Positions 1 through 64,000 of a stretch of DNA of 64,000 nt are shown here, one piece after another. The translations under genes were made by a program, and so were the position numbers. The stretch is from Clostridia bacterium. GTDB taxonomy: Bacteria > Bacillota > Clostridia > Oscillospirales > Acutalibacteraceae. The stretch spans positions 10,827-74,826 of the forward strand of contig CAAGBN010000068.1 in the NCBI GenBank assembly GCA_900768075.1, in the 5' to 3' direction. Position 1 is the stretch's first letter. The number at the start of each line of letters is the position of its first letter. The notes under the pieces were generated by a model. The model did not search any database, had not been told where the DNA came from, and was given only the letters and a program-made list of their open reading frames with translations.

Positions 1-66
1 AAACCTTGTAACAAAACAGCGCTTTTCGGCATTAACATACAGAACGAAGGGAAAGGAGATGAAAAA

Positions 67-543
67 ATGCAGTCCATGGATGACATATATCAAAGCTATG
101 CCCTTACGGTCTATAAATATCTTTTTAGCCTTTGCAGAAACGATGACCTTGCCGAAGAGCTGACGCAGGAGACCTTCTATCAGGCAATAAAAAGCATCAA
201 CCGTTTTGACGGAAGCTGTCATATATCCACCTGGCTATGTGCTATAGCTAAAAATCAGTTTTTATCGTACCAGAGAAAGCATCCGCAAACAGCAGAGCTT
301 GAAAGCTACGATGCGGTATCACCGTCGGCTGAAGATGATGCAGTAGCCTATGAAAACCGAGTAGAGCTACTGAGAAAACTGCATTTATGCCCCGAGCCTT
401 ACCGGGAAATTCTGTATCTGAGGATTTTCGGCAATCTGTCTTTTAAGGAGATAGGCGACATATTAGGCAAAACGGAAAACTGGGCAAGAGTTACATTTTA
501 CAGAGGTAAAGAAAAGCTGAGAAAGGAGCTTGAGAAATTATGA
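67..543 (+). CDS. ECF-type (group IV) RNA polymerase sigma-70 family factor
   Basis: 158 aa. Region 2 (DLAEELTQETFYQA) and region 4 HTH (LSFKEIGDILGKTENWARVTFYRGKEKL) are typical of ECF sigmas. A GGAG RBS lies upstream. The stop overlaps the next ORF start (ATGA at 540-543). Confidence 0.85.
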   Translation: MQSMDDIYQSYALTVYKYLFSLCRNDDLAEELTQETFYQAIKSINRFDGSCHISTWLCAIAKNQFLSYQRKHPQTAELESYDAVSPSAEDDAVAYENRVELLRKLHLCPEPYREILYLRIFGNLSFKEIGDILGKTENWARVTFYRGKEKLRKELEKL

Positions 544-1946
544 AAAACAATCTTACTTGCGAAATAGTTGAAGATTTAATGCCCTCATACATAGACGGTC
601 TTACAAGCGAAGTGACCAACAAGGCAGTCAGAGAGCATCTGTCGCAGTGTGATAAGTGCAAAAATAAGCTTGACACTATGTCAGAGCCTTGCAGTGAGGA
701 CAAAATAGAGCAGGAGAAGAAAGAGATAGACTTTCTTAAGAAAAACAGAAGAAAGAACATCAGGACGAAGCTCATAAGTCTGCTTGCAGTTGTGCTTGTG
801 GTGGCTGTTGCCGTTTGTACACTGCCGTATATTGGAGACAAGAGAATAAGCGATTATGGTATGCTTTGCAATCTTGAAGTTCAAGACAATACCTTTAAGC
901 TGACAATGATACCAAATGACAAGGATGTTGTTATCAGTGATGTCGTCAGGGCGTGTTACGGACTTAACGAAGAAGGCATCGAAGTAAGAGGCAGAAAGAG
1001 AAGTCCTTTTGACAAGCGAGAAGACTACACCTGGGAATATACTTATGAAAACGAAGTTAAAACCTTTAAGCTTGGGGACAGAATTTTATGGGAAGACGGA
1101 GAATATATATCTGACATAACATCAGCAGTCTTCGAGCACTGGCATCCTTATGTGGGTGATGTTACAGCTAACGGTCAACTCGCTTACGCATTGGGAATAA
1201 AAAAATATATTGGCGACTATACAACCAAGCTTCACACCATAGCAGAACCTTACGGCTGGAGTATGACACTTAACTACGAGCTTTTACCACAGCAGGTTGA
1301 AGAAAAGGAAGCTCTTATGAGAAGCTATTCTTATGTTCTTTTGGCTTTAGTCGATAACGTTGACAACATAACCTTTAATTATGAGATTTTCAACTCTGAC
1401 GGTGATGATGAAAAGTGTCAGTTCAGAACAACAAGGAAACAAGCTGATAAATACTTCGGTGATGATATAAGAAAATGTAATAAGGATATAAACGAACTGC
1501 AGAAGCTTATGGAAATGACAGGTCTCGCTGATTTGCCTTATTCACAAATTTATGATGAAAGATACGGAGTAGCAGCAGATGCGTCAGAAGCAATTATTTT
1601 CCGTATCCTCAACAACAGCGATGCTGATATTCAGTCTATTCATATGACTTGGCTTGACCAGGAAAATGGAATAGGTATGGGCTACGGCATTGAAAGAGAC
1701 TTTTTAAGCTTTGGTAAAAGCAGAGTCAATCCCAGGGAATATGACTTTGACCTTGATGAGCTCAGCGAAAACAAATATGACGAAAAGCGACTCGGCACTA
1801 CTGAATTTCAGATTTCAGTTTATGATTTTGACGGAAATGAATACATTGTTGATGATACCGTCGAAGTCAGCGCACAGTTTGGTGCAGTTTACTACCTCGT
1901 TTTAGACGGCACCTTTGAAGACGGCTTCACAGTCAAAATCAAATAA
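540..1946 (+). CDS. Anti-sigma factor: zf-HC2 N-terminus, one TM helix, large extracytoplasmic domain
   Basis: Translationally coupled to the ECF sigma. H-x3-C-x2-C motif (HLSQCDKC). A single hydrophobic helix (LISLLAVVLVVAVAVCTLPYI) is followed by about 370 aa predicted to be outside the cell. Confidence 0.7.
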   Translation: MKNNLTCEIVEDLMPSYIDGLTSEVTNKAVREHLSQCDKCKNKLDTMSEPCSEDKIEQEKKEIDFLKKNRRKNIRTKLISLLAVVLVVAVAVCTLPYIGDKRISDYGMLCNLEVQDNTFKLTMIPNDKDVVISDVVRACYGLNEEGIEVRGRKRSPFDKREDYTWEYTYENEVKTFKLGDRILWEDGEYISDITSAVFEHWHPYVGDVTANGQLAYALGIKKYIGDYTTKLHTIAEPYGWSMTLNYELLPQQVEEKEALMRSYSYVLLALVDNVDNITFNYEIFNSDGDDEKCQFRTTRKQADKYFGDDIRKCNKDINELQKLMEMTGLADLPYSQIYDERYGVAADASEAIIFRILNNSDADIQSIHMTWLDQENGIGMGYGIERDFLSFGKSRVNPREYDFDLDELSENKYDEKRLGTTEFQISVYDFDGNEYIVDDTVEVSAQFGAVYYLVLDGTFEDGFTVKIK

Positions 1947-1953
1947 CAAAAAA

Positions 1954-1982
1954 GGGGCGACTTCTGGTCGTCCCTTTCTTTA
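1954..1982. terminator. Bidirectional intrinsic terminator between convergent genes
   Basis: Stem ggggcgac / gtcgtccc (one G-U pair), loop ttctg, followed by tttctttat. A-rich on the other side. Confidence 0.6.
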
Positions 1983-2006
1983 TCGCTCGCCACAGAGTGC
2001 TGATTT

Positions 2007-2741
2007 TTAATCAAACACCCACATCTTCACAACAGCCATCATCTCACGCATATAATTCATCGGCACAGTATACCATATAATGTCTGTGCCAAGGTGTGCG
2101 ATATCAATAAAGCCCTCGTCCTCAGCGTAATATGCACCTCTATAGACGTGATAAGCGTTAGTAACAAAAACCACCGACGATAAATCCAAACCCATTTCTT
2201 CCATTATAGCTCGTGAGTTGCGGAAGTTTGTGATAGTTGATGTTGACTTGTCTTCCATAATAATTTTATCCTCGGCTATGCCTTTATCTACAAGATATCG
2301 CTTCATAGCAAGAGCCTCGCTGATATCCTCCTGAGGTCCCTGACCGCCAGACACGATAATCATGGCCTCAGGGTTTTTCTCGTGGTACTCTGCCGCCTTA
2401 TCCAGCCTTTTTGCAAGACCTACACTTACTCTCTCTCCTCGGAGTCCACAACCTAAAACTATCACCGTCTGCTCCGTGTAATCGGCAGTGTCCCGACTGC
2501 CGTAAGCTGCAAGAAAACCGCCAAAGCTGAGAATAACTATAAGACCTACAGCGAGAAAAGTACCGATAATTTTTTTAAAGGGAAGCTTATCGTAGAATAA
2601 GCCGTATCCTAAAAGCACTGCACCGAGGCCTGCAACGGGCACCATACCGAGATTTATATTTGATATTAATATCAGCAGAATGAAGTTGCCAAGAAGCAAT
2701 GAGCCTGCCGTGATACTGAGGATTTTAACTGTCTTTTTCAT
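2007..2741 (-). CDS. YdcF/DUF218 (ElyC/SanA-like) membrane protein
   Basis: N-terminal TM helices followed by VIVLGCG...IIVSGGQG...ISEA, characteristic of DUF218. Confidence 0.75.
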   Translation of the reverse strand: MKKTVKILSITAGSLLLGNFILLILISNINLGMVPVAGLGAVLLGYGLFYDKLPFKKIIGTFLAVGLIVILSFGGFLAAYGSRDTADYTEQTVIVLGCGLRGERVSVGLAKRLDKAAEYHEKNPEAMIIVSGGQGPQEDISEALAMKRYLVDKGIAEDKIIMEDKSTSTITNFRNSRAIMEEMGLDLSSVVFVTNAYHVYRGAYYAEDEGFIDIAHLGTDIIWYTVPMNYMREMMAVVKMWVFD

Positions 2742-2834
2742 ATTTGCACCTCCTACTTTTCTGATTTAAGTTTAACACCCTCCTGACTTTTAATCAAGAG
2801 GGTGCAGTGATACTTAAGAAAATTGTAAGGATTA

Positions 2835-3755
2835 TCAAGGAAGTCTGTAGCCAGCCTCACGATAGATTCTGTACCAGTCTTCACGGGAGATAGTGATATC
2901 TGCAGCCTCAGCCACAGCCTTGATTCTATCGGGATTGGTACTGCCCACGATGGGCTGCATTTTTTCGGGAAGTCTCAGAAGCCACGTAATAGCCATACCT
3001 GTTGCAGTTGTGCCGTATTTTTCAGCAAGCTCATCGATGACCTTGTTAAGACTCTTATATTTTTTGTTGTCTACGAAGTTGCCTGCAATAAAACCGTACT
3101 GTAAGGGTGACCAGGGCTGGATAGTGATGCCCTTGAGTCTGCAGTAATCTCTGAGATAGCCGTCATAATTCACACCGTCTTCGCAGGGGAGGTTGACATT
3201 TGCACCGCTTGCTATCATATTGGCATTGGTAATGCTCAGCTGCATCTGATTGATAGAAAGCTTCTGCTTCATCTCTCTTTGAAGAAGCTCAATCTGAAGT
3301 GCGCTGTGATTTGATACACCGAAAGCACCTACCTTGCCCTTTGCTTCGAGCTCGTCAAAGGCTTCTGCAACCTCAGTGGGCTCCATAAGCAGGTCCGGTC
3401 TGTGCAGAAGAAGCACATCGACTCTTTCCACACCGAGTCTTTTCAGTGAGCCGTCAACGGCTGAAATAATATGCTCCTTTGAAAAGTCATACATACTACC
3501 GGGTACGATTGAGCATTTGGTCTGAATATAGATTTTATCTCTGAGAGTGGGATTTCTCTTAAGTGCCGCACCGAAGACCTCCTCACACTTGCCTGAGCCA
3601 TAAATATCAGCGTGGTCGAAGTAGTTGATACCGAGCTCAACTGCATTGTTCAGATAGAAGTCCATTTCTTTATCGGTTTTGTCGCCGATTCTCATACAGC
3701 CGAGAGCCACCTGAGAGACGTCACATTTGTCTGAAAAAGTGTTGATGTATTTCAT
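2835..3755 (-). CDS. Aldo/keto reductase family oxidoreductase
   Basis: 306 aa. The segments LGCMRIG, NYFDHADIYG, LLLHRPD and GVSNH match AKR signatures. Confidence 0.85.
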   Translation of the reverse strand: MKYINTFSDKCDVSQVALGCMRIGDKTDKEMDFYLNNAVELGINYFDHADIYGSGKCEEVFGAALKRNPTLRDKIYIQTKCSIVPGSMYDFSKEHIISAVDGSLKRLGVERVDVLLLHRPDLLMEPTEVAEAFDELEAKGKVGAFGVSNHSALQIELLQREMKQKLSINQMQLSITNANMIASGANVNLPCEDGVNYDGYLRDYCRLKGITIQPWSPLQYGFIAGNFVDNKKYKSLNKVIDELAEKYGTTATGMAITWLLRLPEKMQPIVGSTNPDRIKAVAEAADITISREDWYRIYREAGYRLP

Positions 3756-3857
3756 AATGTTTCTCCTTTTATTAAGTTGAGTTAATTATATCATTATATT
3801 TCTCAAATAGCAAGGATTTGAGAGGGAGATAATAACTGATTTATTTCTGCTTTTCTC

Positions 3858-3886
3858 TTGACATATTTTCAATTAGGGAGTATAAT
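3858..3886 (+). promoter_or_regulatory. Sigma-A promoter of the pheST leader
   Basis: TTGACA (3858-3863), 17-nt spacer, TATAAT (3881-3886). Confidence 0.65.
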
Positions 3887-3892
3887 CTATGC

Positions 3893-4142
3893 AATATCGT
3901 TTAAAAGCTATGACTGAGAAAACAGTAGTCGACGGACAAGACTTTTCAGAGAGGGATTCATATGCTGAAAGAATCCTACTGTCCCCGAAGATGAATTTCG
4001 CCTCACGAGCCGCCTGTGAAAAGCAGGATGTAGTTGCTGCATTAAAGCAAACCAAAGTGGCAGGGTACAAAACAAACCTTGCAATTTGAGTGGTACCACG
4101 GATATTTTTCCGCCTCAATGTTATGAGGCGGTTTTATTTTTT
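3893..4142 (+). promoter_or_regulatory. T-box riboswitch leader (Phe) with terminator/antiterminator
   Basis: T-box sequence aatttgagtggtaccacgg at 4083-4101. Terminator ccgcctc/gaggcgg at 4110-4131 followed by a T-tract. AGAGA-type motif at 3947-3953. Tentative UUC specifier at 3997-3999. Lies directly upstream of pheS. Confidence 0.8.
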
Positions 4143-4158
4143 ATATGGAGGTTTAACA

Positions 4159-5211
4159 ATGGATAACAAAATTGCTGCTATCAAAGAACAGTTTTTAGCT
4201 GAGCTTGCAAAGGCTGAAAATTCAGCTGACCTTGAAGCAATAAGAGTTGCTTATCTCGGTAAAAAAGGCTTCGTAACAGAGCTTATGAAAGAGATGAAAG
4301 ATCTTTCAGTTGAAGAAAAGAAAACTTTCGGCCAGAAGGTAAACATAATCAAGGGCGAAGTAACTGATAAGCTTGCTGAAAAGAATCAGGAGCTCAAGGA
4401 AAAAGAGCTTCTCAAGGAAATCGAATCAATGCCCGAATTCGATATTTCAATGCCCCCCACACTCGGTGAAGGCTCATACCATCCTGTAACACTCGTACAG
4501 CGTCAGGCTGAAAGAATCTTCAAGTCAATGGGCTTCACAGTAGAAGACTATGCTGAGGTTGTTTCAGACTACGAATGCTTCGAGTCACTTAACATTCCCA
4601 AGCACCACCCTGCAAGAGATATGCAGGATACCTACTATCTTGAAAACGGCCAGCTTCTCAAGAGCCAGACTTCAGCTGCTCAGAACGCTATTTACAAGAA
4701 GTATAAGGATGCACTCGTTAAAGACGGTGTACCCATCAAGGCTATTTTCCCCGGCCGTTGCTTCAGAAACGAGGCAACAGATGCTTGTCACGAAAACACA
4801 TTCTTCCAGATGGAGGGTGTAATGGTTGACAAGAACATCTCAATCTCAAACCTTATCTACTTTATGAAAACTATGCTTTCAGAAGTATTCCAGAAGGATA
4901 TCAAGGTTCGTCTCAGACCCGGCTTCTTCCCCTTCGTTGAACCCGGCTTCGAGCTTGATATCAGCTGTCTCATCTGCGGCGGTGAGGGCTGTCCCTCTTG
5001 TAAGCACAGCGGTTGGCTTGAGCTTTGCCCCTGCGGTATGATTCACCCGGAAGTGCTCAAGGCAGGCGGCATCGACCCTGACGAGTACACAGGCTTTGCT
5101 TTCGGTCTTGGTCTTACAAGACTTGTTATGATGAAATACGGTATTAAAGATATCCGTGACCTTAACGGTGGCTCACTCAAGTCACTTACACAGTTCACAG
5201 ACGACGAATAA
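4159..5211 (+). CDS. pheS: Phenylalanine--tRNA ligase alpha subunit
   Basis: Class II aaRS motifs (HPARDMQDTYY, FRNEATDACH, GFAFGLGLTRL). Start chosen at ATG 4159 (MDNKIAAIKEQ) behind GGAGG; the track start at 4090 lies inside the T-box terminator. Confidence 0.95.
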   Translation: MDNKIAAIKEQFLAELAKAENSADLEAIRVAYLGKKGFVTELMKEMKDLSVEEKKTFGQKVNIIKGEVTDKLAEKNQELKEKELLKEIESMPEFDISMPPTLGEGSYHPVTLVQRQAERIFKSMGFTVEDYAEVVSDYECFESLNIPKHHPARDMQDTYYLENGQLLKSQTSAAQNAIYKKYKDALVKDGVPIKAIFPGRCFRNEATDACHENTFFQMEGVMVDKNISISNLIYFMKTMLSEVFQKDIKVRLRPGFFPFVEPGFELDISCLICGGEGCPSCKHSGWLELCPCGMIHPEVLKAGGIDPDEYTGFAFGLGLTRLVMMKYGIKDIRDLNGGSLKSLTQFTDDE

Positions 5212-5232
5212 TAGGAAAGGAGAGAGTAACTA

Positions 5233-7593
5233 ATGTTTTTATCAATGAATTGGATTTCAGACTTTGTTGACCTTGAGGGTATCGATAAGCTTGACCTTAT
5301 CCACAGATTCTCACTCTCAACAGCTGAAGTTGAAAACGAAATTTTCTTCAAGGGTAGCGACATCAGCGGTATCGTTGTTGCTGAAATCAAGGAAATCGCA
5401 GATCACCCCGAATCAAAGAAGCTTCACCTTTTAAAGGTTGATGCAGGCGACGGTCAGCTCACAGATGTTGTTTGCGGTGCTCCCAATGTAAGAGTTGGTA
5501 TGAAGACTGCTTTTGCTAAAATCGGTGCAAAGATCGGTGAAATCGATATCACACCCAGAGCTCTTGCAGGTTACACCTCCTACGGTATGTGCTGCAGCGG
5601 TAAGGAAATCGGTATCAGCGACGATAACAGCGGTATTATGGATATTACAGACGATATTCCCAACGGTACCGATATCAAGGATGCATACGAAGTTGAAGAT
5701 ATCATCTTCGAGGTTGACAATAAGTCACTCACAAACCGTCCTGACCTCTGGGGTCACTACGGTATTGCAAGAGAGTTTGCAGCTCTTGCAGGCAGACCTC
5801 TCAAGGCTCTTGACAGTGCAGATCTTTCCAAGTATGACAATCTTCCCAAGGTTGATATGAAAATCGAAGACGACCTTTGTCAGAGATATTCCTGCTTACA
5901 GGTTGAAAACATCACAAAGAATGTCAGCCCCGTAAATATGCAGATCAGACTCTTCTACTGCGGTATGAGAAGCATTAATCTTCTCGCTGACCTTACAAAC
6001 TACCTTATGCTTGAAATGGGTCAGCCTATGCACGCTTTCGACTCAAGAAAGGTTGAAAAGCTTCGCATCAAGCGTTTCGATGAAAGCTTCAGCTTCACAA
6101 CTCTTGACGGTATCGAGAGAAACATCGACGAAAACACACTTATGATCTGTAACGGTGACACACCTGTTGCTATTGCAGGTATTATGGGTGGTCTTGACAG
6201 TGAAATCGTTGAAGACACAACAACACTTACTCTTGAAAGTGCTACCTTCAACGCTGTTTCAATCCGTAAGTCAACAGTAAGACTTTCACACAGAACAGAC
6301 GCTTCAATGAGATATGAGAAGTGCCTTGACCCCGAAATGACAGTACCTGCTATTGCCCGTTTCGTTAAGCTTCTTCAGGATATCGACGGTGGCGTGAATG
6401 TTGTTTCAGCTCTTACAGACGAAAAAGCTTTCGAATACGATAAGGTAAGCCTCAGCTTCGACAAGAAGTTTGTTGACAGATATACAGGTATCGAAATCAG
6501 CAACGAAACTATCGTTAAGACTCTCGAAAGCCTCGGCTTCGGTGTAGAGCTTAAGGGTGACGATTTCACAGTTGCAGTACCCTCATGGAGAGCAACTAAG
6601 GACGTAACTATCAAGGCTGACATCATCGAAGAAATCACAAGAATTTACGGCTACGATAACTTCGATATCCACACAACAGAGTCACCTATTTATCCCGTAC
6701 GTCCCGATGTAGAAAAGACAGTTGAAGACAAAATCAAGGATATCCTTGTTAAGCGCTTCTCACTTCACGAAATGCACTCATATGTATGGATGTACTACGA
6801 TGAGTGTAAGGATCTCGGCATCGAAATCGAAGATAACGTTAAGCTTGTAAATGCTACTAACCCCAACATTGAGGTTATCAGAAAGTCAATCGTTCCCACA
6901 CAGCTTTGTCAGGCTAAGATCAACAACACATATGCTCCCTCATTCGGCATCTTCGAAGTGGGCAGAGTTGTTGAAGGTCTTAAGGAAGACGGACTTTGCA
7001 ACGAAAAGAAGAAGCTTGCTATCACACTCTTCTCAAAGACAAAGTCAATGGAAGAAATTTACTTCGAGCTTCGTGATATGCTTGCAACTCTTGCTCTTGA
7101 TATCAAGCATCTTTCACTTTCATATGAAACTATCGCAGCTACACATTGCTATCAGCATCCCAAGAACCTCAACGCTGTAATTCTCGGTGGCAAGGTTATC
7201 GGTGAAATCGGTATTGTTCATCCTACAGTATCAAAGAAGGTTGATAAGAAGGCTAACATTGTTTACGCTGAAATCGACGTTAAGGATTTCGCTGAAGCTG
7301 CAGCAGATGCTATCAAGTACGAAGAACCCTCAAAGTTCCCCGGCATCGAAATTGACCTTTCATTCATTAGCGATAAGTTTGCTCCTATCGGCAAGGCTAT
7401 TGCAGATGCAAACTGTCCTCTTGTTAAGAAGACAGAGGTAGTTGATACTTACGCTGACGAAAACGGTAAGTCAATCACTTCAAGAATCACTTTTGCTCAT
7501 CCTGAAAAGACTCTTACAAAGGAAGAGGTTATGGATGTTGTAAACGGCATTATTGCTGACCTTGAAGCAAAGGGCATCAGCCTCAAGAAATAA
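5233..7593 (+). CDS. pheT: Phenylalanine--tRNA ligase beta subunit
   Basis: 786 aa. N-terminal tRNA-binding domain, B3/4, B5 and FDX-ACB-like C-terminus. Immediately follows pheS. Confidence 0.95.
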   Translation: MFLSMNWISDFVDLEGIDKLDLIHRFSLSTAEVENEIFFKGSDISGIVVAEIKEIADHPESKKLHLLKVDAGDGQLTDVVCGAPNVRVGMKTAFAKIGAKIGEIDITPRALAGYTSYGMCCSGKEIGISDDNSGIMDITDDIPNGTDIKDAYEVEDIIFEVDNKSLTNRPDLWGHYGIAREFAALAGRPLKALDSADLSKYDNLPKVDMKIEDDLCQRYSCLQVENITKNVSPVNMQIRLFYCGMRSINLLADLTNYLMLEMGQPMHAFDSRKVEKLRIKRFDESFSFTTLDGIERNIDENTLMICNGDTPVAIAGIMGGLDSEIVEDTTTLTLESATFNAVSIRKSTVRLSHRTDASMRYEKCLDPEMTVPAIARFVKLLQDIDGGVNVVSALTDEKAFEYDKVSLSFDKKFVDRYTGIEISNETIVKTLESLGFGVELKGDDFTVAVPSWRATKDVTIKADIIEEITRIYGYDNFDIHTTESPIYPVRPDVEKTVEDKIKDILVKRFSLHEMHSYVWMYYDECKDLGIEIEDNVKLVNATNPNIEVIRKSIVPTQLCQAKINNTYAPSFGIFEVGRVVEGLKEDGLCNEKKKLAITLFSKTKSMEEIYFELRDMLATLALDIKHLSLSYETIAATHCYQHPKNLNAVILGGKVIGEIGIVHPTVSKKVDKKANIVYAEIDVKDFAEAAADAIKYEEPSKFPGIEIDLSFISDKFAPIGKAIADANCPLVKKTEVVDTYADENGKSITSRITFAHPEKTLTKEEVMDVVNGIIADLEAKGISLKK

Positions 7594-7597
7594 AAAA

Positions 7598-7656
7598 TAT
7601 CGCGTTTTTGATTCTTTTTCCGCGATAGGAAAAAGAATGCCTGCCCGGCTAGGGCA
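7598..7656 (+). repeat. Stop-codon-proximal two-hairpin repeat, family A, copy A1
   Basis: HP1 attctttttcc (7611-7621) / ggaaaaagaat (7628-7638). HP2 tgccc-ggcta-gggca (7642-7656). Near-identical to 55503-55545 and related to 8305-8359 and 57751-57810. Confidence 0.8.
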
Positions 7657-7671
7657 AAGAAAGATTGATAA

Positions 7672-7749
7672 CCCCTCAGTCAAAATTGACAAGCCAATTT
7701 TGACATCTCTCCTTTCAGGGGCGACTAGAAAGAGGTTGCACCTGCGGTG
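7672..7749 (+). repeat. Structured repeat module B, copy B1
   Basis: The flanks cccctc..gtca..tgacatctc..cctttcagggg.gac..gaggtt are shared with 55627-55691. The internal hairpin is replaced (gtcaaaattg/caattttgac). Confidence 0.7.
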
Positions 7750-7760
7750 AAATTATAACA

Positions 7761-7796
7761 GTGCAGAAGTTAACCGCTTCTGCACTTGCTTTTTTA
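7761..7796 (+). terminator. Intrinsic terminator of pheST
   Basis: gtgcagaag / cttctgcac stem, loop ttaaccg, then ttgctttttt. Confidence 0.8.
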
Positions 7797-7849
7797 TAAA
7801 GATAATAGTATAATAACCCCATAGCCAATTGGCAAAAGGAGGAAAAAAT

Positions 7850-8302
7850 ATGAAAAACAGTAACGCCTTACAGGCAGTAAAATTCGCTTTGTTCTCAGCT
7901 TCGGCAGGTATCATTCAGGTAGGTTCATTCACACTGCTCAATGAGCTTGTTCTGCCTAACATCAACATCGAAAACGAAAAGATTATGGCAATTTTAAGTG
8001 CAGAATATGGTGTATGCTATCTTATCGCCCTTATCCTTTCGGTTTTATGGAATTTTACATTCAATCGTCGCTTTACCTTTAAGTCAGCAGCTAATGTGCC
8101 TATTGCTATGGCAAAGGTTTTCGGCTTCTATCTTGTGTTCACACCTGTTTCAACAATCCTCGGCGAAATGGCAACAGGCAAGGGTATCAATGAGTATATT
8201 GTTCTTGGTCTGACAATGCTTTCAAATATGGTGCTCGAGTATCTTTTCTGCAAGTTTGTGGTTTACAAGGGTCAGGAAAATACACTGGAAGAGAAAAAAT
8301 AA
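7850..8302 (+). CDS. GtrA family membrane protein
   Basis: About 150 aa with 4 TM helices. The FxLFSAxAGIIQ N-terminus and NFTFNRRFTFK motif are typical of GtrA-like proteins. ATG 7850 lies behind AAAGGAGG; the track start 7829 is a TTG. Confidence 0.75.
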   Translation: MKNSNALQAVKFALFSASAGIIQVGSFTLLNELVLPNINIENEKIMAILSAEYGVCYLIALILSVLWNFTFNRRFTFKSAANVPIAMAKVFGFYLVFTPVSTILGEMATGKGINEYIVLGLTMLSNMVLEYLFCKFVVYKGQENTLEEKK

Positions 8303-8304
8303 GG

Positions 8305-8359
8305 AAAGTTCTTTTGATTGCTTTTCTTTCAAGAAAAGTAATGCCTGCACGGCGAGTGC
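8305..8359 (+). repeat. Family A repeat, copy A2
   Basis: ttttgattgcttttct..agaaaagtaatgcc followed by tgcac-ggcga-gtgca. Aligns with A1, with a compensated HP2. Confidence 0.65.
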
Positions 8360-8475
8360 AAAGAAAAAATAGTTTGATAATATAAAGGACCGCAATGAAT
8401 TTTGGGAGCCACAAGAGGATATGCTTTTTGCCGGTGCACAAAAACAACACAAAATGCGCTGATTTTTATATTAAT

Positions 8476-8505
8476 AAAAGACGACTTCACACGAAGCCGT
8501 CTTTT
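8476..8505. terminator. Bidirectional terminator (gtrA-like / M23 peptidase gene)
   Basis: aaaagacgacttc / gaagccgtctttt with loop acac, flanked by A/T runs on both sides. Confidence 0.7.
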
Positions 8506-8508
8506 ATT

Positions 8509-10224
8509 TTAGCTTATATAAGGATAGGGGTTGACCTTGTAGCCGTTGACAAGCATCTCAAAGTGAAGATGCGGGCCTGTTGAGTTACCCGTTGAGCCGA
8601 TACGGCCTATCTGCTGACCCTGATATACCCTCTGACCCACACGGACTGTAATCGAACCGGGGTACATATGAGCGTATCGGGTTTTGATGCCGTTGCCGTG
8701 GTCGATGACAACTGTATGGCCGTAGCCGTACCAACCGCTGTATGCAGTGACAACTGTACCCGAAGCAGCAGCTACAACAGGTATACCTGCTGATGAGCCT
8801 GAGCCGAGAACAATGTCTATACCACCGTGATATGACCAGCCTGAAATGCTTGCACTTCTGTAGCCGTAGTATGATGAAACTCTGTAAGCACCTCTTGTGG
8901 GCCAGATGAAGCCTGTTGAACTGCCGTAAGAGCCACCGTAATAGGAAGCCTTGGTACCAATCTGCACTATTTCCGTAATCGGATGAGTGACAACCTTTTC
9001 GGATACAGTAGCTGTGTAAGCTTTTTTCGAGCCGATATAGGTTACAAGCTCAGTGATGAGCATTTTGCCGTTTTTACCCTTTTGCAAGGTCTTTTTAGTG
9101 CCCTTATAAAGAGTTGAGGTGTTTTTCTTGACAGTGTCATATTTGATAGTTTCATAGCGTGTGACAGTCTTCATAGTCTTGACTCTCACAGGTGAATCCT
9201 TTGATTGAAGCACCTTGAGAAGCTCAGCCGTATCCCATATGATGTCGCTGTTTTCGGGATAGTAGCCCTGAACGTACTCGATTTCTTCTACAAAGCCTAC
9301 AATGGTGTCAGCCTGAGCCTTTTTTTCATAGGGTGCGAGTATACTGTCGAGAACTGAAAGAGCATCTGATTCATTGAGCACAGCGCATAAAAGCTCTCCG
9401 TTGATATATATACCGCAGGCTTTTTTATATTCCGATGAGCTGTTGGCAAGCAGACTTTCGCTGATTACCTCTGCACTGCTGAGACCCGAGGGCTTTATTC
9501 TTTCTGTTTTAAAGGTGATATCTTTTAAAAATTCTGCAGACTCATCTGTGCCGTAAAGCATAGACAGTGCCTTGTTTTTACCTTCGTTCCATACGCTTCG
9601 GCTTTCGGCATATGCAATAGGTGTGCCCTGATACATAATCTTAAGGGCAGTGATTCTGTTGTCAGTCGCGTGAAAGGCTATAATGACAACGAGGATTGCC
9701 GCAAAGGGGAGCAGGTGATTGACAAGGCTTGAGACAAGCTGTTCCTGCTGAAAGAAGTTTTGTGAAATATAGCTTTTGAGAGATTTGATAAAAAAGGATG
9801 TTTTGTTTTCATCCTCCTGCTTTAAGGTCAGAACACGGATGGTCTTGATATCTCTGCTGATAGCTTTGCCTTTTGCAAGGTGCTGTCTCAGATTTTTATC
9901 TCTGAGTCGTCGGAAGGTTCTGCCTGAAAATGAAAGCAGAGCCGAAAATGCTTTGACAGGTATCAGCACTAAGGGAAGCAGTAAGCTTATGAGCTTTTTG
10001 AAAATACCGATATACATTTCACCGAGGCTTTCGGCAAAATCAAGAAATCTCTCAATAATATGAGCTTTATCAGATGATAAGACAAGGTCGACAGGCTTTT
10101 TAGGTGCAGAAGCAGTGACTTCTGTGGGTATGATTATCCTTTCAGCTTCGCCCTTGTCATACTCGGCATATTGTATATTATCCGAGCCGTAAAGGGAAAA
10201 TATATCTTTCTTTTCTTTTTCCAA
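8509..10224 (-). CDS. M23 family metallopeptidase with G5 domain and N-terminal membrane region
   Basis: C-terminal HGGIDI...HLHFE M23 motifs. G5-like segment (TVKKNTSTLYKGTKKTLQKGKNGK...EIVQIGTK). Hydrophobic helices in the N-terminal third. Confidence 0.85.
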   Translation of the reverse strand: MEKEKKDIFSLYGSDNIQYAEYDKGEAERIIIPTEVTASAPKKPVDLVLSSDKAHIIERFLDFAESLGEMYIGIFKKLISLLLPLVLIPVKAFSALLSFSGRTFRRLRDKNLRQHLAKGKAISRDIKTIRVLTLKQEDENKTSFFIKSLKSYISQNFFQQEQLVSSLVNHLLPFAAILVVIIAFHATDNRITALKIMYQGTPIAYAESRSVWNEGKNKALSMLYGTDESAEFLKDITFKTERIKPSGLSSAEVISESLLANSSSEYKKACGIYINGELLCAVLNESDALSVLDSILAPYEKKAQADTIVGFVEEIEYVQGYYPENSDIIWDTAELLKVLQSKDSPVRVKTMKTVTRYETIKYDTVKKNTSTLYKGTKKTLQKGKNGKMLITELVTYIGSKKAYTATVSEKVVTHPITEIVQIGTKASYYGGSYGSSTGFIWPTRGAYRVSSYYGYRSASISGWSYHGGIDIVLGSGSSAGIPVVAAASGTVVTAYSGWYGYGHTVVIDHGNGIKTRYAHMYPGSITVRVGQRVYQGQQIGRIGSTGNSTGPHLHFEMLVNGYKVNPYPYIS

Positions 10225-10264
10225 GGACGCGACCTCCTCCTTTCATCATATTTTTATAGTTTAA

Positions 10265-10735
10265 TTATTTTTTAGGGTAGATGAGCTTATCAGCTGTCCA
10301 GCCGAAGAGTACCTCATACATTTTTGCAGCCTCTTCCTTTGCACCCTTAAGGTCGTGGTCACGGTAGTTGCCGCATTCCTCAGCTGATACACCGGGAATT
10401 TCGCCCTCAAATTCAGCGCAGAACTTAAGTGCTGAGCGAGTCAGTGCAATAGCGCCTGCCTTTGAAAGAGTATCAAGAGTGATGAAGTAGAAGCCTGTTC
10501 TGCAGCCCATAGGACCGAAATAAACGATTTTATCTGCAACGTCGCTGTTTCTTACAAAGGTTGCAAAAAGATGCTCAAGGGTGTGAATTGCGCCGTTTGA
10601 CATAACATCCTCGACGTTGGGACGTCTTGTTCTTATGTCATAGGTAACAGTATTGGCATCTGTACGTGAGAGATACATACCCTTGGGAAGAATTGTGTGG
10701 TCGATTGTAAAGCTTGCAATTTTTTTCATAATCAT
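10265..10735 (-). CDS. luxS: S-ribosylhomocysteine lyase
   Basis: HTLEHLFAT metal-binding motif and a conserved GCRTGFY segment. The start could instead be the ATG two codons downstream (10729). Confidence 0.9.
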   Translation of the reverse strand: MIMKKIASFTIDHTILPKGMYLSRTDANTVTYDIRTRRPNVEDVMSNGAIHTLEHLFATFVRNSDVADKIVYFGPMGCRTGFYFITLDTLSKAGAIALTRSALKFCAEFEGEIPGVSAEECGNYRDHDLKGAKEEAAKMYEVLFGWTADKLIYPKK

Positions 10736-10745
10736 ATTTCCTTTC

Positions 10746-12788
10746 TCAGTTGAAGCTGAGTTTGCTTTCAGCTTGCTTTATAAGTAAATTTTTAGTTGCT
10801 GTTTTAAGTCCCTTGTTTTCATCCTTTGAGAGGGTAGGGTCTTCGGCTAAGATTTTCTTTGCTGCTGCATGTGTCTGACGGACAGTATCCATATTTTCCG
10901 TAAAGGATGCGATTTTCATTTCAGGTAGACCGTGCTGACGTGAGCCGAAAAATTCACCGGGACCTCGCAATTCAAGGTCTCTGTCTGCTATGGTGAAGCC
11001 GTTGTTGGTTTTGCACATAATTTCAAGTCTCGCCTTAGCGGTTTCACCTTTGGCATCACTTACAAGTATACAGTAAGATTTATCCTTGCCTCTGCCGACT
11101 CGGCCACGAAGCTGATGAAGCTGTGACAGACCGAAGCGCTCGGCGTTTTCTATAACCATAACAGTTGAGTTGGGTACATCAACCCCCACTTCAATAACAG
11201 TGGTGGAGACAAGAAGCTGAATATCTCCCGACTGAAAGCCTGACATAATTTTATCCTTTTCCTTGGCTTTCATTTTGCCGTGAAGAAGACCTACCTTGTA
11301 TTCTTTGAACTCTTTTTTTGCAAGAGCTTCAGCGTGCTGTACAGCCGAAGCTATATCGTTTTCATTTTCCTCTACGGCAGGGCATACGATATATGCCTGA
11401 TTGCCCGAGTCAAGATTTTTCTTTATAAAGCCGTACATTCTCTCACGGTAGGATGAGTCAACGGCAAAGGTGGAAATCTTCTGTCTGCCCTTTGGAAGCT
11501 CGTCTATAACGGACACATCAAGGTCACCGTAGATGATAAGTGAAAGAGTACGGGGGATGGGAGTTGCACTCATAACGAGAGTGTGAGGATTGTTGCCCTT
11601 GCCTGTGAGGGTGCCTCGCTGACGCACACCGAAGCGGTGCTGTTCATCAGTGACAACAAGCCCGAGGTTGTGAAATTCGGTGTTGTCTGTCAGCAGAGCG
11701 TGAGTGCCGACAATATAGTCAATCTCACCGTTTTTCAGTCTTTCCTTGATATCTGCTTTCTTTTTTGCTGATACCGAGCCTGTGAGAAGCTCGCAGGTGA
11801 TATGGGGGTCGGTAATGAGATTGCTGAGAGTCTTATAGTGCTGCTGAGCCAAGATTTCTGTGGGAGCCATAAGGACACTCTGCATATTGTTTTTTGCGGC
11901 AGAGTACATAAGAGATGCGGCAACTACAGTTTTACCGCTGCCAACATCACCCTGAACGAGTCTGTTCATAGGCACACTGCACTTCATATCAGCGATGCAC
12001 TCACTGATAACTCTTGTCTGAGCATTGGTCAGAGTAAAGGGGAGAGTCTTTATGAAATCCTCGGAATAATCCTTTTTCAGCGAAAGGCTTGTCCTGCCCT
12101 TGTTTCTGCTTTTAAGGCGAAGCATAGCAGTCTGAAAAATCAGAAGCTCCTCGAAAATAAGACTCTTCTTTGATATTTCAAGGTCATTTTTGCTCTTTGG
12201 GAAGTGGATATTTCTAAGGGCAAAATTCTTATGAGCCAGTGAATACTCACTTCTGATTTTTTCGGGTATGGGTAAAGGAATATCCTCTTTCAGATAAGCC
12301 TCGAGAGCATTTTCCATTATTTTGCAGAGAATCTTTGAGGTGATACCTGCTGTCAGAGGATAGACAGGCTTGAGGCCTGCCTCTTTATCATACGGCACAA
12401 CAAGAGGGTTGCTCATTTCGAGATTGCCTGTATTGGCTGTGACCTTGCCGTAGAAGATATATTCTTCTCCCTGCTCGAGAGAGTCAGCGAGATATTTGCT
12501 GTTGAATATATTTATACGTACTCCCGCCTTACCGTCGGTGACGGTGGTTTTATAGATAACCATACCTGTGCGGATTTTATTTTCTATGGGAGTATAGCCG
12601 ACTATGGCATTGAAAGCGTAAACATTGCCCGGTTTCATCTGAGATATAGGGGTCAGATCTGTGAAATCAAGATAAGTCCTCGGAAAAAAGTGCACAAGAT
12701 CATAAAGAGAGAATATGCCGAGCTTTCTGAGAAGCTCCTCTCTCTTTTCGCCTATGCCTTTTATATATCTCAAAGGAATATCTGACAT
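10746..12788 (-). CDS. recG: ATP-dependent DNA helicase RecG
   Basis: 680 aa. Wedge domain plus SF2 helicase motifs (GDVGSGKT, DEQHRFG, SATPIPRTL, QLHQLRGRVGRG). Confidence 0.95.
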   Translation of the reverse strand: MSDIPLRYIKGIGEKREELLRKLGIFSLYDLVHFFPRTYLDFTDLTPISQMKPGNVYAFNAIVGYTPIENKIRTGMVIYKTTVTDGKAGVRINIFNSKYLADSLEQGEEYIFYGKVTANTGNLEMSNPLVVPYDKEAGLKPVYPLTAGITSKILCKIMENALEAYLKEDIPLPIPEKIRSEYSLAHKNFALRNIHFPKSKNDLEISKKSLIFEELLIFQTAMLRLKSRNKGRTSLSLKKDYSEDFIKTLPFTLTNAQTRVISECIADMKCSVPMNRLVQGDVGSGKTVVAASLMYSAAKNNMQSVLMAPTEILAQQHYKTLSNLITDPHITCELLTGSVSAKKKADIKERLKNGEIDYIVGTHALLTDNTEFHNLGLVVTDEQHRFGVRQRGTLTGKGNNPHTLVMSATPIPRTLSLIIYGDLDVSVIDELPKGRQKISTFAVDSSYRERMYGFIKKNLDSGNQAYIVCPAVEENENDIASAVQHAEALAKKEFKEYKVGLLHGKMKAKEKDKIMSGFQSGDIQLLVSTTVIEVGVDVPNSTVMVIENAERFGLSQLHQLRGRVGRGKDKSYCILVSDAKGETAKARLEIMCKTNNGFTIADRDLELRGPGEFFGSRQHGLPEMKIASFTENMDTVRQTHAAAKKILAEDPTLSKDENKGLKTATKNLLIKQAESKLSFN

Positions 12789-14320
12789 CAGTTAATTACA
12801 CTCCAGGAATAAATATTGTTGAAAAGCTCATATTCGTTTACGGTGTCCTCATAGGTGAGCTCTCGTGAATAATAAGCCATACCCTCTCTGAAAAGAAGAG
12901 GAATAAAGGGCTTTTCTAAGTTGAAGACCTGTAAAAAGGTTGATATATCAATTTTGCCGCTGATGAAATCGGAATATGCCTTGACTACAGATGAGTCAGT
13001 GTCAATTCCGTAAGAGGCACTGCCGTCTTCTGAGAAGAAGGGTGAAAGACTCATATTAGGCGCAAGCTTTACTTCGCCCACATAAAGGTCAAAATCACCG
13101 TATCGCAGAGCGGTTATATATTCATTGTAGCTGACGGAGTTGACAGTGACATTGATACCGACATCCCTGAGAGAGCTTGCAATCATAGATGCAATTTTCT
13201 TTTTAGGTGCACTTTCCTCGTTGACGAGAAGAGTCAGCTCAATATAATCAAAGTTTTTACTTCTGTATTGGTTATTTGCATAAGCGAAGACATAGCCTGC
13301 CTCATCGAGAAGCTCACCTGCCTTAAGATGATTCTGCTCATAGATGACAGTGCTTTGCTCGCTGAGAATTTCCCATGAGGGGTTGAAGGGCACATCGCTG
13401 ATAGAAGCAATACCGCTGTAAGCTGAGTCGGCAAGAGAAATCTTATTGATAGCATAAGCTATGGCTTCTTTTACCTTTTTTGCCTTAAGCTCCTTAGTGT
13501 CGGAGTTTATGCCGAGATAAACCATATTGTTAAGGCTGACTCTTGCAGTGTTTGCTCTGATCTTGGTGTATTCGCCGTCACTCAGGTCGTCGAAGAAATA
13601 AGTCAGGTCGCCTGTCTGTAAAAGATAAAGCTCGCCTGCATCAGAGGTTATAGGCGAAAGGCTTATGCTGTGAGTTGCCATTTCTTCCTGTCTTGTTGAG
13701 ATTTCGTTGGCGATAAGAGTGTATTTGCCGTTTTTCTTTGTCAGGGTGTATCTTCCGCTGCCTGTAGGTATATTGTTGTCTCCCGTGCCGTATTTGACAA
13801 TGGGGAAGGTCAGACAGTTTACGGCAAAAATATCTTCATTGACAAGGTTGAAGGTCACACTGCCGACACCTGCCGCAGCAGATGAGAAATTCTGCAGTCT
13901 GCCTGCATATTGCTCGCTTTCCCTGGCAAGGTCAAAGGAATAAACAACGTCTGCAGGCTCGATAGTTGAGCCGTCCCAGAAAAGAGCCTCGGAGTCAATG
14001 GTGACAGTGAGCATTTTTCCGCTGTTGGTATAGGAAAGACCTATAAGAGGCTCAACGGCATAGGCTTCTGTCGGCAGGAAAAGACCGTCATAAACCAATG
14101 TCATAAGATTTTTATTTGTGGGACTTGCTGTTTTATAGGGGTTAAGGGATTTGTTTTTATAGTAGCCCAGGCTTACCTTTCTTTCGGGTATGGGATTCTG
14201 AATTTCGGTAATTTCTTCGGTGGGGGCTGTTGTTGAAGTTTCGTCTTCTTTTTCACCGCAAGCTGAAAGGATACCGATAATTATTGCAAAGCATGCAAAA
14301 AGACATATCAGCTTTTTCAT
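12788..14320 (-). CDS. Family-5 (peptide/nickel type) ABC substrate-binding lipoprotein, orphan
   Basis: Lipobox ILSAC. SBP_bac_5-like core. No permease or ATPase genes are adjacent. The stop overlaps the recG start by 1 nt. Confidence 0.75.
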   Translation of the reverse strand: MKKLICLFACFAIIIGILSACGEKEDETSTTAPTEEITEIQNPIPERKVSLGYYKNKSLNPYKTASPTNKNLMTLVYDGLFLPTEAYAVEPLIGLSYTNSGKMLTVTIDSEALFWDGSTIEPADVVYSFDLARESEQYAGRLQNFSSAAAGVGSVTFNLVNEDIFAVNCLTFPIVKYGTGDNNIPTGSGRYTLTKKNGKYTLIANEISTRQEEMATHSISLSPITSDAGELYLLQTGDLTYFFDDLSDGEYTKIRANTARVSLNNMVYLGINSDTKELKAKKVKEAIAYAINKISLADSAYSGIASISDVPFNPSWEILSEQSTVIYEQNHLKAGELLDEAGYVFAYANNQYRSKNFDYIELTLLVNEESAPKKKIASMIASSLRDVGINVTVNSVSYNEYITALRYGDFDLYVGEVKLAPNMSLSPFFSEDGSASYGIDTDSSVVKAYSDFISGKIDISTFLQVFNLEKPFIPLLFREGMAYYSRELTYEDTVNEYELFNNIYSWSVIN

Positions 14321-14334
14321 TTCAAAGCTCCTTT

Positions 14335-15108
14335 TTATTCAAATCGTACTGTTTCAGTGCCAAGGCACCTGCCACTTTTTTCGTCAATATTAAATATACA
14401 GCCGTTAATCATACACTTGCCCTTTGCGTTGTCGAAACGGGCAGGCATATTTGTTCTGAATTTTTCGATAACTATATTCTTTTCAACACCGAGGACGCTG
14501 TCAATTGCACCGCACATACCGATATCGGTGATGTAGCCTGTGCCACCCTCGAGTATTCTGTCGTCGTTTGTGAGTACGTGGGTGTGAGTGCCGAAAAGTG
14601 CTGACACTCTGCCGTCGAGGTAATAGGCAAGTGCCTGCTTTTCTGATGTTGCCTCAGCGTGAAAATCAACAAGTATAATTTTTGTCTTGCCCTCGAGCTC
14701 TTTCAGGGCTCTGTCTGCGGCATAAAAGGGGTTGTCCAGATTATCCATAAACATAGTACCCATCAGATTGATTATGCCGACGGTGTGCATACCCGTATCA
14801 ATAAGGGCTACACCTCTGCCGGGATTGCTCGGGGAAAAGTTATAGGGTCTGATTATATATTCATTGTCATCGAGAAAGTCAAAGACTTCCTTTCGTCTGT
14901 AAACGTGATTGCCTGTGGTGATAAAATCCACACCGCTTGTGAAAAGGTGCTCAGCGGAAAAAGGAGTGATACCGTTTCCGGCAGATGAGTTCTCACCGTT
15001 GGCAATGGTAAAATCAATACCCTTGAGCTTTTTGAATGCTGAAAGCTTTTTTCTTATAAATTCGCAGCCGCTGTCACTGACAACGTCGCCTAAAACAAGT
15101 ATGTTCAT
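14335..15108 (-). CDS. ymdB: YmdB-type (TIGR00282-like) metallophosphoesterase
   Basis: MNILVLGDVV..., GNH and DFHAEATSEK motifs. 257 aa. Confidence 0.85.
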   Translation of the reverse strand: MNILVLGDVVSDSGCEFIRKKLSAFKKLKGIDFTIANGENSSAGNGITPFSAEHLFTSGVDFITTGNHVYRRKEVFDFLDDNEYIIRPYNFSPSNPGRGVALIDTGMHTVGIINLMGTMFMDNLDNPFYAADRALKELEGKTKIILVDFHAEATSEKQALAYYLDGRVSALFGTHTHVLTNDDRILEGGTGYITDIGMCGAIDSVLGVEKNIVIEKFRTNMPARFDNAKGKCMINGCIFNIDEKSGRCLGTETVRFE

Positions 15109-15136
15109 TTTGTATCTCTTTCTATCAGTTGTAAAA

Positions 15137-15844
15137 TCAATCGTATAAGTATTCGCTTACATCGAAGTCATCGTCATTGGGATAATAGTCCCAGCCGTCA
15201 TAGTAGTTGCCCTTGGTTTCCTCAGAGTCAATTTCGGGGATTTCCTTGATTACCTCAAACTTGTGACCCTGCATCCATAAGAAGTGGCTGATTCTGATGG
15301 TGTATCCGCAACCCGGAGGTGTCATCCAATCGCTGACAGATGCTTCGGGTAAGCCGAAATTTGCAAGAATAGTTGAAATAACACCGCCGTGAGTGACAAT
15401 GATAAGGTCTTTGGTGCCTGTCTTGATTACACCGTCAACTATCTTAACAAAGGATGAGCAGACTCTGTTTGCAAAGTCCTCGTTACTTTCACCGAAGGGA
15501 GGTCTTACACCGGGCTCGCCTCTGAGCCAGGGCTCAAAGTTAGGTTGCTTCTTGTGAAGCTCATCTGCTGTCTTACCCTCGAATTCACCGAAGTTATATT
15601 CTGTCAGTCCGTCAATAACTATAGGCTTAAGGTCAGGATAGAGAAGCTCTGCAGTTTCTTTGCAGCGAGTAAGAGGAGAAGTGAAAATAAACTGTCCCTC
15701 GGGATAAATATATTCCTCTTTCATCTGCTTGAGCTGGTCCTTGCCGTCTTCACAAAGGGGAGTGTCGGTGATACCGCAGTAGACACCCTCAATATTATCC
15801 TTTGTTACACCGTGACGGATAAGATGTATTCTGTAAGTTTTCAT
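15137..15844 (-). CDS. Histidine phosphatase (phosphoglycerate mutase) family protein
   Basis: RHG motif (LIRHGVT) and a later VTHGG motif. Acidic C-terminal extension. Confidence 0.8.
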   Translation of the reverse strand: MKTYRIHLIRHGVTKDNIEGVYCGITDTPLCEDGKDQLKQMKEEYIYPEGQFIFTSPLTRCKETAELLYPDLKPIVIDGLTEYNFGEFEGKTADELHKKQPNFEPWLRGEPGVRPPFGESNEDFANRVCSSFVKIVDGVIKTGTKDLIIVTHGGVISTILANFGLPEASVSDWMTPPGCGYTIRISHFLWMQGHKFEVIKEIPEIDSEETKGNYYDGWDYYPNDDDFDVSEYLYD

Positions 15845-15986
15845 ATGTAAAACCTCTGCTTTCAGGTAGTTTTATCTAATAATATAATATTATATAATAA
15901 TCTTAATGGAAATTCAATCTAATAATTGAAAAAAGAGAAAAAGTCAGTTATAATATGAGAAGAAAAATATATTTCGGGAGAAAGCT

Positions 15987-18900
15987 ATGCTTAATTTTAT
16001 CACAGGAGTCAAAAACAGCTCAAAAACCAAAAAAGCCCACGAGATACTCGGTAAGTGTGCTCTTGAGGGCAAAAAGACTATGCTTATAGTACCCAAGCAG
16101 TTTACCTTTGACACAGACCGAGGCATACTGCATCTTCTCGGACCCAAAGCGGCAAGTGAGATTGAGGTGCTTTCTTTTTCGCGTCTTTGTCACGTTGCAG
16201 TTAAAACCTACGGTGGTATAAAGACTCCCATAGCCAAAAGCGGTATGCGAGAGGTTTTTATGTCTGTGGCTATAGAAAGTGTCAGAGATTCCCTTAGGGT
16301 ATTTGCCAAGCATAAAAACGAAATTGCTCTTGTGACGAAGCTTCTTGATGAGATTGACAGACTCAAAAACAGCGGTATTACTGCCGATGAGCTTGAAATG
16401 AAAGCTGAGCTTCTAAGTGATAATCTGCTTAAAGAAAAGCTTCTTGAAACAGCACTCGTATACCGAAGCTTTGATGCTATAGTCTCCCGAAGTCATTTTG
16501 ACGATGCAGATATGCTGATGAAGGTTTATGAGATACTCAGAGATACTGACTTCTTTGAGGGTAAAACCATAGTCATCGACGGTTTTAAAAGCTTCACTGT
16601 GCCCGAATATAAGCTTATAGAGCTGATGATGAAAAAAGCAGACGATCTCTATATAACCCTTTGCAGTGATAATATTCTTGACACTAACGAGCTTAGTGCA
16701 TTCAGCTGTGTAAATGCCACTGCAAGACGTCTCAGACTTATTGCAGGTAAGAATGGCTCAGAGGTGGGGCAGGTGATTTGCTGCAGCAGAGACGAATCTG
16801 CATTCACCGATGAAATGTATCATCTTCAGGAAAATATCTATAAAACAGCTCCCGATATTTTTGAGCAGGCAACTGACAAGGTTACCATTATAAAATCAGA
16901 TAAGCTCGAAAATGAATGTGATGCCGTTGCAAGACAGATCAAAGCTCTTATCAGGTCTGATGAGTACCGCTGCCGTGATATTGCAGTGGTCTACAGACAG
17001 GATGAAAAGTACCGCAAGGCACTTGTGCGCTCAGTTAAAAAATATGACCTGCCCTTATTTGAAGATAAGCGTCAGCCCGTAGCGAGTCAGCCTCTTATCT
17101 GTTTTGTAAGAAATCTTCTTGCAGTATGCAGTGAGGGTTATAATTCAGACTATATTTTCAGGCTCATTAAAACGGGTCTTTTAGGTTATGGAGAAAAGGA
17201 AACTGCAGAGCTCGAAAACTATGTTTTTGTCTGGGATATCAAAGGCAAGCAGTGGCTCAGGGAATTCACTATGAATCCTGACGGCTTCGGCAGTGTACAA
17301 GGTGAAAAACAGCAGGAAGCTCTCGGCAGAATCAACGCTGTAAGAAAAAGCGTAACTGACCTTATTACAGGTGTAAAAGAGAAAATTTCAGATTCAACAG
17401 GTGTGAAAATTGCAGAGGCGCTCTACAGATTTTTGCGTCACAGCGGTGCTGACCAAAGACTCAAGGATTATGCTTTATTGCTTGAGGGTCAGGGCCTGAG
17501 CGACCTTGCCACAGAGCAGGAGCAGGTCTGGGATATTCTGATGGAAATTTTAGATGACCTTGCTCAGAGCTTGGGCGACAGACCTGTGAGCATAAAGCGT
17601 TTTGCTCAGCTGTTTGAGCTTGTAGTTGCTTCAAAAAGTCTCGGCAAATTGCCCGACGGCTTTGATGAGGTGAGCATTTGCAGTGCAGACAGAATGCTGA
17701 CAAAATCAGCTAAGGTTGTCTTTTTAGTGGGTATGAATACGGGAGTCTTCCCTTTGCAGAGAGCTCAGGGAGGTATATTCTCGGGCTACGAAATAAAGAA
17801 GCTCGAAAAGGCAGAGCTTGAAATAGGCGACGACGTGAGAAAGCTTGCCCTGGAAGAAAGATTCATCAGCTATAATGCTCTTTCAAGCGCCACAGAAAGA
17901 TTATATCTTTCATACAGCACAGGTGCTGACGGCGGTGAAATTCTCACAGAAAGTGAATGTGTAAGACAGATTGAAAGCATTTTTATAAACTGCAGATGTA
18001 TCAATACAGTTTCTCAGGATATAAGTGAGCTTATAGAAAGTGAACAGTCAGCCTTTGAGCTTATGGCCAAAAGATGGAATCTTTCTGACGGCAGAACAAA
18101 GGCACTGAAAAAATACTTCTCCGATAAAAAAGAATATGAGGGCAGACTTTCTGCCATAGGCAGAGCAGCTTCTGATAAAGACTTCTCTATTGAGGATAAG
18201 GATGTTGCTATGTCGCTTTTCGGCAGAAATATATATCTTTCAGCATCCAAGCTTGAGGTTTACAGCAAGTGTCCCTTTATGTACTTCTGCCGTTACGGTC
18301 TTAATGCAAACCCGAGAGAGCGAGCTACTCTTGATGCGAGAATGGGCGGTAACGTTGTTCATCACGTGCTTGAAAAAGTGCTCTCTGAATATAAAAACAG
18401 AGAATTTCTACAGCTTAGTGAAGAAGAAATAGATGAGAGAATCAGATATCATCTCAATGACTATCTGCATCTTTATATGAGCGACGGCGAAAATATGTCT
18501 CTGAGATTTAAATATCTTTATTCGAGAATGTTCAAAATTCTCAAGCATCTTTTTGAAAGAATCATTCTTGAATTTGAAGACAGTGACTTTGAGCCCTGCG
18601 ACTTTGAGCTTTCTGTTGACAGAGACAGTACCGTTAAGCCTTTCACAGTTGAGCTTTCTGACGGCAAGGTGGAGCTTAAGGGTAAAATTGACAGAGTTGA
18701 TAAGCTTGATAAAGACGGAAAAAGATATATCCGTATTGTTGACTATAAAACAGGCACAAAAACCTTTGAGCTCAGCGACGTATTTTACGGTATGAATATG
18801 CAGATGCTTCTTTATCTTGTCAGCATCTGGCGCGGAGGCAGTGAGTTTTATGAGAACATCACACCTGCAGGTATACTGTATTTTCCTGCTAACCTTGTGC

Positions 18901-19352
18901 ACTGTGATGTTGACAGAAACGAAAGCGAAGAATCAAAGGCTAAGAAGCTTCTTTCACGAGGCAAGATGAACGGTATGCTTGTCTTTGACGAGGAAAGCAT
19001 CGAAGCTATGGATAAATCAAAAAAGGCAGTCTTTTTACCTGTCAGCTTTGACAAGAAAACAGGTCAGGTAAAAGGCAAATTCATAACTCTCGGTCAGCTT
19101 CAGAAGCTTGGTGAGTTGATGGATTCCATAATTAAAGATATGGGTGAAAATCTCCATAAGGGTGTGGTAGGTGCAATGCCCTTATCGGGACCGAATTTTT
19201 CTGAAACCTGCAGCTGGTGCAGTTATAAAGACGTATGTCAGAAAGAAAAGCCCACGGCAAGATATGCTGAAAAGCTCAGCCACGATGATTGTATAAGAAA
19301 GCTTATGGGAGGTGAGGACAATGGCGAGAATCTGGACAAAGGCACAGAGTGA
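15987..19352 (+). CDS. addB: Helicase-exonuclease AddAB, subunit B
   Basis: 1121 aa. Degenerate helicase N-terminus. C-terminal RecB-type nuclease with Fe-S cysteines (CPFMYFC ... CSWCSYKDVC). Overlaps addA. Confidence 0.9.
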   Translation: MLNFITGVKNSSKTKKAHEILGKCALEGKKTMLIVPKQFTFDTDRGILHLLGPKAASEIEVLSFSRLCHVAVKTYGGIKTPIAKSGMREVFMSVAIESVRDSLRVFAKHKNEIALVTKLLDEIDRLKNSGITADELEMKAELLSDNLLKEKLLETALVYRSFDAIVSRSHFDDADMLMKVYEILRDTDFFEGKTIVIDGFKSFTVPEYKLIELMMKKADDLYITLCSDNILDTNELSAFSCVNATARRLRLIAGKNGSEVGQVICCSRDESAFTDEMYHLQENIYKTAPDIFEQATDKVTIIKSDKLENECDAVARQIKALIRSDEYRCRDIAVVYRQDEKYRKALVRSVKKYDLPLFEDKRQPVASQPLICFVRNLLAVCSEGYNSDYIFRLIKTGLLGYGEKETAELENYVFVWDIKGKQWLREFTMNPDGFGSVQGEKQQEALGRINAVRKSVTDLITGVKEKISDSTGVKIAEALYRFLRHSGADQRLKDYALLLEGQGLSDLATEQEQVWDILMEILDDLAQSLGDRPVSIKRFAQLFELVVASKSLGKLPDGFDEVSICSADRMLTKSAKVVFLVGMNTGVFPLQRAQGGIFSGYEIKKLEKAELEIGDDVRKLALEERFISYNALSSATERLYLSYSTGADGGEILTESECVRQIESIFINCRCINTVSQDISELIESEQSAFELMAKRWNLSDGRTKALKKYFSDKKEYEGRLSAIGRAASDKDFSIEDKDVAMSLFGRNIYLSASKLEVYSKCPFMYFCRYGLNANPRERATLDARMGGNVVHHVLEKVLSEYKNREFLQLSEEEIDERIRYHLNDYLHLYMSDGENMSLRFKYLYSRMFKILKHLFERIILEFEDSDFEPCDFELSVDRDSTVKPFTVELSDGKVELKGKIDRVDKLDKDGKRYIRIVDYKTGTKTFELSDVFYGMNMQMLLYLVSIWRGGSEFYENITPAGILYFPANLVHCDVDRNESEESKAKKLLSRGKMNGMLVFDEESIEAMDKSKKAVFLPVSFDKKTGQVKGKFITLGQLQKLGELMDSIIKDMGENLHKGVVGAMPLSGPNFSETCSWCSYKDVCQKEKPTARYAEKLSHDDCIRKLMGGEDNGENLDKGTE

Positions 19353-22300
19353 TGCCATAAATGCCCTTGACGGCAGTGTCCTCGTATCAGCGGCGGCAGG
19401 TTCAGGTAAAACTGCCGTGCTGACTCAGAGAGTTATTAACAGACTCACTGACGAGAATGACCCAATAAGTGTTGACAGATTGCTGATTGTTACTTTCACA
19501 AGGGCTGCAGCTCAGGAAATGAAACAGCGAATCAGTGATGCTTTATCGGATTTGCTGAAAAAAGACCCTGCCAACAGTAATCTTATCAATCAGCAGCTGC
19601 TTTTGCCTACAGCGAAAATCTGCACAATAGACAGCTTCTGCTCAGACCTGGTCAAAGAAAACTTCCAGGCTCTTGATTTGGCACCTGATTTCAGAATCGG
19701 TGATGAGGGTGAGCTTCAGCTACTTTCAAAGCAAGCTATGGATATGACTATGGAGCAGATGTATGAAAATGATTCAGAAGGATCTTTCAGAAATCTCACA
19801 GAGCTTCTTTTTACATCGAGAGATGACAGCAAAACGGCAGAAATGGCAGAAAAGCTCTATCATAATTCAGTGTCGTTTCCCTTCCCGGAAAGATGGCTTG
19901 ACAGCCTTTGCAGCGAGTATGACGAAAAAATAAATATCAAAGACAGCAGCTACGGAAAAATAATTCTCGAGCACACAGTCAAGGCTCTCGAATACTGCGG
20001 TGAGCTTGCCGAGAGTATACTTCAGCAGTGCGAGGGTGACGATGCCCTGATTAAGATTTTTTACGATGCCGTAACAACAGATAAGGCTCAGATTCAATAT
20101 ATCTGCGAGAGAATAGACTCAGGTGAAGGCTTCGATGAAATCAGACGAAGCGTGTATGCCTATGCTCCGACAAGAAGAAAGAATGCACCTGCCGAGCTTA
20201 AAGAAGACCCTGTATTTTTAAGTCTTGATCAGAACAGAAAAGATATCAAAAAGCAGTTTGATGAGCTTAAAAAGCTTCTTTGCTGCAGTGAGAAGGAATA
20301 TGCCGAGGATATGAAAAATCTGGGGCCGATGATGAAAATTCTCACTGAAACTGCCAAAAGATACAAGCATAACTATGACCTTGTAAAAAAGGAAAAGAAA
20401 ATAGCAGACTTCAGCGATATTACGCATATGGCTCTTCAGCTTCTTGTTAAGGAAACAGCTGAGGGTTGGGAGAGTACGCCCCTTGCAGAAAATCTTAAGG
20501 ATAATTTCAGTGAAATTCTTATAGACGAGTATCAGGATACCAATGCGGCTCAGGATATGCTTTTCACCTCTGTTTCAAAAAATAATCTCTTCCGTGTAGG
20601 CGATGTCAAGCAGAGCATTTACCGCTTCAGACAGGCAAATCCCGATATATTTATCTCTCTCAAGGATGCCTATGAGCCTTATAACAAGGAAGAAAACCGC
20701 TATCCCGCAAGAATAGTTCTCGGTAACAACTTCCGTTCACGTGAGGGTGTTACAGATATTATCAACTTTGTTTTCTCACAGATAATGAGTAAGGGCTGCG
20801 GCGATATCAACTATGATGAAAACGAAGAGCTTGTTTTCTCGGCAAAGTACTCTGACGAAACCGAAAGTCCCGCAGAGCTTCATCTTATTGATTCTGACAG
20901 TGAAGAGGAAGACGGTGACGATGCTGATATTATTCAGGCAAAACATATTTCGGGTGTAATCAGAGATATGATTGCGAGAGGCTACAAGGTCAAAGACGGT
21001 GACGCAGAAAGACCTGCAACCTATAAGGATTTCGCTATTCTTATGAGAGCGACAGGCTCAGGTAAGGGTGTGAAATACGCTGAGGTGCTCAGAAGTGAGG
21101 GTATACCCTGCTTTACTGAGGTATCAGGTGAGTTTCTCACCTCCACGGAAATCAGTCTTGCTCTTAATATTCTCAGAGTTATTGATAATCCCAAGCAGGA
21201 TGTACCTCTTCTGAGTGTGCTTATGTCGCCTGTATTCGGCTTTACAGCTGACGATGTTGCAAAGCTTCGACTTTCAGACAGACGAGGCGATATCTATACC
21301 TGTCTGCTTGGTGAATCGGAAAACGAAAAAGTAAAGGCTTTCCTTGAAAAAATCAGATATTGGCGCAATATTAGTGTGTGTCTGCGAGTCAAGGAGTTTA
21401 TCGAAGAAATATATTCCGATACGGCATTGCCGTCAATTTTTCAGGCAACTGATCCCTCAGGTATAAAAAGAGGCAACCTTATGCTTCTTTGTGACTATGC
21501 CGATATATATGAAAACTCAGGTTATGGCTCACTGTCGGGCTTCCTTGGGTTTATTGACCGTCTCGGTGATAAAAAGAGAGACATATCAGGTGCTGTCAGT
21601 GCAGCCCAGGAAAGCGACTGCGTAAAGATGATGACAATACACAAGTCAAAGGGCTTGGAGTTTCCTGTTTGCATTCTAGCTTCCTGTGCCACAAAATTCA
21701 ACAAGAGCGACGAGAAAAACAACCTTGTTATAAGTCAGAAGCACGGCATCGGTGTGAAAATGAGAAACACTGACACATTTGAGCAGTACGATACACTTTG
21801 TCATAAAGCAGTAAAGCTTGCTATGGGCAAGGATAATATCAGCGAGGAAATGCGAGTGCTTTATGTTGCCATGACGAGAGCCAGAGAAAAGCTTATTATG
21901 GTCTACTGCAAAAAGGATATAGAATCCCAATGCGCAAAGTATGCTTCAAGAATACCCTTCTGGAAAAACAGCTTTTCGCCTTATGCCGTATCATGTGCTT
22001 CAGGTATGGGCGAATGGCTTATCAGCACTCTTTTAAGACATCCCGATGCACAGGAGCTTCGTGAAATTGCAGGAACAGACGGCAGATGTGTTCTGCCTGC
22101 CAAGGGCTCGCTCAAGGTTGTTATAGCTGCTTCTTCAGGGGACACTGCCGAAGAGGACAGCGAAGAAACAGACCTTTTCCCCGATGAAGACTTTTTATCT
22201 CTTATAAAAGACAGAGCTGAATTCAGATATAAATACTCTGCACTTGCAGGCATCGTGACAAAGAGAGCGGCTTCAGAAACAGATAAGAATTTTGTTGACC

Positions 22301-22860
22301 GTGACTATTTCGCATCTTCAGAGCCAGCATTCCTTAGCACATCAGGACTTACAGGTGCTGCAAGAGGTGTAGCGACACATACATTTATTCAGTACGCTGA
22401 CTACGAAAAGGCAAAGGAAAGTGTCACAGATGAAATTGAGAGACTCCGCCAAAAGGGTATACTCAGCGAAATACAGGCAAAGGGTATAAATATAAAAGCT
22501 GCAGAAGCATTTTTCTCTTCAGAGCTTCTTTCAAGAATACTTTCAAGTGAGCTTGTTATGAGGGAGAAGAAGTTTACTGTAGAAGTGCCTGTAAGTGAGG
22601 TCTATGACGGTGTGGATGATTTCAGAGACGAAATGATAATGATTCAGGGTATTGCCGACTGTGCATTCCTTGAAGACGGAAAGCTTGTGGTTGTTGACTA
22701 CAAAACTGACCGACTCAGCAGTGAGGAAGCATTCAGAGAAAAATATGCTTCTCAGGTGCTTATTTATAAAAAAGCCCTTAAAATGTCCACGGGATACGAT
22801 GTAAAAGAGACTCTTTTATATTCATTCAACCTTGGCAAAGAAATTAAAGTAGAGGGCTGA
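19321..22860 (+). CDS. addA: Helicase-exonuclease AddAB, subunit A
   Basis: UvrD-like motifs (AAAGSGKT, IDEYQDTN) and a C-terminal PD-(D/E)XK nuclease (GIADCAF...VVDYKTD). Start taken at ATG 19321 (MARIWTKAQ). Confidence 0.9.
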   Translation: MARIWTKAQSDAINALDGSVLVSAAAGSGKTAVLTQRVINRLTDENDPISVDRLLIVTFTRAAAQEMKQRISDALSDLLKKDPANSNLINQQLLLPTAKICTIDSFCSDLVKENFQALDLAPDFRIGDEGELQLLSKQAMDMTMEQMYENDSEGSFRNLTELLFTSRDDSKTAEMAEKLYHNSVSFPFPERWLDSLCSEYDEKINIKDSSYGKIILEHTVKALEYCGELAESILQQCEGDDALIKIFYDAVTTDKAQIQYICERIDSGEGFDEIRRSVYAYAPTRRKNAPAELKEDPVFLSLDQNRKDIKKQFDELKKLLCCSEKEYAEDMKNLGPMMKILTETAKRYKHNYDLVKKEKKIADFSDITHMALQLLVKETAEGWESTPLAENLKDNFSEILIDEYQDTNAAQDMLFTSVSKNNLFRVGDVKQSIYRFRQANPDIFISLKDAYEPYNKEENRYPARIVLGNNFRSREGVTDIINFVFSQIMSKGCGDINYDENEELVFSAKYSDETESPAELHLIDSDSEEEDGDDADIIQAKHISGVIRDMIARGYKVKDGDAERPATYKDFAILMRATGSGKGVKYAEVLRSEGIPCFTEVSGEFLTSTEISLALNILRVIDNPKQDVPLLSVLMSPVFGFTADDVAKLRLSDRRGDIYTCLLGESENEKVKAFLEKIRYWRNISVCLRVKEFIEEIYSDTALPSIFQATDPSGIKRGNLMLLCDYADIYENSGYGSLSGFLGFIDRLGDKKRDISGAVSAAQESDCVKMMTIHKSKGLEFPVCILASCATKFNKSDEKNNLVISQKHGIGVKMRNTDTFEQYDTLCHKAVKLAMGKDNISEEMRVLYVAMTRAREKLIMVYCKKDIESQCAKYASRIPFWKNSFSPYAVSCASGMGEWLISTLLRHPDAQELREIAGTDGRCVLPAKGSLKVVIAASSGDTAEEDSEETDLFPDEDFLSLIKDRAEFRYKYSALAGIVTKRAASETDKNFVDRDYFASSEPAFLSTSGLTGAARGVATHTFIQYADYEKAKESVTDEIERLRQKGILSEIQAKGINIKAAEAFFSSELLSRILSSELVMREKKFTVEVPVSEVYDGVDDFRDEMIMIQGIADCAFLEDGKLVVVDYKTDRLSSEEAFREKYASQVLIYKKALKMSTGYDVKETLLYSFNLGKEIKVEG

Positions 22861-23020
22861 AGCCTTTATTTCAGGGGCTCGGGCGACTTTTTTGACACAA
22901 AAGGAAAAAATATTTTGAAATAAAGCAAAGAAATTTCAAAAATATGTTGATTTTTGATTTTGTGTGTGATACAATATCATCCGTTAAATAATGTAATGAA
23001 ACCGAAATGAGGTGAAACTA

Positions 23021-23230
23021 ATGAAAAATGATATTCATCCCAATTACGAACAGACTAAGGTAAAGTGTGCTTGTGGCGCTGTTATCGAAACAGGTTCAAC
23101 AAAGAAGGATATGCACGTTGATATTTGCTCAAACTGCCATCCCTACTTCACAGGTAAGCAGAAGCTTGTAGATACAGGCGGACGTGTTGACAGATTCAAT
23201 AAGCGTTTCAATCTTGCAAAGAACAAATAA
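23021..23230 (+). CDS. rpmE: 50S ribosomal protein L31 (Zn-ribbon type A)
   Basis: MKNDIHPNY...CACG...[13 protein letters not shown] 23021 is preferred over the GTG at 23012. Confidence 0.95.
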
Positions 23231-23248
23231 GTTTTGTTTTAAAAAATC

Positions 23249-23285
23249 AGACGGCACAATTTTATGTTGTACCGTCTTATTTTCA
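23249..23285 (+). terminator. Intrinsic terminator after rpmE
   Basis: agacggcacaa / ttgtaccgtct (one mismatch), then ttattttc. Confidence 0.65.
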
Positions 23286-23302
23286 TTTAGGAGGTGAGCG
23301 GC

Positions 23303-23923
23303 GTGTCTGAATACAAAACAATAAAATCAGCATCAAGCGATGAGTTTATTGTTAAAAAATCCCGTTTTATCGGCTATGTAAAGCCCGTTAAGACTCAGGA
23401 AGAAGCTCTTGAATTCATTTCTGAAATCAAGTCAAAGCACTGGGACGCAACTCACAATGTTCACGCCTACTGCCTTCGTGAGGGCGGTATAAGGCGCTTC
23501 AGCGACGACGGCGAGCCTCAGGGTACAGCAGGGATACCCTCCCTCGATGTGCTTTTGAAAGAGGAGGTAGTCGATTGCTGTGTTGTTGTTACAAGATATT
23601 TCGGCGGTATTATGCTTGGTGCAGGCGGTCTTGTGAGAGCATATTCCCACGGGGCAAAGATTGCACTTGATGCCGGCGGTATTATAACTATGTCCCTTTG
23701 CAAAATTGTAAGGGTTGTCACCGACTATAATTTTTACGGCAGACTTGTACCCCTTATATGCGAAGAGGGCGGTATCATAGAGGATACACAGTTTACGGAT
23801 AATGTTGAGGTTACATTCAGAATACCTCAGGATAAGGTGCCGTTTTTTGAAAGCAGACTCGTTGATGTTTCCTGCGGAAAATTCCACAGTGAAGTCATCG
23901 ATGAAAAATACTGTGAAATCTGA
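23303..23923 (+). CDS. YigZ/IMPACT family protein (UPF0029)
   Basis: KSRFIGYV...HNVHAY...DDGEPQGTAG motifs. GTG 23303 sits 9 nt after AGGAGG; the track start GTG 23294 is also possible. Confidence 0.8.
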   Translation: MSEYKTIKSASSDEFIVKKSRFIGYVKPVKTQEEALEFISEIKSKHWDATHNVHAYCLREGGIRRFSDDGEPQGTAGIPSLDVLLKEEVVDCCVVVTRYFGGIMLGAGGLVRAYSHGAKIALDAGGIITMSLCKIVRVVTDYNFYGRLVPLICEEGGIIEDTQFTDNVEVTFRIPQDKVPFFESRLVDVSCGKFHSEVIDEKYCEI

Positions 23924-23940
23924 GAAAAGAAGGTGCAGCT

Positions 23941-24927
23941 ATGTCAGATATCAGACTCAGAGCTCTTGAAAATGAAGAAAAAACCTTAAGTGAGAAAGGC
24001 TTTCTTTGCAAAAACACCAAAGGAAGATTAGTTGAGGAGGGTGAGTGTCCCGTCAGAACTGCTTTTCAGCGAGACAGAGACAGAATTATCCACTGCGCTT
24101 CATTCCGCCGTCTTAAGCATAAGACACAGGTTTTTCTTTCACCTGACAGCGACCACTACAGAACGAGACTTACTCACACTCTTGAGGTGTCACAGATAGC
24201 AAGAACTATTGCTTCTGCTCTCGGACTCAACGAAACTCTCACAGAAGCTATTGCCTTAGGTCACGACTTAGGTCACACACCCTTCGGCCACGCAGGTGAG
24301 AGAGCTCTCAATGCAATATTTCCCGAGGGCTTCAAGCACTATGAGCAGAGCCTGAGAGTTGTTGATAAATTGGAAAAGCTCAACCTTACCTATGAGGTGA
24401 GAAACGGTATAGTTTGCCACACAAGAGGCGACGAGGCTGAAACCTTAGAGGGCAGAATTGTCAAGCTTGCAGATAGAATTGCTTATATCAATCACGATAT
24501 TGACGATGCTATAAGAGGCGGAGTTATCAGTGGGGGCAATCTGCCTGCTGAGGCAAAACGCTTTTTAGGTGACACTAAAAGTCAGCGCATCAACACTCTT
24601 GTAATGTCTGCTATCGAAAACACTGTTGATACGGTAGCACTTGACAGAGATGTGCAAAGTGCCTTTGACATTCTTCACGATTTTATGTTTGAGAGAGTAT
24701 ATACAAACCCTGTATGTAAGGGAGAAGAGGGCAAGGCTATGGCTTTGGTGCAGAAGCTATATGAGTTTTTCAGCACTCATCCCGACGAGCTTCCCAATGA
24801 ATACATACAGATAGCCTGGAATGAGGGCGCTGAGAGAGCGGCTGTTGACTATATCGCAGGTATGACCGACAGCTATGCACTGAAAGTATTTACAAATTAC
24901 TTCATACCCAGCGGATGGAACGGCTGA
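23941..24927 (+). CDS. dGTP triphosphohydrolase-like HD-domain protein
   Basis: FQRDRDRIIHC, RTRLTHTLEV and HDLGHTPFGH motifs. Sits in the usual position upstream of dnaG. Confidence 0.85.
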   Translation: MSDIRLRALENEEKTLSEKGFLCKNTKGRLVEEGECPVRTAFQRDRDRIIHCASFRRLKHKTQVFLSPDSDHYRTRLTHTLEVSQIARTIASALGLNETLTEAIALGHDLGHTPFGHAGERALNAIFPEGFKHYEQSLRVVDKLEKLNLTYEVRNGIVCHTRGDEAETLEGRIVKLADRIAYINHDIDDAIRGGVISGGNLPAEAKRFLGDTKSQRINTLVMSAIENTVDTVALDRDVQSAFDILHDFMFERVYTNPVCKGEEGKAMALVQKLYEFFSTHPDELPNEYIQIAWNEGAERAAVDYIAGMTDSYALKVFTNYFIPSGWNG

Positions 24928-24937
24928 GAATAATTAG

Positions 24938-24962
24938 GAATTATGAATTATGAATTATGAAT
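24938..24962. repeat. Tandem heptamer gaattat x3.5
   Basis: Direct reading: gaattat gaattat gaattat gaat. Its reverse complement recurs at 26010-26025. Confidence 0.8.
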
Positions 24963-25081
24963 CGCGGGTAAGTCCCGTCGAGGAAACAGCTCTTTTCCCG
25001 CCGAGGTAGATTTAGATTGTGATTTTACAAAAATAGTTATATACTAATGTTGAAAGTTAGTAATACAAAGGAGGAATTGGT

Positions 25082-25996
25082 ATGAAGGTTTCAAAAAAAG
25101 CTAAAAGCATTTTGAGTGTATTTTTAATGCTGATTATGGTGACTTCATTATTTTCTGCTTGTTCAGATAAACCGAGCGGCGGATACGGTAATGACCTGAA
25201 ATCCAGTGGGATTACAGATCCGTATGACAATCCTGATGTAACATTCAGCAACTTGATTTCTGAAGAAGATCAATCAGAGCTTATCAAGGATTTAGAAAAA
25301 GCAGGAATAAAGGGAGCATATATTAAAGAATATATTAACTATGTTAATGTATACAATGAAACTGCGCCCAAATCAGTTTTAGATGGTTGGAATACTTTGG
25401 ATAAAGTAAATTACGACCCTTATGATATAAACGATGTGTGGGAGCAGAAATATCCTGATTTTGTTGGTGTTTGTTGCAGAATGGCAGCATTTACATTGCT
25501 CAGAGATGATATCATAGTAAATAATACTGATTTTGAAAATCCATCTGTGATATCATTGGTTTTTGATATGAATGCATTTGAAATGATGCCCACTAAATAT
25601 ATGACAGATGAAAATCTGATGTTATATGAAAACTTTTATGCACCAATGCCTACAAGCATATCAACTGATAAAGAGGTTCATAAAAAAGTTTTGGAGCAAA
25701 CTCTTAAGGATAGAGGAATTGAGTTTAAAAATTCTGAATTAAAGTTTATAGGTCTGGTTGTTCACGATACTGTAGATGAAACTAATCCGTATTTATTTAT
25801 AGATCATGCAGGTGTTATATACGAAAAAAATGGCTCTGTATATCTTCTGGAAAAATTAGCGTTTCAGGAACCATATCAATGGATAGAGTTCCCAAGCGAA
25901 GAAGAGATAATTAAATATTTTGATTCTAAATATAATATAGATACCAGTGGTACAATGGCGGAACCTATATATATGATTAATGATAAGCTGTTTTAA
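25082..25996 (+). CDS. Lipoprotein of unknown function (low-GC insert)
   Basis: Lipobox LFSAC. AT-rich codon usage differs from its neighbours. From memory it may resemble DUF4300-type lipoproteins; this is unverified. Confidence 0.65.
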   Translation: MKVSKKAKSILSVFLMLIMVTSLFSACSDKPSGGYGNDLKSSGITDPYDNPDVTFSNLISEEDQSELIKDLEKAGIKGAYIKEYINYVNVYNETAPKSVLDGWNTLDKVNYDPYDINDVWEQKYPDFVGVCCRMAAFTLLRDDIIVNNTDFENPSVISLVFDMNAFEMMPTKYMTDENLMLYENFYAPMPTSISTDKEVHKKVLEQTLKDRGIEFKNSELKFIGLVVHDTVDETNPYLFIDHAGVIYEKNGSVYLLEKLAFQEPYQWIEFPSEEEIIKYFDSKYNIDTSGTMAEPIYMINDKLF

Positions 25997-26047
25997 TACA
26001 GTTTCCTCATTCATAATTTATAATTAAATTGAAAGGGCGGTGTAATT

Positions 26048-27817
26048 ATGGCAGGCAGATTTTCAGAAGAATTTCTCACAGAGCTGAGAATGAGATGTGA
26101 TATTGAGCAGACAATATCAATGTATGCTCCACTTAAAAGACGAGGCAAAAACCTTGTAGGACTTTGCCCGTTCCATAATGAAAAGACACCGTCATTTACG
26201 GTTTATCCTGATTCTCAGAGCTTTTACTGCTTTGGTTGCGGTGCAGGCGGTGAGGTTATCAGCTTTATAAGACGAGCAGAAAATCTTGACTACTATGAGG
26301 CTGTCAAATTCCTTGCCGACAGAGCAGGTATGGTAATGCCTAATGAAGGCTTCGACAACTCTATGGCTGAAAAGCGTCGCAGAATCTATGAGATAAACAA
26401 AGAAGCTGCAAGATTTTTCAATTCCTGCCTTTTCACAGAAGAGGGCAAGGAGGGTCTTGATTACTATAAATCAAGAGGTATGAAAAAAAGCACAATTACT
26501 CGCTTCGGCTTAGGCTTCGCACCTAATACCTGGGACAGCCTTCTGAAGCATATGAGACAGAAGGGCTACTCCTATGAGGAGCTTTATGAAGCTAATCTTG
26601 CAAATAAAAGTGAAAAAGACGGCAGAGTACGTTTCTATGACTCATTCAGAAACAGAGTAATGGTGCCTATTATAGATGTCAGAGGCAACGTAGTGGCTTT
26701 TGGCGGCAGAGTACTTGACGACTCAAAGCCTAAATATATCAACTCATCAGATACCCTTGTTTATAAAAAGAGCCTTGGCGTATTCGGCCTGAATTTTGCC
26801 AAAAATTCAAAGGAGCAAAGGCTCATTCTCGTTGAGGGTTATATGGATGCAATCACTCTTCATCAGGCAGGCTTCGATAATGTCATCGCTTGTCTCGGTA
26901 CTGCCTTTACAGGTGAAATGGCTCATCTTCTTTCACGCTATGCTGATGAGATTCTGCTTTGCTACGATAACGACGAAGCTGGTCAGAAGGCTACTGAAAG
27001 AGCCCTCGGAGTGCTTAATTCTATCGGAATGAAGGTCAGAGTAGTGCACCTCAGCGGTGGCAAGGACCCTGACGAGATACTCAGAAAATACGGCCCCGAA
27101 AGAGTCAGAAGTCTTATTGACGGTGCCGCTAATGACATAGAGTATGCTCTGCTTTCGGCAAGAAATAAGTTTGACCTTGCAACAAGCGATGGTAAAATGA
27201 AATTTCTTGATGCAGTTGCCGAAATACTTGCAAACACAAAAAATAATATCGCTCAGGATATTTATTCATCGAGACTTGCAGAGGAGCTTTCCGTCAGCAA
27301 GGAATCAATTATTGCACGTATAAATCAGATTGGCAGAAAAAAGAAGTATGCCGAAGATAAAAATAAATTCAGAAAAATTCAGCAGGATGCTATGAGAGAA
27401 GCCTCAAAGGCTGAAATCGCCAACGATACAGCCATAAAGGTGCTCAAGGCTCAGGAAATGCTTATAGCTTTTCTTTACTACAATCCCGATAAATACAGAT
27501 TTGTCGAGGATGATATATCTGCGGAAGATTTTTCCGTAGGAGACAACAAAGCAATATTTAAGGTCTTATGTGAAAGAATAAAAGATGAGCTTAGTCTGGA
27601 ATTTACCTTCTTCACAGAAAGCCTTACACCCGAACAGCTCAGTGCTTTTGTCAAAATGTGCAAGACCAATCAGGAACTAGTCAACTCTGAAAAGGTATGT
27701 TATGACTGCATTCAGATTATCACTAACAGCAAAAAGAAGAGCGAAAGCAAGCAATCTGTAACGGCTCTCAGTGATGAGGAGTTCCTTAAACTCTTCAATA
27801 AGAAGCAAAATAATTAA
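26048..27817 (+). CDS. dnaG: DNA primase
   Basis: Zn-finger CPFHNEKTPSF...CFGCG. TOPRIM segment (LVEGYMD...DNDEAG). Confidence 0.95.
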   Translation: MAGRFSEEFLTELRMRCDIEQTISMYAPLKRRGKNLVGLCPFHNEKTPSFTVYPDSQSFYCFGCGAGGEVISFIRRAENLDYYEAVKFLADRAGMVMPNEGFDNSMAEKRRRIYEINKEAARFFNSCLFTEEGKEGLDYYKSRGMKKSTITRFGLGFAPNTWDSLLKHMRQKGYSYEELYEANLANKSEKDGRVRFYDSFRNRVMVPIIDVRGNVVAFGGRVLDDSKPKYINSSDTLVYKKSLGVFGLNFAKNSKEQRLILVEGYMDAITLHQAGFDNVIACLGTAFTGEMAHLLSRYADEILLCYDNDEAGQKATERALGVLNSIGMKVRVVHLSGGKDPDEILRKYGPERVRSLIDGAANDIEYALLSARNKFDLATSDGKMKFLDAVAEILANTKNNIAQDIYSSRLAEELSVSKESIIARINQIGRKKKYAEDKNKFRKIQQDAMREASKAEIANDTAIKVLKAQEMLIAFLYYNPDKYRFVEDDISAEDFSVGDNKAIFKVLCERIKDELSLEFTFFTESLTPEQLSAFVKMCKTNQELVNSEKVCYDCIQIITNSKKKSESKQSVTALSDEEFLKLFNKKQNN

Positions 27818-27825
27818 AAAAACTC

Positions 27826-27854
27826 TTGCTAAAAATATAATTATAGATTATAAT
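27826..27854 (+). promoter_or_regulatory. Sigma-A promoter upstream of rpoD
   Basis: TTGCTA, 17-nt spacer, TATAAT. Confidence 0.55.
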
Positions 27855-27885
27855 ATACCAAATAGAAAGGCAAGGAAGTATACTT

Positions 27886-28977
27886 ATGGATAATCATGAC
27901 AAGGAATTACTCTTAAAAGCTCTTATTGATAAGGGCGTAGCCAATGGTAAAATCAACTCATCAGAAATCGACGCAGTTATCGTTGAGGCTGATGTTGATA
28001 TGGAAAAAATGGATGAAATATATACTAAGCTCGAAAGCAAGGGCGTAGAAATTATCGACGACTTCAGCGATGATGCTATTGACGATATCACTGTTGATAT
28101 TGATATGCCCAAGGATTATGACAGTGTTTCTGTTTCAGCTCTCGATGCAAAGAGTGTTATCGATGACCCCGTTAAGGTTTATCTTAAGGATATCGGCAGA
28201 GTACCTCTTTTATCACCTGAAGAGGAAATCGAGCTTGCCATCAGAATCGAAAACAACGATAAAGAAGCAAAGGAAATTCTTACAAAGGCAAACCTTCGTC
28301 TTGTTGTAAGTATTGCTAAAAAATATGTGGGCAGAGGTATGATGTTCCTTGATCTTATTCAGGAGGGTAACCTCGGTCTTATCAAGGCTGTTGATAAGTT
28401 CGACCACTCAAAGGGCTTCAAGTTCTCAACCTATGCTACCTGGTGGATCAGACAGTCAATCACAAGAGCTATTGCTGATCAGGGCAGAACAATCCGTATC
28501 CCTGTTCATATGGTTGAAACTATCAATAAGGTTAAGAAGGCAAGCAATATGCTTCTCCACCGTGACGGCAAAGAGCCTACTCCCGAGGATATCGCAAAGG
28601 AGCTCGGTCTCGGTGTTGATAAGGTAAGAGAAATCCTCAGAATTTCACAGGAGCCCGTTTCACTTGAAACTCCCATCGGTGAAGAGGAAGACAGCCACCT
28701 TGGTGACTTCATTCCCGACGAGGATGCACTTTCACCTGCTGACGCTGCAGCTATGACCTTCCTTAAGACTAAGGTAAACGAAGTGCTTGAAACTCTCACT
28801 CCAAGAGAAGCTGAAGTATTAAGACTTCGTTTTGGTCTCGGCGAGGGCACACCTCAGACTCTTGAAGAGGTTGGTAAGGCTTTCAATGTTACAAGAGAGC
28901 GTATCAGACAGATTGAAGCTAAGGCTCTTCGTAAATTAAGACATCCTAGCAGAAGCAAGCATCTCAAAGACTTATAA
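27886..28977 (+). CDS. rpoD: Primary RNA polymerase sigma factor
   Basis: Regions 1.2 to 4.2, including [27 protein letters not shown] and the region 4.2 HTH. Confidence 0.95.
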
Positions 28978-28986
28978 TAAACTTTA

Positions 28987-29015
28987 AAGGACACCCTTGT
29001 GGGTGTCCTTTTTAT
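28987..29015 (+). terminator. Intrinsic terminator of rpoD
   Basis: aaggacaccc / gggtgtcctt, loop ttgt, then a T-run. Confidence 0.8.
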
Positions 29016-29017
29016 GT

Positions 29018-29137
29018 AGTTTCTGCAAGAGGTGGGTTGCGGCTCCATGAAATCGCGAAGCGATTTCCGAGGAGCGCGCAGCGCTCCTCGTGCCGAATTT
29101 CATTCGGCAATGGAGCCGCCTGCCAGCCGCCACCTCA
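29018..29137 (+). repeat. GC-rich four-way-junction repeat, family C, copy C1
   Basis: Closing helix 29039-29048/29110-29119. Three perfect hairpins: 29050-29066, 29068-29090 and 29092-29108. Outer helix 29029-29035/29130-29136. Homologous to 46681-46785 and, inverted, to 61421-61542. Confidence 0.8.
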
Positions 29138-29938
29138 GACTTTATATATAAACATCACAAACTCTGTGGTTATGTCCATTCCCTCAATACCGCTGAGCTT
29201 TGTCTTATCCTCGTCCTTGGTGTGATAGTAGTAGGGGGTCATCTTAAACAGTGAGTCTATATCATCACTGCTTTCAAGATGTACCTTTGCAGTGATTTTT
29301 CTCTTTTCGATGAGGGTGAGATTTTCAGTTTCGGGCGGTTGCTCGTCATTTTTATAAGGGGTTTCATAAAGAAGCTCCTTAAGCTCAAAAAGGTGATTTT
29401 CGCCTGCAACAACGCTGATAATATAACCACCGTTTTTGGTGATACGGCTGAATTCTTTCTCGTGAAAAGGTGCGAAAAGGTGAAGGGAAATATCAACGCT
29501 CTTGTCCTTGACGGGAATTCTTGCAAGATTGCCTACGAAATAGGTTATGCCGTTTTTGCGCTTGGCAGCAAGTCGCACCATCTCTTTTGAAAGGTCGAAG
29601 CCAAGCATATGACAATCAATTTCGCCTTTGATTCTGTCGCCGTAATAACCCTCGCCACAGCAGATATCGGCTATGGTGGGACGCGTTATAGCTGTTTCTT
29701 TGATAAAAGCTGTAAGTCCGCCGACAAGGGCATCGAAATAACCCTGGGTGAGAAAATTACGGCGGTTGACAGCCATATCCTTATTGTCACCGATTAAGCT
29801 ACCTTTTTTATGTGAGGATGTCAGCAGATTGACATATCTCTCCTTAGCTTTGTCAAAGCAGTGACCCTTAGGGCAGATATAGCTTTTATCAGTTTGGGTA
29901 AGAAGCTCACCGCATACGGGGCAAATTATTTCTATCAT
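29135..29938 (-). CDS. 23S rRNA (guanine-N1)-methyltransferase RlmA-like
   Basis: N-terminal Zn-ribbon (CPVCGELL...CPKGHCFD) followed by a SAM-MTase fold (DICCGEGYY). Confidence 0.75.
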   Translation of the reverse strand: MIEIICPVCGELLTQTDKSYICPKGHCFDKAKERYVNLLTSSHKKGSLIGDNKDMAVNRRNFLTQGYFDALVGGLTAFIKETAITRPTIADICCGEGYYGDRIKGEIDCHMLGFDLSKEMVRLAAKRKNGITYFVGNLARIPVKDKSVDISLHLFAPFHEKEFSRITKNGGYIISVVAGENHLFELKELLYETPYKNDEQPPETENLTLIEKRKITAKVHLESSDDIDSLFKMTPYYYHTKDEDKTKLSGIEGMDITTEFVMFIYKV

Positions 29939-30022
29939 TTCAATTACCTCTTTATTGAAAAAACTTTTTCTGTGTGATATTATATATAAAGTTCAGGATT
30001 TAGTCAATGAGCAGGTGAAACT

Positions 30023-30517
30023 ATGGCAAAAGATAAACAGATAAAAACCAACGCTATGCGCATTCTTGATAAAAGTAAGATACCCTATAAGGTCAATTAC
30101 TACGATTGCGATGAATTTATAGATGGCATACATATAGCTGATAAGCTTAAGCAAAGCTATGATAAAAGCTTCAAGACTCTTGTTGCTGTCGGCAAAAGCA
30201 AGGAGCATTATGTTTTCTGTCTCCCTGTTGATAAAGAGGTTGACCTTAAGAAAGCGGCAAGGTCAGTAGGGGAGAAGAGTGTTGAGCTTCTGCACGTGAA
30301 GGACATTAAGGCTGTCACAGGCTATATCAGAGGCGGATGTACTCCTATCGGTATGAAAAAGCGGTTTAAAACAGTTATTCACGAGAGTATATTGGATTAT
30401 GATGAAATAATCATCAGCGGCGGTGCATTGGGTATTCAGATTTTTATATCTCCAAAGGGACTTATCCAATGTGTAGGTGCTGAAACTCACGATATAATTT
30501 TTAGGGAAAATTCTTGA
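30023..30517 (+). CDS. ybaK: Cys-tRNA(Pro)/Cys-tRNA(Cys) deacylase YbaK
   Basis: KTNAMRILD..., GYIRGGCTPIGMKK and ISGGALG motifs. Confidence 0.85.
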   Translation: MAKDKQIKTNAMRILDKSKIPYKVNYYDCDEFIDGIHIADKLKQSYDKSFKTLVAVGKSKEHYVFCLPVDKEVDLKKAARSVGEKSVELLHVKDIKAVTGYIRGGCTPIGMKKRFKTVIHESILDYDEIIISGGALGIQIFISPKGLIQCVGAETHDIIFRENS

Positions 30518-30542
30518 ATTTTCCTTACAGTTGGTATATAAT
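30514..30542 (+). promoter_or_regulatory. Near-consensus sigma-A promoter of the mini-gene
   Basis: TTGAAT (overlaps the ybaK stop), 17-nt spacer, TATAAT. Confidence 0.55.
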
Positions 30543-30571
30543 TGAGTTATCAATATTAGGAGGAAAATAAT

Positions 30572-30694
30572 ATGAACGATTTTTGGACAGCATTTGAAGA
30601 ATTCTTCTGGAAGATGTGGAATGAGCTTTATAAGTATCTTTGTGAAGTTTTCGGCACAGAAGTAAACGAAGATTGGTTTGCTCCTCTCGACTGA
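30572..30694 (+). CDS. Candidate 40-aa small protein (MNDFWTAFEEFFWKMWNELYKYLCEVFGTEVNEDWFAPLD)
   Basis: Not in the ORF track because it is under 60 aa. TAGGAGGA RBS 7 nt upstream of the ATG. Has its own promoter and terminator. Acidic and rich in aromatic residues. Confidence 0.4.
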   Translation: MNDFWTAFEEFFWKMWNELYKYLCEVFGTEVNEDWFAPLD

Positions 30695-30711
30695 GATGAA
30701 TAGAAACAAAC

Positions 30712-30738
30712 GGCTGTCTTGTGGCAGCCTTTTGATTT
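30712..30738 (+). terminator. Intrinsic terminator after the mini-gene, upstream of rimM
   Basis: ggctgtc / ggcagcc (one G-U pair), loop ttgt, then ttttgattt. Confidence 0.6.
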
Positions 30739-30759
30739 ATATATGAAAGGTAACAGCTT

Positions 30760-31275
30760 ATGATAAAAGATTATCTTGAAATCGGCAAAATCACATCTAC
30801 TCACGGTATAAAGGGTGAAATGAGAGTTCAGCCCTGGTGTGACACTCCCGAATTTATGAAGAAGTTCAAAACTCTTTATCTTGACAAAAAAGGCGAGAAG
30901 CCTCTTAAGGTATCCTGTCGCCCTAACGGCAATATGGTTATTATGAAGGCTCAGGGTATTGATACCATCGAAGAAGCCTCAAGATACAGAGAAAAAGTGC
31001 TTTATATGAAGAGAAGCGACGCTCAGCTTCCCGAGGGCACCTGGTTCATTCAGGAGCTTATAGACTGCACGGTTGTTGATGCAGATGACGAGAGCAAGGT
31101 TTACGGTATACTCAGCGATGTGTCCGAAACAGGTGCTAACGATGTCTGGCACATAAAGCAGGGTGAAAAGGAATATCTTATTCCCTCTATACCGAGTGTT
31201 GTCATCAGCACAGATGTAGTTGAGGGTATTATTAAAATTCGCCCTCTGAAAGGAATTTTCGACGATGAGAATTGA
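30760..31275 (+). CDS. rimM: 16S rRNA processing protein RimM
   Basis: LEIGKITSTHGIKGEMRV PRC-barrel family signature. Overlaps trmD. Confidence 0.9.
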   Translation: MIKDYLEIGKITSTHGIKGEMRVQPWCDTPEFMKKFKTLYLDKKGEKPLKVSCRPNGNMVIMKAQGIDTIEEASRYREKVLYMKRSDAQLPEGTWFIQELIDCTVVDADDESKVYGILSDVSETGANDVWHIKQGEKEYLIPSIPSVVISTDVVEGIIKIRPLKGIFDDEN

Positions 31276-32029
31276 CATACTTACTCTTTTTCCTGAAATG
31301 TGTGAGGGAGTTCTCGGCGAAAGCATTATAGGCAGAAGCCGTCAGGCAGGCCTTGTGGAAATCAACTGCCGACAGATAAGAGACTACACTCTTGACAAGC
31401 ACAAAAGAGTTGACGATACACCTTACGGCGGCGGTATGGGTATGATTATGCAGGTTCAGCCCATATATGACTGCTACATGAGTCTTTGCGATGAAATCGG
31501 CAAGAGACCTCATCTGATATTTATGTCGCCTCAGGGCAAGACTCTGACTCAGAAAAGAGTGCGTGAGCTTGCACAGATGGAAAATGTGGCAATCCTTTGC
31601 GGTCACTACGAGGGTATAGATGAACGAGTAATAGAAGAAATCGTTGACGAGGAAATATCTATCGGTGACTATGTGCTTACAGGAGGTGAGCTTCCTGCTC
31701 TTGTTCTTGCAGACAGTATTTCACGTATGCTTCCCGGTGTACTGCCAAATGAGGAGGCTTTCAGCGATGAGAGCCATTACAGCTCACTTTTAGAGCATCC
31801 GCAGTATACAAGACCTTATGAGTGGCACGGACAGACTGTTCCTGATATACTGTTATCGGGGCACCATGCCAACATCTGCAAGTGGAAGAGAGAGCAAAGC
31901 CTTATGAGAACTTATCTTCGCAGACCTGATATGCTTTCAAAGGCTCAGCTTGAAAAGAAGGATATAGAGTTCCTCAGACGATTTAAAGCTGACCTTAAGG
32001 CAAATGAGAAAAAAGAAGGCGAAGAATAA
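31265..32029 (+). CDS. trmD: tRNA (guanine37-N1)-methyltransferase
   Basis: MRIDILTLFPEM..., DDTPYGGGMGM and GHYEGIDERV motifs. Confidence 0.95.
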   Translation: MRIDILTLFPEMCEGVLGESIIGRSRQAGLVEINCRQIRDYTLDKHKRVDDTPYGGGMGMIMQVQPIYDCYMSLCDEIGKRPHLIFMSPQGKTLTQKRVRELAQMENVAILCGHYEGIDERVIEEIVDEEISIGDYVLTGGELPALVLADSISRMLPGVLPNEEAFSDESHYSSLLEHPQYTRPYEWHGQTVPDILLSGHHANICKWKREQSLMRTYLRRPDMLSKAQLEKKDIEFLRRFKADLKANEKKEGEE

Positions 32030-32265
32030 GAGTTTTAATATACAACTGTATTTTAAAGTGAAATGTCTTTATGCACATTGACTTGAACGACAAAATTTTT
32101 ATAGTTATTTTGCACAAAAACAGCCTTTATTTTTTGTCGATGTTTAGGCTTGCAAACAAAAAGTTTTAAAGTAGGTTTTAACCATTGACGAAGAAAAGAT
32201 TTGTGGTATAATATATTAAAAATTAATCAGGTGATAACCAAATCTAATTTGTGGGAGATATTGAT

Positions 32266-32529
32266 ATGTTTGTTAAAGATGTAAAAGTTCAGAATCAGGT
32301 TGGCCTTCACGCTCGTCCTGCAACATTCTTCATCCAGAAAGCTAACGAATTCAAGTCATCAATCTGGGTTGAAAAGGAAGAAAGAAGAGTAAACGCTAAG
32401 AGCTTACTCGGTGTTCTTTCACTTGGCATTATGGGCGGTACAGACATCCGTATCATCGCCGGCGGTCCCGACGAAGAGCAGGCTGTTGAAGAGCTTGTAA
32501 GACTCGTTGAGTCAGGCTTCACAGAATAA
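32266..32529 (+). CDS. ptsH: Phosphocarrier protein HPr
   Basis: GLHARPA (His15) and KSLLGVLSLG (Ser46) motifs. ATG 32266 is preferred over the GTG at 32251. Confidence 0.9.
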   Translation: MFVKDVKVQNQVGLHARPATFFIQKANEFKSSIWVEKEERRVNAKSLLGVLSLGIMGGTDIRIIAGGPDEEQAVEELVRLVESGFTE

Positions 32530-32541
32530 GAAACCTAATTC

Positions 32542-32575
32542 TGCACACTCTGAAAAGGGTGTGCATTTTACTTTA
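32542..32575 (+). terminator. Intrinsic terminator of ptsH
   Basis: tgcacac / gtgtgca stem followed by ttttacttt. Confidence 0.6.
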
Positions 32576-32585
32576 TATAAACAAC

Positions 32586-32619
32586 AAAACCGACAGGAGA
32601 CTGTCGGTTTTACTTTTAT
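32586..32619. terminator. Bidirectional terminator
   Basis: aaaaccgacag / ctgtcggtttt, loop gaga, with T-runs on both strands. Confidence 0.7.
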
Positions 32620-33032
32620 TCCTTACCGCTGATTATGCATCTTATCAGACAGGCTGTTTCCGTCAGTGTCAGGAAAAATGAAAGCAAGAGAAGACCTGTG
32701 ATAACAGCACCGATAAGACTTGTTGCAGCAAACTCAACGGCAAGAAGCACTACTGCAAAAAATACAGTTGCAATTATAGCAGACAACAATACCGTTATAA
32801 TGCTTTTTATACAGCAGGGAAACTTGTTATCACAGCAGTTGACGGATGCTGAAGAAACAAGAATAACTGCAAGGTAAACCACTGCAATACCGAAAACGGT
32901 CCACAAAAATGCGGGTGTAACTGTTATTGCGGCTGTGATTCTGAGAAAAGCGGCAATGATACCTGCCACTGCACTGATGATAACGGCAACGGTTGTGCAA
33001 GTGCCTTTGCAGGAACAATCGGATGTTGACAT
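32616..33032 (-). CDS. Cysteine-rich four-TM membrane protein, unknown function
   Basis: Start taken at ATG 33032 behind GGGAGGTG. N-terminal CSCKGTC, central CCDNKFPCC, C-terminal CLIRC. Four hydrophobic helices. Confidence 0.55.
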   Translation of the reverse strand: MSTSDCSCKGTCTTVAVIISAVAGIIAAFLRITAAITVTPAFLWTVFGIAVVYLAVILVSSASVNCCDNKFPCCIKSIITVLLSAIIATVFFAVVLLAVEFAATSLIGAVITGLLLLSFFLTLTETACLIRCIISGKE

Positions 33033-33118
33033 ATATTTCACCTCCCGTTTCATTGTATGAATAAACAAAGAGAATGGTGAAAGTAAAACAGCCTCCCGAA
33101 AAGGGAGACTGTAGTAAG

Positions 33119-33646
33119 TCAGATATTTGATTTGCTTTGCAGCTTGAGCATAACAGAGCTTAATGGCTTATAGAGTAAGAGCATAAGCACAAAATTGCCT
33201 GCACAGTGGGCTATATCCCAGGGTATGCCTGACACCCACCAACCAAAAGCAATACTCAGACCGCTTTGCAAATCGGTACCCGTAAACAGGTAGGGTATAG
33301 CGCACAACGCTCCGAAGCTCAGACCGAAAACTGCCGATACTGTTGCCCAGGTGACAGCACTGTCGTTTTTATGCATTATTCTCGTTACAAGCACTAACAA
33401 GGGCCATACATAAAGATATGATATCCACCAAAGGTTGAAGCCGAAAATTACGCCCTCAATAAGGGTGAAAACAGGCACAACCCAATAGACCTTTTTGCCG
33501 AAGTTTTTTGAGAAAAGTATCAGCCAGAATGAGGTCAGCTCAATATTCGGCAGACCCATCATAGCAAACTTGAAAACCTCGATTACTGCAACCATAAGGG
33601 CCACAAGAGCAACATCAAAAGCATTTGCACTGTTTTTACGGTTCAT
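33119..33646 (-). CDS. ECF-transporter S-component-like membrane protein (candidate cobalamin-specific)
   Basis: About 6 TM helices over 175 aa, which is S-component-like. Coupled by a TAATG overlap to the DUF4430-like gene and lies under the B12 riboswitch. Confidence 0.5.
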   Translation of the reverse strand: MNRKNSANAFDVALVALMVAVIEVFKFAMMGLPNIELTSFWLILFSKNFGKKVYWVVPVFTLIEGVIFGFNLWWISYLYVWPLLVLVTRIMHKNDSAVTWATVSAVFGLSFGALCAIPYLFTGTDLQSGLSIAFGWWVSGIPWDIAHCAGNFVLMLLLYKPLSSVMLKLQSKSNI

Positions 33647-34044
33647 TATTCAGCTAAGGTGTAAACTATACTGAAAGCATCTCCATCTTCAACGGGCTGC
33701 TGAGATACACCGTAATTGCAGTATTCACCGTTAACGAAGAAGCGCCAATAGGCACCGTCAAGAGTGTAATCAGCTCTGACACCGTTGATTGTGCTGACGG
33801 ATAAGCCGTAAATTCCCTCTTCGCCCTCGAAGGTGAGTCCGTCAGCCTCTTGCATTGCGCCAATAAGGTACTCAGCGTCAGTGTTTACCTCATAAACCGA
33901 TGATGTGCCGTCTATTGTAACAACCTCGATAGAAACGCTTTTTTCGCCCTCAACAGCCTTTTCGCTGAAGGTGACATAAGCAAATGCCATAGCTGCCACA
34001 AGAACAACAAGAAGCACAAGGCCCAATATTTTTTTGCCTTTCAT
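33646..34044 (-). CDS. DUF4430-like (transcobalamin beta-domain-like) secreted protein
   Basis: Signal/anchor helix followed by ...WRFFVNGEYCNYGVSQQPVEDGDAFSIVY, which is typical of DUF4430. ATG 34044 lies behind AAAGGAGGA. Confidence 0.6.
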   Translation of the reverse strand: MKGKKILGLVLLVVLVAAMAFAYVTFSEKAVEGEKSVSIEVVTIDGTSSVYEVNTDAEYLIGAMQEADGLTFEGEEGIYGLSVSTINGVRADYTLDGAYWRFFVNGEYCNYGVSQQPVEDGDAFSIVYTLAE

Positions 34045-34094
34045 GTTACACATCCTCCTTTCTTTAATAGTCATAAGTGCATAAAGATTGCGGG

Positions 34095-34347
34095 ACTTAC
34101 GACTTAAAGAAGGATGTCGTTTTGCTTAAGCCGATTACTCGCGGCTCCACAATATCATCAAAGGCAGGTCTTCTGACTCAGCTATCAATGCCTTGCTTCG
34201 TCTTCTCGGCCTTCACCAATGACTGTGCTTTTGCACCTGAAGCAAGACTCCTGCATTACAGCGACGAGTTCGTGAGGGATTTTCACCCTTCTTCCCTTTT
34301 CACCGGATATATAAATTTATCCGACACCTTAGATGTTTATTCACTTG
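34095..34347 (-). promoter_or_regulatory. Cobalamin riboswitch
   Basis: On the minus strand: GGGAAGAAGGGTGAAAATCCC (plus 34276-34297) and B12 box AGTCAGAAGACCTGCC (plus 34163-34178). ccttctttaa can pair with the RBS region, which suggests translational control. Confidence 0.8.
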
Positions 34348-34353
34348 GGACTT

Positions 34354-34382
34354 ATTATACTGCCACAGAGTTTTTTTGTCAA
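34354..34382 (-). promoter_or_regulatory. Sigma-A promoter of the riboswitch operon
   Basis: Minus strand: TTGACA, 17-nt spacer, TATAAT. Confidence 0.65.
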
Positions 34383-34397
34383 TAAAAGAGTTAAGTA

Positions 34398-34430
34398 CAA
34401 ATAAAAAGGAAGAACCTTCATTCTTCCTTT
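34398..34430 (-). terminator. Intrinsic terminator of the GH-like gene
   Basis: aaggaagaa / ttcttcctt stem with a T-run on the minus strand. Confidence 0.7.
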
Positions 34431-34437
34431 TGTGCTG

Positions 34438-35937
34438 TTACCAGCTGTATTTGATTTCTTCACCGTCAATGAGCCATCTCTCGGGTGTTTTTGTTTCGTA
34501 AATATCAAGAGGCTTTATGGTGTGTGTCTCATTAAAGGTTTTGTATGCTTTCTTAAGATCAGATTTCTGCTGAGCATCTATCTCATTTGTGCAGGAAACA
34601 AACAAGGGAGTGTTACTGTAAGAGAGAAGATGAAGCCACTGCTTGTTTTTCTCCCAAGGGATATTCTGCTTGAGTATACCTACACAGTCAGCGTCACACA
34701 TATAGAAGATTTCATTCTGAGCGAGTCTGAAAGCCAGAGTGTTTACGCCCATTTTTTTAGTTCTGTCCCATTCTACACCGCTTGTATCGTCGCCTGTTCT
34801 TGAGATATGCACAAGACCTGCAGACAGATGTGAGATGGTATTACAGCCGATAATAAGCATATCTCCTGCCGCATCAAGAATGAGTCTGTAAAAATCAAGG
34901 ACAATTTCAGCATTGGTTTTGGTCTTATCGTAAAAATGCCAACCGTCAATTTTTGTGATAGTGTCAGATAAGCTTCCACCGTAGTCGCCGAAAAGGTCAG
35001 CGGTGGAAAAATCGTGTTTGAGCAGCTCATAGCCCCAATCTCTTATTCTCTCCACGTCAGCTCTGATATATTGCTGTACTGCGGGATGTGTGGGGTCAAG
35101 ATAGTTTCTTCTGCCTTTTCTGAGAATTCTCATATTTCTCTTTATGGCTCTGTCCTTATTGCGAAGAAGTCTCACCCATATACCGGGTCTTGCGCCGAGC
35201 TGTTTAATCTCATCTGCAAGCTTTGCCATATCCTTGAATTTTCTGTTTGGCTTCCATGGGCCACAGCATTTTTTAGGCTGCCAACAGTCGTCGATAACCT
35301 GAAAAGGCTTATTATCAATACCCTCAGCAAGCTCCACCTGAAGCTTAGCGTCGGAGATTATCTGCTGATAATTGCTCTTGCCGTAGGCATAATACCAGTT
35401 GTTGCCACCGTAAACTCTCTCTTTCGGGAGTATAGGGGAGTCGCACATCTTTTTGCAGAAGTCTCTGAGATTTTCGAAGATTTCACTGTTTTGGTACGCG
35501 CTTGAGACAAAGGTGCAAAGGTGAAGCTTTCTCCCGCCGAGATGAACACCGTTGCCTCCGTTTCTGCAGTCAATGAGGGCAGTGAGACCTGTTTTATCAT
35601 ATCTGAAGCTGATAAAGGAGTTAGGCTGAGTCTTTACACCAAGGCAGAATGATGTTTCTTTGTCTGTGGCTATAAAATACCAGGGCATAGCTCTGCTGTT
35701 ATCAGCAAGGCTTCTGAATCCGAGATTGCCGTAGCTTCTTTCCCAATCATCACCGAGAACGAGGATATTGTCACTTGTATCAGCCTGCCAACGAAGCTTT
35801 ATGAATTTAGGCTTATCGGCAGTTGCACTTATGAATAAATCAAATTCGTTTTCTCTTTTTTCTGTTTCTATAACAGTGTCGGTTGCTGCACCGTCACAGA
35901 TTATTTCAGCAGCGAAGCTGTTTATATCAAAAATCAT
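34438..35937 (-). CDS. Clan GH-D (GH27/GH36-like) alpha-galactosidase-type glycoside hydrolase
   Basis: VIDDCWQ resembles the DDCW substrate-binding motif of GH27. LLKHDF and RTGDD are candidate catalytic Asp segments. No signal peptide. Confidence 0.5.
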   Translation of the reverse strand: MIFDINSFAAEIICDGAATDTVIETEKRENEFDLFISATADKPKFIKLRWQADTSDNILVLGDDWERSYGNLGFRSLADNSRAMPWYFIATDKETSFCLGVKTQPNSFISFRYDKTGLTALIDCRNGGNGVHLGGRKLHLCTFVSSAYQNSEIFENLRDFCKKMCDSPILPKERVYGGNNWYYAYGKSNYQQIISDAKLQVELAEGIDNKPFQVIDDCWQPKKCCGPWKPNRKFKDMAKLADEIKQLGARPGIWVRLLRNKDRAIKRNMRILRKGRRNYLDPTHPAVQQYIRADVERIRDWGYELLKHDFSTADLFGDYGGSLSDTITKIDGWHFYDKTKTNAEIVLDFYRLILDAAGDMLIIGCNTISHLSAGLVHISRTGDDTSGVEWDRTKKMGVNTLAFRLAQNEIFYMCDADCVGILKQNIPWEKNKQWLHLLSYSNTPLFVSCTNEIDAQQKSDLKKAYKTFNETHTIKPLDIYETKTPERWLIDGEEIKYSW

Positions 35938-36037
35938 AATAGCACCTCGGTTGCTTTATTTTCTCTTTTGCTCATATTATCATAAATGGTGAAAATTGTA
36001 AATATATCAGATGATAATAACTGATTTTAACCAAAGA

Positions 36038-36065
36038 AAAAACCGCCGATTCGCCGACGGTTTTA
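36038..36065 (-). terminator. Intrinsic terminator of the DUF3048 gene
   Basis: aaccgccg / cgacggtt (one mismatch) with a T-run on the minus strand. Confidence 0.55.
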
Positions 36066-36073
36066 TTTTTATA

Positions 36074-37153
36074 TTACTGTGCTGCGGGGTCGCCCTTGAT
36101 AGTTGTAAGGCCGTTGCCGATAACACCTATGTAGCTCTTACCTGTGTTGACCTTAAGCTCTGTGCCGTCTTCTGCGAAGAACTGAATGTTACTGTCTTCG
36201 CTGGACTTGATCCAGGTGATTTTCTGAGCCTTGCCTCTTGAAATGTAATAACCTTCGCCACCGCTCCAGTCGATTTCCATAAGTGAACCGCCCTTATAGT
36301 TGTGCACGTCAGTTTCAAGAACAAAGACGTTTGTGAAGTTGAGTTGCTTGTCAGCGGCAGTGTCCATATGAGCGTTGCCACAGTGAGTTTTGTAATAAGT
36401 CTTTGTCTTAGCGTTATAAGTGAAGGTGCTGTAATATGACTTGGAGTAGTCGAGTCTTATATCCTTTGCATCAATTGTGCCTGCAGCCTTGGGAGCATCC
36501 TCATCTCTGAAGTTGAAGGCAAGGAAGTCTTTGCCATAGCGTGAGTCTGTTCTCACTGACTTTTCTTTAAGAAGAGAGGGGATATTCTTACCGTCAACAT
36601 AAGCTGTGTGTTCACGGCTGTATTTCTGAAGTCTTTCGCTGTCTCTGCCGAATACATTTGAATTGCCCATTTCATTACCGTCAAAATAGTCGATGCCGAT
36701 ACGCTGAAGAGTGGGTGTTGCAAGGCTCTTGTTACTGCCGTAGCAGAGATAAACCGCATCATATCCGTGAGCAAAAATGGGGAAATAGTAACGACAGCTT
36801 CTGATAGAGCATACCTTGGGTACCTTGGTATAATCGCTGTAAAGAGCCATCATTCTTGTGATACCGCCCTCAACGAGCATCTCATAGATGATATCAGCCT
36901 TATATATGCCGTACTGAGGGAGAGAAGCCTTGATATTGTTAATCATAACAGCAACGGGTCTGTTGCCTGCAGATGCCTCAGATACACCTGAGATACCTGT
37001 GAGAGGATTATAATATATAGGTGCAGGTGCCTGGGTTGTTGTAGGCTCGGTGGTTGTTGTGGTCTCTTCCTTGGCAGGGCCTATGCAACCTGTGAGCACA
37101 AAGGTGAGGCTTAAGAGTAAAATGATTGTGGTTATAAAATATCTTTTCTTCAT
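36074..37153 (-). CDS. DUF3048 (YerB-like) lipoprotein
   Basis: Lipobox VLTGC, Thr/Pro linker, and RPVAVMINN...GITRMMALY typical of DUF3048. Confidence 0.75.
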   Translation of the reverse strand: MKKRYFITTIILLLSLTFVLTGCIGPAKEETTTTTEPTTTQAPAPIYYNPLTGISGVSEASAGNRPVAVMINNIKASLPQYGIYKADIIYEMLVEGGITRMMALYSDYTKVPKVCSIRSCRYYFPIFAHGYDAVYLCYGSNKSLATPTLQRIGIDYFDGNEMGNSNVFGRDSERLQKYSREHTAYVDGKNIPSLLKEKSVRTDSRYGKDFLAFNFRDEDAPKAAGTIDAKDIRLDYSKSYYSTFTYNAKTKTYYKTHCGNAHMDTAADKQLNFTNVFVLETDVHNYKGGSLMEIDWSGGEGYYISRGKAQKITWIKSSEDSNIQFFAEDGTELKVNTGKSYIGVIGNGLTTIKGDPAAQ

Positions 37154-37252
37154 ATTCAGTATCCTTTCCGCAGTGGAGCTTTACTGAAAACAGTATATCA
37201 CTTTCCGGTGTTTTTTTCAACAAAAAATCCGATATTTAGATAAAGTTTTTAA

Positions 37253-37281
37253 AGCAAAAAAAGACAACCCGAGGGTTGTCT
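37253..37281 (-). terminator. Intrinsic terminator of paralog 1
   Basis: agacaacc / ggttgtct, loop cgag, with a T-run on the minus strand. Confidence 0.7.
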
Positions 37282-37296
37282 TCTGATAAGCTGTGA

Positions 37297-37941
37297 TTAT
37301 TTTAATAAGCCGCCTAATATTGAGCCGTCATATTTATTGAATATGTTGATTTTAGCAACAAGCATCTGTAAAAGAAGAAGCAATCTTTCAATGATATTTG
37401 AGGGTGTACCTACACTGACCTTATCGATAAAGCCGGTTTCAGCATAGATAGTGCAGTCGTATTTTGTGAATGTGTTTTTGCAGAATGTGAACTGATATAC
37501 AGTTTCAGCTGATGAAAGAGATGATTCCTTACTTGATAAGAGGGTAGTGCCTTCTTCGGAAATGCAAAGAACCTTATAAGCATATTCGAGAGCTTCCTTT
37601 TTGGTTAAGGGAGCGATGTTGCGCTCGAACTGAGCTGTTCTGTAGTAGATTTTACCTGTGTAAAGGTCAACATAGGTTGTGTATGTAACAAGCTCACCGC
37701 TTTTCAGACGTGCAGTTGAGATAACCTCATATGCAGGAACATTCTCATAAAATTTGTTGTCATTATATGTTGTCAGTGTGGTTGAGTGAAAACAGCCGTC
37801 GTGAACAAGAAAGTCGATAGCATACTCCTCGGCTGCCTGCTTGCTGATAGGCTTAAGGGTATCCTCCTGAGCTGCAAAAGCAAATACACCGATATTGAGT
37901 GTGAGAATTATTGCAAGAATAAGTGAAAGTGTCTTTTTCAT
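37297..37941 (-). CDS. Secreted tandem PepSY-like protein, paralog 1
   Basis: Signal peptide MKKTLSLILAIILT...AFA. Two helix-plus-beta modules ending VDLYTGKIYY. Hydrophobic/amphipathic C-terminal tail NIIERLLLLLQMLVAKINIF. Confidence 0.6.
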   Translation of the reverse strand: MKKTLSLILAIILTLNIGVFAFAAQEDTLKPISKQAAEEYAIDFLVHDGCFHSTTLTTYNDNKFYENVPAYEVISTARLKSGELVTYTTYVDLYTGKIYYRTAQFERNIAPLTKKEALEYAYKVLCISEEGTTLLSSKESSLSSAETVYQFTFCKNTFTKYDCTIYAETGFIDKVSVGTPSNIIERLLLLLQMLVAKINIFNKYDGSILGGLLK

Positions 37942-37980
37942 ATTTAAACCGCCTTTGTTCTTAGTTATTTACATAATAAT

Positions 37981-38022
37981 ACTAAAACGAAAGCAGATAA
38001 TTCCTGAAAAGAATTATCTGCT
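37981..38022 (-). terminator. Intrinsic terminator of paralog 2
   Basis: 12-bp stem agcagataattc / gaattatctgct followed by a T-rich tail on the minus strand. Confidence 0.7.
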
Positions 38023-38058
38023 AAAATATTTTTATTTTGTCGCTTTTTATCCGGTAAA

Positions 38059-38766
38059 TCAAGCGAATGCCTGGAATATTTTAAGGATATCTGTAGCTGA
38101 AATTTGATCAAGAAGATTTGCAGGGTTGAGCTTAGCAATCAGAACCTTGAAAACAAGAATGATTCTTTCAATAATGTTTGAAATGCCTGAAATAGGTGAG
38201 TCTGCGGTTGGCTCGTTGTACTTTGAAACCTTGATATCTTTGATAGCACCGTCATACTTGATAACTGTGCATTCATACTGCTCAGAAAAACCTTCTACGA
38301 AAACGAGCTGATATGCTGCTTTGCCGTCAGCTGTTACGATTTCCTGCTTCGAAATAACAGAAGTGTTGCTTTCGTTAAGACCTAAAGCTTCGATTGCAAG
38401 AGCGCAAGCCTGTTCCATTGTGATATTTCTGAGGAATATTGATTCGATGGCAATGACGGTAGCTGACTGTGAATAGATTTTGCCTGTGTACTTATCAAGT
38501 ACAGTTTCATAAACAGCTGTTTTACCTGTCTTAAGAAGAAGAGTTGATTTAACATTGTAAACTTCAACCTGACCTTCAGCGTCGTGGTTGTATGTACCGC
38601 TTGTAACATATGTGCCTAATGCAATCTCTGAGTCATAGTTTACGTGTGCAACAGCTTTAGCCTTAGCCTCATCTTTTGTCAGAGCAACGGATTCATCTGC
38701 AAAAGCGACTATACCCATACTGAATGTGAGAATTATAGCCAGAATTAATGATAATGTTTTTTTCAT
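38059..38766 (-). CDS. Secreted tandem PepSY-like protein, paralog 2
   Basis: Same signal peptide and architecture as 37297-37941 (VLDKYTGKIYS; tail NIIERIILVFKVLIAKLN). Start at ATG 38766. Confidence 0.6.
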   Translation of the reverse strand: MKKTLSLILAIILTFSMGIVAFADESVALTKDEAKAKAVAHVNYDSEIALGTYVTSGTYNHDAEGQVEVYNVKSTLLLKTGKTAVYETVLDKYTGKIYSQSATVIAIESIFLRNITMEQACALAIEALGLNESNTSVISKQEIVTADGKAAYQLVFVEGFSEQYECTVIKYDGAIKDIKVSKYNEPTADSPISGISNIIERIILVFKVLIAKLNPANLLDQISATDILKIFQAFA

Positions 38767-38878
38767 AATGTTTACCACCTTTTTTAGAAATTTATTCCGA
38801 TTCTTTCTTTATAATAATGCAAAAAGCAAAATGAATAATTCTAATCGGGAAATATCACAAAATATCACAAAATGTTTA

Positions 38879-39535
38879 TTATTTTGTCATCTTTTCCTGT
38901 TTAACCTTATGGTCGATAATGTGGCGAGAAGCAAGCTCACGGTGAACTTCTTCCATTGAGATGCCCATTTCGTTCATAAGCACCATTACATGGTATGCAA
39001 GGTCAGCAATTTCATAAATTGTTTCTGCCTTGTCGTCAGCCTTTGCAGCGATGATAACCTCTGTGCATTCTTCGCCGACCTTTTTGAGAATCTTGTCGAT
39101 ACCCTTCTGGAAAAGGTATGTTGTATATGAGCCCTCGGGGAGAGATTCTTTTCTGCCCTTGAGAAGATCGTAAAGACCCTGGAGTGAAAATTCGCTGAGC
39201 TCTTCACTCTGATATACGGGAGCTGTAAAGCAGGAATCTGTACCCTTATGACAAGCAGGGCCGTCCTTTTCAACTACAACTGTAAGTGCGTCCATATCGC
39301 AGTCTGCTGTGATTGAAACGATGTGCTGATAGTTGCCGCTTGTTTCACCCTTGAGCCAGAGCTCCTGACGTGAACGTGAATAGAAGCAGGTGAGACCTTT
39401 TTCTATAGAAATCTCAAGGCTTTCACGGTTCATATAAGCAAGAGTGAGCACCTTTTTAGTTATAGAGTCAACAACGATTGCAGGGATAAGACCCTTATCG
39501 TCGAATTTAAGCTGATTAATATCAAAATCTATCAT
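38879..39535 (-). CDS. hisIE: Bifunctional phosphoribosyl-AMP cyclohydrolase / phosphoribosyl-ATP diphosphatase
   Basis: The HisI segment (GLIPAIVVD...WLKGETSGN) is fused to a HisE MazG-like segment. Confidence 0.9.
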   Translation of the reverse strand: MIDFDINQLKFDDKGLIPAIVVDSITKKVLTLAYMNRESLEISIEKGLTCFYSRSRQELWLKGETSGNYQHIVSITADCDMDALTVVVEKDGPACHKGTDSCFTAPVYQSEELSEFSLQGLYDLLKGRKESLPEGSYTTYLFQKGIDKILKKVGEECTEVIIAAKADDKAETIYEIADLAYHVMVLMNEMGISMEEVHRELASRHIIDHKVKQEKMTK

Positions 39536-39538
39536 TGT

Positions 39539-40297
39539 TTATAACCTCACATTTATGTTGTTTTCTTTCAGAAGCTTTTTAAGATCTTTTATCTGTACTT
39601 CACCGAAGTGGAAGATAGAAGCTGCAAGACCTGCATCGATATCGGGTATCTCATTGAAGAGAGTGACGAAGTCTTCAGCTGAGCCTGCACCGCCTGATGC
39701 GATTACGGGCACGTTGACAGCTTCGCAGACTGCCTTGAGCATTTCAATGTCAAAGCCTTGCTTTACACCGTCGGTATCAATAGAGTTGACAACAACTTCG
39801 CCTGCACCCATATCAACACAGCGCTTAATCCAGGATATTGCTTCCATACCTGTGTCTTCTCTGCCGCCCTTTGCAAAGACGTGGAAAACACCGTCAACAC
39901 GCTTGATGTCGCAGGAGATAACCACACACTGATTGCCGTAAAGACGTGCAGCCTGACTGATAAGCTCAGGGTTTCTGATAGCGCCTGAGTTTACGCTCAC
40001 CTTGTCGGCACCGCATTTGAGTACGCGGTCAAAGTCTTCTACAGTGTTGATGCCACCGCCCACGGTGAGGGGAATGAATATCTTAGAAGCAACCTCTCTG
40101 AGAATATCGGTGAAAAGAGCTCTGCCCTCAGCACTTGCAGTGATGTCATAGAAAACAAGCTCATCAGCACCGCACTTGCTGTAAAATTCACCGAGCTCAA
40201 CGGGTGAGGATACATCATTGAGATTCTGAAAGTTAGTACCCTTAACAACTCTGCCGTCTCTTACGTCGAGGCAGGGGATAATTCTTTTTGTAATCAT
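39539..40297 (-). CDS. hisF: Imidazole glycerol phosphate synthase cyclase subunit
   Basis: KRIIPCLDVRDGRVVKG N-terminus and a (beta/alpha)8 pattern. Confidence 0.95.
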   Translation of the reverse strand: MITKRIIPCLDVRDGRVVKGTNFQNLNDVSSPVELGEFYSKCGADELVFYDITASAEGRALFTDILREVASKIFIPLTVGGGINTVEDFDRVLKCGADKVSVNSGAIRNPELISQAARLYGNQCVVISCDIKRVDGVFHVFAKGGREDTGMEAISWIKRCVDMGAGEVVVNSIDTDGVKQGFDIEMLKAVCEAVNVPVIASGGAGSAEDFVTLFNEIPDIDAGLAASIFHFGEVQIKDLKKLLKENNINVRL

Positions 40298-41007
40298 TTT
40301 GCCACCTCAACTGCTTGCTTTAAATCTACAGCACCGATATAGTATGCCTTGCCGAGAATTGCACCGTAAAGGTTCATATCCTTGAGTGCCTTGATATCGT
40401 CAATGCTTGAGACACCGCCTGAAGCAACAATATCCATAGTGTACTTCTCTGAAAGCTCTTTGTAAAGCTCACGGTTAGTGCCCTGCATAGCACCGTCTTT
40501 TGAAATGTCGGTGCAGATAACAGTTTTAACACCGATGTCGCTGAGATGCTTGAAAAACTCATCAGCGGTGAGTGCACTTTTTTCAGTCCAGCCCTTTATA
40601 GCAACATAGCCGTCTTTAAGGTCAACACCGACTGCGATAGCTTCCTTATATTTGGAAACCATCTTGCGAAGAAACTCGTCATCTGTTACGGCAGCTGTAC
40701 CGAGAATAACTCTTTCAACACCGAGGTCGATATATTTCTGCACAGTTTCCTCGTCACGTATACCGCCGCCGATTTCTACCTTAAGGTCGGTATAATCCAC
40801 AACCTTGCGAACCTCATCAATGTTGGGAGTAGTGCCGTTTTTAGCACCCTCAAGGTCAACCATATGGATGTAGGTTGCACCGCATTCCTGAAACTTTCTT
40901 GCAATTTCAATGGGGTTGTTGCTGTAAACTGTCATTTCGTTATAGTCGCCCTTGTAAAGACGAACTGCTTTTTTATCATATAAATCAATAGCAGGTAAAA
41001 TAAGCAT
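40294..41007 (-). CDS. hisA: ProFAR isomerase
   Basis: ILPAIDLYDKKAVRLYKGDY. Overlaps hisF by 4 nt. Confidence 0.9.
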   Translation of the reverse strand: MLILPAIDLYDKKAVRLYKGDYNEMTVYSNNPIEIARKFQECGATYIHMVDLEGAKNGTTPNIDEVRKVVDYTDLKVEIGGGIRDEETVQKYIDLGVERVILGTAAVTDDEFLRKMVSKYKEAIAVGVDLKDGYVAIKGWTEKSALTADEFFKHLSDIGVKTVICTDISKDGAMQGTNRELYKELSEKYTMDIVASGGVSSIDDIKALKDMNLYGAILGKAYYIGAVDLKQAVEVAK

Positions 41008-41008
41008 A

Positions 41009-41629
41009 TCAGTTTTCTCCTATCTCGCAAAATCCTCTGAGAATATTAAGACCTACATCGCCGCTTTTTTCAGGATGAAACTGACAGCCGTAGATGTTAT
41101 TCTTCCATACAGCCGCAGTGAAGTCTATGCCGTACTCTGCCGAGGTTGCACATTCTGCGATGCCCTTTTCGGCAAAGTATGAGTGTACGAAATACACGTG
41201 GTCACCGTCCTTGAGATATTTGAAAAGAGGACAGTCCTTATTCTCGATTTTAAGAGCATTCCAGCCGATGTGAGGAATCTTAAGCTCACTTGCAAGCTTG
41301 CCCTCGAAAGGGAGAATATCTGCATCAATAAGACCTAAGCCCTCGTGACAGCCGTATTCATAAGAATGCTTGAAGAGAAGCTGCATACCAAGACAGATAC
41401 CCATAAGAGGCTTGCCTTTTGCAACCTCATCAAGGACTACCTTGTCAAGTCCGCTGTCTCTGAGTTTTTTTGCAGCATCTTCAAAGGCACCTACACCGGG
41501 GAGTATAATTTTATCGGCTCTCTTTATAGTGTCAACATCGTTTGTTATAAGGGCATCAGCACCGATAGCCTTAAAGGATGACACAAGTGAAAAGAGATTT
41601 CCTACGCCGTAGTCAATAATCGCAATCAT
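41009..41629 (-). CDS. hisH: Imidazole glycerol phosphate synthase glutaminase subunit
   Basis: IAIIDYGVGNL, GICLGMQ and FHPEKS triad motifs. Confidence 0.95.
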   Translation of the reverse strand: MIAIIDYGVGNLFSLVSSFKAIGADALITNDVDTIKRADKIILPGVGAFEDAAKKLRDSGLDKVVLDEVAKGKPLMGICLGMQLLFKHSYEYGCHEGLGLIDADILPFEGKLASELKIPHIGWNALKIENKDCPLFKYLKDGDHVYFVHSYFAEKGIAECATSAEYGIDFTAAVWKNNIYGCQFHPEKSGDVGLNILRGFCEIGEN

Positions 41630-42216
41630 TAAAGTACTCCTTTGGTTGAGGGGATTTTGTCCTTGTTCTTTTCGTCAATGGCAACTGCGGCTTTCATTGT
41701 GCGTGCAAAGCTCTTGAAGGTGCCCTCAATGATGTGGTGTGAATTATAGCCTGCGAGCTGCTTTATGTGAAGAGTCACACCTGCATGTCGGACAAAAGCC
41801 TCGAAGAATTCACGAGTGAGCTCTGTGTCAAAGTCACCGACCTTTTCTGTGGGGATATCAAGGTCATAGCCGAGATAGCTTCTGCCTGAAATATCCACAG
41901 CTGTGAGAATAAGGCTTTCATCCATAGGCAGAATAAAGCTGCCGTAGCGTGTGATGCCTTTCATATCGCCGAGAGCCTTTCTGAAAGCGTCGCCAAGGCA
42001 GATAGCGATATCCTCTGCTGTGTGGTGATAGTCAACCTGAGTGTCACCGATACATTTTACATTAAGGTCAAATGAGCCGTGACGACTAAAAAGGGTAAGC
42101 ATATGGTCAAGAAAACCACAGTCTGTATCAATTTCGCCCTTGCCGTCGCCATCTAAACATAAAGTGAGAGTAATATCTGTCTCTGCAGTTTTTCTGATAA
42201 TTTCAGCTGTTCTCAT
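41629..42216 (-). CDS. hisB: Imidazoleglycerol-phosphate dehydratase
   Basis: RKTAETDI..., HHTAED and SHHIIE motifs. Confidence 0.95.
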   Translation of the reverse strand: MRTAEIIRKTAETDITLTLCLDGDGKGEIDTDCGFLDHMLTLFSRHGSFDLNVKCIGDTQVDYHHTAEDIAICLGDAFRKALGDMKGITRYGSFILPMDESLILTAVDISGRSYLGYDLDIPTEKVGDFDTELTREFFEAFVRHAGVTLHIKQLAGYNSHHIIEGTFKSFARTMKAAVAIDEKNKDKIPSTKGVL

Positions 42217-42219
42217 GCT

Positions 42220-43281
42220 TTATGCTCCTTTCACAATCTTTTTCATTGTATCAACAAAGACCTGCATTTCTTCTTCAGAGCCTATTGTGATACGGTTGTA
42301 ATCTTTAATTTTTTCATCTGTAAAGTGTCTTACGAGTATGCCGTTTTCACGAAGCTTTGTGTAGAGATCAATACCGCTGATGCTTTCGTGCTTGGCAAAA
42401 ATGAAGTTTGTCTTTGAGTCGAGGACTTCAAATCCAATTTCGCGAAGTGCCTTTGTCACCATTTCGCGTGTATCACAGATTCTCTTGCAGTTAGCCATAT
42501 AATAGTCATTTTCAGCCATAGCAGCTGTGCCTGCAAGCTGTGAGAGTCTGTTGATATTGTAGGGGTTGGTTGAATACTTGATTTTTTCCAAATCCTTGAT
42601 AAGCTCTTCGTTTGCGAAGCAGTAGCCGAGTCTTGCACCTGCAAGGCTGTAGGATTTTGAGAAAGTACGGCAGACAATAAGATTGTCGTACTTCTTTATA
42701 AGCTCGTAGCAGGATGTACCGCCGAAATCAACATAAGCCTCGTCGATAAGAACAACATTGTCTTTGTTTGAAAGGATGATTTCTTCGATTACATCAAGAC
42801 CAAGCTCTAAGCCTGTGGGGGCATTGGGGTTTGCGATAACGGTGAACTTACCTGTATTCATATACTTGTTTTTGTCGATAGTGAAATCTTCTTCAAGGGG
42901 AATCATAGTCTTTTCAATGCCGTAAAGGTCACAGAAAACCTTGTAGAAGCCGTAGGAGATTTCAGGGAAGACAGCACCGCTGACATTACCGTAGACCATA
43001 AAGGCAAAGTTGAGAATTTCATCTGAGCCGTTGGATACGAAAACGTTTTTATCCTCTACACCGTAAACCTCAGCGATAGCCTTTTTCACCTTGCTGCTTT
43101 CAGGGTCACTGTAAAGACGAAGGTCGGAGACCTCGGCAGAGTTAACAGCTGAAATAACTGACGGTGAGGGAGGGTAGGGTGACTCGTTGGTGTTGAGCTT
43201 TATGTATTTTTTATCCTTAGGCTGTTCACCTGGCACATATTCCTTAAGTGCGGAGAATGCACCGTCTATATATTTACTCAT
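42220..43281 (-). CDS. hisC: Histidinol-phosphate aminotransferase
   Basis: Class II aminotransferase. LNTNESP and TFSKSYSLAGARLGY (PLP lysine) motifs. Confidence 0.9.
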   Translation of the reverse strand: MSKYIDGAFSALKEYVPGEQPKDKKYIKLNTNESPYPPSPSVISAVNSAEVSDLRLYSDPESSKVKKAIAEVYGVEDKNVFVSNGSDEILNFAFMVYGNVSGAVFPEISYGFYKVFCDLYGIEKTMIPLEEDFTIDKNKYMNTGKFTVIANPNAPTGLELGLDVIEEIILSNKDNVVLIDEAYVDFGGTSCYELIKKYDNLIVCRTFSKSYSLAGARLGYCFANEELIKDLEKIKYSTNPYNINRLSQLAGTAAMAENDYYMANCKRICDTREMVTKALREIGFEVLDSKTNFIFAKHESISGIDLYTKLRENGILVRHFTDEKIKDYNRITIGSEEEMQVFVDTMKKIVKGA

Positions 43282-43284
43282 AAA

Positions 43285-44559
43285 TTATTCCTCAAATCTG
43301 ATGGTTGCGCTCTTGCCGTGAGCTGTGAGTCCCTCTTTATCGGCAAAGAAAGCAACGTCTTTATAAACTTCTTTAAGTGCATTTTCGGTGTAATATGTAA
43401 ACTGTGATTTCTTCACGAAATCGTCAACACCGAGGGCACTTGAAAATCTTGCAGTACCGCTTGTGGGAAGTGTGTGGTTGGGACCTGCATAGTAGTCACC
43501 GAGAGCTTCGGGACAGTATCTGCCCATAAAGATTGAGCCTGCATGCTTAACTGAATCAAGATAATCAAAGGGATTATCAAGGCAGAGCTCAAGATGTTCG
43601 GGAGCAATTTCATTAGCAATATCGATCCCTGCCATAATGGTATCGGCAACGATGATTTTACCGTTGTTGTCGATTGAAGCTCTTGCAATTTCTGCTCTTT
43701 CGAGAAGAGGAATCTGCTTCTCAAGTGAAACTGAAACCTTTTCAGCAAGCTCCATACTGTCTGTTACAAGTACGGCTGAAGCGTTCTTGTCGTGCTCTGC
43801 CTGTGAGAGAAGGTCGGCAGCAACAAAGTCGGGGTTTGATTTGCCGTCTGCAAGAACAAGGATTTCACTGGGGCCTGCAATCATATCGATTGATACCATG
43901 CCGAAAACCTGACGCTTAGCTTCTGCAACGAAAGCATTACCGGGGCCGACGATTTTATCAACCTTGGGTACTGTCTCTGTGCCGTAGGCGAGAGCTGCAA
44001 CTGCCTGAGCACCGCCTACCTTGAAGATACGGTCAACGCCTGCAATTTTAGCAGCAGCGAGAATAACGGGATTAACCTTGCCGTCCTTTGACGGGGGAGT
44101 AACGATTGAGATTTCCTTACAGCCTGCAATTTTAGCAGGAACACTGTCCATAAGTACAGTTGAGGGGTACGCTGCCGTGCCACCGGGTACATAAAGACCG
44201 ACCTTTTCAATAGCGGTAATCTTCTGGCCTGTAACAACGCCGTTTTTCTCGTTGATAATAAAGCTGTTTCTTACCTGCTTTGAATGGAAGTTTCTGATGT
44301 TTTCTTCGGCTGTGCGAAGAATTCTGATAAATTCGGGATCAACGGTGTTGAAAGCCTCTTCGATTTCTTCTTCGGTAACCTCAAGAGAGGTGAGAGTAGC
44401 TTTGTCGAATTTTTCGCAATACTCGAAAAGAGCCTTATCACCGTTTGCTTTAACGTTTTCTATAATATCTGTGACTATATCGCTGACATCAACTGTATCA
44501 GCCATACGGGAAAATATTTCGTTATTTTCCACTTCGCCGTATTTATAAATCTTAATCAT
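43285..44559 (-). CDS. hisD: Histidinol dehydrogenase
   Basis: 424 aa. QAEHD and APEHLEL motifs. Confidence 0.95.
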   Translation of the reverse strand: MIKIYKYGEVENNEIFSRMADTVDVSDIVTDIIENVKANGDKALFEYCEKFDKATLTSLEVTEEEIEEAFNTVDPEFIRILRTAEENIRNFHSKQVRNSFIINEKNGVVTGQKITAIEKVGLYVPGGTAAYPSTVLMDSVPAKIAGCKEISIVTPPSKDGKVNPVILAAAKIAGVDRIFKVGGAQAVAALAYGTETVPKVDKIVGPGNAFVAEAKRQVFGMVSIDMIAGPSEILVLADGKSNPDFVAADLLSQAEHDKNASAVLVTDSMELAEKVSVSLEKQIPLLERAEIARASIDNNGKIIVADTIMAGIDIANEIAPEHLELCLDNPFDYLDSVKHAGSIFMGRYCPEALGDYYAGPNHTLPTSGTARFSSALGVDDFVKKSQFTYYTENALKEVYKDVAFFADKEGLTAHGKSATIRFEE

Positions 44560-45190
44560 TGTTTTCCCTCACAATTTTTCCGAGAGCTTCAGTAATTTTG
44601 CTGATTTGCTCTGTTTTGAATTTGTATGATGCTTTGTTTGAAATGAGTCTTGCGGAAATCTCAACAATTGTTTCCTTAGGCTCAAGGTCATTTTCATATA
44701 AGGTTTTGCCTGTTTCAACTATATCCACAATAACATCGGAAAGACCTAAAATAGGTGCAATTTCAATTGAACCGTTAAGGTGGATAATATCAATATCGCG
44801 GCATTTTTCATTATAGAACTTCTGAGCGATGTTTGAGAATTTTGTAGCAACTCTCAGGGTTTCAGCCGTGTTGTCACGGAAGTCTTTTTTAGCCGCAACA
44901 GCCATTCGGCACTTGCCTATCTTAAGGTCAAGAAGCTCATAAACATCGGGAGAGTACTCAAGAAGAATATCCTTACCTGCAACACCGATATCTGCTGCGC
45001 CTCTTTCAACATATATAGCAACGTCTGAGGGCTTAACCCAGAAGTATCTTACACCGACTTCTTCATTTTCGAAGATGAGCTTACGGTTAGTCTCCTTGAT
45101 AGAGGGACATTCATAGCCCGACTGCTCAAACATAGCGTAAACCTTTTCACCGAGTCTTCCCTTGGGAAGAGCGACATTAATAAATTCCAT
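44552..45190 (-). CDS. hisG: ATP phosphoribosyltransferase, short form
   Basis: 212 aa with VALPKGRL. The short form is consistent with the presence of hisZ. Confidence 0.9.
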   Translation of the reverse strand: MEFINVALPKGRLGEKVYAMFEQSGYECPSIKETNRKLIFENEEVGVRYFWVKPSDVAIYVERGAADIGVAGKDILLEYSPDVYELLDLKIGKCRMAVAAKKDFRDNTAETLRVATKFSNIAQKFYNEKCRDIDIIHLNGSIEIAPILGLSDVIVDIVETGKTLYENDLEPKETIVEISARLISNKASYKFKTEQISKITEALGKIVRENND

Positions 45191-46296
45191 CAGGCACCCT
45201 CCAATCCGTCTTTAGTAAGCTTCATCAGACTCTTGTATCTGATGTTCTTGGGAATTTCACTTAAAACGATGACGCTGAAACCGTTCTCTGAAAGAGACTC
45301 AACAGTTCTGATAACTGCTGCCGATGAACAGTTGTCATCCTTTATAATAACGAAATCGTAATCGTAATCAGCTGCTTTGTTGCCGTGTCTTTCAAGAGTG
45401 TCAAGGTATACTGCAAAGCCTACAGCACTTGAGGTCTTGCCCATTTTTTTCATAAGCTTGTCATACTGACCGCCTGAAAGGACACTTGTAAATATACCTG
45501 AAATATATCCCTTGAATACAATACCGCTATAGTATGAGCTGTCACTGACCATTGAGAAGTCAATTCTCACCTTGTCTGTGAGCTCAAGGTCAACAAGAGA
45601 ATTGCAGATAGCTGAAAATTCATTGAGCTGACTGTCAGCCTCGGCACTGATACCGCCGAAAGCCTCTGCAACCTCACCGCAGTTTTTGTATGTAGACATA
45701 AGCTTTGAGATTATATCATAGGAGAATTTATCGATAATTTCATTTTGGAATAAAGATGAGATTTCATCAATGCTTTTGTTGCGGATGCTTTCAAAGACTG
45801 ACTTTTTAACGTCAGCTGAAAGTTTGCACTCACCGATAAGAGCTGATACGAGACCTGCATGAGCAATATCGAGCATATAGTTTTTATCAATAGTCTCAAG
45901 ACTCTTTACTGCAAGATAAAGGACCTCACAAACATCATAAAGGCTGATGTCACCGATACATTCAAGGCCTGTCTGATTAATCTCCTTGAAAGAATGTGAA
46001 TCGCTTGAGATACGGTAAACGTTTTCATTATAATAGAGCTTCTCAACGGCACCTTTTACATCCTTGGCGTTCTTTATAATTGAAAGAGTAACGTCGGGCT
46101 TGAGGGCAAGAAGTCTGCCGTTGGTATCTGTGAATGTGATGATACCGTCACTGATAAGGAAATCCTTGTTTCTTACATAAAGATCATATTCCTCAAACTT
46201 GCTCATCTTGAATCGAGTGTAGCCGAACCTTCTGTAAAGTGAGCGAAGATTAAATATTGCCTTTTCGTCGTTTCTGAATATATTTTCGTTAAGCAT
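45190..46296 (-). CDS. hisZ: ATP phosphoribosyltransferase regulatory subunit
   Basis: HisRS-like catalytic-core paralog without an anticodon-binding domain. Overlaps hisG by 1 nt. Confidence 0.85.
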   Translation of the reverse strand: MLNENIFRNDEKAIFNLRSLYRRFGYTRFKMSKFEEYDLYVRNKDFLISDGIITFTDTNGRLLALKPDVTLSIIKNAKDVKGAVEKLYYNENVYRISSDSHSFKEINQTGLECIGDISLYDVCEVLYLAVKSLETIDKNYMLDIAHAGLVSALIGECKLSADVKKSVFESIRNKSIDEISSLFQNEIIDKFSYDIISKLMSTYKNCGEVAEAFGGISAEADSQLNEFSAICNSLVDLELTDKVRIDFSMVSDSSYYSGIVFKGYISGIFTSVLSGGQYDKLMKKMGKTSSAVGFAVYLDTLERHGNKAADYDYDFVIIKDDNCSSAAVIRTVESLSENGFSVIVLSEIPKNIRYKSLMKLTKDGLEGA

Positions 46297-46297
46297 A

Positions 46298-46585
46298 TCA
46301 TTCTTCTCCTAATCTGTCGATTGCTGTTTTATATCCGCCGCCACCGTAGTTTACACACTTGCTTACACGGCAGATTGTAGCGGTGCTTGCGCCTGTCTGC
46401 TTGTTGATATCCACATAGCTTTTGCCCTGACAAAGAAGCCTTGCAACCTCAAAACGCTGAGCAATAGAATCAAGCTCCTGAACAGTGAAAGCATCTTCAA
46501 AAAAGTTGTAGCATTCTTCTATATTTTCAAGTGAGAGTATAGCTTTAAAAAGACTGTCAATAGATTCTTTCTGATATTTACGCAT
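46298..46585 (-). CDS. YerC/YecD-type TrpR-like DNA-binding protein (candidate his regulator)
   Basis: 95 aa. The ...RFEVARLL..GKSY..I...TGASTATI.RV..C...G..GY pattern is typical of the YerC/YecD family. It is the first gene of the his operon and ends 1 nt before hisZ. Confidence 0.75.
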   Translation of the reverse strand: MRKYQKESIDSLFKAILSLENIEECYNFFEDAFTVQELDSIAQRFEVARLLCQGKSYVDINKQTGASTATICRVSKCVNYGGGGYKTAIDRLGEE

Positions 46586-46618
46586 AATATCTGTACTCCA
46601 TTCATCGTAATGTAGTGT

Positions 46619-46647
46619 ATTCTATCACATCACCGTGCTAAAGTCAA
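46619..46647 (-). promoter_or_regulatory. Sigma-A promoter of the his operon
   Basis: Minus strand: TTGACT, 17-nt spacer, TAGAAT with an upstream TG. Confidence 0.55.
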
Positions 46648-46680
46648 TGGGTTTGTGCAGAAAAAAAGATATTTATTTTT

Positions 46681-46785
46681 AGTTTCTACAAGAGGCGGGA
46701 TGGGGCTGCGCGAAATCGCCTCGAGGGCGATTTCCGAGGGCACCCTCGAGCCGAACTGCGTTCGGCTGCGCAGCCCCCCGCCGCA
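46681..46785 (+). repeat. Family C four-way-junction repeat, copy C2
   Basis: Closing helix ggggctgcgc 46702-46711 / gcgcagcccc 46768-46777. Hairpins at 46713-46733, 46735-46748 and 46749-46767. The 5' flank agtttctacaagaggcggg matches C1. Confidence 0.8.
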
Positions 46786-46872
46786 AAGCAGGTATTTCCA
46801 CAAAACTTACGGGATAATTTTTCGATGATGAAGAATAAAGCACTGCTTACCCACTATTTATGAATAAAATTG

Positions 46873-46901
46873 TTGACTTGCAATAAAAATCGTGTTATAA
46901 T
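46873..46901 (+). promoter_or_regulatory. Sigma-A promoter of the SCIFF operon
   Basis: TTGACT, 17-nt spacer, TGtTATAAT (extended -10). Confidence 0.65.
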
Positions 46902-46932
46902 AAACCGAACAAACTCACAGGAGGTTAATACC

Positions 46933-47079
46933 ATGAAGCGTATTAAGACAATGGAAACAAAAAATCTTTGCAATTCAGCTAAGAACGGCGGTTGCGGCGA
47001 ATGCCAGACATCCTGCCAGTCAGCATGTAAGACAAGCTGCGGTATCGCTAATCAGCAGTGCGAAAGCAAGCAGAAATAA
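46933..47079 (+). CDS. SCIFF (six-cysteine) ranthipeptide precursor
   Basis: 48 aa: MKRIKTMETKNLCNSAKNGGCGECQTSCQSACKTSCGIANQQCESKQK. The GGCGECQTSCQSACKTSC core is the SCIFF signature. GGAGG RBS. Confidence 0.9.
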   Translation: MKRIKTMETKNLCNSAKNGGCGECQTSCQSACKTSCGIANQQCESKQK

Positions 47080-47097
47080 TTATTGATTTTTGAGATG

Positions 47098-47128
47098 TGC
47101 CGCCGACCTAAACTCGGTGGCATTTTTC
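47098..47128 (+). terminator. Intra-operon attenuating terminator between precursor and maturase
   Basis: tgccgccga / tcggtggca (one G-U pair), loop cctaaac, then ttttt. Confidence 0.6.
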
Positions 47129-47165
47129 CGTAATAAATATAGTTTAAATGAAAGGTAGACTGAAA

Positions 47166-48545
47166 ATGATACATTCCTATAAACTCGGTGGTCTGAATAT
47201 CGTGCTTGATATCTGCTCGGGCTCAGTGCATGTGGTTGACGAGGTTGCTTACGATATAATCGGACTTTATGAAAGCGAGAGCAAAGAAAATATCATCGCT
47301 CAGATGCTTGAGAAGTACGCTGACAGAGACGATGTTACCAAAGAAGAGCTTGAGCTTTGCTTTGAGGATATCGAAGAGCTTAAGGCTCAGGGTAAGCTTT
47401 TTTCAGAGGACACCTTTGAGCCTATGGCAGGGGATCTTAAGAAAAAGAGTGCAGGTATCGTAAAGGCTCTTTGTATGCACATCGCACACACCTGCAATCT
47501 CAACTGCTCTTACTGCTTTGCAAGTCAGGGCAAGTACCACGGTGACAGAGCTATGATGAGCTTCGAGGTTGGTAAGCAGGCTTTTGATTTCCTTATTGCT
47601 AATTCAGGTACAAGAAGAAACCTTGAGGTTGACTTCTTTGGCGGTGAGCCCCTTATGAATTTCGATGTGGTTAAGGAGCTTGTGGCTTATGCAAGAAGCA
47701 TCGAAAAGGATCACGGCAAAAACTTCCGTTTTACTCTCACAACCAACGGTGTGCTTATTGATGACGATGTCATTGACTTTGCCAACAAGGAAATGAGCAA
47801 CGTTGTTTTAAGTCTCGACGGCAGAAAAGAAGTACACGACCGCTTCCGTGTGGACTATAACGGCAAGGGTAGCTGGGATAAGATAGTGCCCAAATTCCAG
47901 AAGCTTGTAGAGGCTCGTGAGGGTAAGAACTATTATATGAGAGGTACCTTCACTCATCATAACCCCGACTTCCTTGAGGATATCAAGGAGATGCTTTCAC
48001 TCGGCTTTAAGGAGCTGAGTATGGAGCCTGTTGTCTGCGCCGCTGATGACCCATCTGCTCTTACAGATGAAGATTTACCTGTAGTTATGAAGCAGTACGA
48101 AGACCTTGCAGAGCTTATGCTTAAAAAGCACAAAGAGGGAGACGGCTTCACATTCTATCACTATATGATTGATCTTAAGGGTGGCCCTTGTATCTATAAG
48201 AGAATTTCAGGTTGTGGCTCGGGTACAGAGTATATGGCTGTAACTCCCTGGGGTGATCTTTATCCCTGCCATCAGTTTGTAGGCGAAGAAAAATACAGGC
48301 TCGGTGATGTCTGGAAGGGTGTTACAAACACAGATGTTCAGAATGAATTTGCAGAGTGCAACGTATATACAAGAGAAGAGTGCCGCAAATGTTGGGCAAG
48401 ACTTTACTGCTCAGGCGGTTGTGCGGCTAATGCCTACCACGCAACAGGCAGCGTAAAGGGTATCTATGCTACAGGCTGTGAGCTTTTCAAAAAGAGAATG
48501 GAATGTGCAATTATGCTTGAAGTTGCCAAGACCTTAGGTGAATAA
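47166..48545 (+). CDS. SCIFF radical SAM / SPASM-domain maturase
   Basis: CNLNCSYC radical-SAM cluster motif and a C-terminal SPASM cysteine set (CRKCWARLYCSGGC). Adjacent to the SCIFF gene. Start likely ATG 47166. Confidence 0.9.
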   Translation: MIHSYKLGGLNIVLDICSGSVHVVDEVAYDIIGLYESESKENIIAQMLEKYADRDDVTKEELELCFEDIEELKAQGKLFSEDTFEPMAGDLKKKSAGIVKALCMHIAHTCNLNCSYCFASQGKYHGDRAMMSFEVGKQAFDFLIANSGTRRNLEVDFFGGEPLMNFDVVKELVAYARSIEKDHGKNFRFTLTTNGVLIDDDVIDFANKEMSNVVLSLDGRKEVHDRFRVDYNGKGSWDKIVPKFQKLVEAREGKNYYMRGTFTHHNPDFLEDIKEMLSLGFKELSMEPVVCAADDPSALTDEDLPVVMKQYEDLAELMLKKHKEGDGFTFYHYMIDLKGGPCIYKRISGCGSGTEYMAVTPWGDLYPCHQFVGEEKYRLGDVWKGVTNTDVQNEFAECNVYTREECRKCWARLYCSGGCAANAYHATGSVKGIYATGCELFKKRMECAIMLEVAKTLGE

Positions 48546-48546
48546 T

Positions 48547-49890
48547 ATGAACACACCACTGAGTGATTTTCTTGAGAAATATTCAGCAGAAAACAAGGTG
48601 CGCTTTCATATGCCGGGTCACAAGGGCAGACCTGTGACAGGTACTGAAGAGCTTGATATCACCGAGGTTGACGGTGCAGATGTGCTTTACAGCGCCTCGG
48701 GTGTAATTAAAGAGAGTATGGACAATGCTTCTGCTCTTTTCGGTACTGCTAAAACTCTCTACAGCACTGAGGGTTCATCTCTTTCAATCAGGGCTATGGT
48801 GTATCTTCTGAAGCTTTATGCTTTAAGAAAGGGTGAAAAGCCTGAAATATTGGCTTTCCGTAATGCCCATAAGACCTTCATCACTGCTTGTGCCGTAACA
48901 GATACAGAAATAACCTGGCTTTACGGCAAGGGAAATAAGGGTATAACCTGCTGTGATATTGATGCTGAGGATGTAAGAGAATATCTCGAAAGCAGAGAAA
49001 AACTGCCTACTGCGCTTTATGTGACTTCGCCCGACTATCTGGGCAATATGGCTGATATCAAGGCACTCTCTGAGCTTTGCAGTGAAAAAGGCATAATCCT
49101 CGCTATTGATAATGCTCACGGAGCGTATCTCAACTTTCTTCCTGAAAATATCCACCCCATAACCTTAGGTGCGGATATCTGCTGTGACTCTGCTCATAAA
49201 ACTCTGCCTGTGCTTACAGGTGGCGCATATCTTCATATCAGCAAAAAAGCCCTCTCACTTTTCAGTGAAAAGGCTGAATATGCACTATCTCTCTTTGCAT
49301 CCACGAGTCCGTCATATCTGATTATGTGCTCTCTTGATAAGGCTAACGGCTTGATTGGTGCCGACTATAAAGATAGTCTTGCAGTTTTCATCGGCAAGGT
49401 ACAAGGTCTTAAAGACAGCCTTACAGCTAAAGGCTATTCTTTCGTTGGAGATGAGCCACTAAAGCTCACATTTGAGAGTAAAAAATACGGATACAAGGGT
49501 ACAGAATTGGCAGAGTACCTTTACAGCAAAAACATAGTCTGTGAGTTCAGCGATGAAGATTACACAGTGCTTATGCTGACACCGTCAAATACAGGGGATG
49601 AGCTTTCATATCTCAAAGAGGTGCTTTCTGATTTACCTTTGAGAGAACAAATCACAGCTAATCCTCCTCGTTTAACAAAGCCTGAAAGAGCAGTGCCTTT
49701 AAGCGAGTGCATTTATATGCCCACGGAAAAAATCAGCACTCAGGCATCTTTGGGCAGAATCTGCGGTGCTGTCAATGTCAGCTGTCCTCCTGCTGTGCCG
49801 ATTGTTATTGCAGGTGAGAGAATAGGCGAGAGTGAAAAGGCTCTGCTGGACTATTACGGTGTGACGGAGATTGAAGTTATAAGTGAATAA
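48547..49890 (+). CDS. Orn/Lys/Arg decarboxylase family PLP enzyme
   Basis: FHMPGHKGR N-terminus and DSAHKTLP (PLP lysine). Starts 1 nt after the maturase stop. Confidence 0.8.
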   Translation: MNTPLSDFLEKYSAENKVRFHMPGHKGRPVTGTEELDITEVDGADVLYSASGVIKESMDNASALFGTAKTLYSTEGSSLSIRAMVYLLKLYALRKGEKPEILAFRNAHKTFITACAVTDTEITWLYGKGNKGITCCDIDAEDVREYLESREKLPTALYVTSPDYLGNMADIKALSELCSEKGIILAIDNAHGAYLNFLPENIHPITLGADICCDSAHKTLPVLTGGAYLHISKKALSLFSEKAEYALSLFASTSPSYLIMCSLDKANGLIGADYKDSLAVFIGKVQGLKDSLTAKGYSFVGDEPLKLTFESKKYGYKGTELAEYLYSKNIVCEFSDEDYTVLMLTPSNTGDELSYLKEVLSDLPLREQITANPPRLTKPERAVPLSECIYMPTEKISTQASLGRICGAVNVSCPPAVPIVIAGERIGESEKALLDYYGVTEIEVISE

Positions 49891-49896
49891 GAATTT

Positions 49897-49927
49897 AAGA
49901 GACAAGACTTGAACTTGTCTCTTTTTT
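49897..49927 (+). terminator. Intrinsic terminator of the SCIFF operon
   Basis: aagagacaag / cttgtctctt, loop acttgaa, then tttt. Confidence 0.8.
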
Positions 49928-49983
49928 GTATGTAATTAAATAAAGTGTTGATTTTTTTTGCATTAAAATGCTAAAATGATTTT

Positions 49984-50199
49984 GCCAAGCAAATCTTAAT
50001 AACAAAGAAAGGTATTCCTTTGATTTTTTCCAAGGGGGTATTGTGCCCTTTTGTCTTTTTGCATATCAAATTGGATTCGTTAAAAACGCGATTCCACTTG
50101 ATGTGCAATTGGTTTACCTTTTGTGATTAAGATTTGTTTGGCGACAATCGGAGTTGCGTTTTATGTGTGCCAGCTTCGGTTGGCGCACTTTTTTATTTT
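49984..50199 (+). ncRNA. Candidate stand-alone structured sRNA (6S-like long closing helix)
   Basis: Promoter TTGATT (49948) ... TGcTAAAAT (49969-49977). 49984-50006 pairs with 50120-50142 (17 contiguous bp, one mismatch, then 5 more). Internal stems 50061-50069/50098-50106 and 50072-50079/50089-50096. Strong terminator at 50165-50199 (10-bp stem, UUCG loop, T-run). No ORF. Confidence 0.45.
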
Positions 50200-50280
50200 G
50201 TGGGGTAAAATTGTGTAGCTTCGTGAAAGGAGAAAATGAAGAAAACAAACCACAAAAATATAAATGAAAGGATTTTTTAA

Positions 50281-51093
50281 ATGAAAAAATTATTATCACT
50301 TGTGCTTGCAGTTATTATGCTTTTATCCATAATGCCTATGGCTTATGCTGAGCGAGCTACATATTCACCTGAAATTGAGGAGTATATTGAGGATTATATA
50401 AAAGCGTACGCTTATGTTAATAGTGTATATGAACCTCGTGAACAGAATTTGGAAGTTAATGACATAATTCTTGAAGCTATCGGTGAAAACACTGCGATTT
50501 TCCCAAAGTATGAAAATCTCATTAACATTGAAGCTGATGGCCGATTAGAGGAAATTACTGCTTCGCATGAGTGCTTTAAAAAAGGTATTGATGAGGTGGA
50601 GAAAAAAATTGCTGACGGTGAACTTGTTGTTGTTATAAATTTTTATGAATTTTGGAAATGTTTTTGGTATCTTGAATGTTGTTATTACAGTTCAAAAGAT
50701 TATATGGAATTAAATGATAGAGTTAAAAATTTAAAAAGCGACAAATATATTGAAGCTGAAATCGCTATAGATACAGTTTATGAAATATTGAGAAGGGAAG
50801 ATAATACATACACCCAGGCTGAATTTGATGCTGCTATGGAAATAATTAAACCTTTTTTTAATTCATGTTGTGCTTGCCTTGATGGCAACCACCCATACGG
50901 CGAATATATATCAGATAACAATGCAACCGAAGAAGCAGACGGCACAAAGACAGCTACCTGTGAATTCTGCGGTGCAACCGATACAATAACCGATGAGGGC
51001 ACAAAGCTCCCAAAAGAAAAAGCTACATTACTTGAAATGATTTTTGATCTTATACAAGATTTCTTTGATTTGATTTTCTCTATGTTTAAATAA
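50281..51093 (+). CDS. Secreted protein of unknown function (low GC)
   Basis: Signal peptide MKKLLSLVLAVIMLLSIMPMAYA. Cys-rich middle region, CEFCG motif, and amphipathic C-terminal tail LLEMIFDLIQDFFDLIFSMFK. Confidence 0.6.
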   Translation: MKKLLSLVLAVIMLLSIMPMAYAERATYSPEIEEYIEDYIKAYAYVNSVYEPREQNLEVNDIILEAIGENTAIFPKYENLINIEADGRLEEITASHECFKKGIDEVEKKIADGELVVVINFYEFWKCFWYLECCYYSSKDYMELNDRVKNLKSDKYIEAEIAIDTVYEILRREDNTYTQAEFDAAMEIIKPFFNSCCACLDGNHPYGEYISDNNATEEADGTKTATCEFCGATDTITDEGTKLPKEKATLLEMIFDLIQDFFDLIFSMFK

Positions 51094-51100
51094 AAACCAA

Positions 51101-51136
51101 AAGGCAACTACCACACAGTAGTTGCCTTGAATTTTT
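51101..51136 (+). terminator. Intrinsic terminator
   Basis: aaggcaactac / gtagttgcctt perfect stem followed by gaattttt. Confidence 0.75.
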
Positions 51137-51188
51137 GTACAGAGCCTTAGTCTTAGTATCTCTTTCTTATACCGCCAAAAACGTCGGG

Positions 51189-52049
51189 TCAGTTGGTGAA
51201 TTTACTTTTTGATACATACTCCTTTGGAGTTATGCCATATTCTGCTGTGAAAGCCCGGTAAAACCCTGCATAATCATTGAATCCGCAGTGTATAGCTGCA
51301 GTTGTGGGCTTGATGCCGCTTGAAAGCATCTGCTTTGCATTGATGAGTCTTTTAAGGGTGATGTATCTGTTGACAGATGTGCCGACCACACTGTTAAAGG
51401 CGTGAGAAAGATAATACTTACTGATGAAAAAATCATCGGCTATAGATGAAAGCGAAATCTTTTCGCAGTAGTGCTGATTGATATAAGAGAGCACATCGGG
51501 GATAAAAGGAAAAGAGGATTTGTCGCTTTCAACCTTTTTATCTGTGCTGAGGGTGAGTCTGTTGAGCTCAACTAAAAATCGGGTGAGTATAGCCTCTGCA
51601 GCAAGGTCGCTGCCATAGTCGGTGCTTGAGGATTCTTCTATAAGCTCCCCGAGCTTTGAGGATATATATTTCTGCTGAGGCTTCGAGAGCCTGAGCAGGT
51701 TAGTGTGCTGTGGGTTGGTGTTGTCGAAGCACTGACTTAAGCTTGTATTATTATTGCAAAGTCGGGAAAGATAGTTTTTGTTTATCCATAATACAATACG
51801 CTCATAGGGGTTCTGGTCAGGCCTGATTCTCGGCTGATGAAGCTCAAGGGGATTGATGAGAAGCAGATCGCCCTCTTTCAGAAGATAGCTCTTACCCTCT
51901 ACGTTATATTCCACATTTCCGCTGATAAAAAAGTAAACCTCATAGAAGTCGTGCTGATGCACAGCGACACCCTCAAACTTAGGATCACGGTAATGGAAAA
52001 TCTCAAAAGCAGAGCTTGACATACTCTGTCTGGGGTCAAAAACCTGCAT
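51189..52049 (-). CDS. AraC family transcriptional regulator (cupin + HTH)
   Basis: N-terminal cupin (HQHDFYEVYFF) and a C-terminal double HTH (ISKYYLSHAF...GFNDYAGFYRAF). Divergent from uxaC. Confidence 0.85.
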   Translation of the reverse strand: MQVFDPRQSMSSSAFEIFHYRDPKFEGVAVHQHDFYEVYFFISGNVEYNVEGKSYLLKEGDLLLINPLELHQPRIRPDQNPYERIVLWINKNYLSRLCNNNTSLSQCFDNTNPQHTNLLRLSKPQQKYISSKLGELIEESSSTDYGSDLAAEAILTRFLVELNRLTLSTDKKVESDKSSFPFIPDVLSYINQHYCEKISLSSIADDFFISKYYLSHAFNSVVGTSVNRYITLKRLINAKQMLSSGIKPTTAAIHCGFNDYAGFYRAFTAEYGITPKEYVSKSKFTN

Positions 52050-52160
52050 AAAATCACCTCTTTTATATCATATAGCAATATAAACAATCAGTCAAGCAAT
52101 TTTTACAATTTTTATTGTGAAAATAATGTGGTAAAATTAAAATACTAAAATAGGAGGACT

Positions 52161-53579
52161 ATGTCAATGACAGAGTTTATGACAAAGGATTTTCTTCTTG
52201 ATACTGACACGGCAAAGGTGCTTTATCACGATTATGCGGCTAAACTCCCCATTATCGACTACCACTGCCACGTAAGTCCCAAGGAGATATATGAAGACTT
52301 AAGATTTGAAAACATTACTCAGCTCTGGCTTTACGGTGACCATTACAAATGGCGTCTTATGAGAAGCAACGGAGTCAGTGAAGAGTATATCACAGGCAAG
52401 AACACAAGCGATAAGGACAAGTTTCTGAAATTCGCTGAAACTCTGCCTAAGGCTATCGGTAATCCCATGTATCATTGGTGCCACTTTGAGCTTAAGCGTT
52501 ACTTCGGTTATGAGGGCATCCTCAATGCTGACACAGCTGAAGAGGTCTGGAACGTAACAAGCGAAAGGCTCAAGGAAGCTCATATGAGTGTTCGCGGAAT
52601 TATCGAAATGAGCAACGTCTCATTTATCGGTACAACTGACGATCCTGTTGATTCACTTGAGTGGCACGGCAAAATTGCTGAGGATAAGAGCTTCAAGACT
52701 ATTGTAGCTCCCTCATTCAGACCCGACAAAGCATTTAACCTTAATGCAGATATCTTCCCCGGTTACATAAAGACTCTCAGTGAGGTTTCAGGTGTAGAAA
52801 TCAAAGACATCGCAGCACTTAAAGAGGCTCTTTATAAGAGAATGAAGCACTTCGATGCTTTCGGCTGTAAGGCAAGTGACCACGGTATTAACTATCCCGT
52901 TTACTGTGAAATGAGCGAGGACGAAATGAATGCCGCTCTTCTTAAGGCTATGGCAGGTGAAAAGGTAAGCGAAAAAGAGCTTGAAGCTGTACAGACTGAA
53001 ATGATTCTCTTCTGCAGCGAAAAATATGCTGAGCTCGGTTGGGCAATGCAGATTCATTATAATTGTATGAGAAACCCCAACACAGTAATGTTTAATAAGC
53101 TCGGTCCCGATACAGGCTTTGACGTTATCGGACCTCACAATGGTTCAGTTGCTCTTGCTAAGCTTCTCGATAAGATGTATCTTAGTGGCAAGATGCCCAA
53201 GATTATTCTTTATTCGCTTGATGCAGGTGACAATTCATTTATAGATACAATTCTCGGTGCATTCCAGAGAGAGGGCTATCCCGGTACTATTCAGCACGGT
53301 AGTGCCTGGTGGTTCAACGATACAAAGAACGGTATGCGCGAACAGATGATAAGCCTTGCGTCCCTCGGTCTTCTCGGCAACTTCGTCGGTATGCTTACAG
53401 ACTCAAGAAGCTTTTTAAGCTACACAAGACACGAATACTTCAGAAGAATTCTCTGTCAGTTAATCGGTCAGTGGGTTGAAGCAGGCGAGTACCCCAATGA
53501 TATGAAGGCTCTCGCTCAGATTACAGAAGATATTTCTTTCTATAACGCTAAAAGATTTTTTGATTTGGAGGTAAAATAA
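52161..53579 (+). CDS. uxaC: Glucuronate isomerase
   Basis: FLLDTDTAKVLYHDYA...PIIDYHCH signature. ATG 52167 has better RBS spacing and may be the true start. Confidence 0.9.
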   Translation: MSMTEFMTKDFLLDTDTAKVLYHDYAAKLPIIDYHCHVSPKEIYEDLRFENITQLWLYGDHYKWRLMRSNGVSEEYITGKNTSDKDKFLKFAETLPKAIGNPMYHWCHFELKRYFGYEGILNADTAEEVWNVTSERLKEAHMSVRGIIEMSNVSFIGTTDDPVDSLEWHGKIAEDKSFKTIVAPSFRPDKAFNLNADIFPGYIKTLSEVSGVEIKDIAALKEALYKRMKHFDAFGCKASDHGINYPVYCEMSEDEMNAALLKAMAGEKVSEKELEAVQTEMILFCSEKYAELGWAMQIHYNCMRNPNTVMFNKLGPDTGFDVIGPHNGSVALAKLLDKMYLSGKMPKIILYSLDAGDNSFIDTILGAFQREGYPGTIQHGSAWWFNDTKNGMREQMISLASLGLLGNFVGMLTDSRSFLSYTRHEYFRRILCQLIGQWVEAGEYPNDMKALAQITEDISFYNAKRFFDLEVK

Positions 53580-53580
53580 A

Positions 53581-54627
53581 ATGAAAATGTCTTTCAGATG
53601 GTACGGTCAGGACGATCCCGTATCCCTTAAGTACATCAGCCAGATTCCCAATATGAGATCAGTTGTTTCGGCAGTGTACGATGTTAAGCCCGGTCAGGTA
53701 TGGCCTGAGGAAAGCATCAAAAGAGTCAAGGATGACTGCGAAAAGAACGGTCTTATCTTTGATATCGTTGAGTCAATCCCCGTACCCGAGGATATCAAGC
53801 TCGGCTCAGAGAATGCTGATGAACTCATTGAGGTTTACTGCGAAAACATCAGACGCTGTGCAAAGTACGGTGTTAAGTGTGTAACATATAACTTTATGCC
53901 CGTTTTCGACTGGACAAGAACTCAGCTCGATAAAGAAGCTCCCGACGGCTCAACAAGCCTTGTTATGTATTGGGAACAGATGCAGGGTCTTGATCCTCTC
54001 GTTGACGATATCGATCTTCCCGGTTGGGACGCAAGCTATACTAAAGACGAAATCAAGGAGCTCTTCAAGAAGTACGCTGAAATCGGTGAAGAGGGCCTCT
54101 GGAAGAACCTTGAAACCTTCCTTAAGAAGATTATCCCCGTTGCTGAAGAATGTGGCGTAAGAATGGCTATTCATCCCGATGATCCTCCATATCCCATCTT
54201 CGGTCTTCCCAGAATCATTACAAACGAAGAAAACCTTGACCGTTTCCTTAAGATTGTTGATTCACCTGCTAACTCACTTTGCCTTTGCACAGGCTCACTC
54301 GGTTGCGCTAAGTTCAACGATATCCCCAAGATGGTAAGAAAATACAGCGCTATGGACAGAATCGCATTTATGCACATCCGTAACGTACTCGTAATGGATG
54401 ACGGCTCATTTGAGGAAAGCGGTCACCTTTCAAAATGCGGCAGCATCGATATGTACGAGGTTGTTAAGGCTCTCGTTGAAACAGGCTTTGACGGCTATGT
54501 AAGACCTGACCACGGCAGAATGATCTGGGGTGAAACAGGCAGACCCGGTTACGGTCTTTATGACAGAGCACTCGGTGCGGCATATATCAACGGTCTCTTT
54601 GAGGCTTGCGAAAAAGCAACTAAATAA
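53581..54627 (+). CDS. uxuA: Mannonate dehydratase
   Basis: MKMSFRWYG...NFMPVFDWTRT signature. Confidence 0.9.
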   Translation: MKMSFRWYGQDDPVSLKYISQIPNMRSVVSAVYDVKPGQVWPEESIKRVKDDCEKNGLIFDIVESIPVPEDIKLGSENADELIEVYCENIRRCAKYGVKCVTYNFMPVFDWTRTQLDKEAPDGSTSLVMYWEQMQGLDPLVDDIDLPGWDASYTKDEIKELFKKYAEIGEEGLWKNLETFLKKIIPVAEECGVRMAIHPDDPPYPIFGLPRIITNEENLDRFLKIVDSPANSLCLCTGSLGCAKFNDIPKMVRKYSAMDRIAFMHIRNVLVMDDGSFEESGHLSKCGSIDMYEVVKALVETGFDGYVRPDHGRMIWGETGRPGYGLYDRALGAAYINGLFEACEKATK

Positions 54628-54640
54628 GGAGGAAACTACA

Positions 54641-55492
54641 ATGAATAAAAACGTATTCGGTACTGACCTTACAGGTAAGACCGCAGTTGTAACAGGTGCA
54701 GGCGGTGTCCTTTGCTCTTCATTTGCAAAGACTCTTGCAGCTGCAGGCGCTAAGGTTGCTCTTCTTGATATCAACGAAGAAGCTGCTAAGGGCTTCGCTG
54801 ATGAAATCGTAGCTGAGGGCGGTGTTGCCAAGGCTTATAAGTGCAACGCTCTCGATAAGGACAGCTGTAATGCTGTAGCTGAAGCAGTTTTAGCTGACCT
54901 TGGTCCTTGCGATATTCTTCTCAACGGTGCAGGCGGTAACAATCCTAGAGCTACCACAGATAAGGAATATTACTTCAGCGGTGACATCGATGAAGACTGC
55001 AAAAACTTCTTCAATCTTGATGCTGACGGTGTTTCATTTGTTTTCAACCTCAACTTCCTTGGTACTCTTATTCCTACTCAGGCATTTGCAAAGCAGATGC
55101 TCGGCAGAGAGGGTTGTAACATTATCAACATCTCATCAATGAACGCTTTCACACCTCTTACAAAGATTCCTGCTTATTCAGGTGCAAAGGCTGCTGTTTC
55201 AAACTTCACACAGTGGCTTGCAGTTCACTTCTCAAAAGAGGGTATCAGAGTTAATGCTATTGCTCCCGGTTTCTTCTCAACCAAGCAGAATGCTGCTCTT
55301 CTCTGGAATCCCGACGGTTCACCCACACCCCGTACAGACAAGATTCTTGCTGCTACTCCTATGGGTCGTTTCGGTGAAGCTCACGAGCTTGACGGCGCAC
55401 TTCTTTTCCTCATCAACAACGATGCAGCAGGCTTTATCACAGGTGTTGTACTTCCCGTTGACGGTGGCTTCTCATCATACAGCGGTGTATAA
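54641..55492 (+). CDS. SDR family oxidoreductase (candidate short-chain D-mannonate/fructuronate reductase)
   Basis: TGAGGVL Rossmann motif and a YSGAK catalytic motif. Start at ATG 54641 behind AGGAGG; the longer track ORF overlaps uxuA. Confidence 0.8.
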   Translation: MNKNVFGTDLTGKTAVVTGAGGVLCSSFAKTLAAAGAKVALLDINEEAAKGFADEIVAEGGVAKAYKCNALDKDSCNAVAEAVLADLGPCDILLNGAGGNNPRATTDKEYYFSGDIDEDCKNFFNLDADGVSFVFNLNFLGTLIPTQAFAKQMLGREGCNIINISSMNAFTPLTKIPAYSGAKAAVSNFTQWLAVHFSKEGIRVNAIAPGFFSTKQNAALLWNPDGSPTPRTDKILAATPMGRFGEAHELDGALLFLINNDAAGFITGVVLPVDGGFSSYSGV

Positions 55493-55500
55493 AAAATAAC

Positions 55501-55555
55501 AACGCGTTTTTGATTCTTTTTCCGCGGCAGGAAAAAGAATGCCCCGCGGCGAGCG
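55501..55555 (+). repeat. Family A repeat, copy A3
   Basis: cgcgtttttgattctttttccgcg is identical over 24 nt to A1. HP1 55513-55523/55530-55540. Weak HP2 cgc-ggcga-gcg. Confidence 0.8.
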
Positions 55556-55626
55556 ATAATTAATAAACAATTCGAAATCTCGGATGAGTCAGATTAAGAG
55601 ATAAAATCTGATGCCGCAAAATTAAA

Positions 55627-55691
55627 CCCCTCTGTCACTTCGTGACATCTCCCCTTTCAGGGGTGACGAGGTTATAGTGGCACCTTAGTGC
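55627..55691 (+). repeat. Module B repeat, copy B3
   Basis: cccctctgtcacttcgtgacatctcccctttcaggggtgacgaggtt followed by the small hairpin gcac-ctta-gtgc. Aligns with 7672-7749. Confidence 0.7.
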
Positions 55692-55748
55692 TGTTGTAAC
55701 AGAGCGGGCGTACTCAATAACATAAATCTTTTCAGGAGATGAAATAAA

Positions 55749-56696
55749 ATGGATATGTTCAAGACAATTTATGAATTAGGTATCATCCCCGTTGTGGCTA
55801 TTGATGATGCTGACAAGGCAGTGCCTCTTGCAAAGGCTCTTCGTGACGGTGGTCTTCCTGCTGCTGAAATCACTTTCAGAACAGCTGCTGCTGAAGAATC
55901 AATCAGAAGAATTACAGCTGAATGCCCCGACGTACTCGTTGGTGCAGGCACAGTTCTTACAAAAGAGCAGGCTGACAGAGCTGTTGCAGCAGGTGCAAAG
56001 TTCATTGTAACTCCCGGCTTCAACCCCGAAATGATCGCTTACATCAAGTCACTTGGTATTCCTATGATGCCCGGTGCTGCTACTCCCGGTGAAATGGAGC
56101 AGGCTATGAGCATGGGTCTTACTAACATCAAGTTCTTCCCTGCTGAAGCTAACGGTGGTGTGGCAAAGCTTAAGGCTCTTGCAGGTCCCTATCAGGCTGC
56201 TAAGTGGATGCCTACAGGTGGTGTAAACACAAAGAATCTCAATGATTATCTTTCATTTGACCGCATTATTGCTTGTGGCGGTACATGGCTTGCAACAGGT
56301 GCCGATATTGCTGAAAGCAATTGGGATGGCATCACAAAGAAGTGTAAGGATGCTATAAAGACAATGCTTGGCTTCGAGCTTAAGAAAATCTGCATTTACG
56401 GTGACAGTGCTAACGCTGAGAAGAATGCTAAGTTTGTAGCGACTCTCTTCGGCTTTGACTGCACCGAAACTGAGTGCGGTGTACAGGCAGGCTGTGTGTG
56501 CTTCGGTAAAGAAGAAAGCGACGCTAAGGGCTGTATCGTAATCAATACTAATAACGGTAACAGAGCTATGGCTTATCTTCAGAGAATGGGTGCTGAAATC
56601 GACCCCGATATCTGGTACGATAAAAAAGGCAATGTAACCTGCTTCGGTCTTAAGGATTTGGTAGCAGGCTTCGAAATCTGCATTGAAACAAAGTAA
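55749..56696 (+). CDS. eda: KDPG/KHG aldolase with a ~100-aa C-terminal extension
   Basis: The first ~205 aa match Eda (GIIPVV...EITFRT...GAGTVL...KFFPA). The tail 56376-56696 is additional. Confidence 0.85.
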   Translation: MDMFKTIYELGIIPVVAIDDADKAVPLAKALRDGGLPAAEITFRTAAAEESIRRITAECPDVLVGAGTVLTKEQADRAVAAGAKFIVTPGFNPEMIAYIKSLGIPMMPGAATPGEMEQAMSMGLTNIKFFPAEANGGVAKLKALAGPYQAAKWMPTGGVNTKNLNDYLSFDRIIACGGTWLATGADIAESNWDGITKKCKDAIKTMLGFELKKICIYGDSANAEKNAKFVATLFGFDCTETECGVQAGCVCFGKEESDAKGCIVINTNNGNRAMAYLQRMGAEIDPDIWYDKKGNVTCFGLKDLVAGFEICIETK

Positions 56697-56720
56697 TTTA
56701 TTTTTGAGAGGTATATAATT

Positions 56721-57746
56721 ATGGCTAAAAGAATTGTAACATTCGGTGAAATTATGCTTCGTCTTGCTCCCGAAGGCTATCTTCGTTTCTTCCAGAACGA
56801 TACAATGCAGGCTACTTTCGGTGGCGGTGAAGCTAACGTTGCTGTATCACTTGCAAACTACGGTATGGATGCTTCATTTGTAACAAAGCTTCCTGCACAC
56901 GCTATCGGTCAGGGTGCTGTTAACTCACTTCGCGGTCTCGGTGTTGACACAAAAGACATCGTTCGTGGCGGTGACAGAGTAGGTATCTACTTCCTTGAAA
57001 AGGGTGCATCACAGAGAGGCTCAGTTTGTATCTATGACAGAGCTCACTCAGCTATTCAGGAAGCTAAGAGAGAAAATTTTGACTGGGATAAGATCTTTGA
57101 CGGTGCTGATTGGTTCCATTTCACAGGTATCACTCCCGCTCTTGGCGAAAATCTTGTAGAAATCTGCATAGATGCTTGTAAGGCTGCTAAGGCTAAAGGC
57201 GTGAAGATTTCTTGTGACCTTAACTACAGAGGTAAGCTCTGGACAAGAGCTCAGGCAAGAGAAGCTATGACAAAGCTCTGTGAATATGTTGACGTTTGCA
57301 TTTCAAACGAAGAAGATGCTAAGGACGTATTCGGTATCGAAGCTGAAAATACCGACATCTATGGCGGTAAGCTCGATAAGGAAGGCTATAAGAGTGTTGC
57401 TAAGCAGCTTATGGATACTTTCAAGTTTGAAAAGGTTGCTATCACACTTCGTTCATCAATCTCAGCTAACGACAACGATTGGGCAGGTATGCTCTACGAC
57501 GGTGAAAACTACTGCTTCTCAAAAGAGTATCATCTTCATATTGTTGACCGTGTAGGCGGTGGCGACAGCTTCGGTGGCGGTCTCATCTACTCACTTCTCA
57601 GCGGTAAGGACTCACAGAGTGCTATCGAATTTGCAGTTGCAGCTTCAGCTCTCAAGCACTCAATCGAGGGTGACTACAACCGTGTAACTGTTGCAGAGGT
57701 TGAAAAGCTTGCAGGCGGCGACGCAAGCGGTAGAGTTCAGAGATAA
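56721..57746 (+). CDS. kdgK: 2-dehydro-3-deoxygluconokinase (PfkB family)
   Basis: IVTFGEIMLRL, GGGEANVAV and DRVGGGDSF motifs. Confidence 0.9.
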   Translation: MAKRIVTFGEIMLRLAPEGYLRFFQNDTMQATFGGGEANVAVSLANYGMDASFVTKLPAHAIGQGAVNSLRGLGVDTKDIVRGGDRVGIYFLEKGASQRGSVCIYDRAHSAIQEAKRENFDWDKIFDGADWFHFTGITPALGENLVEICIDACKAAKAKGVKISCDLNYRGKLWTRAQAREAMTKLCEYVDVCISNEEDAKDVFGIEAENTDIYGGKLDKEGYKSVAKQLMDTFKFEKVAITLRSSISANDNDWAGMLYDGENYCFSKEYHLHIVDRVGGGDSFGGGLIYSLLSGKDSQSAIEFAVAASALKHSIEGDYNRVTVAEVEKLAGGDASGRVQR

Positions 57747-57750
57747 TCAT

Positions 57751-57810
57751 TAGCGCATTTTTGGTTGCTTTTTGTGCGCTAACAAAAAGTAATGCCCGCC
57801 CGGCGAGGGC
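57751..57810 (+). repeat. Family A repeat, copy A4
   Basis: HP1 ttgctttttgt 57766-57776 / acaaaaagtaa 57783-57793. Loop gcgcta is complementary to tagcgc 57751-57756. HP2 gccc-ggcga-gggc 57798-57810. Confidence 0.75.
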
Positions 57811-57891
57811 TGTACAAAAAGGAATAAAGCAGGCAGGTGGTTTGAGCTTGCCTGCTGACATAAAAAAGAAAACAAAAGGAGAACAAACCAA

Positions 57892-59325
57892 ATGAGTAAG
57901 ACAAACACAATCAGACCCTTTGGCTGGCAGGATAAACTCGGCTATGCTATGGGCGATATGGGCTGCGGCTTTTCATTCCAGCTCGTATCAACATTTATGC
58001 AGCTCTTCTATCTTCAGTACATCGGTATCAAGGCAGAAGACTACGCTGTAATCATCCTTATTTCAAAAGCTTTCGACGCTGTTAACGACGTAATAATCGG
58101 TAACCTTGTTGATACAAAGAAGCTCGGCAAAAACCCCAAGAGTAAGTATATGCCCTGGATTATCGCAGGCGGACTTATCCTCGTTATCTTCAACGTAATG
58201 ATTTTTGCTCCCGTAACAGCTCTTCCCTATGCAGGCAAATACGCTTGGTGTCTTGTAGCTTATTGCTTATGGTCAATCGCTTACACAATGGTAAACGTAC
58301 CCTACGGCTCACTTCACAGTGTTATCACAGACAAGCCTAACGAGAGAACTTCACTTTCAACCTTCCGTAGTGTTGGTGCAGCTCTTCCTGCTATCGTTAT
58401 TATGATCGTTCTTCCCGGTATCGTTTACAATAAGGTTGAAAACCCTGTAACAGGTATCACAGAAGAAATTCTCAAGGGTGAGACTCTTCTTCCCGTTGCT
58501 CTTGTAATGTCAGTTGTTGCTTTTGCTACTCTCTTCGGCACAACAAAGCTTGTTAAAGAGAGAGTTCAGCGTGCAGATTCAGGCGGAAATGTAACAGGTA
58601 CAAAGGCATTCTTCTCAGCTTTCCACTCATTCTTCACAAACAGAGCTATGGTTGGTGCAACAATTGCTACAGTAGCTTCAGTTGCTCTTTTCAACTCAAC
58701 AATGGCTCTTAACAATATGGTATTCCAGTACTTCTTCAAGGATACAAGCAAGGTTGGTATTGCTATGATCGGCTCGTACGCTCCCATGATTGTATTTATG
58801 GCTATCCTTGGTAAGATTACTGCTAAATACGGCAAGAAAACAGTTATCGTAAGCTGTATGGCTATCGGTGCTATTGCAGGTCTCATCGCTCTCGTACTTG
58901 CTTATAACGGCTTTGTAACAGGTATGATTGTTTACATCGTCTGTCTTATGGGTCTTAATATCGGTAACGCTGTATTCCAGATTTCAGTATGGGCTATCGT
59001 TGCTGACTGCATCGAAGTAAGCTACCGCAAGACAGGTAAGAGTGAAGAAGGCTCACTTTATGCTCTTTACTCATTCTTCCGTAAGCTCGCTCAGGGTGTC
59101 GGCCAGGCTGTAGTATCATGGGGTCTTGTAGCTATCGGTTTCGTTGAGGGTGAAAATGCTGTTCAGGCTGACAACTTCGGTGATAAGGTTCTTATGCTTT
59201 ATCTCGCAGTTCTTGCTGCAGGCTCACTTATCGCATTCCTTTCAATGAAGTTTATCTATAACATCTCAAAGGAAGACGAAAAGGCTTTTGCTGTAAAGGC
59301 TGACGATACAGCTGCTGAAGCGTAA
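57892..59325 (+). CDS. GPH-family (glycoside-pentoside-hexuronide) cation symporter
   Basis: 12-TM MFS-like protein. The N-terminal KLGYAMGDMG and DAVNDVIIG motifs are typical of MelB/UidB-type carriers. Confidence 0.8.
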   Translation: MSKTNTIRPFGWQDKLGYAMGDMGCGFSFQLVSTFMQLFYLQYIGIKAEDYAVIILISKAFDAVNDVIIGNLVDTKKLGKNPKSKYMPWIIAGGLILVIFNVMIFAPVTALPYAGKYAWCLVAYCLWSIAYTMVNVPYGSLHSVITDKPNERTSLSTFRSVGAALPAIVIMIVLPGIVYNKVENPVTGITEEILKGETLLPVALVMSVVAFATLFGTTKLVKERVQRADSGGNVTGTKAFFSAFHSFFTNRAMVGATIATVASVALFNSTMALNNMVFQYFFKDTSKVGIAMIGSYAPMIVFMAILGKITAKYGKKTVIVSCMAIGAIAGLIALVLAYNGFVTGMIVYIVCLMGLNIGNAVFQISVWAIVADCIEVSYRKTGKSEEGSLYALYSFFRKLAQGVGQAVVSWGLVAIGFVEGENAVQADNFGDKVLMLYLAVLAAGSLIAFLSMKFIYNISKEDEKAFAVKADDTAAEA

Positions 59326-59345
59326 GCTTAAAATTTAATCGCATT

Positions 59346-59383
59346 CTGTCGGGTATCTTTTCGGGTGCCCGATAGTTTTTTTA
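59346..59383 (+). terminator. Intrinsic terminator of the hexuronate operon
   Basis: ctgtcgggta / tgcccgatag (one mismatch, one G-U pair) followed by tttttttat. Confidence 0.6.
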
Positions 59384-59526
59384 TTAAGATTACAGATCCT
59401 TGAAGCCGAAAAGCATTTTTAAATCATAAATAGAAAACAAATTGTAAAATAAAGAAAAAAGAGTTCACTTTTTGTCGTTATTGGGGTATAATTACAAGAA
59501 AGAATAAGCTTTAAGGATGTTACATT

Positions 59527-60111
59527 ATGAAAAATTTTATTAGAAAAAACATAGCTAATTTTTTCTCGATAGTCAGAATAGTCGGTGCTGTTTATTTGCT
59601 TATATGGGGCACAGAGTTCTCTGTTAAGTTTTTAATTCTCTATGCTATCTTCTGCTCAACAGACGCTATTGACGGTTACCTTGCGAGAAAACTTAATATA
59701 TCAAGTGTTCTCGGTGTTACTCTTGATACAATAGGTGACGCTCTGATTGGCTTTACACCTGTTAAGGTGCTTGTAGTTCAGAAACTTATTCCCAATTGGT
59801 TTATTGCTTTTCTGTGTGTTACAGTTGTTCTTTTTGCAGCTTCTGCTGTAATTGCACAGCTTAAGTTTAAAAAGTTTTCTTTTCCCCACACTTATTTCAG
59901 TAAGCTTAACGGTGTGTGCGTAGCCTCATCGCCGTTTCTTTTCAGCTTTATACCTAAAGAAGTTGTGTTTATCATTGTCGGCACAGTATTTTTCTTTGCA
60001 GGTGTTGAAACTCTTATAATTGTTATTAAGCTTAAAAAGATGGTGCCTTTTGTACCTTCTGTTTTCCATACAGAAAAGGCTGTCAAGGATGCGGAAAAAG
60101 CAATGTTATAA
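59527..60111 (+). CDS. CDP-alcohol phosphatidyltransferase family protein
   Basis: D-x2-DG-x2-AR...G-x3-D-x3-D motif (DAIDGYLARK...GVTLDTIGDAL). Multiple TM helices. Confidence 0.8.
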   Translation: MKNFIRKNIANFFSIVRIVGAVYLLIWGTEFSVKFLILYAIFCSTDAIDGYLARKLNISSVLGVTLDTIGDALIGFTPVKVLVVQKLIPNWFIAFLCVTVVLFAASAVIAQLKFKKFSFPHTYFSKLNGVCVASSPFLFSFIPKEVVFIIVGTVFFFAGVETLIIVIKLKKMVPFVPSVFHTEKAVKDAEKAML

Positions 60112-60201
60112 TTATCCCGACCCCTGTTTTATCGGGGGTTTTGATTTGTTTTAAGATGCTACAAAGTTCAAAAAAACTTAATAAAAAAATACGGATTTTC
60201 A

Positions 60202-60230
60202 TTGACAAAGTGAAAGTCTTATGTTATACT
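60202..60230 (+). promoter_or_regulatory. Consensus sigma-A promoter of rplU-prp-rpmA
   Basis: TTGACA (60202-60207), 17-nt spacer, TATACT (60225-60230). Confidence 0.65.
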
Positions 60231-60235
60231 CATTC

Positions 60236-60331
60236 ATACCGCATGTAAAAGGCGGCGTGATTTGTCATGCCAAAAAGATAAATATTATCTGCCTCAAATC
60301 AGCGAGTCCATAATAAAGGAAGGAAAGAAAA
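60236..60331 (+). promoter_or_regulatory. ~100-nt 5' leader of rplU (possible L21-leader-type autoregulatory RNA)
   Basis: A long untranslated leader with small hairpins (ccgc..gcgg; agataa..ttatct) lies upstream of rplU. Firmicute rplU operons commonly carry an L21 leader; this one was not verified by alignment. Confidence 0.3.
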
Positions 60332-60643
60332 ATGTACGCAATTATCGAAACAGGCGGCAAGCAGTATAAGGTAGAAGCAGGCGATACACTCTTCATCGAA
60401 AAGCTTGACGTAGAAGCAGACTCCGAAATTACCTTTGACAAGGTTATCGCAGTAGCAACAGACGACGGCATCAAGGTTGGTGCTCCCTATGTTGATGGTG
60501 CAACAGTAACAGCAAAGGCAATCAAGAACGGTAAGGGTAAGAAAATCACAGTATTTACTTACAAGCCCAAGAAGAATGCTAAGCGTAAGATGGGTCACAG
60601 ACAGCCTTACACTAAGGTTGAAATCGCAGCTATCAACGCTTAA
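60332..60643 (+). CDS. rplU: 50S ribosomal protein L21
   Basis: [14 protein letters not shown]... canonical N-terminus. Confidence 0.95.
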
Positions 60644-60646
60644 GTT

Positions 60647-60961
60647 ATGACGAAGGTAGTTTTTTACGAAAAGGATGAGAAGCTTACAGGTTTTCTCATA
60701 AAAGACCACAGCGGATACGACGATGAGGGTTACGATATTGTTTGTGCAAGCGTATCTTCAGCAGCGTATCTCACAGCTAACACGTTGACAGAAATCGTCG
60801 GTGCTAGGGCTGATATAAAGGTCGAGGAAGCACATTTCAGATTTATCCTCAAGGATAAGCTCGAAGAAGCTCAGGCTCATCTCAAAGGTTTAAGACTTCA
60901 CCTGGAATCACTCGCAGGGGACTATGACGAATATATAACCTGCAAAACAGAAACTGTTTAA
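60647..60961 (+). CDS. prp: Ribosomal-processing cysteine protease Prp
   Basis: GH...D.VCA.VS pattern (DHSGYDDEGYDIVCASVSS). Lies between rplU and rpmA. Confidence 0.85.
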   Translation: MTKVVFYEKDEKLTGFLIKDHSGYDDEGYDIVCASVSSAAYLTANTLTEIVGARADIKVEEAHFRFILKDKLEEAQAHLKGLRLHLESLAGDYDEYITCKTETV

Positions 60962-60983
60962 GAATAATACGGAGGTGTAACAA

Positions 60984-61268
60984 ATGCTTAAGATAAATAT
61001 CCAGTTATTTGCTCACAAAAAAGGTATGGGTTCAACCCGTAACGGTCGTGACTCTGAATCAAAGAGACTTGGTGTTAAGCGCGCAGACGGTCAGTTCGTT
61101 CTCGCTGGTAACATCCTTGTAAAGCAGCGTGGTACTCACATCCATCCCGGTAACAACGTTGGCAGAGGTTCAGACGACTCACTTTTCGCTCTCATCGACG
61201 GTAAAGTTAAGTTTGAGCGTATGGGCAAGGATCGCAAAAAGGTTAGCGTTTACGCAATCGAACAGTAA
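60984..61268 (+). CDS. rpmA: 50S ribosomal protein L27 (with Prp-cleaved N-terminal extension)
   Basis: MLKINIQLF|[15 protein letters not shown]. The extension ends in LF before AHKKG, as in Prp-dependent Firmicutes. Confidence 0.95.
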
Positions 61269-61280
61269 TAGTACATTTAA

Positions 61281-61311
61281 AGCTACTGCATCAAATGCGG
61301 TGGCTTTTTTC
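61281..61311 (+). terminator. Intrinsic terminator of the rplU operon
   Basis: agctactgca / tgcggtggct (two G-U pairs), loop tcaaa, then tttttt. Confidence 0.7.
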
Positions 61312-61420
61312 ATTGTCACAACGTGACAGTGAAAAAAATGCAGAATGCAGAATTGCGGGCAAAAGAAATGAAAAAGAAAGTAATGTCCCGCAGTGAGCGC
61401 AGAATAAATCAGGTCTGATA

Positions 61421-61542
61421 AAGAGGTGAGAGGCGGCTCCATAGCCGAAGCCGTCGGCTTCGGCTCAAAGCAGAGCAAGGCTCTGCTTTGTAAATCGCAA
61501 AGCGATTTAATGGAGCCGTCGCACCCACCTACAGCACAAACC
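61421..61542 (-). repeat. Family C four-way-junction repeat, copy C3 (inverted)
   Basis: Closing helix 61432-61442/61510-61520. Hairpins at 61443-61465, 61466-61490 and 61492-61508. The reverse complement aligns with C1, including the flank ggtttgtgctgtaggtggg. Confidence 0.8.
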
Positions 61543-61573
61543 AAATAAAAAAGGACGGCTCGCACCGTCCTTT
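61541..61573 (-). terminator. Intrinsic terminator of the ROK-like kinase gene
   Basis: aaaggacgg / ccgtccttt, loop ctcgca, with a T-run on the minus strand. Confidence 0.75.
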
Positions 61574-61586
61574 AAATTTTATCCTA

Positions 61587-62963
61587 TTATTTAATCTTAG
61601 GAAGACTTGCAGCAGCAACTGACTGACCTACACGTCTTGACTTTTCATCGGGGATGTGAAGCTGAATCTTCTTTGCAAGCTCGGGGAATTCTACATCAAG
61701 AACCTCCTGAGCTCTTTCAAGGAGGATAACACCGCCTTCGCCTGAGGTTACACGGCCCATAATAAGCACGTGCTTGATGTCATAGAATTCAGCATAGTAA
61801 GCAATAGCATAACCGAAGTAAGCACCGATTGTGTCGTAAATATCAGCGGCTCTTTGATCACCCTCAGCCATAAGAGACTGCACAACCTTAAGCTTTTCGG
61901 CAGGGGAGAGGCTTTCGTCAAGCTCGATGCCTGCCCAGGGAGCAACCTTGATAACGCCATCCTGTGAGAAGTACTTAACACCACAGCCGTAGTCGCCTGA
62001 CCACTCGTCAACCATAGCTTCCTCGCAGAAGTCAACGGGAACGAATGCAAGCTCGTTGAGCCAGCCTGTGATATTGCCGTCGGGATCAACATAACCGCCG
62101 GCCTCACTTGTACCCATAGCAACACCGAGTACGCTGTCGTCGTTTAAGTCCATAGCACCTGCAAGAGCAGTTACATCACCGTCATTTGCAACCTCGATAG
62201 GAATATCAGCACCGATTTCCTTTGCAACATCGAGATACATATTCTTAACCTTCTTGTCGAAGTCTTCTTCGTTAACTTTAAGGAAAAGTGATGCTGCCAT
62301 AATACGGTTGTCGATATATACACCTGCTGATGATACACCGATGGCATCAACGCGAGGCATCTTTGAAGCTGCTGTTTTCATTGCATCTAAAATGCCCTGA
62401 TAGTGATAGTCGGGGTCTGACTGAAGCTTGGGGAACCATACAACCTCTTCTGAGTATACGCTTTCACCGTCGATAACAGCACTAACCTTACGGTCACTTC
62501 CGCCTGCATCGAAACCGATACGGCAGCCGTCAAGATGTCTGCCGATAGGTGCAGCTGATGACTTATCCTCGGGAGCGTCCTCAAGAGTACGGATTTCAAC
62601 TACGAACTTTTCTTCGTATACCTTTTCCATAAAATTAACATCAAAATCACGAAGACCGCCGTAGGTGAAAGCTTCTTTAATTTTAGCACCTACAACCTCA
62701 CTGCCTGCAATGATAACCTTATAACCGCCTGCAACCCAGAGAAGTGACTTTGCAATACGCTCAACAAACTTGAAGTTTTCTTCGTCATGACCTGTACCGT
62801 CAGCAAAAATGCGTGTCTTGTATGTAGTTGTGTAGCCCTTATTTCTTTCAACGGCAATTACGATATCCTGACCGTTTTCTTTTGTTGCCTCACGCATTTC
62901 ACGGCAAACGATTGATAAAGGCTGAAATTTAGGGTCGAGTTTTGCATTAACTTTAAGCTTCAT
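61587..62963 (-). CDS. ROK/ASKHA-type sugar kinase-like protein with N-terminal extension
   Basis: IGFDAGGSDRK phosphate-1-like motif and GVSSAGV. About 130 aa precede the kinase fold. Overlaps nagA by 11 nt. Confidence 0.5.
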   Translation of the reverse strand: MKLKVNAKLDPKFQPLSIVCREMREATKENGQDIVIAVERNKGYTTTYKTRIFADGTGHDEENFKFVERIAKSLLWVAGGYKVIIAGSEVVGAKIKEAFTYGGLRDFDVNFMEKVYEEKFVVEIRTLEDAPEDKSSAAPIGRHLDGCRIGFDAGGSDRKVSAVIDGESVYSEEVVWFPKLQSDPDYHYQGILDAMKTAASKMPRVDAIGVSSAGVYIDNRIMAASLFLKVNEEDFDKKVKNMYLDVAKEIGADIPIEVANDGDVTALAGAMDLNDDSVLGVAMGTSEAGGYVDPDGNITGWLNELAFVPVDFCEEAMVDEWSGDYGCGVKYFSQDGVIKVAPWAGIELDESLSPAEKLKVVQSLMAEGDQRAADIYDTIGAYFGYAIAYYAEFYDIKHVLIMGRVTSGEGGVILLERAQEVLDVEFPELAKKIQLHIPDEKSRRVGQSVAAASLPKIK

Positions 62964-64000
62964 ATTTAATCTTACCTCCGATAATTGTTTTTTCTACATT
63001 GAATTCACCGTCTGTTATGATGATGTCTGCATCCTTACCTACTTCAAGTGAGCCCTTGGTCTTTTCAAGACCGAGAGTTGTCGCAGGATTGAGAGATGCA
63101 CAGTTGACACATTCATAAAGAGAGATATCTGAGTTGGTGTAAACATTCCATACACCCTTGTTAAGGTGCAGTACACTGCCGGCTACAGTACCGTCTTCAA
63201 GACGGCAAACGATACCGCGATAGATAATCTTTGCACCACCGAGTGTGTATTCGCCCTCGGGTAAACCGCCTGCAGGCAGACAGTCAGTGATAAAGCAAAG
63301 CTTTCTGCCCTTGAGCTTATAGAGCATATTATAAAGGCTCGCATCCACGTGGAAGGTATCAACGATAAGCTCACAGCTGATGTCAGCATTCATAGCCGCA
63401 GAAACAACACCGGGAGCTCTGTGCTGGAGGGGAGTCATAGCATTGAAAAGGTGAGTGACGTGCTTTACACCTGCATTGACACTTGCCATAGCTGTTTCGT
63501 AATCTGCCGAGGTATGACCCATTGAGATAACGACATCAGTGTCTCTGACGATTTCGCGGATAGCTGCGAAGTCGTTTTCGTCGGTTTCGGGTGCAAGGGT
63601 GATAGTCTTTATAATATCAGCATACTCCTTGACAAAAGCCGCATCAGGCTTGAGAATATATTTAGCATCCTGAGCGCCCTTTTTGCTCTCTGAGATGAAA
63701 GGTCCCTCTGCATGACAGCCGAGGATAACACTACCGTCCCAGTCTTTGCTTTCTTCCTTGAGGTCACGGCACACTTCAAGAGCCTTACGGATAACTTTCA
63801 TATCCACAGTCATAGTTGTGGGCAGATAGCCTGTAACGCCGTTGGCAAGAAGACCCTTTGAGATTGTGCGGATACTTTCTTCTTCACCGTCGCAGACGTC
63901 TTTACCGAGATAGCCGTGAATGTGCATATCGATAAGGCCGGGTGCCACATAGCCGCCCTTTGCATCGATGATTTCAGCCTCTGCAGGTACACTGCCGAGG
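62953..64000 (-). CDS. nagA: N-acetylglucosamine-6-phosphate deacetylase (5' end outside the window)
   Basis: GLIDMHIHG, HAEGPF, MGHT and THLFNAM motifs. The frame stays open upstream of the ATG at 63948 (..AEIIDAKGGYVAPGLIDMHIHG), so the true start lies beyond 64000. Confidence 0.85.
   Translation of the reverse strand, partial: LGSVPAEAEIIDAKGGYVAPGLIDMHIHGYLGKDVCDGEEESIRTISKGLLANGVTGYLPTTMTVDMKVIRKALEVCRDLKEESKDWDGSVILGCHAEGPFISESKKGAQDAKYILKPDAAFVKEYADIIKTITLAPETDENDFAAIREIVRDTDVVISMGHTSADYETAMASVNAGVKHVTHLFNAMTPLQHRAPGVVSAAMNADISCELIVDTFHVDASLYNMLYKLKGRKLCFITDCLPAGGLPEGEYTLGGAKIIYRGIVCRLEDGTVAGSVLHLNKGVWNVYTNSDISLYECVNCASLNPATTLGLEKTKGSLEVGKDADIIITDGEFNVEKTIIGGKIKYEA

Follow-up and report, generated by a model that had tools for sequence, protein, structure and literature searches.

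The 64-kb window, by which we mean the whole stretch of DNA analysed here, carries four copies of a structured repeat, each located 3' of a plus-strand open reading frame (ORF) that ends in TAA (7591-7593, 8300-8302, 55490-55492, and 57744-57746). An initial annotation had described four copies of a family A repeat at these sites, all on the same strand as the upstream ORF and just after its TAA stop, and each of these points was borne out by the sequence and by a covariance-model search. A model built from copies outside the window and two from within it matches exactly four sites in the 64 kb, all on the plus strand, at 50-80 bits (E values of 1e-10 to 7e-18); the next match scores 22 bits, and the chance expectation of our pattern searches of the window is 0 copies. 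The gap between TAA and copy is 2-9 nt. The shared layout was likewise confirmed: a CG-rich hexamer, a U-run, a first hairpin (HP1) with U-run and A-run arms, AATGCC, and a second hairpin (HP2) with a GGCKA loop. The features are as follows.

7591-7593, plus strand: TAA stop of pheT (ORF 5233-7593); copy A1 begins 4 nt on.
7598-7604, plus strand: A1 segment X, TATCGCG, the 5' strand of the putative pseudoknot stem S1; it would pair with CGCGATA at 7621-7627, as suggested by the covariation of X and the HP1 loop across the family.
7605-7610, plus strand: A1 pyrimidine tract UUUUU plus the conserved G, the proposed Hoogsteen strand (loop L1); its U5 matches the A5 at 7630-7634.
7611-7638, plus strand: A1 hairpin HP1 (S2), ATTCTTTTTCC / GGAAAAAGAAT, loop GCGATA, from the minimum-free-energy fold and pair counts.
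7639-7656, plus strand: A1 invariant GCC linker and HP2 (GCCC/GGGC core, loop GGCTA), from the minimum-free-energy fold and pair counts.
7760-7796, plus strand: intrinsic terminator 3' of A1 (terminator scan: 7760-7786 plus T-tract).
8303-8360, plus strand: copy A2 after the gtrA-like gene (TAA 8300-8302), covariance-model match of 79.5 bits; GGAAAG, tract TTCTTTT 8309-8315, G 8316, HP1 8317-8342 (ATTGCTTTTCTT tc AAGAAAAGTAAT), GCC 8343-8345, HP2 8346-8360.
55496-55556, plus strand: copy A3 after the SDR gene (TAA 55490-55492), covariance-model match of 50.4 bits; ATAACAA, X CGCG 55503-55506, tract T5 55507-55511, G 55512, HP1 55513-55540, GCC 55541-55543, short HP2 (CGC/GCG) 55545-55555.
57750-57811, plus strand: copy A4 after kdgK (TAA 57744-57746), covariance-model match of 62.1 bits; X TTAGCGCA 57750-57757, pairing with TGCGCTAA 57775-57782, tract T5 57758-57762, G 57763, HP1 57764-57793, GCC 57794-57796, HP2 57797-57811.

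The covariance-model match to A1 spans 7594-7658 and scores 60.6 bits. The terminator scan also recovered the terminator that had been predicted behind the pheT copy, and its location downstream of A1 places this copy in a 3' untranslated region (UTR).

The repeat is about 60 bases long and follows the stop codons of many unrelated genes in gut Clostridia, with about 150 occurrences across Acutalibacteraceae and Oscillospiraceae genomes. Bengtsoniella, Cytophagales isolates, and CPR MAGs also carry the motif; this wide taxonomic spread, like the three-strand relation described below, is absent from the initial annotation. In Cytophagales the motif is single-copy and lies within a longer conserved structured non-coding region. 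Conserved regions occur upstream of the motif in Bengtsoniella, Cytophagales, and CPR. A second Bengtsoniella type matches the motif poorly, two variants (L157 and L187) have no tract, and large loop insertions are tolerated in the family, as in the A3 orthologue in L006, which holds an insert of about 105 nt within the HP1 loop. No known family had been recognised initially, and Rfam bears this out: at the gathering threshold, Rfam 15 returned for the whole window only a T-box and a cobalamin riboswitch, both elsewhere in the window, E-value searches up to 10 with all four copies returned nothing relevant and no ribozyme or riboswitch, and five related loci had no matches. We found no account of the motif in literature searches, plasmid and phage collections contained no match to it, and a first pattern scan of viral contigs yielded chance matches only. 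The repeat thus appears to be an RNA family not represented in Rfam or in the literature searched.

Both hairpins are upheld by base-pair changes across the family. Pair cells are paired in 92.9% of cases compared to 75.7% in shuffles (0/500 shuffles as high) and 45-68% in slid-register controls, and double-sided changes occur in 15 of the 17 base pairs, which substantiates the covarying stems that had been proposed. The base of HP1 alone varies among AUUAC/GUAAU, GUUAC/GUAAC, AACAC/GUGUU, GUCAC/GUGAC, GUAAC/GUUAC, and CAUAC/GUAUG. Two details of the proposed structure require revision. Support is lacking for the outermost HP2 pair (T/C with A), which is C.A in 39 of 121 distinct copies, and HP2 is therefore a 4-bp stem. 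Within AATGCC, described as conserved, the GCC is invariant but the ATG is not, because AACGCC variants exist. The unpaired G, the GCC, and the GGC of the HP2 loop remain invariant between covarying helices and across phyla. A pairing between the GCC linker and the HP2-loop GGC as a second mini-pseudoknot, or a role of GGC as a tRNA-Gly "specifier," is speculation, and since GCC and GGC are both invariant, covariation is unable to test their pairing.

The pairs also reveal which strand folds. HP1 contains 26 G-U pairs and a single A-C, which indicates that the sense strand is the folding strand. An RNA-level role, as initially suggested, is favored by this asymmetry, by the sense orientation of copies at convergent gene pairs, and by compensatory changes between orthologues. 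Judged by these sequence patterns, the element is very probably a structured RNA read from the sense strand. It could instead be functional on the antisense strand, where the reverse complement of HP2 followed by CAUUCUUUUU would form an intrinsic terminator against convergent or antisense transcription entering the gene, and a scan does flag a minus-strand HP2 with a T-rich tail at 7658-7640, 8362-8344, and 57807-57795. However, each sense G-U pair is an A-C mismatch in the antisense strand, the U-tract is interrupted and begins 3 nt after a 4-5 bp stem, and both the X/loop and the three-strand covariation would be left unexplained. We consider such a terminator highly improbable and reject it on the 26-to-1 strand asymmetry of HP1. 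A mini-ORF composed of an SD-like GGA and the ATG of AATGCC (peptide MPARRGQ*) was also rejected: its ATG gives way to ACG wherever the HP1 base pair is altered, and covariation of the HP2 stems as RNA is accompanied by changes in the "peptide."

A covarying pseudoknot between the 5' hexamer and the HP1 loop had been proposed, and the family data sustain it. X and the loop of the same copy pair over a mean of 4.66 bp, compared to 3.42 +/- 0.10 for mismatched combinations (maximum of 3.79 in 1000 shuffles). The covarying pairs include CGCG/CGCG, CGTG/CACG, CGCA/TGCG, and GUGGCC/GGCCAC; CGTG has CACG as its partner in 10 of 11 copies, CGCA has TGCG in 7 of 8, and hold-out data add GUGGCC/GGCCAC and UGUGC/GCACA. 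The A4 orthologue in L006 carries compensatory changes both in X and its partner X' and in HP1. Support for the S1 helix comes from the CG-rich subclass and from several distant lineages, and X/loop pairing is unsupported in the A-rich subclasses (about 45% of copies). The initial annotation called the pairing absent in A2; this does not hold to the letter, as A2 has a 5' GAAAG complementary to CUUUC, but its pairing is ambiguous and the A-rich subclass shows no covariation. Loop L1 (the tract plus G) is of adequate length. Loop L3, which leads from X' back to HP1, has only 0-3 nt for an S1 of 4-7 bp, and S1 and the top of HP1 may therefore alternate rather than coexist.

New here is that the 5' pyrimidine run corresponds, in parallel orientation, to the HP1 purine arm. 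The U-run of the tract equals the A-run of the arm in 103 of 116 distinct copies, with run lengths from 3 to 8, and in 35 of 37 copies of a hold-out metagenome set; the copies belong to a limited number of subfamilies, so independent events are far fewer than these copy numbers. A tract UUC co-occurs with an arm AAG in 28 types, the hold-out set adds the new variants UUUCUUU with AAAGAAA and UUCUUU with AAGAAA, and in A2 the UUCUUUU tract matches AAGAAAA in parallel over its full length. At orthologous sites all three strands change together, with U5/U5/A5 in one genome and U4/U4/A4 in the other (L028/L044 and L080/L011), and a further orthologous pair has U7 in one copy and UUCUUU in the other (L088/L099). 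Parallel and antiparallel relations to the A-run are indistinguishable for homopolymer tracts; among C-containing tracts, the parallel match is complete in 17/24 and the antiparallel match in 12/24. This correspondence in length and sequence is probably the signature of a U.A-U and C+.G-C major-groove triplex within an H-type pseudoknot. C+.G-C triples require protonation. An alternative hairpin formed by antiparallel pairing of tract and A-run was rejected, being workable only in the subclass with a GAAU base; in the CG-rich class it comprises five isolated A-U pairs.

In Oscillospirales, 84 of 113 copies (74%) lie within 30 nt after the end of a sense ORF, compared to 10.9% for random sites and to 5 copies in antisense, so the stop-codon proximity and strand concordance reported for the window hold on tabulation. 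The adjacent stop is TAA in 77/84 cases (92%) against a background of 342/549 (62%). A sense terminator follows 50 of 109 copies (46%) at a median of 12 nt, compared to 4.9% of random windows. Convergent gene pairs 20-240 nt apart carry one sense copy per gene. The upstream genes are diverse housekeeping genes (e.g., pheT, kdgK, obg, and ligA) with no shared gene association, their 77 proteins span 136 Pfam families, and no transposase is found among the 77 flanking proteins of the 8-kb loci.

Such placement raises the question of whether the element acts on translation termination. A mechanically strong triplex pseudoknot 0-10 nt after the stop could slow or stall the terminating ribosome and so modulate termination, recycling, tagging by tmRNA, or coupling to the following cistron. 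The tight stop proximity and strong TAA bias are consistent with this signal, as is an architecture of pseudoknot plus triplex that would resist ribosomal unwinding, and a ribosome on the stop codon would presumably cover X and part of the tract. Frameshift pseudoknots with a triplex resist ribosomal unwinding, and Liang and Deutscher reportedly found that REP elements within 15 nt of stop codons affect translation. However, the spacer between stop and structure ranges from 0 to about 11 nt across the family, whereas recoding signals need fixed spacing; 26% of copies do not adjoin an ORF end; the Bengtsoniella, Cytophagales, and CPR copies are not stop-proximal; and no in-frame extension is conserved (the next in-frame stop lies a median of 13 codons past, with tandem stops in 14/84). 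We regard a termination signal as quite unlikely. Stimulation of programmed read-through or frameshifting was rejected, given the variable spacer in place of a fixed 5-9 nt and the lack of a conserved extension ORF.

The distribution of the copies could also reflect a selfish DNA repeat of the MITE, REP, or IS200/IS605-relic type, inserting at TAA or A-rich sites downstream of genes and without RNA function; a transposase or recombinase would then recognize its hairpins and intrastrand triplex as single-stranded DNA. Much about the family is compatible with mobility. There are many copies per genome, distinct subfamilies are common to several genomes, and sites are polymorphic for presence and absence. 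The initial suggestion of a repeat that prefers TAA plus A-rich sites was partly right, in that TAA belongs to the conserved 5' end and filled sites begin directly after the stop codon; the TAA enrichment at neighboring stops points the same way. Copies at fixed orthologous sites have been swapped between subfamilies, suggesting gene conversion or re-insertion, and intrastrand triplex repeats are known from bacterial DNA (PMC4666352). Nevertheless, orientation tracks the upstream gene even at convergent pairs, which is unexpected from a replication-strand-dependent single-stranded DNA mechanism, and copies persist at orthologous sites, including in genomes 81-86% identical, and keep their pairing. 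There is neither an adjoining transposase nor a plasmid or phage match, and the single Cytophagales copy sits inside its longer non-coding region. Unlike those of a MITE, the termini of the element (A-TAA-CA-N-CGCG on the 5' side and GGCGAG-stem on the 3' side) do not form inverted repeats, and no clear target-site duplication was seen, a weak test with two informative empty/filled sites only. A selfish repeat without RNA function is, in our view, unlikely.

REP/BIME sequences combine a 5' GTAG tetranucleotide with an imperfect palindrome of 20-40 nt, are often arranged as inverted REPIN doublets, and are associated with RAYTs (Y1 transposases). GTAG is absent 5' of either hairpin of the element, and its paired copies are convergent, one per convergent gene, rather than fixed-spacing doublets as in REPINs. 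Integron attC sites also abut stop codons; they have R''/L''...L'/R' boxes, GTTRRRY at the 3' end, cassette arrays, and a nearby integrase. Membership in attC cassettes is implausible because the carriers are dispersed core genes (pheT, kdgK, obg, and ligA). None of the known repeat mechanisms tested accounts for placement behind stop codons.

We consider the evidence best explained by a sense-transcript RNA module with a triplex pseudoknot and a stabilizer or protein-docking role, spread as an interspersed repeat, a composite to which we give an even chance. The module would lie mostly in the 3' UTR between a TAA stop and an intrinsic terminator, and sometimes between cistrons. Its 5' segment X would pair with the HP1 loop in an H-type pseudoknot, and the U/C-rich linker between X and HP1 would occupy the HP1 major groove parallel to the purine arm, forming 4-9 U.A-U and C+.G-C triples. 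A single conserved G would cross the lower five HP1 base pairs, followed by the invariant GCC and the 4-bp hairpin with the invariant GGC in its loop. The hairpins, X/loop pairing, three-strand correspondence, sense folding, and position relative to stop and terminator are the parts supported at the level of sequence. The purine strand, held by both Watson-Crick and Hoogsteen partners, would be doubly locked and could thus form a barrier to 3'-to-5' exonucleases, making the module a stabilizer of mRNA 3' ends comparable to ENE/MALAT1 triple helices and REP elements. An additional or alternative role would be that of a docking site, with the bound protein recognizing the invariant G, GCC, and GGC. 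We propose either function, stabilizer or protein platform, only tentatively. Many of these 3' ends already have the protection of a canonical terminator hairpin, and the need for an extra stabilizer is thus not obvious.

The same invariant nucleotides could alternatively form, with the pseudoknot, the pocket of a ligand-sensing RNA or the active site of a self-processing ribozyme. Their conservation between covarying helices across phyla would suit either, and the topology resembles that of the SAM-II and preQ1-II riboswitches. Yet more than 100 copies per genome follow unrelated genes, the element is downstream rather than upstream of them, large loop insertions are tolerated, and no Rfam ribozyme or riboswitch matches even at E up to 10, so that we consider such a function very unlikely. 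A broader and rather doubtful extension of the stabilizer model is a mobile multi-copy triplex cap after stops, which would be the first bacterial counterpart of ENE/MALAT1. Endonucleolytic or self-cleavage near the GCC would leave a blunt, triplex-protected 3' end, the G, GCC, and GGC would be the site of processing or protein recognition, and Cytophagales and CPR bacteria would have adopted the module as the 3' domain of free-standing small RNAs.

According to a 2026 review, natural bacterial RNA triple helices are confined to riboswitches and group II introns. If our interpretation is correct, an abundant 3'-UTR triplex pseudoknot that is portable between phyla would be a new class, would label over 100 gene ends in each genome of a major gut-anaerobe family, and would offer a compact, sequence-defined candidate part for bacterial mRNA stability or insulation. 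The sense orientation, built-in TAA, and subfamily exchange raise the question of how copies reach sites right behind stops. Direct testing is possible, as a cultured carrier exists in Bengtsoniella intestinalis BP47G, whose complete genome is NZ_CP133584.1.

Several known systems share part of this architecture. BoxC, PIT, and TMECO are intergenic repeats with three consecutive same-strand blocks that allow an intramolecular triplex, like the element. Intrastrand triplexes are defined by stems of 6-15 nt and loops of 1-6 nt, and class IV by a 5' Hoogsteen block, a pyrimidine block, and a 3' purine block (PMC4666352; Holder et al. 2015). The element has the class IV block order of Hoyne and Holder and a 6-nt first loop (G + AUUAC), with a predicted triplex length of 4-9 nt that leaves some copies under the 6-nt class minimum. 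TMECO is a G/C-rich purine-motif repeat (class II) of Proteobacteria that was interpreted at the DNA level, and purine-motif triplexes are unable to form in RNA (PMC4666352). The element is instead A/U-rich and pyrimidine-motif, which is possible in RNA, with RNA-type strand asymmetry and extra pseudoknot and hairpin parts; it has no G/C blocks of the TMECO/BoxC pattern CCCTCNCCC-N3-6-GGGNGAGGG-N3-GGGNGAGGG.

REP/BIME, ERIC, and pneumococcal BOX/RUP are, like the element, short structured repeats in transcribed intergenic DNA after stops, at tens to hundreds per genome. REP elements stabilize upstream mRNA and, within about 15 nt of a stop codon, affect translation. The element differs from all of these in sequence and fold, in having no GTAG-plus-palindrome, terminal inverted repeats, or clear target duplications, in its strict sense orientation, and in its occurrence in several phyla.

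The ENE/MALAT1 RNAs (PAN, MALAT1, MEN-beta, and transposon ENEs) share with the element U.A-U major-groove triples, occasional C+.G-C triples, and a doubly locked A-rich strand, which in the element are suggested by the sequence correspondence (103/116 and 35/37 copies, with C opposite G). Both lie toward the 3' side of the transcript, and 3'-exonuclease protection is the role proposed for the element. ENEs are eukaryotic or viral, and the 2026 review lists none for bacteria. In an ENE, a separate 3'-terminal A-tract or poly(A) is clamped by a U-rich internal loop within the one hairpin; the element has no such loop, and its proposed Hoogsteen strand precedes a simple hairpin that supplies the A-strand as its own 3' arm (H-type topology). 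Nor is its triplex at the encoded RNA 3' end, as GCC, HP2, and often a terminator follow.

The H-type triplex pseudoknots of telomerase RNA, SAM-II/SAM-V, preQ1-II, and frameshift signals are alike in strand order. The element differs from these examples in that it shares no sequence or Rfam similarity with them, its S2 is long (11-12 bp) with the triplex on the upper part only, its L3 is nearly absent, and it is multi-copy and downstream of genes with no consistent gene association. In the element, as in these pseudoknots, the S1 5' strand, U-rich L1, S2 5' strand, S1 3' strand, and S2 3' strand follow one another, L1 runs parallel to the S2 purine strand, and both helices are supported, S1 in the CG-rich subclass and several distant lineages.

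Re-reading of the window confirmed the four copies of the stop-proximal element that the initial annotation called family A, with the sequences described there. The copies align over ~65 nt, and each starts 2-9 nt past the TAA of a plus-strand ORF (ORFs are mechanical calls throughout):

pheT ORF, 5233-7593, + strand, precedes copy A1
gtrA-like ORF, 7850-8302, + strand, precedes copy A2
SDR gene, ends at 55492, + strand, precedes copy A3
kdgK, 56721-57746, + strand, precedes copy A4

Each copy consists of a 5' segment (X), a pyrimidine tract, a conserved G, a hairpin (HP1), a GCC linker, and a second hairpin (HP2) with GGC in its loop. A covariance model of the element (R1), derived mostly from copies outside the window and run unfiltered over the 64 kb, recovers exactly these four copies, each on the + strand and scoring 50-80 bits; the next-best matches in the window are just the HP1 palindrome on the opposite strand. 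The strict pattern for the element has an expectation of 0 in shuffled sequence. The motif was unrecognised initially, and Rfam 15 likewise offers no family for it, whether matches are called by gathering threshold or at E-values as high as 10. Two other RNAs in the window exceed their Rfam gathering scores: a T-box leader ahead of the pheS/pheT operon (3901-4120, +) and a cobalamin riboswitch (34146-34346, -).

Outside the window, at least 111 loci match the pattern in species-representative genomes. Most of the matches listed come from gut MAGs of Acutalibacteraceae, Oscillospiraceae or "Clostridia", each with several copies, and 10 lie in Bengtsoniella intestinalis BP47G, whose genome is complete; other listed carriers are Cytophagales (among them the isolates Jiulongibacter sediminis and Lacihabitans sp.), CPR MAGs and a few further lineages, and 5 among the matches listed are chance. 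The taxonomy of MAG carriers may include mis-binned contigs; two of the Cytophagales carriers, though, are isolates. A covariance-model search in relatives, as suggested initially, finds ~150 full-length copies among the matches listed, including copies outside the search pattern. One MAG locus, L006, whose kdgK protein is 97% identical to that of the window, carries the element downstream of both the SDR gene and kdgK, as the window does, in flanking DNA that is 81-86% identical. In Cytophagales and CPR, the motif forms the 3' domain of a longer intergenic region, conserved and structured, that probably has its own promoter, since the motif is not stop-proximal there and a divergent gene flanks the region in at least one case. 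In B. intestinalis, it lies within a 600-800 nt non-coding repeat, with no Rfam match, that holds two divergent motif copies; mini-hairpins of 16 nt, (CCCCTGCGGTAGCAGA)n, come after it in tandem arrays, and the array in L079 is very long. The non-coding repeat is found at:

L033, 2880-3652 and 4830-5727
L014, L034, L047, L050, L079 and L081

Two orthologous pairs are empty in one genome and filled in the other (L036/L045 and L011/L080). In either pair, the DNA that the empty site lacks starts directly after TAA, and neither comparison reveals a clear target duplication or a terminal inverted repeat. Other orthologous sites are filled in both genomes by different subfamilies, which suggests that gene conversion or renewed insertion took place there. 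Plasmid and phage collections contain no match to the element. At one locus on a short contig (L056, 538-1797, -), an ORF of 419 aa runs convergently towards a copy of the element; its N-terminus is IS110-like (GIDIGK...), and IS110-family elements target repeated hairpins.

The 3' flanks hold several further repeats. Family B (CCCCTCNGTCA...TGACATCTCYCCTTTCAGGGG) follows A1 and A3 in the window (7672-7725 and 55626-55667), lies in a segment missing from the orthologous L006 spacer, and resembles units close to the element in L013 and L183. Between the element and the next GC-rich hairpin sit short tandem repeats or mini-hairpins flanked by repeats: ATGAATT repeats (L102, L062, L046, L010), ATGCARA repeats (L115, L013, L054, L104), and arrays of TCGATAT hairpins (L090, L030, L114) or CATGAAAT hairpins (L105, L055). 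These arrays may be further 3'-UTR modules or protein-binding arrays. Unrelated loci in different MAGs share near-identical terminator hairpins downstream of the element, in two sets (L094, L026, L060 and L078, AAAGYAGCAGA...TCTGCTRCTTTTT; L011, L080 and L076, AAGACCTGCAAG...CTTGCAGGTCTT), so element and terminator may travel as a single 3'-end cassette. Downstream of terminators, a recurrent unit, GGGGCTTTGCCCCTT...CAAGCTTTTGTAAAAGCTTG, is present in several MAGs (L073, L103, L088, L099, L107, L058).

The covarying stems of the initial annotation hold up, except for the outermost HP2 pair, which is unsupported (C.A in 39 copies). Standard pairs fill 92.9% of pair cells versus 75.7% with partners shuffled and 45-68% when slid, 15 of 17 pairs are changed on both sides, and 0 of 500 shuffles reach any observed pairing measure, statistics that lean towards structure because of the model-fitted alignment and the relatedness of the copies. 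Despite this lean, the qualitative evidence of covariation in the predicted hairpins is clear: the base of HP1 varies among AUUAC/GUAAU, GUUAC/GUAAC, AACAC/GUGUU, GUCAC/GUGAC, GUAAC/GUUAC and CAUAC/GUAUG, and three to five pair types occur at each of the four inner HP2 pairs. The 26:1 excess of G-U over A-C pairs in HP1 marks the folding strand as the sense strand of the upstream gene. Large loop inserts of 20-105 nt, some themselves hairpins, are tolerated with both arms kept; the longest, ~105 nt, lies inside the HP1 loop of the L006 SDR copy. Copies with an insert in the HP1 or HP2 loop:

L006, 5436-5620
L032, 1061-1137
L091, 3705-3803
L137 and L226

The pseudoknot proposed between X and the HP1 loop (X'), forming stem S1, is supported by covariation in the CG-rich subclass, where CGCG partners with CGCG, CGTG with CACG (10/11) and CGCA with TGCG (7/8), with flanking extensions such as AUCGCG/CGCGAU and UUAGCGCA/UGCGCUAA. 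Contiguous Watson-Crick pairs average 4.66 for matched X/X' versus 3.42 ± 0.10 for X with another copy's loop (maximum 3.79 over 1000 permutations). A4 and its L006 ortholog differ by a double compensatory change (GCGCA/UGCGC versus GCGUG/CACGC), distant lineages use UCG/CGA (Bengtsoniella) or GUGC/GCAC, and metagenome copies have GUGGCC/GGCCAC and UGUGC/GCACA. S1 is not counted as supported in the A-rich subclasses, A2 included, because their 5' flank, (G)UAAAG, is bound to complement the U-rich arm and shows no covariation with it. The weak point of the pseudoknot model is the very short link between X' and HP1 (0-3 nt), because of which S1 and the top HP1 pairs may alternate instead of coexisting.

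Beyond the initial annotation, the sequences point to a new, three-strand relation: the tract between X and the conserved G mirrors the HP1 5' arm and is thus a parallel image of the purine 3' arm. UUUUU|G accompanies AAAAA|G, UUUU accompanies AAAA, U7 A7, U8 A8, UUCUUUU AAGAAAA, UUCUUU AAGAAA, UUCUUUUU AAGAAAAA, and UUUUCUUUU AAAAGAAAA. U-run and A-run lengths, which range from 3 to 8, are equal in 103 of 116 distinct copies (related, non-independent observations), UUC in the tract goes with AAG in the arm in 28 types, and all three strands differ together between orthologous sites. The rule also applies in Bengtsoniella, Cytophagales and CPR (U8/A8, U7/A7, U4/A4). As a hold-out, metagenome contigs were searched with a pattern that leaves the tract free, and run length free beyond three A. 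It matched at least 120 loci, about half of the matches listed being chance in coding DNA; 35 of the 37 distinct true copies among the matches listed lie on the diagonal of equal run lengths, and unseen variants appeared (UUUCUUU with AAAGAAA, UUCUUU inside an A4GA3 arm, CUUUU with GAAAA). Antiparallel pairing of the tract with the A-run, forming an alternative hairpin, is compatible with the homopolymer tracts but leaves one mismatch in the common UUC/GUAAU types, matches completely in 12/24 C-containing tracts versus 17/24 for the parallel alignment, and would amount in the CG-rich class to five isolated A-U pairs. In a pyrimidine-motif major-groove triple helix, the third strand runs parallel to the purine strand, with U at A-U and C at G-C. 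The predicted strand order of the element (X, tract, HP1 5' arm, X', HP1 3' arm) matches an H-type pseudoknot, in which loop 1 descends the deep groove of stem 2; telomerase RNA and the SAM-II and preQ1-II riboswitches show this geometry. We consider a triple helix a probable part of the sense-strand RNA fold.

The stop-codon proximity and strand concordance seen in the window extend to the 113 copies in Oscillospirales loci used for context figures. A sense ORF of 80 aa or more ends at most 30 nt before the tract, mostly 2-18 nt, in 84/113 (74%) versus 10.9% of random oriented intergenic positions; an antisense gene end adjoins the copy in 5 of 113. The stop is TAA in 77/84 element-associated ORFs versus 342/549 long ORFs of the same loci, and TAA is built into the conserved 5' end even where the upstream ORF is absent (A-UAA-CA-N-CGCG or UAA-GCAUCA-N-CGCG in one class, G-UAA-AG-UUCUUUU in the other). 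A sense terminator-like hairpin with a U-tract follows within 110 nt in 50/109 copies, at a median of 12 nt past the element, versus 4.9% of random windows. The commonest arrangement is that at pheT (stop codon, element, terminator); the remaining copies are intercistronic, like A3 and A4. Convergent gene pairs carry one copy per gene, 3' ends facing, so orientation tracks transcription and not the replication strand. The genes upstream have housekeeping functions and are unrelated to each other (136 Pfam families among 77 proteins); no transposase or integrase is among the 77, and no conserved read-through extension was found past the stop codons. Four rival readings (a selfish repeat acting purely as DNA, a signal for ribosome termination, a terminator on the antisense strand, and a sensor or ribozyme) each fit less well with the asymmetry between strands, with the varying spacing or with a distribution that is independent of particular genes.

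Sequence comparison supports an RNA that folds from the sense strand into two hairpins, a pseudoknot and, probably, a triple helix, and that selection maintains in 3' UTRs. ENE/MALAT1 resist 3' exonucleases through a purine strand with both Watson-Crick and Hoogsteen partners, and REP elements, similarly placed in the genome, stabilise upstream mRNA. By these analogies, we favour a role in which the element would act as a 3'-end barrier or stabiliser of mRNA, possibly in combination with a protein recognising the invariant G, GCC and GGC.

Full-text literature searches found no description of the motif. It belongs to no Rfam family and, by defining features, is not a REP/BIME, MITE, TMECO/BoxC, ENE, attC site or recoding signal. 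It is alike to ENEs in chemistry, to telomerase/SAM-II pseudoknots in topology, to REP elements in genomic niche, and to the "class IV" intrastrand triplexes of Holder et al. (PMC4666352) in block order. In a 2026 review, the RNA triple helices listed for bacteria all belong to riboswitches or group II introns; the element is a candidate for one outside both.

Follow-up and report, generated by a model that had tools for sequence, protein, structure and literature searches.

A dispersed four-way-junction repeat of ruminant-gut Acutalibacteraceae with the pairing signatures of a DNA-level element

A four-way-junction element at positions 29018-29137 of the window (the whole 64,000-nucleotide stretch of DNA analysed here) belongs to a previously undescribed cloverleaf repeat family that is abundant, dispersed, intergenic, non-coding and GC-rich in ruminant-gut Acutalibacteraceae, with about 100 or more copies per host genome. 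The original prediction had left three options for this element, namely a structured ncRNA, a REP/MITE-like DNA element, and a recombination or insulator site. The results favour the REP/MITE-like option because the family is dispersed and intergenic, near-identical cores lie within unrelated flanks, a filled/empty site pair was found, assemblies break at the element and the helices follow DNA pairing, while the ncRNA option is disfavoured. The family behaves like a small selfish DNA element lodging beside terminators and unlike a functional RNA gene, and we assign a probability of roughly 0.6 to the overall reading of a DNA-level REP/MITE-like repeat.

Three copies of the element in the window

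Re-reading returned exactly the predicted sequence of 29018-29137, and the four-way junction proposed for this copy (copy 1) is its MFE structure, on which RNAfold and DNA-parameter folding agree. An outer helix (29029-29035/29130-29136) encloses a closing helix (29039-29048/29110-29119), with three perfect hairpins lying between the arms of the latter. The folding z-score was -7.6 with RNA and -8.9 with DNA parameters, and 0/200 shuffles folded equally well. Copy 1 and its neighbours are laid out as follows:

27886-28977, upstream of copy 1: rpoD gene
28986-29013, plus strand: rpoD intrinsic-terminator-like hairpin (28986-29011) and T-run, from the sequence and a terminator scan; it adjoins the 5' edge of copy 1 and is landing-site context outside the element
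29018-29036, plus strand: 5' outer layer AGTTTCTGCAAGAGGTGGG, with the outer-helix 5' arm at 29029-29035
29039-29048, plus strand: closing helix 5' arm GCGGCTCCAT, from the MFE folds
29049-29067, plus strand: hairpin H1, GAAATCGC-GAA-GCGATTTC, from the fold
29068-29090, plus strand: hairpin H2, CGAGGAGCGC-GCA-GCGCTCCTCG, the hypervariable arm
29091-29109, plus strand: hairpin H3, TGCCGAAT-TTC-ATTCGGCA, from the fold
29110-29119, plus strand: closing helix 3' arm ATGGAGCCGC, from the MFE folds
29130-29137, plus strand: outer-helix 3' arm CCACCTC, from the fold
29135-29938, minus strand: convergent RlmA-like ORF, the stop codon of which overlaps the 3' outer arm, as had been predicted

In this copy, H1 includes the mini-hairpin motif GCGAAGC and H2 includes GCGCAGC. 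Comparison across the family showed that the 5' outer layer is less conserved than the core. The other two copies are arranged as follows, with copy 3 given in plus-strand coordinates:

46681-46785 (folded to 46790), plus strand: copy 2, whole element, covariance-model score 89.9 bits
46681-46699: copy 2, 5' layer
46702-46711/46768-46777: copy 2, closing helix
46712-46734, 46735-46748 and 46749-46767: copy 2, hairpins H1, H2 and H3
about 46777-46782: copy 2, outer arm
61415-61545, minus strand: copy 3, whole element, covariance-model score 96.6 bits
about 61423-61431/61524-61532: copy 3, outer arms
61432-61442/61510-61520: copy 3, closing helix
61443-61465, 61466-61490 and 61491-61509: copy 3, hairpins H3, H2 and H1
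61550-61573, minus strand: bidirectional terminator hairpin of the minus-strand gene 61587-62963, adjoining the 5' edge of copy 3

The architecture said to be shared by copies 2 and 3 was borne out by folding (z from -6.3 to -10). The palindromes had been described as having 3-nt loops; this holds for copy 1, but copy 2 carries loops of 5 nt (H1) and 4 nt (H2). The closing helix had been said to change on both arms; it varies only at its inner and outer ends and is better conserved than any other part of the family, with a nearly invariant GGCT(C)/(G)AGCC stretch. The GC-richness judged by eye in the original prediction is real, with 57-73% GC in the elements versus 42.5% in the window. Two of the three copies follow a terminator, as had been noted: copy 1 that of rpoD and copy 3 the hairpin at 61550-61573. 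Copy 2 sits in a divergent promoter region with no preceding terminator.

Three modules shared by the copies occur exactly 3 times each in the 64 kb, where chance would give about 0.01, and a covariance model run over the whole window with filters off matched the 3 known copies and no more. An ortholog of copy 3 lies at L069:2705-2845, and the strain variants at the copy 2 site (L254, L255 and L259) all carry the element.

Family size and hosts

Genome and metagenome scans, together with the covariance model, extended the family far beyond the three copies, to a total of at least about 154 distinct ones in genomes and metagenomes of ruminant-gut Acutalibacteraceae/Clostridia, drawn from independent sources (assemblies from ENA, JGI, NCBI and Logan). 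A pattern scan of genomes gave at least 102 loci, nearly all in MAGs of Acutalibacteraceae/Clostridia recovered from animals such as yak and roe deer. About 27 further copies were found by the covariance model without requiring a pattern match, and metagenomes supplied about 20 further genuine copies, the 20-base scan pattern used there being so loose that about 100 of the 120 loci were chance matches. The core measures about 78 nt, and the unit about 110-140 nt including the outer layers.

Comparison with Rfam gave no known family for any copy. In gathering mode, all window copies returned zero matches; in E-value mode, the best match was MicX, with 26 bits against a gathering score of 75 bits, and it spanned the rpoD terminator. 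In viral contigs (IMG/VR) the same kind of loose 20-base pattern yielded 20 matches, all by chance, and the element is absent there at that sensitivity. A blastn search of plasmids and phages in distant mode matched nothing.

Helices follow the pairing rules of DNA

Exactly three hairpins lie within the closing helix in 131/134 copies, and this set is often enclosed by an imperfect outer helix. The covariation proposed from three copies is correct and far stronger than three copies could reveal. In alignments fitted to the model structure, and in part ascertained by sequence pattern, 96% of the pair cells are paired versus about 40% when partners are slid, and double-sided changes occur at 28/33 pairs, such that the shape is kept while the sequence of all arms changes. 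The covariation score was 0.452 versus 0.121, with 0/500 shuffles reaching it. Within the closing helix the inner pairs covary (AU:40/GC:30 and UA:39/CG:28). For H1, a less biased alignment gave double-sided changes at 8/8 pairs; for H3 they occur at 7/7 pairs.

On the sense strand 2.4% of pairs are G·U, on the antisense strand 1.9%, and one-sided changes amount to about 14 cells versus 410 two-sided ones. Triloops account for 380/453 loops (84%), and each loop triplet is about as frequent as its reverse complement (TGC 11/GCA 8, TGC 13/GCA 12 and, in H3, GAA 27/TTC 22). The helices therefore follow DNA pairing rules, because G·U is rare and strand-symmetric, one-sided changes are nearly absent and the loops show reverse-complement symmetry; exchanging a loop triplet for its reverse complement makes no difference to DNA, whereas for RNA it does. 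Together, GNA and TNC form 45% of the triloops versus 12.5% expected, and GCGNAGC is an exceptionally stable DNA mini-hairpin that surpasses its RNA equivalent (PMC13037366). Folding energies calculated for ssDNA did not differ between the strands, while RNA folding made the sense strand more stable by a mean of -0.66 kcal/mol (p = 0.01). Watson-Crick strand symmetry, DNA-type loops and loop inversion point to a family structured as single-stranded DNA, not as RNA.

Mobility and turnover of the copies

In 23 pairs of copies the cores are 93-100% identical while the flanks are unrelated. Conservation is lowest in the outer inverted layer, which differs even between near-identical cores. A single clean filled/empty pair was found (GTTTTT|element|GTAATTA versus GTTTTT|GTAATTA); it has no target duplication and belongs to a divergent subfamily (21.5 bits). 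Remnants with internal deletions occur, the edges of the element coincide with synteny breaks, and assemblies break at it, with contig ends falling within the element. In orthologous copies H2 has been replaced, and indels at the tips distinguish strains; where flanks of strains are 99% identical, the differences lie at the hairpin tips, which are mutational hotspots. Many copies are also kept at orthologous sites across species, a retention that could also reflect benefit to the host.

Two possible origins were rejected. Insertion of the core into pre-existing outer palindromes is without support, since no empty outer palindromes were detected. An autonomous parent was sought with a search for distant half-elements, and this gave only chance matches in genes and two decayed remnants.

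Placement beside terminators

Every copy is intergenic; copies that seemed to lie inside ORFs proved to be crossed by spurious short ORFs running through the GC-rich element. A terminator adjoins the 5' side in 48/117 copies (41%) and the 3' side in 26/117 (22%), compared with a background of 6.8%. Junctions are heterogeneous, with a consensus of TTTT|AGTYTS, and in many copies the T-run ends 21-23 nt ahead of the closing helix. On both strands, the consensus has many T residues ahead of the structure and many A residues behind it. Divergent regions hold 8/98 copies versus 21% of background intergenic regions, indicating promoter avoidance. Both orientations relative to genes occur, with a mild bias in tandem gene pairs (40 copies co-oriented, 23 anti-oriented). 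Genes recurring beside copies are housekeeping only; a recurrent 300-aa neighbour without a Pfam match is a membrane-anchored surface protein and irrelevant.

Search for a mobilising enzyme

The original prediction had pointed to Y1/RAYT-type enzymes on account of the perfect 3-nt-loop palindromes. This specific RAYT/REP idea does not hold for the defining GT[AG]G guide, found in only 39/123 copies, and no Y1 gene was found beside true copies. The tetranucleotide was scored within 16 nt of a hairpin, lay at gaps of 0-11 nt, and is to be compared with about 11% expected naively. No transposase or HUH gene adjoins a true copy in the approximately 0.95 Mb of DNA covered, and a Y1 probe gave zero phmmer matches in the host loci (about 0.7 Mb around sampled copies) or in the window.

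One lead came from outside the host group. In a rumen Treponema MAG (L025), an IS200 gene (PF01797, E = 2e-35) adjoins a hairpin array, all perfect with triloops, in which two members match H1 and H3 exactly. Insertions of that rumen IS200 lineage follow terminator T-runs and cause no duplication, and its left end has GCGAAGC. We considered whether IS200 carries the hairpins; however, its ends, mapped from ten insertions, place the array outside the IS, and no cloverleaf was found on IS200 contigs. Given that the array lies outside the IS, lacks a closing helix and occurs in another phylum, the link to Y1 may be coincidental.

Weighing the explanations

A very stable and highly significant fold with massive covariation across four helices is also what would be expected of a structured ncRNA or a cis-acting RNA, such as a 3'-UTR four-way junction that protects mRNA from 3' exonucleases or serves as a protein platform. 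Placement lends this some weight: a gene's terminator immediately precedes 2/3 window copies and 41% of the family, in the same orientation as that gene, co-oriented copies outnumber anti-oriented ones in tandem pairs (40 versus 23), and the sense strand is slightly stabler as RNA. There is also a precedent in REP and ERIC elements, which influence mRNA stability when co-transcribed. We nevertheless regard an RNA role as improbable, since Rfam holds nothing similar, about a third or more of the copies run antisense to the gene nearest upstream, and copies lie beyond terminators with no promoter-like sites found nearby. G·U at about 2% on both strands, the near lack of one-sided changes, and triloops that are equally frequent as reverse complements and enriched in GNA, a DNA-stability motif, speak against it as well. 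The 100 or so copies or more per genome, the assembly breaks and the near-identical copies in unrelated flanks fit a repeat and not a gene.

DNA-level structure would also be conserved if the host had domesticated the element and, whatever its origin, kept it as useful, be it as a supercoiling or transcription insulator that separates convergent or tandem units, a binding site for nucleoid, gyrase or junction proteins, or an ssDNA priming signal. Such a site would explain the orthologous retention of many copies across species and the position near terminators and the ends of genes; strong conservation of the closing-helix core GGCT(C)/(G)AGCC and of the H1/H3 stems would suit protein recognition, the structure is equal on the two strands, as cruciform extrusion would predict, and GCGNAGC mini-hairpins are typical of ssDNA priming signals. 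E. coli REPs, which bind gyrase and IHF, set a precedent for protein binding. However, positional regularity is absent, arm length and sequence vary among close strains, decayed remnants and a presence/absence case exist, and a protein partner was not found. The occurrence of near-identical copies within unrelated flanks points to ongoing spread and not to fixed functional sites, and we think domestication unlikely. Terminator proximity, the presence of only three copies in the window and the MAG origin of the hosts might instead suggest that GC-rich hairpins have clustered by chance, or that the element is a variant terminator or a product of misassembly, a reading of negligible probability that is refuted by family size and covariation: shuffles never fold as well, and about 154 copies occur across independent assemblies. 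An intrinsic terminator was rejected, as no T-run follows the structure on either strand and the detected terminators are separate, abutting hairpins. So was a tRNA- or tmRNA-like gene, for ARAGORN reported 0 genes in the window and the arms are 7-11 bp with 3-nt loops.

A proposed model for a DNA-level repeat

Each copy is a nested palindrome, and either strand, when unpaired, folds into the cloverleaf, with the closing helix around three triloop hairpins. For the preferred reading of a REP/MITE-like DNA repeat, we propose that the relevant structure would form in a cruciform or in ssDNA such as the lagging-strand template, and intrastrand template switching or palindrome inversion could keep the arms perfect while flipping the loops. 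Mobilisation might be provided in trans by a host- or IS-encoded ssDNA enzyme of the HUH/Y1 (IS200/IS605-RAYT) type, a step suggested by circumstantial evidence and, taken by itself, rather doubtful. As a selfish element, the repeat would be expected to settle at transcriptionally safe sites.

We also raise, tentatively, that the cloverleaf is the substrate of an unrecognised clostridial ssDNA mobilisation system, the enzyme of which could be a Y1/HUH relative or unrelated. In that system, the enzyme would read the GGCTC/GAGCC closing helix together with the H1 and H3 arms on branched ssDNA, the core of about 78 nt would be copied to terminator-side sites, and templated growth and flipping of the palindrome could diversify the middle arm without constraint. 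If true, the family would represent a branched-DNA analogue of REP/RAYT, with AAV-ITR-like flip/flop dynamics within a bacterial chromosome. Finding the mobilising enzyme would extend the repertoire of ssDNA transposition substrates.

Implications

REP, ERIC, Correia and BOX repeats shape genome architecture, expression and assembly quality, and good descriptions of them come chiefly from Proteobacteria and from a small number of pathogens. The present family adds a new geometry, an abundant branched four-way-junction repeat of perfect triloop hairpins in uncultured ruminant-gut Clostridia. It also offers signatures that part DNA-level from RNA-level conservation, namely G·U avoidance, reverse-complement loop symmetry and GNA mini-hairpins, and it cautions ncRNA discovery pipelines that massive "covariation" alone does not prove a functional RNA. 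In practical terms, the element fragments metagenome assemblies of its host organisms and marks synteny breakpoints.

Comparison with known repeat systems

The family resembles REP/BIME/REPIN elements in being a high-copy, GC-rich, extragenic palindrome at gene 3' ends. In REP/REPIN systems the structure is recognised as ssDNA, the RAYT gene is typically single-copy and located elsewhere in the genome, and REP doublets form larger hairpins, with certain families described as "double-foot" (PMC6006769). By contrast, a REP is a single imperfect hairpin of 21-65 nt, whereas the cloverleaf family has a unit of about 78-110 nt with four-way-junction form. The defining mark of REPs is a guide tetranucleotide, GT[AG]G, placed 0-2 nt ahead of the hairpin foot on its 5' side (PMC6006769), which is not conserved in the cloverleaf family (39/123 copies, at variable distance). 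The RAYT gene of REP systems was not found near cloverleaf copies, and the hosts are Clostridia whereas the described REP families are mostly proteobacterial.

IS200/IS605 and PATE-type elements insert without duplication directly 3' of a short T-rich target and depend on hairpins. The one filled/empty pair and the T-runs ahead of many cloverleaf copies are consistent with insertion of this type, although junctions vary and 22% of copies adjoin a terminator on the 3' side; the rumen IS200 lineage described above lands at sites of the same kind. Each IS200, however, carries a subterminal imperfect hairpin at either end, the two being separate and accompanied by guide and cleavage tetranucleotides, while the cloverleaf is closed; sequence likeness is limited to the 5-bp GGCTC/GAGCC stem, and no cognate TnpA was seen in cloverleaf host loci.

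ERIC/IRU, Correia (CREE), RUP and bcr1 elements are comparable as non-coding, multi-copy, intergenic, imperfect palindromes of about 100-170 bp with terminal inverted repeats, which show presence/absence at orthologous sites and fold when transcribed. They form one long stem-loop, and most have defined TIRs and duplicate their target (TA in Correia, TTTAT in bcr1). In the cloverleaf family, it is the branched core that is conserved, the outer inverted repeat varies most and no duplication was seen. A DDE-derived MITE was rejected, as conserved TIRs and a parent IS were not found and the one filled/empty case, from a divergent subfamily, showed no target duplication. The pneumococcal BOX element (boxA-boxB-boxC) is a modular Firmicute repeat with pairing, conserved outer modules and a variable centre, and it varies by boxB number. 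Compared with BOX, the cloverleaf has a middle hairpin that varies in sequence and length but remains a single perfect hairpin, and no sequence similarity between the two is known.

Finally, short perfect triloop palindromes (AAA/TTT, GNA) branching from a stem are a likeness to parvovirus/AAV ITRs, Streptomyces telomere palindromes and ssDNA origins that carry GCGNAGC mini-hairpins (phage G4, ssiA). These are unique replicon structures, whereas the cloverleaf is an internal chromosomal repeat present at about a hundred copies per genome, with three arms instead of two. AAV ITRs are T-shaped and exist in flip and flop forms, and such ssDNA ends are handled by HUH nucleases or primases. Flip and flop orientations of ITR arms have their counterpart in the arms of the cloverleaf.

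The window copies share one cloverleaf architecture

Copy 1 of the repeat had the sequence described for 29018-29137, and its minimum-free-energy fold returned the architecture of the original prediction, with an outer helix and a closing helix around three perfect hairpins (H1, H2 and H3) that carry 3-nt loops and are spaced by 0-1 nt. The folds of copies 2 and 3 agreed with this architecture.

29029-29035 / 29130-29136, + strand: outer helix of copy 1
29039-29048 / 29110-29119, + strand: closing helix of copy 1
46681-46790, + strand: copy 2
61415-61545, - strand: copy 3

No shuffle was as good as copy 1, folded either as RNA (-69.6 kcal/mol, z = -7.6) or as DNA (-45.7 kcal/mol, z = -8.9). 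The 5' flank, H1 AAATCGC..GCGATTT and H3 GCCGAA..TTCGGC are common modules, each occurring exactly three times in the window where about 0.01 would be expected by chance, and a scan of the window by the family covariance model with filters off recovered just copies 1-3. Chance or artefact was excluded as an explanation. The GC-richness formerly judged by eye was computed as 57-73% GC for the elements versus 42.5% for the window. Copy 1 does have the terminator of rpoD, part of a dnaG-rpoD operon, on one side and on the other the stop codon of a convergent gene for an RlmA-like methyltransferase, and copy 3 directly follows the terminator of a minus-strand gene. Copy 2 lies between divergent genes, upstream of one that is Trp-repressor-like and is followed by hisZ/hisG-type genes (window ~46950-48545, equivalent to L254:1-1144 of a fetched locus); on its other side lies a divergent pair of SCIFF peptide (PF13165) and radical-SAM maturase genes. 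No promoter-like sites were found flanking the window copies.

The repeat belongs to a large family

Comparison with Rfam 15 matched no described family at the three window copies, ARAGORN made no call there, and plasmid, phage and viral-contig collections gave no match to them. Only two gathering-level Rfam hits were present in the window.

3901-4120, + strand: T-box leader (Rfam, 96.8 bits)
34146-34346, - strand: cobalamin riboswitch (Rfam, 96.2 bits)

The window also contains two further structured repeat families, which show no sequence relationship to the cloverleaf and lack a Rfam gathering hit. A ~155-195-nt structured unit from find_repeats (D2/D7; 7589-7743 and 55491-55685) consists of a hairpin GATTCTTTTTCC-GCGRYA-GGAAAAAGAATC, then a GCCYGC..GGGC hairpin, with a conserved TGACATCTCYCCTTTCAGGGG motif, and a shorter AAAAGTAATGCC-hairpin unit (D4) lies at 7630-7655, 8334-8359 and 57785-57810.

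Scanning a species-representative genome collection with a 26-base pattern requiring H1 and H3 gave at least 102 loci. Among the matches listed, the hosts were almost all ruminant-gut (yak, roe deer and others) Acutalibacteraceae/Clostridia MAGs, and two exceptions (a Treponema MAG, a Rhodobacteraceae genome) match in the H1-H3 part only. The covariance-model search suggested earlier, with a model built from 107 copies, did find copies beyond the window, adding about 27 in the same loci that do not match the 26-base pattern; a metagenome scan contributed about 20 more, bringing the family to at least 154 distinct copies. Because the 64-kb window contains 3 copies, extrapolation suggests on the order of a hundred per genome. 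The window's closest relative among the fetched genomes is MAG JAZTWC, in which the flanks of copy 3 are 89-98% identical. The sole contig with an identical RpoD (L001) stops inside copy 1, at the equivalent of window 29069, and of the 8 contigs retrieved with the gene adjoining copy 2, 5 break off within the element or at its edge (L256-L258, L260, L261). Short-read metagenome contigs thus repeatedly end in or at the element, indicating that the family fragments the assemblies of these organisms. No published description was found in a literature search; although it falls within the familiar genomic class of bacterial interspersed palindromic repeats, the family is a new one, with many copies and an unusual structure.

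The family conserves shape rather than sequence

Exactly three hairpins stand within the closing helix in 131 of 134 copies. In copies not pre-selected by sequence, H1 (AAAGCAC/GTGCTTT, AAACCGC/GCGGTTT, GAATCCG/CGGATTC) and H3 (CCCGAA/TTCGGG, GCTGAA/TTCAGC, GACAAAGCC/GGCTTTGTC, GCTGCGGC/GCCGCAGC) change on both arms with pairing kept. Pair statistics were taken from 71 copies, unbiased and metagenome copies included, in an alignment of mutually related sequences fitted to the model's own structure: standard pairs filled 96% of cells, against 34-45% in a control with the 3' partners slid, 28 of 33 pairs had changed on both sides, and the covariation score of 0.452 was reached by 0 of 500 shuffles (0.121), in support of the arm covariation originally proposed. 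The closing-helix centre GGCT(C)/(G)AGCC is the only nearly invariant part. A MAFFT alignment gave the same picture for the closing helix.

Pairing follows DNA rules on both strands

If the family had evolved by the rules of RNA pairing, G·U should be a tolerated intermediate, and on the RNA's own strand only. G·U accounted for 2.4% of about 5100 predicted pairs in the sense strand, compared with 1.9% in the antisense, and the structural alignment contained about 14 cells with one-sided (G·U-type) departures versus 410 with two-sided changes. Loops of 3 nt were found in 380 of 453 cases, with triloops and their reverse complements about equally frequent in H3 (GAA 27/TTC 22, TGC 11/GCA 8, AAA 10/TTT 8) and in H2 (TGC 13/GCA 12, GAA 7/TTC 7). 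In orthologous copies with flanks about 95% identical, one loop was TTT in one copy and AAA in the other. Flipping a perfect palindrome alters the loop only, which is neutral for DNA but not for RNA, and such flips are the expectation of inversion or template switching. ssDNA folding is equally good on both strands, with energies by strand of -45.7/-45.9, -42.5/-42.0 and -44.6/-45.0 kcal/mol for the three window copies.

Of the triloops, 45% were GNA or its complement TNC, where 12.5% would be expected, and 25% were AAA/TTT. Copy 1 contains GCGAAGC within H1 and GCGCAGC within H2. GCGNAGC is the 'mini-hairpin DNA' motif, a characteristic feature of origins and priming signals in ssDNA; it is built from two G-C pairs and a sheared G·A pair, with a Tm of about 76 °C and a stability above that of its RNA equivalent (PMC13037366).

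Copies spread between genes and change at hairpin tips

All family copies are intergenic; a location inside genes was rejected, the apparent ORFs being short and spurious readings across the GC-rich element. Gene contexts comprised 40 tandem co-oriented, 23 tandem anti-oriented, 27 convergent and 8 divergent gaps. Compared with background intergenic regions, 21% of which are divergent, these counts point to avoidance of promoter regions and to no more than a weak preference in orientation. A terminator-like hairpin with a T-run abuts the 5' side of 48 of 117 copies; on the 3' side, 26 of 117 copies adjoin one that is encoded on the other strand. The background is 6.8% per scan window. Spacing to the closing helix is stereotyped at 17-30 nt on both sides, and the junction consensus reads TTTT/AGTYTS...SARACT/AAAA (slashes mark junctions).

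An CTGACGAAA(A/T)TT motif often occurs about 30-40 nt 5' of the closing helix (e.g. L030, L032, L035, L100), sometimes with CGTCAG on the 3' side, and comparison of L048:6231-6565 with L064:5080-5320 showed it inverted in a locus without the element. A second outer-layer variant reads GTACGCGGG...CCCGCGTAC. These motifs may be extra nested palindrome layers or a separate short repeat. Several copies also neighbour a recurring gene for a membrane-anchored protein of ~300 aa, which has a linker rich in Thr/Pro/Gln and matches nothing in Pfam. This protein family probably consists of surface proteins that have nothing to do with the element; in L086 the gene sits between two inverted cloverleaf copies. 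Examples are as follows.

L022:75-1031: ~300-aa protein gene
L027:3530-4492: ~300-aa protein gene
L066:7196-7999: ~300-aa protein gene
L086:2407-3303: ~300-aa protein gene
L104:1380-2276: ~300-aa protein gene
L118:6862-7800: ~300-aa protein gene

The family has duplicated to new intergenic sites: in 23 copy pairs the ~78-nt cores are 93-100% identical while the flanks are unrelated. Similarity ends at the closing helix in most of these pairs, indicating that the outer inverted layer varies more and is in part specific to each locus; a search for 'empty' outer palindromes found none. In the single clean filled/empty pair, whose element is a divergent subfamily member, terminator-GTTTTT/97-nt element/GTAATTA corresponds to GTTTTT/GTAATTA without target duplication. 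Homology between related genomes sometimes starts or stops at the element edge, and remnants with the interior deleted exist. Two decayed copies (L029:~445-520 and L054:~1490-1570) have lost the three hairpins; what is left is the outer layer on the 5' side, the closing helix's 5' arm and an A-rich 3' tail, as expected from deletion of an unstable palindrome.

Hairpin tips are hotspots of change. Between copy 3 and its counterpart in a sister MAG, with the upstream flank about 97% identical, H2 is wholly different and the H3 extension is altered with compensation. Strains with copy 2 flanks about 99% identical differ at the H2 tip, where 11 nt gained or lost turn a 5-bp hairpin into an 11-bp triloop hairpin or the reverse, and at the H1 tip, which is rearranged.

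Weighing the explanations

The original prediction had left open a structured ncRNA, a REP/MITE-like DNA element and a recombination or insulator site. DNA-type pairing and dispersal best support a DNA-level REP/MITE-like repeat, to which we assign a probability of roughly 0.6-0.7. An RNA element, either a 3'-UTR stabiliser or an sRNA, could draw on fold stability and covariation, on frequent co-orientation with an upstream terminator and on a sense strand more stable by a mean of 0.66 kcal/mol, but is disfavoured by the rarity of G·U on both strands, the flipping minimal loops, DNA-type loops and equal ssDNA folding, together with antisense copies, position after terminators and copy number. 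The family cleanly exemplifies how 'covariation' can be strong without being evidence for an RNA. Neighbouring transcripts may still be affected at the RNA level, as with REP and ERIC. A host-domesticated insulator, junction-binding or priming site is compatible with a selfish origin but improbable. Retention of copies at orthologous sites and the invariance of the GGCTC/GAGCC core are in favour of recognition by some protein; polymorphism, remnants and ongoing spread speak against fixed functional sites.

If the family is a DNA-level repeat, single-stranded or cruciform DNA would be the state in which its cloverleaf fold matters. Established mutational processes include intrastrand template switching, which corrects quasipalindromes, and the inversion of palindromes. 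These two could generate the perfect arms, the wholesale arm replacement and the loop flips, and the core would be mobilised in trans by an ssDNA-acting enzyme. That this enzyme is specifically of the HUH/Y1 type is a tentative proposal, to which circumstantial evidence points. In the Treponema locus (L025:440-1233) there is a pseudogene of an IS200-type Y1 transposase (PF01797, E = 1.8e-35), followed at L025:1234-1372 by a run of perfect triloop hairpins without a closing helix, two of them identical to H1 and H3. The IS ends were defined from ten independent insertions (L124-L133) of its close relative P0089, from a 153-aa IS200 lineage that is very abundant in gut metagenomes (P0089 alone on 161 contigs). 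The left end starts GGCTCGTGAGCC..., i.e. /GGCTCGTGAGCCGGTGAAAAATATGGAGCGAAGCGG... with the slash as boundary, and has GCGAAGC inside; it always directly follows ...TATTTT or GATTTT, usually an intrinsic-terminator T-run. The right end stops ...GGTTGTGATT, i.e. ...CAAACCACCCGTTTTACGGGTGGTTGTGATT/, and insertion is without target duplication. By this definition the L025 array lies just outside the IS, beyond its right end, and carriage of the array as part of the IS was rejected. The right end directly abuts a perfect triloop hairpin array in 2 of 11 insertion sites (L025 and L127); the L127 array, lying about 110-330 nt past the stop codon of the IS200, has no enclosing closing helix. Open arrays of this kind may represent a relative of the element in other phyla. 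IS200 and the hairpin elements have a landing site and a style of chemistry in common; a shared enzyme is hypothetical. The suggested look-up of RAYT/IS200-like genes found none beside true cloverleaf copies in the fetched DNA, nor any other Y1 or transposase gene.

Comparison with known systems

The family departs from the definition of a MITE in three ways: no part is less conserved than its TIR, the one clean filled/empty pair lacks a target duplication, and no parent IS turned up. In its way of working the family comes closest to REP/REPIN and IS200/IS605-type ssDNA elements. In contrast to REP/REPIN, however, conservation does not extend to a GT[AG]G guide, a four-way junction takes the place of the single hairpin, and no RAYT gene accompanies the copies in the fetched DNA. 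Two further likenesses serve as leads, namely the modularity shared with pneumococcal BOX, and the flip/flop triloop palindromes shared with AAV ITRs and Streptomyces telomere palindromes.

Follow-up and report, generated by a model that had tools for sequence, protein, structure and literature searches.

In the S-box (SAM-I) and T-box leaders, a closing helix and the strand that adjoins it sequester the 5' strand of an antiterminator, and termination is the default. The unit analyzed here lies at positions 49948 to 50199 of a 64,000-nucleotide stretch of DNA from a Clostridia bacterium; the whole stretch is referred to below as the window. Like those leaders of the Firmicutes, the unit has a promoter-proximal domain and a putative antiterminator that would compete with a terminator just before a gene. 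It matches neither of them by sequence or by model, although Rfam finds the window's own T-box at 3901 to 4120. Moreover, its closing helix (P1) is unusually long (about 25 to 31 bp in total across the family) and starts at the predicted 5' end of the transcript, its proposed anti-antiterminator is partly a loop-to-tail pseudoknot, and the genes behind it encode surface and restriction-modification proteins instead of metabolic enzymes.

The ZTP/pfl, SAM-II/V, preQ1-II/III, and fluoride riboswitches resemble the unit in another respect, since in all of them a covarying pairing between an internal loop and the 3' tail is located next to the expression platform or overlaps with it. In contrast to these pseudoknot riboswitches, the leader has no Rfam match, its interior is variable in both architecture and length (the span from one P1 strand to the other is about 105 to 215 nt), and its genes have no common metabolic theme. 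Its most conserved bases sit mainly inside helices and not in junctions, unlike those of most metabolite riboswitches.

The third close system is a DNA switch. In the cwpV locus of Clostridioides difficile, a promoter lies upstream of imperfect 21-bp inverted repeats that bound a 195-bp invertible segment; the OFF state is terminator based, and about 5% of cells are ON (PMC2784873). The leader has the same order of parts, namely, a promoter, an inverted repeat of about 21 bp, 100 to 200 bp of interior, the second repeat, and a surface-protein gene, and its OFF state would likewise arise through an intrinsic terminator in the leader RNA. However, the cwpV terminator is created at the junction between repeat and invertible segment, whereas that of the leader is located wholly outside the repeats and, as we propose, operates under the control of a pseudoknot and an antiterminator. 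We consider it probable that 49948 to 50199 comprises the promoter and 5' attenuator leader of the gene at 50281 to 51093, built from competing RNA structures.

Layout of the unit and its downstream gene

An earlier note on this DNA had described a promoter-to-terminator unit with a long closing helix and no open reading frame (ORF) with a ribosome-binding site (RBS) between the two signals. Each of these parts was recovered. A promoter scan confirmed TTGATT (49948 to 49953), an 18-nt spacer, TG (49969 to 49970), and TAAAAT (49972 to 49977), from which transcription is predicted to start at about the first bases of P1. The terminator reads GTGTGCCAGC-TTCG-GTTGGCGCAC at 50165 to 50188, with 10 pairs, 6 of them G-C, and is followed by a T-run; no ORF preceded by an RBS lies inside the unit. 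The + strand from 49980 to 50199 folded to -87.3 kcal/mol, compared with -47.9 ± 4.2 kcal/mol for dinucleotide shuffles (z = -9.5), and none of 200 shuffles folded as well. The - strand fold was weaker (z = -6.2). The earlier note was right in taking the unit for a structured non-coding transcript bounded by a promoter and terminator of its own, as opposed to an ORF or noise.

The closing helix corresponds to an inverted repeat of 23 nt with 91% complementarity (49984 to 50006 and 50120 to 50142). It is longer in the fold, where 49982 to 50000 pairs with 50126 to 50144 and 50002 to 50006 with 50120 to 50124, giving 25 bp. P1 closes a three-way junction with two hairpins, P2 and P3, to which a pseudoknot is added. 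Both the small inner hairpin (50031 to 50053) and the distal stem (50059 to 50069 with 50098 to 50108) proposed before are present in the minimum-energy fold. The cap assigned to the distal stem, tggattcg/cgattcca, did not stand: it was 75.8% paired, no better than shuffles, and covariation does not support it. The 3' half of this cap pairs instead with 50150 to 50162, in a pseudoknot that covaries. We argue from the helix lengths that P1 and the pseudoknot may coexist in three dimensions. The features of the locus are as follows.

49948 to 49977, + strand: sigma-70-type promoter with an extended -10 element (promoter scan; also present in orthologous loci)
49982 to 50006, + strand: 5' strand of P1, at the predicted 5' end of the transcript, with the conserved base UGCCAARCAAA (fold, inverted repeat, covariation)
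50031 to 50053, + strand: P2 hairpin (GGGGGUAUUGUGCCCUU), followed by a U-run (minimum-energy fold)
50059 to 50108, + strand: P3 hairpin, stem 50059 to 50069 with 50098 to 50108, whose apical part presents X' (fold)
50083 to 50095, + strand: X' (AAAACGCGAUUCC), the 5' strand of the pseudoknot and putative anti-antiterminator strand (complementary to 50150 to 50162, repeat I2)
50120 to 50144, + strand: 3' strand of P1, whose base UUUGUUUGGCGA belongs to a conserved 3' module (repeat, alignment, covariation)
50145 to 50162, + strand: linker CAAUC (50145 to 50149) and tail GGAGUUGCGUUUU (50150 to 50162) (duplex energies, covariation, nascent fold)
50165 to 50199, + strand: intrinsic terminator, stem 50165 to 50174 with 50179 to 50188, UUCG loop, and U-tract 50189 to 50199
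50200 to 50280, + strand: rest of the 5' untranslated region (UTR) in the predicted read-through mRNA, with the RBS AAAGGA at 50267 to 50272 (alignment A1)
50281 to 51093, + strand: putative regulated gene, encoding a 270-amino-acid secreted protein, with the RBS AAAGGA

P2 is kept in the long-form members of the family, where alignments A3 and A4 show the conserved block GGGGUAUUAUACCCUUUU. The stretch from 50200 to 50280 is conserved in the closest orthologues (alignment A1). A long-range helix between 50189 to 50203 and 50250 to 50264 (inverted repeat I4) is also possible.

The 270-amino-acid protein has a signal peptide, a variable N-terminal part, and an invariant C-terminal motif, HPYGEYISDNNATEEADGTKTATCEFCGATDT. 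It contains no Pfam domain, and 87 homologues were found in uncultured Clostridia; exact-protein look-ups for the two genes flanking the unit returned nothing on record. We fetched three homologous loci with different neighbours and compared their upstream regions. The 340 nt upstream of the homologous genes were 86 to 88% identical to the window at the DNA level, compared with 63 to 65% identity between the proteins. The genes farther upstream differed between the loci (three upstream contexts), and the leader stayed with the downstream gene family. A non-coding region that exceeds the neighbouring protein in conservation and moves with its gene points to a functional leader. A fourth locus (L001) carries a diverged copy of the leader in which different bases make up the closing helix, ACCACACGAAAUCGAAUAUUA pairing with UAAUAUUCGAUUUUGUGUGGU.

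The same linkage was seen throughout the family described below. A same-strand ORF preceded by a Shine-Dalgarno sequence begins within 350 nt in 106 of 122 copies, at a median distance of about 40 nt from the terminator, and in about half of the copies the distance is 15 to 30 nt. The leader occupies the 5' UTR, on the gene's own strand and directly before the gene. In many relatives the terminator is so close to the RBS of the next gene (15 to 25 nt) that there is no room for a separate promoter, which makes a free-standing small RNA (sRNA) unlikely.

Control through a leader peptide or translational coupling was considered and rejected, because the frame that begins at the terminator foot reaches a stop codon after two codons in typical members (e.g., GUG-CGU-UGA in TTTTTCGTGCGTTGAC). 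The window itself carries GGAG-N9-AUG at the terminator foot. Downstream of the terminator, a 14-codon ORF lacks conservation in orthologues and is lost in L002 and L003.

The leader family and its covarying helices

A protein-based scan of species-representative genomes yielded 80 loci, among which BLAST found leaders of two types, type A (like the window) and type B (like L001). Their carriers were labelled Acutalibacteraceae, Christensenellaceae, Ruminococcus, or 'Clostridia bacterium'. We then used a search pattern that consisted only of the terminator and the preceding U-run; it matched all known members and no other fetched locus. Scanning metagenomes with this pattern gave 103 stretches, nearly all of which share a longer 3' module, UUUGUUUGGCGACAAUCGGAGUUUGCGUUUUU, along with the terminator, beyond what the pattern demands. 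The pattern had no match among 2.9 million viral contigs (IMG/VR), and no match was found in the plasmids searched. Two unannotated faecal 'Bacteriophage sp.' records match in the tail and terminator only. Together, the pattern scan and a covariance model yielded about 100 distinct relatives, from Clostridia of the gut and rumen. The model, R1, was built from 69 distinct members and scores family members at 90 to 167 bits; it found exactly one copy in the window (49983 to 50197, 144.6 bits), and there is no second copy of the element within these 64 kb.

A promoter of the form TTGnnn-(16-19)-TAnnnT precedes the leader in 67 of 70 representatives, with the TG of an extended -10 element in 55, and the end of the -10 element is 2 to 7 nt (mode, 5) from the first base of P1. 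The contiguous part of P1 measures 12 to 23 bp, and its 5' strand starts (U)GCCAAACAAA. Rfam 15 gave no match overlapping the element, either with the whole window at the gathering score or with the region 49850 to 50320 alone at an E value of ≤10. Elsewhere in the window, it identified a cobalamin riboswitch in addition to the T-box, and on 20 related loci it found tRNAs only. A literature search by conserved sequence and topic found no description of such leaders. The window's unit is part of a large leader family not represented in Rfam 15.

The element is modular. No leader is present at three homologous loci (L007, L012, and L013), although the promoter and the beginning of the P1 5' strand are kept there; only the terminator end remains at L016, and just a small hairpin, the tail, and the terminator at L014, L015, and L169. 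Tandem arrays of two complete cassettes, both with a promoter, occur at L104 and L140. A degenerate copy with no clear P1 5' strand lies just upstream of a complete cassette at L139, and one contig (L003) bears two copies that differ in X' and tail.

The conservation and covariation check suggested in the earlier note was carried out: the leader is conserved in relatives, and P1, the pseudoknot, and the terminator covary. Pairs were counted on an alignment of the 69 distinct sequences. Overall, 96.8% of cells were paired, and the covariation score was 0.331 compared with 0.196 in shuffles (reached by none of 500) and at most 0.066 in controls with slid partners. The 9-bp base of P1 was paired in 100% of cells, and six of its nine pairs had changed on both sides (e.g., A-U in 39 and C-G in 30). 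The pseudoknot between the X' loop and the 3' tail (15 bp) was paired in 94.3% of cells, with 6 of 15 pairs changed on both sides. In the terminator, the lower and upper helices were paired in 99.8% and 94.9% of cells, with double changes in two of six and one of four pairs, respectively. Isolated mismatches in P1 comprised 28 G·U and 1 A·C, which indicates that the helix is selected as + strand RNA.

Poor alignment of the interiors limited RNAalifold on the sensor domain to the P1 base, and we therefore examined P3 separately in each sequence. The conserved strand X' was invariably found in the loop of P3, a helix that varies in sequence between members. In 74 members, the helix flanking X' had a mean energy of -14.6 kcal/mol versus -6.0 kcal/mol for shuffles (mean z = -3.9). 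The structured domain is thus backed by covariation in P1, the pseudoknot, and the terminator, alongside the P3 energies and the G·U bias.

We ran Pfam on 20 of the proteins encoded downstream of leaders. The classes found were BspA-type leucine-rich repeat (LRR) surface proteins, dockerin-containing proteins, collagen-repeat proteins, an EcoRI-type methylase, a BglII endonuclease, and a fused N6-methylase and specificity subunit; WYL, SHOCT, DUF898, and WG-repeat proteins were also present. The downstream genes mostly encode BspA-type LRR, dockerin, and lipoprotein surface proteins and restriction-modification enzymes, including type I/IIG. Two larger loci have another DNA methylase and a GmrSD-type nuclease among the neighbouring genes. 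Apart from these, ordinary housekeeping genes make up the surroundings of the leaders, and the 201 neighbouring ORFs show no enrichment of recombinase, transposase, integrase, or conjugation genes. Phase variation by inversion of DNA, and not metabolite control, is what typically governs surface-protein and restriction-modification classes.

Proposed antiterminator pairing and mechanism

The linker and the first part of the tail (50145 to 50156, CAAUCGGAGUUG) are complementary to the apex of the terminator (50171 to 50182, CAGCUUCGGUUG), so that these terminator bases double as the 3' strand of a putative antiterminator. The two duplexes that the tail can enter are balanced in the window, at -19.0 kcal/mol for the pseudoknot and -16.2 kcal/mol for the antiterminator. 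A nascent RNA cut at 50182 folded into P1, P2, P3, and the antiterminator hairpin (50145 to 50156 with 50171 to 50182). Across the family, the antiterminator duplex averaged -11.0 kcal/mol, compared with -5.4 kcal/mol for shuffled tails, and z was below -2 in 80% of members.

Since the apex CUUCGGUU is fixed by the search pattern, covariation of the antiterminator comes from one-sided changes in the tail and from three divergent loci, termed type C, that were found by protein homology and the covariance model, independently of the pattern. At L020, the tail CUGAGCGAA pairs with the apex UUCGCUUGG, and the interior UUUUCGC pairs with the tail GCGAAAA. At L034, the tail AGCGAAUAAG pairs with the apex CUUAUUCGUU, and the interior UUUAUUUGC pairs with the tail GCGAAUAAG. 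In the type C loci, an interior strand and the apex compete for one tail, with sequences unrelated to those of other members. Terminator and antiterminator are mutually exclusive structures, within the limits that the apex is mostly fixed by the pattern and that the antiterminator is weak in type B members (e.g., -2.9 kcal/mol at L017). At the level of sequence, these comparisons establish the cis linkage, P1, the pseudoknot, P3, the terminator, and the complementarity of tail and apex.

A classical antiterminator, formed by P1 strands with the arms of the terminator, was rejected as a set of resemblances that do not covary: P1 varies from GCC to GCG or GTC with the terminator unchanged.

According to our model, transcription would start at the base of P1 (49982 to 50006 with 50120 to 50144), which would close the domain that holds P2 and P3, with the loop of P3 offering X' (50083 to 50095). 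The tail just 3' of P1 (50145 to 50162) would then have two possible partners. When it pairs with X' in the pseudoknot, the terminator (50165 to 50188) would form and transcription would stop, leaving an RNA of about 215 nt and the gene off. When the tail is free, 50145 to 50156 would pair with the apex (50171 to 50182) as an antiterminator, and polymerase would read through into the gene. Because a tail held in the pseudoknot is blocked from forming the antiterminator, P1 and the pseudoknot would together act as an anti-antiterminator. Covariation and energetics support this output mechanism. We infer an alternation of these structures in the course of transcription, with some input tipping the balance between them.

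A small ligand, a protein, or some other cue could provide this input by acting on the domain of P1, P2, and P3. We tentatively suggest, while thinking it somewhat doubtful, that the family is a new effector-sensing class of leader, either a riboswitch or a protein-dependent attenuator, through which one signal would control many horizontally variable genes scattered along the chromosomes of gut Clostridia, namely, those for BspA-type LRR and dockerin surface proteins, lipoproteins, and restriction-modification enzymes. In that proposal the sensor would be the long helix at the 5' terminus together with the pseudoknot anti-antiterminator. No candidate effector emerged, and no RNA-only trigger that would keep X' from the tail was found.

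Alternative readings and implications

As the main alternative, the same attenuator could also be switched in DNA. The arms of P1 would then be inverted repeats for a site-specific recombinase acting in trans: the assembled orientation would be OFF, and after inversion the flipped X' would become tail-like, allowing the antiterminator to form and turning the gene ON. Such a system would be a regulon-wide version of the C. difficile cwpV switch, whose architecture it matches (PMC2784873). We regard this reading as unlikely, although a number of observations agree with it. Inverted repeats do flank a segment between promoter and gene, and P1 is conserved over its outer ~10 bp in sequence as well as in pairing, as a recombinase site would be. 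Every member has X' inside the repeats and the tail and terminator outside, and inversion in silico weakened the pairing of interior and tail from -17.5 to -10.6 kcal/mol. Classic phase-variable classes are also represented among the downstream genes, which encode BspA-type LRR proteins, dockerin proteins, lipoproteins, an EcoRI-type methylase, BglII, and type I/IIG enzymes.

Other observations argue against inversion. Flipped interiors were absent from all 109 assembled copies (including 77 dissimilar representatives, from many samples and taxa), a difference from cwpV, although consensus assemblies miss a minority orientation. A switch strongly biased toward OFF would escape such assemblies; we consider the idea weakened by this result. 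The excess of G·U over A·C in P1, a second departure from cwpV, is specific to RNA and points to selection at the RNA level in the present orientation. Neither set of neighbouring ORFs (201 ORFs) has an integrase or resolvase among its top 25 Pfam families, although a recombinase acting in trans, like RecV, would be encoded elsewhere. The interiors of short and type B members also carry a tail-like strand, identical to the tail at 11 to 12 of 14 bases, so inversion would leave a partly tail-complementary strand in place. Among the supplementary repeats of the inverton paper that were searched, none matched the leader.

The earlier note had proposed a 6S-like or novel sRNA. Such an RNA would be free-standing and act in trans, its place upstream of various genes would be incidental, and the terminator would be its constitutive 3' end. 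The strong promoter, strong terminator, and very stable fold would suit such an RNA, as would the first tandem units at L104 and L140, which have no gene directly behind them; the terminated RNA of about 215 nt probably accumulates in any case. The unit also resembles 6S RNA (SsrS) in size and in the long helix made from the two ends of the structured part. However, we now find this reading quite improbable. Neither the window at the gathering score nor 49850 to 50320 at an E value of ≤10 matched RF00013 or, within the element, any other Rfam family, and the three-way junction with its covarying pseudoknot replaces the central bubble of the 6S layout. Instead of acting in trans, the element is linked in cis to the next gene, with fixed orientation, a next RBS that is very near, and conservation that tracks the downstream gene. 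More than one copy may occur on a single contig, unlike 6S, and the differing X' and tail sequences of the two L003 copies argue against a common target in trans. Complementarity between tail and apex would be purposeless in a pure sRNA.

The other suggestion of that note, a miniature inverted-repeat transposable element (MITE), is very improbable, as is the related one of an attC-like recombination site; in either, the promoter-like and terminator-like sequences would be incidental to a selfish repeat. The test proposed for a MITE formally came out positive, since relatives carry many copies with similar terminal inverted repeats (the 23-nt repeat in the window), but the reading itself is not supported. 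A size of about 160 bp, inverted repeats of 17 to 25 bp, and many copies across related genomes are indeed MITE-like, and the presence or absence of the leader between homologous genes (absent at L007, L012, and L013, with a remnant at L016) and the tandem cassettes would also fit. Against these points, copies always run in one orientation from promoter to gene, their interiors differ while their helices covary with a G·U bias, and the strand that pairs with X' lies beyond the repeats. Only one copy occurs in the window, viral contigs and plasmids gave no match, and the neighbours are housekeeping genes with no enrichment of transposases or integrases. The homologues that lack the leader keep the start of the P1 5' strand, which resembles a deletion and not an empty insertion site, and no direct repeat flanks P1 in the window (...AATGATT/TTGCC... 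versus ...GGCGA/CAATC...).

The base of P1 resembles what we take to be the core sites of integron attC elements (e.g., GCCTAAC...GTTAGGC in L139). This resemblance was set aside in view of the RNA-strand bias, the fixed promoter context, and the lack of integrases nearby.

The preferred reading, a promoter and attenuator leader of the downstream gene, raises the question of which signal, or which recombinase, flips the switch. This question can be tested directly with the sequence model, the explicit pairing scheme, and the alignment of about 100 members. If the reading is true, it adds to the known leaders a family that is missing from Rfam 15 and defines a regulon that is invisible to protein annotation. 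It would mean that some abundant, little-studied Clostridia of the human and ruminant gut gate their surface and DNA-defence genes by one modular RNA cassette.

Genes and riboregulators around the leader

Three genes on the forward strand immediately precede the leader (positions 49948-50199 of the window), the proposed transcription attenuator of the gene at 50281-51093.
46870-47079, +, ORF for a SCIFF-type Cys-rich peptide that contains CGECQTSCQSACKTSCGIANQQCE
47148-48545, +, radical SAM/SPASM maturase, next after the SCIFF-type ORF
48538-49890, +, gene of the Orn/Lys/Arg-decarboxylase family, third in the row

The same trio lies near the leader-bearing gene in two other loci, L001 and L003, in differing orientations. 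Two further riboregulators in the window were matched by Rfam.
3901-4120, +, T-box leader (96.8 bits)
34146-34346, -, Cobalamin riboswitch (96.2 bits)

The Cobalamin riboswitch lies upstream of a series of same-strand ORFs at about 38000-46300.

The regulated protein family

In alignment A2 of the family of the 50281-51093 product, the signal peptide is followed by a fast-evolving N-terminal part, and a C-terminal motif, H-x-YGEYIS-x3-AT-x3-DGTKTA-x-C-x2-C-GATDT, is almost invariant. This motif, to which no Pfam family corresponds, was also found in far bigger surface proteins of the LRR_5 and Flg_new types, and in locus L033 it is located near the N-terminus.

Loss, tandem copies and possible breakage of the leader

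In four loci with homologous genes, the leader has been lost and the same promoter is retained ahead of the gene. The sites of loss lie directly upstream of position 3001 (L007, L012 and L016) or 342 (L013). A remnant of the 5' strand of P1, the long closing helix of the leader, is still present in L012 and L013, and only CACACTTTTTT is left of the terminator in L016. Three loci carry two leader cassettes in tandem.
L104 1689-2135
L140 11804-12191
L139 5815-6258

Each cassette in L104 and L140 has a separate promoter, and no gene lies behind the first one. The first unit in L139 is degenerate and has no clear P1 5' strand.

In three other copies, unrelated sequence abuts the base of P1.
L176 about 1771-1844, -, breakpoint 3' of the P1 3' strand
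L184 1166-1366, -, breakpoint after the 5'-strand TGCG
L137 3776-3974, P1 5' strand absent and promoter located within the element

These copies reflect either recombination at conserved ends or assembly chimeras at repeated sequence. The outer bases of P1, GCCAAAC...GUUUGGC in the family and GCCTAAC...GTTAGGC in L139 6043-6206, are similar to the inverse-core and core sites of integron attC. The module formed by the terminator and the tail preceding it was detected at 84-89% identity in MT835503.1 (468-538) and MT835845.1 (2170-2235), two human faecal sequences that are labelled "Bacteriophage sp." and carry no annotation.

The read-through 5' UTR

The U-tract region after the terminator (50189-50203) is complementary (15 nt, 80%) to CCACAAAAAUAUAAA (50250-50264), which sits immediately upstream of the RBS. 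The purine-rich GAAAGGAGAAAA (50225-50236) is kept in the closest orthologues. Taken together, this complementarity and conservation suggest that the read-through 5' UTR may form a second structure.
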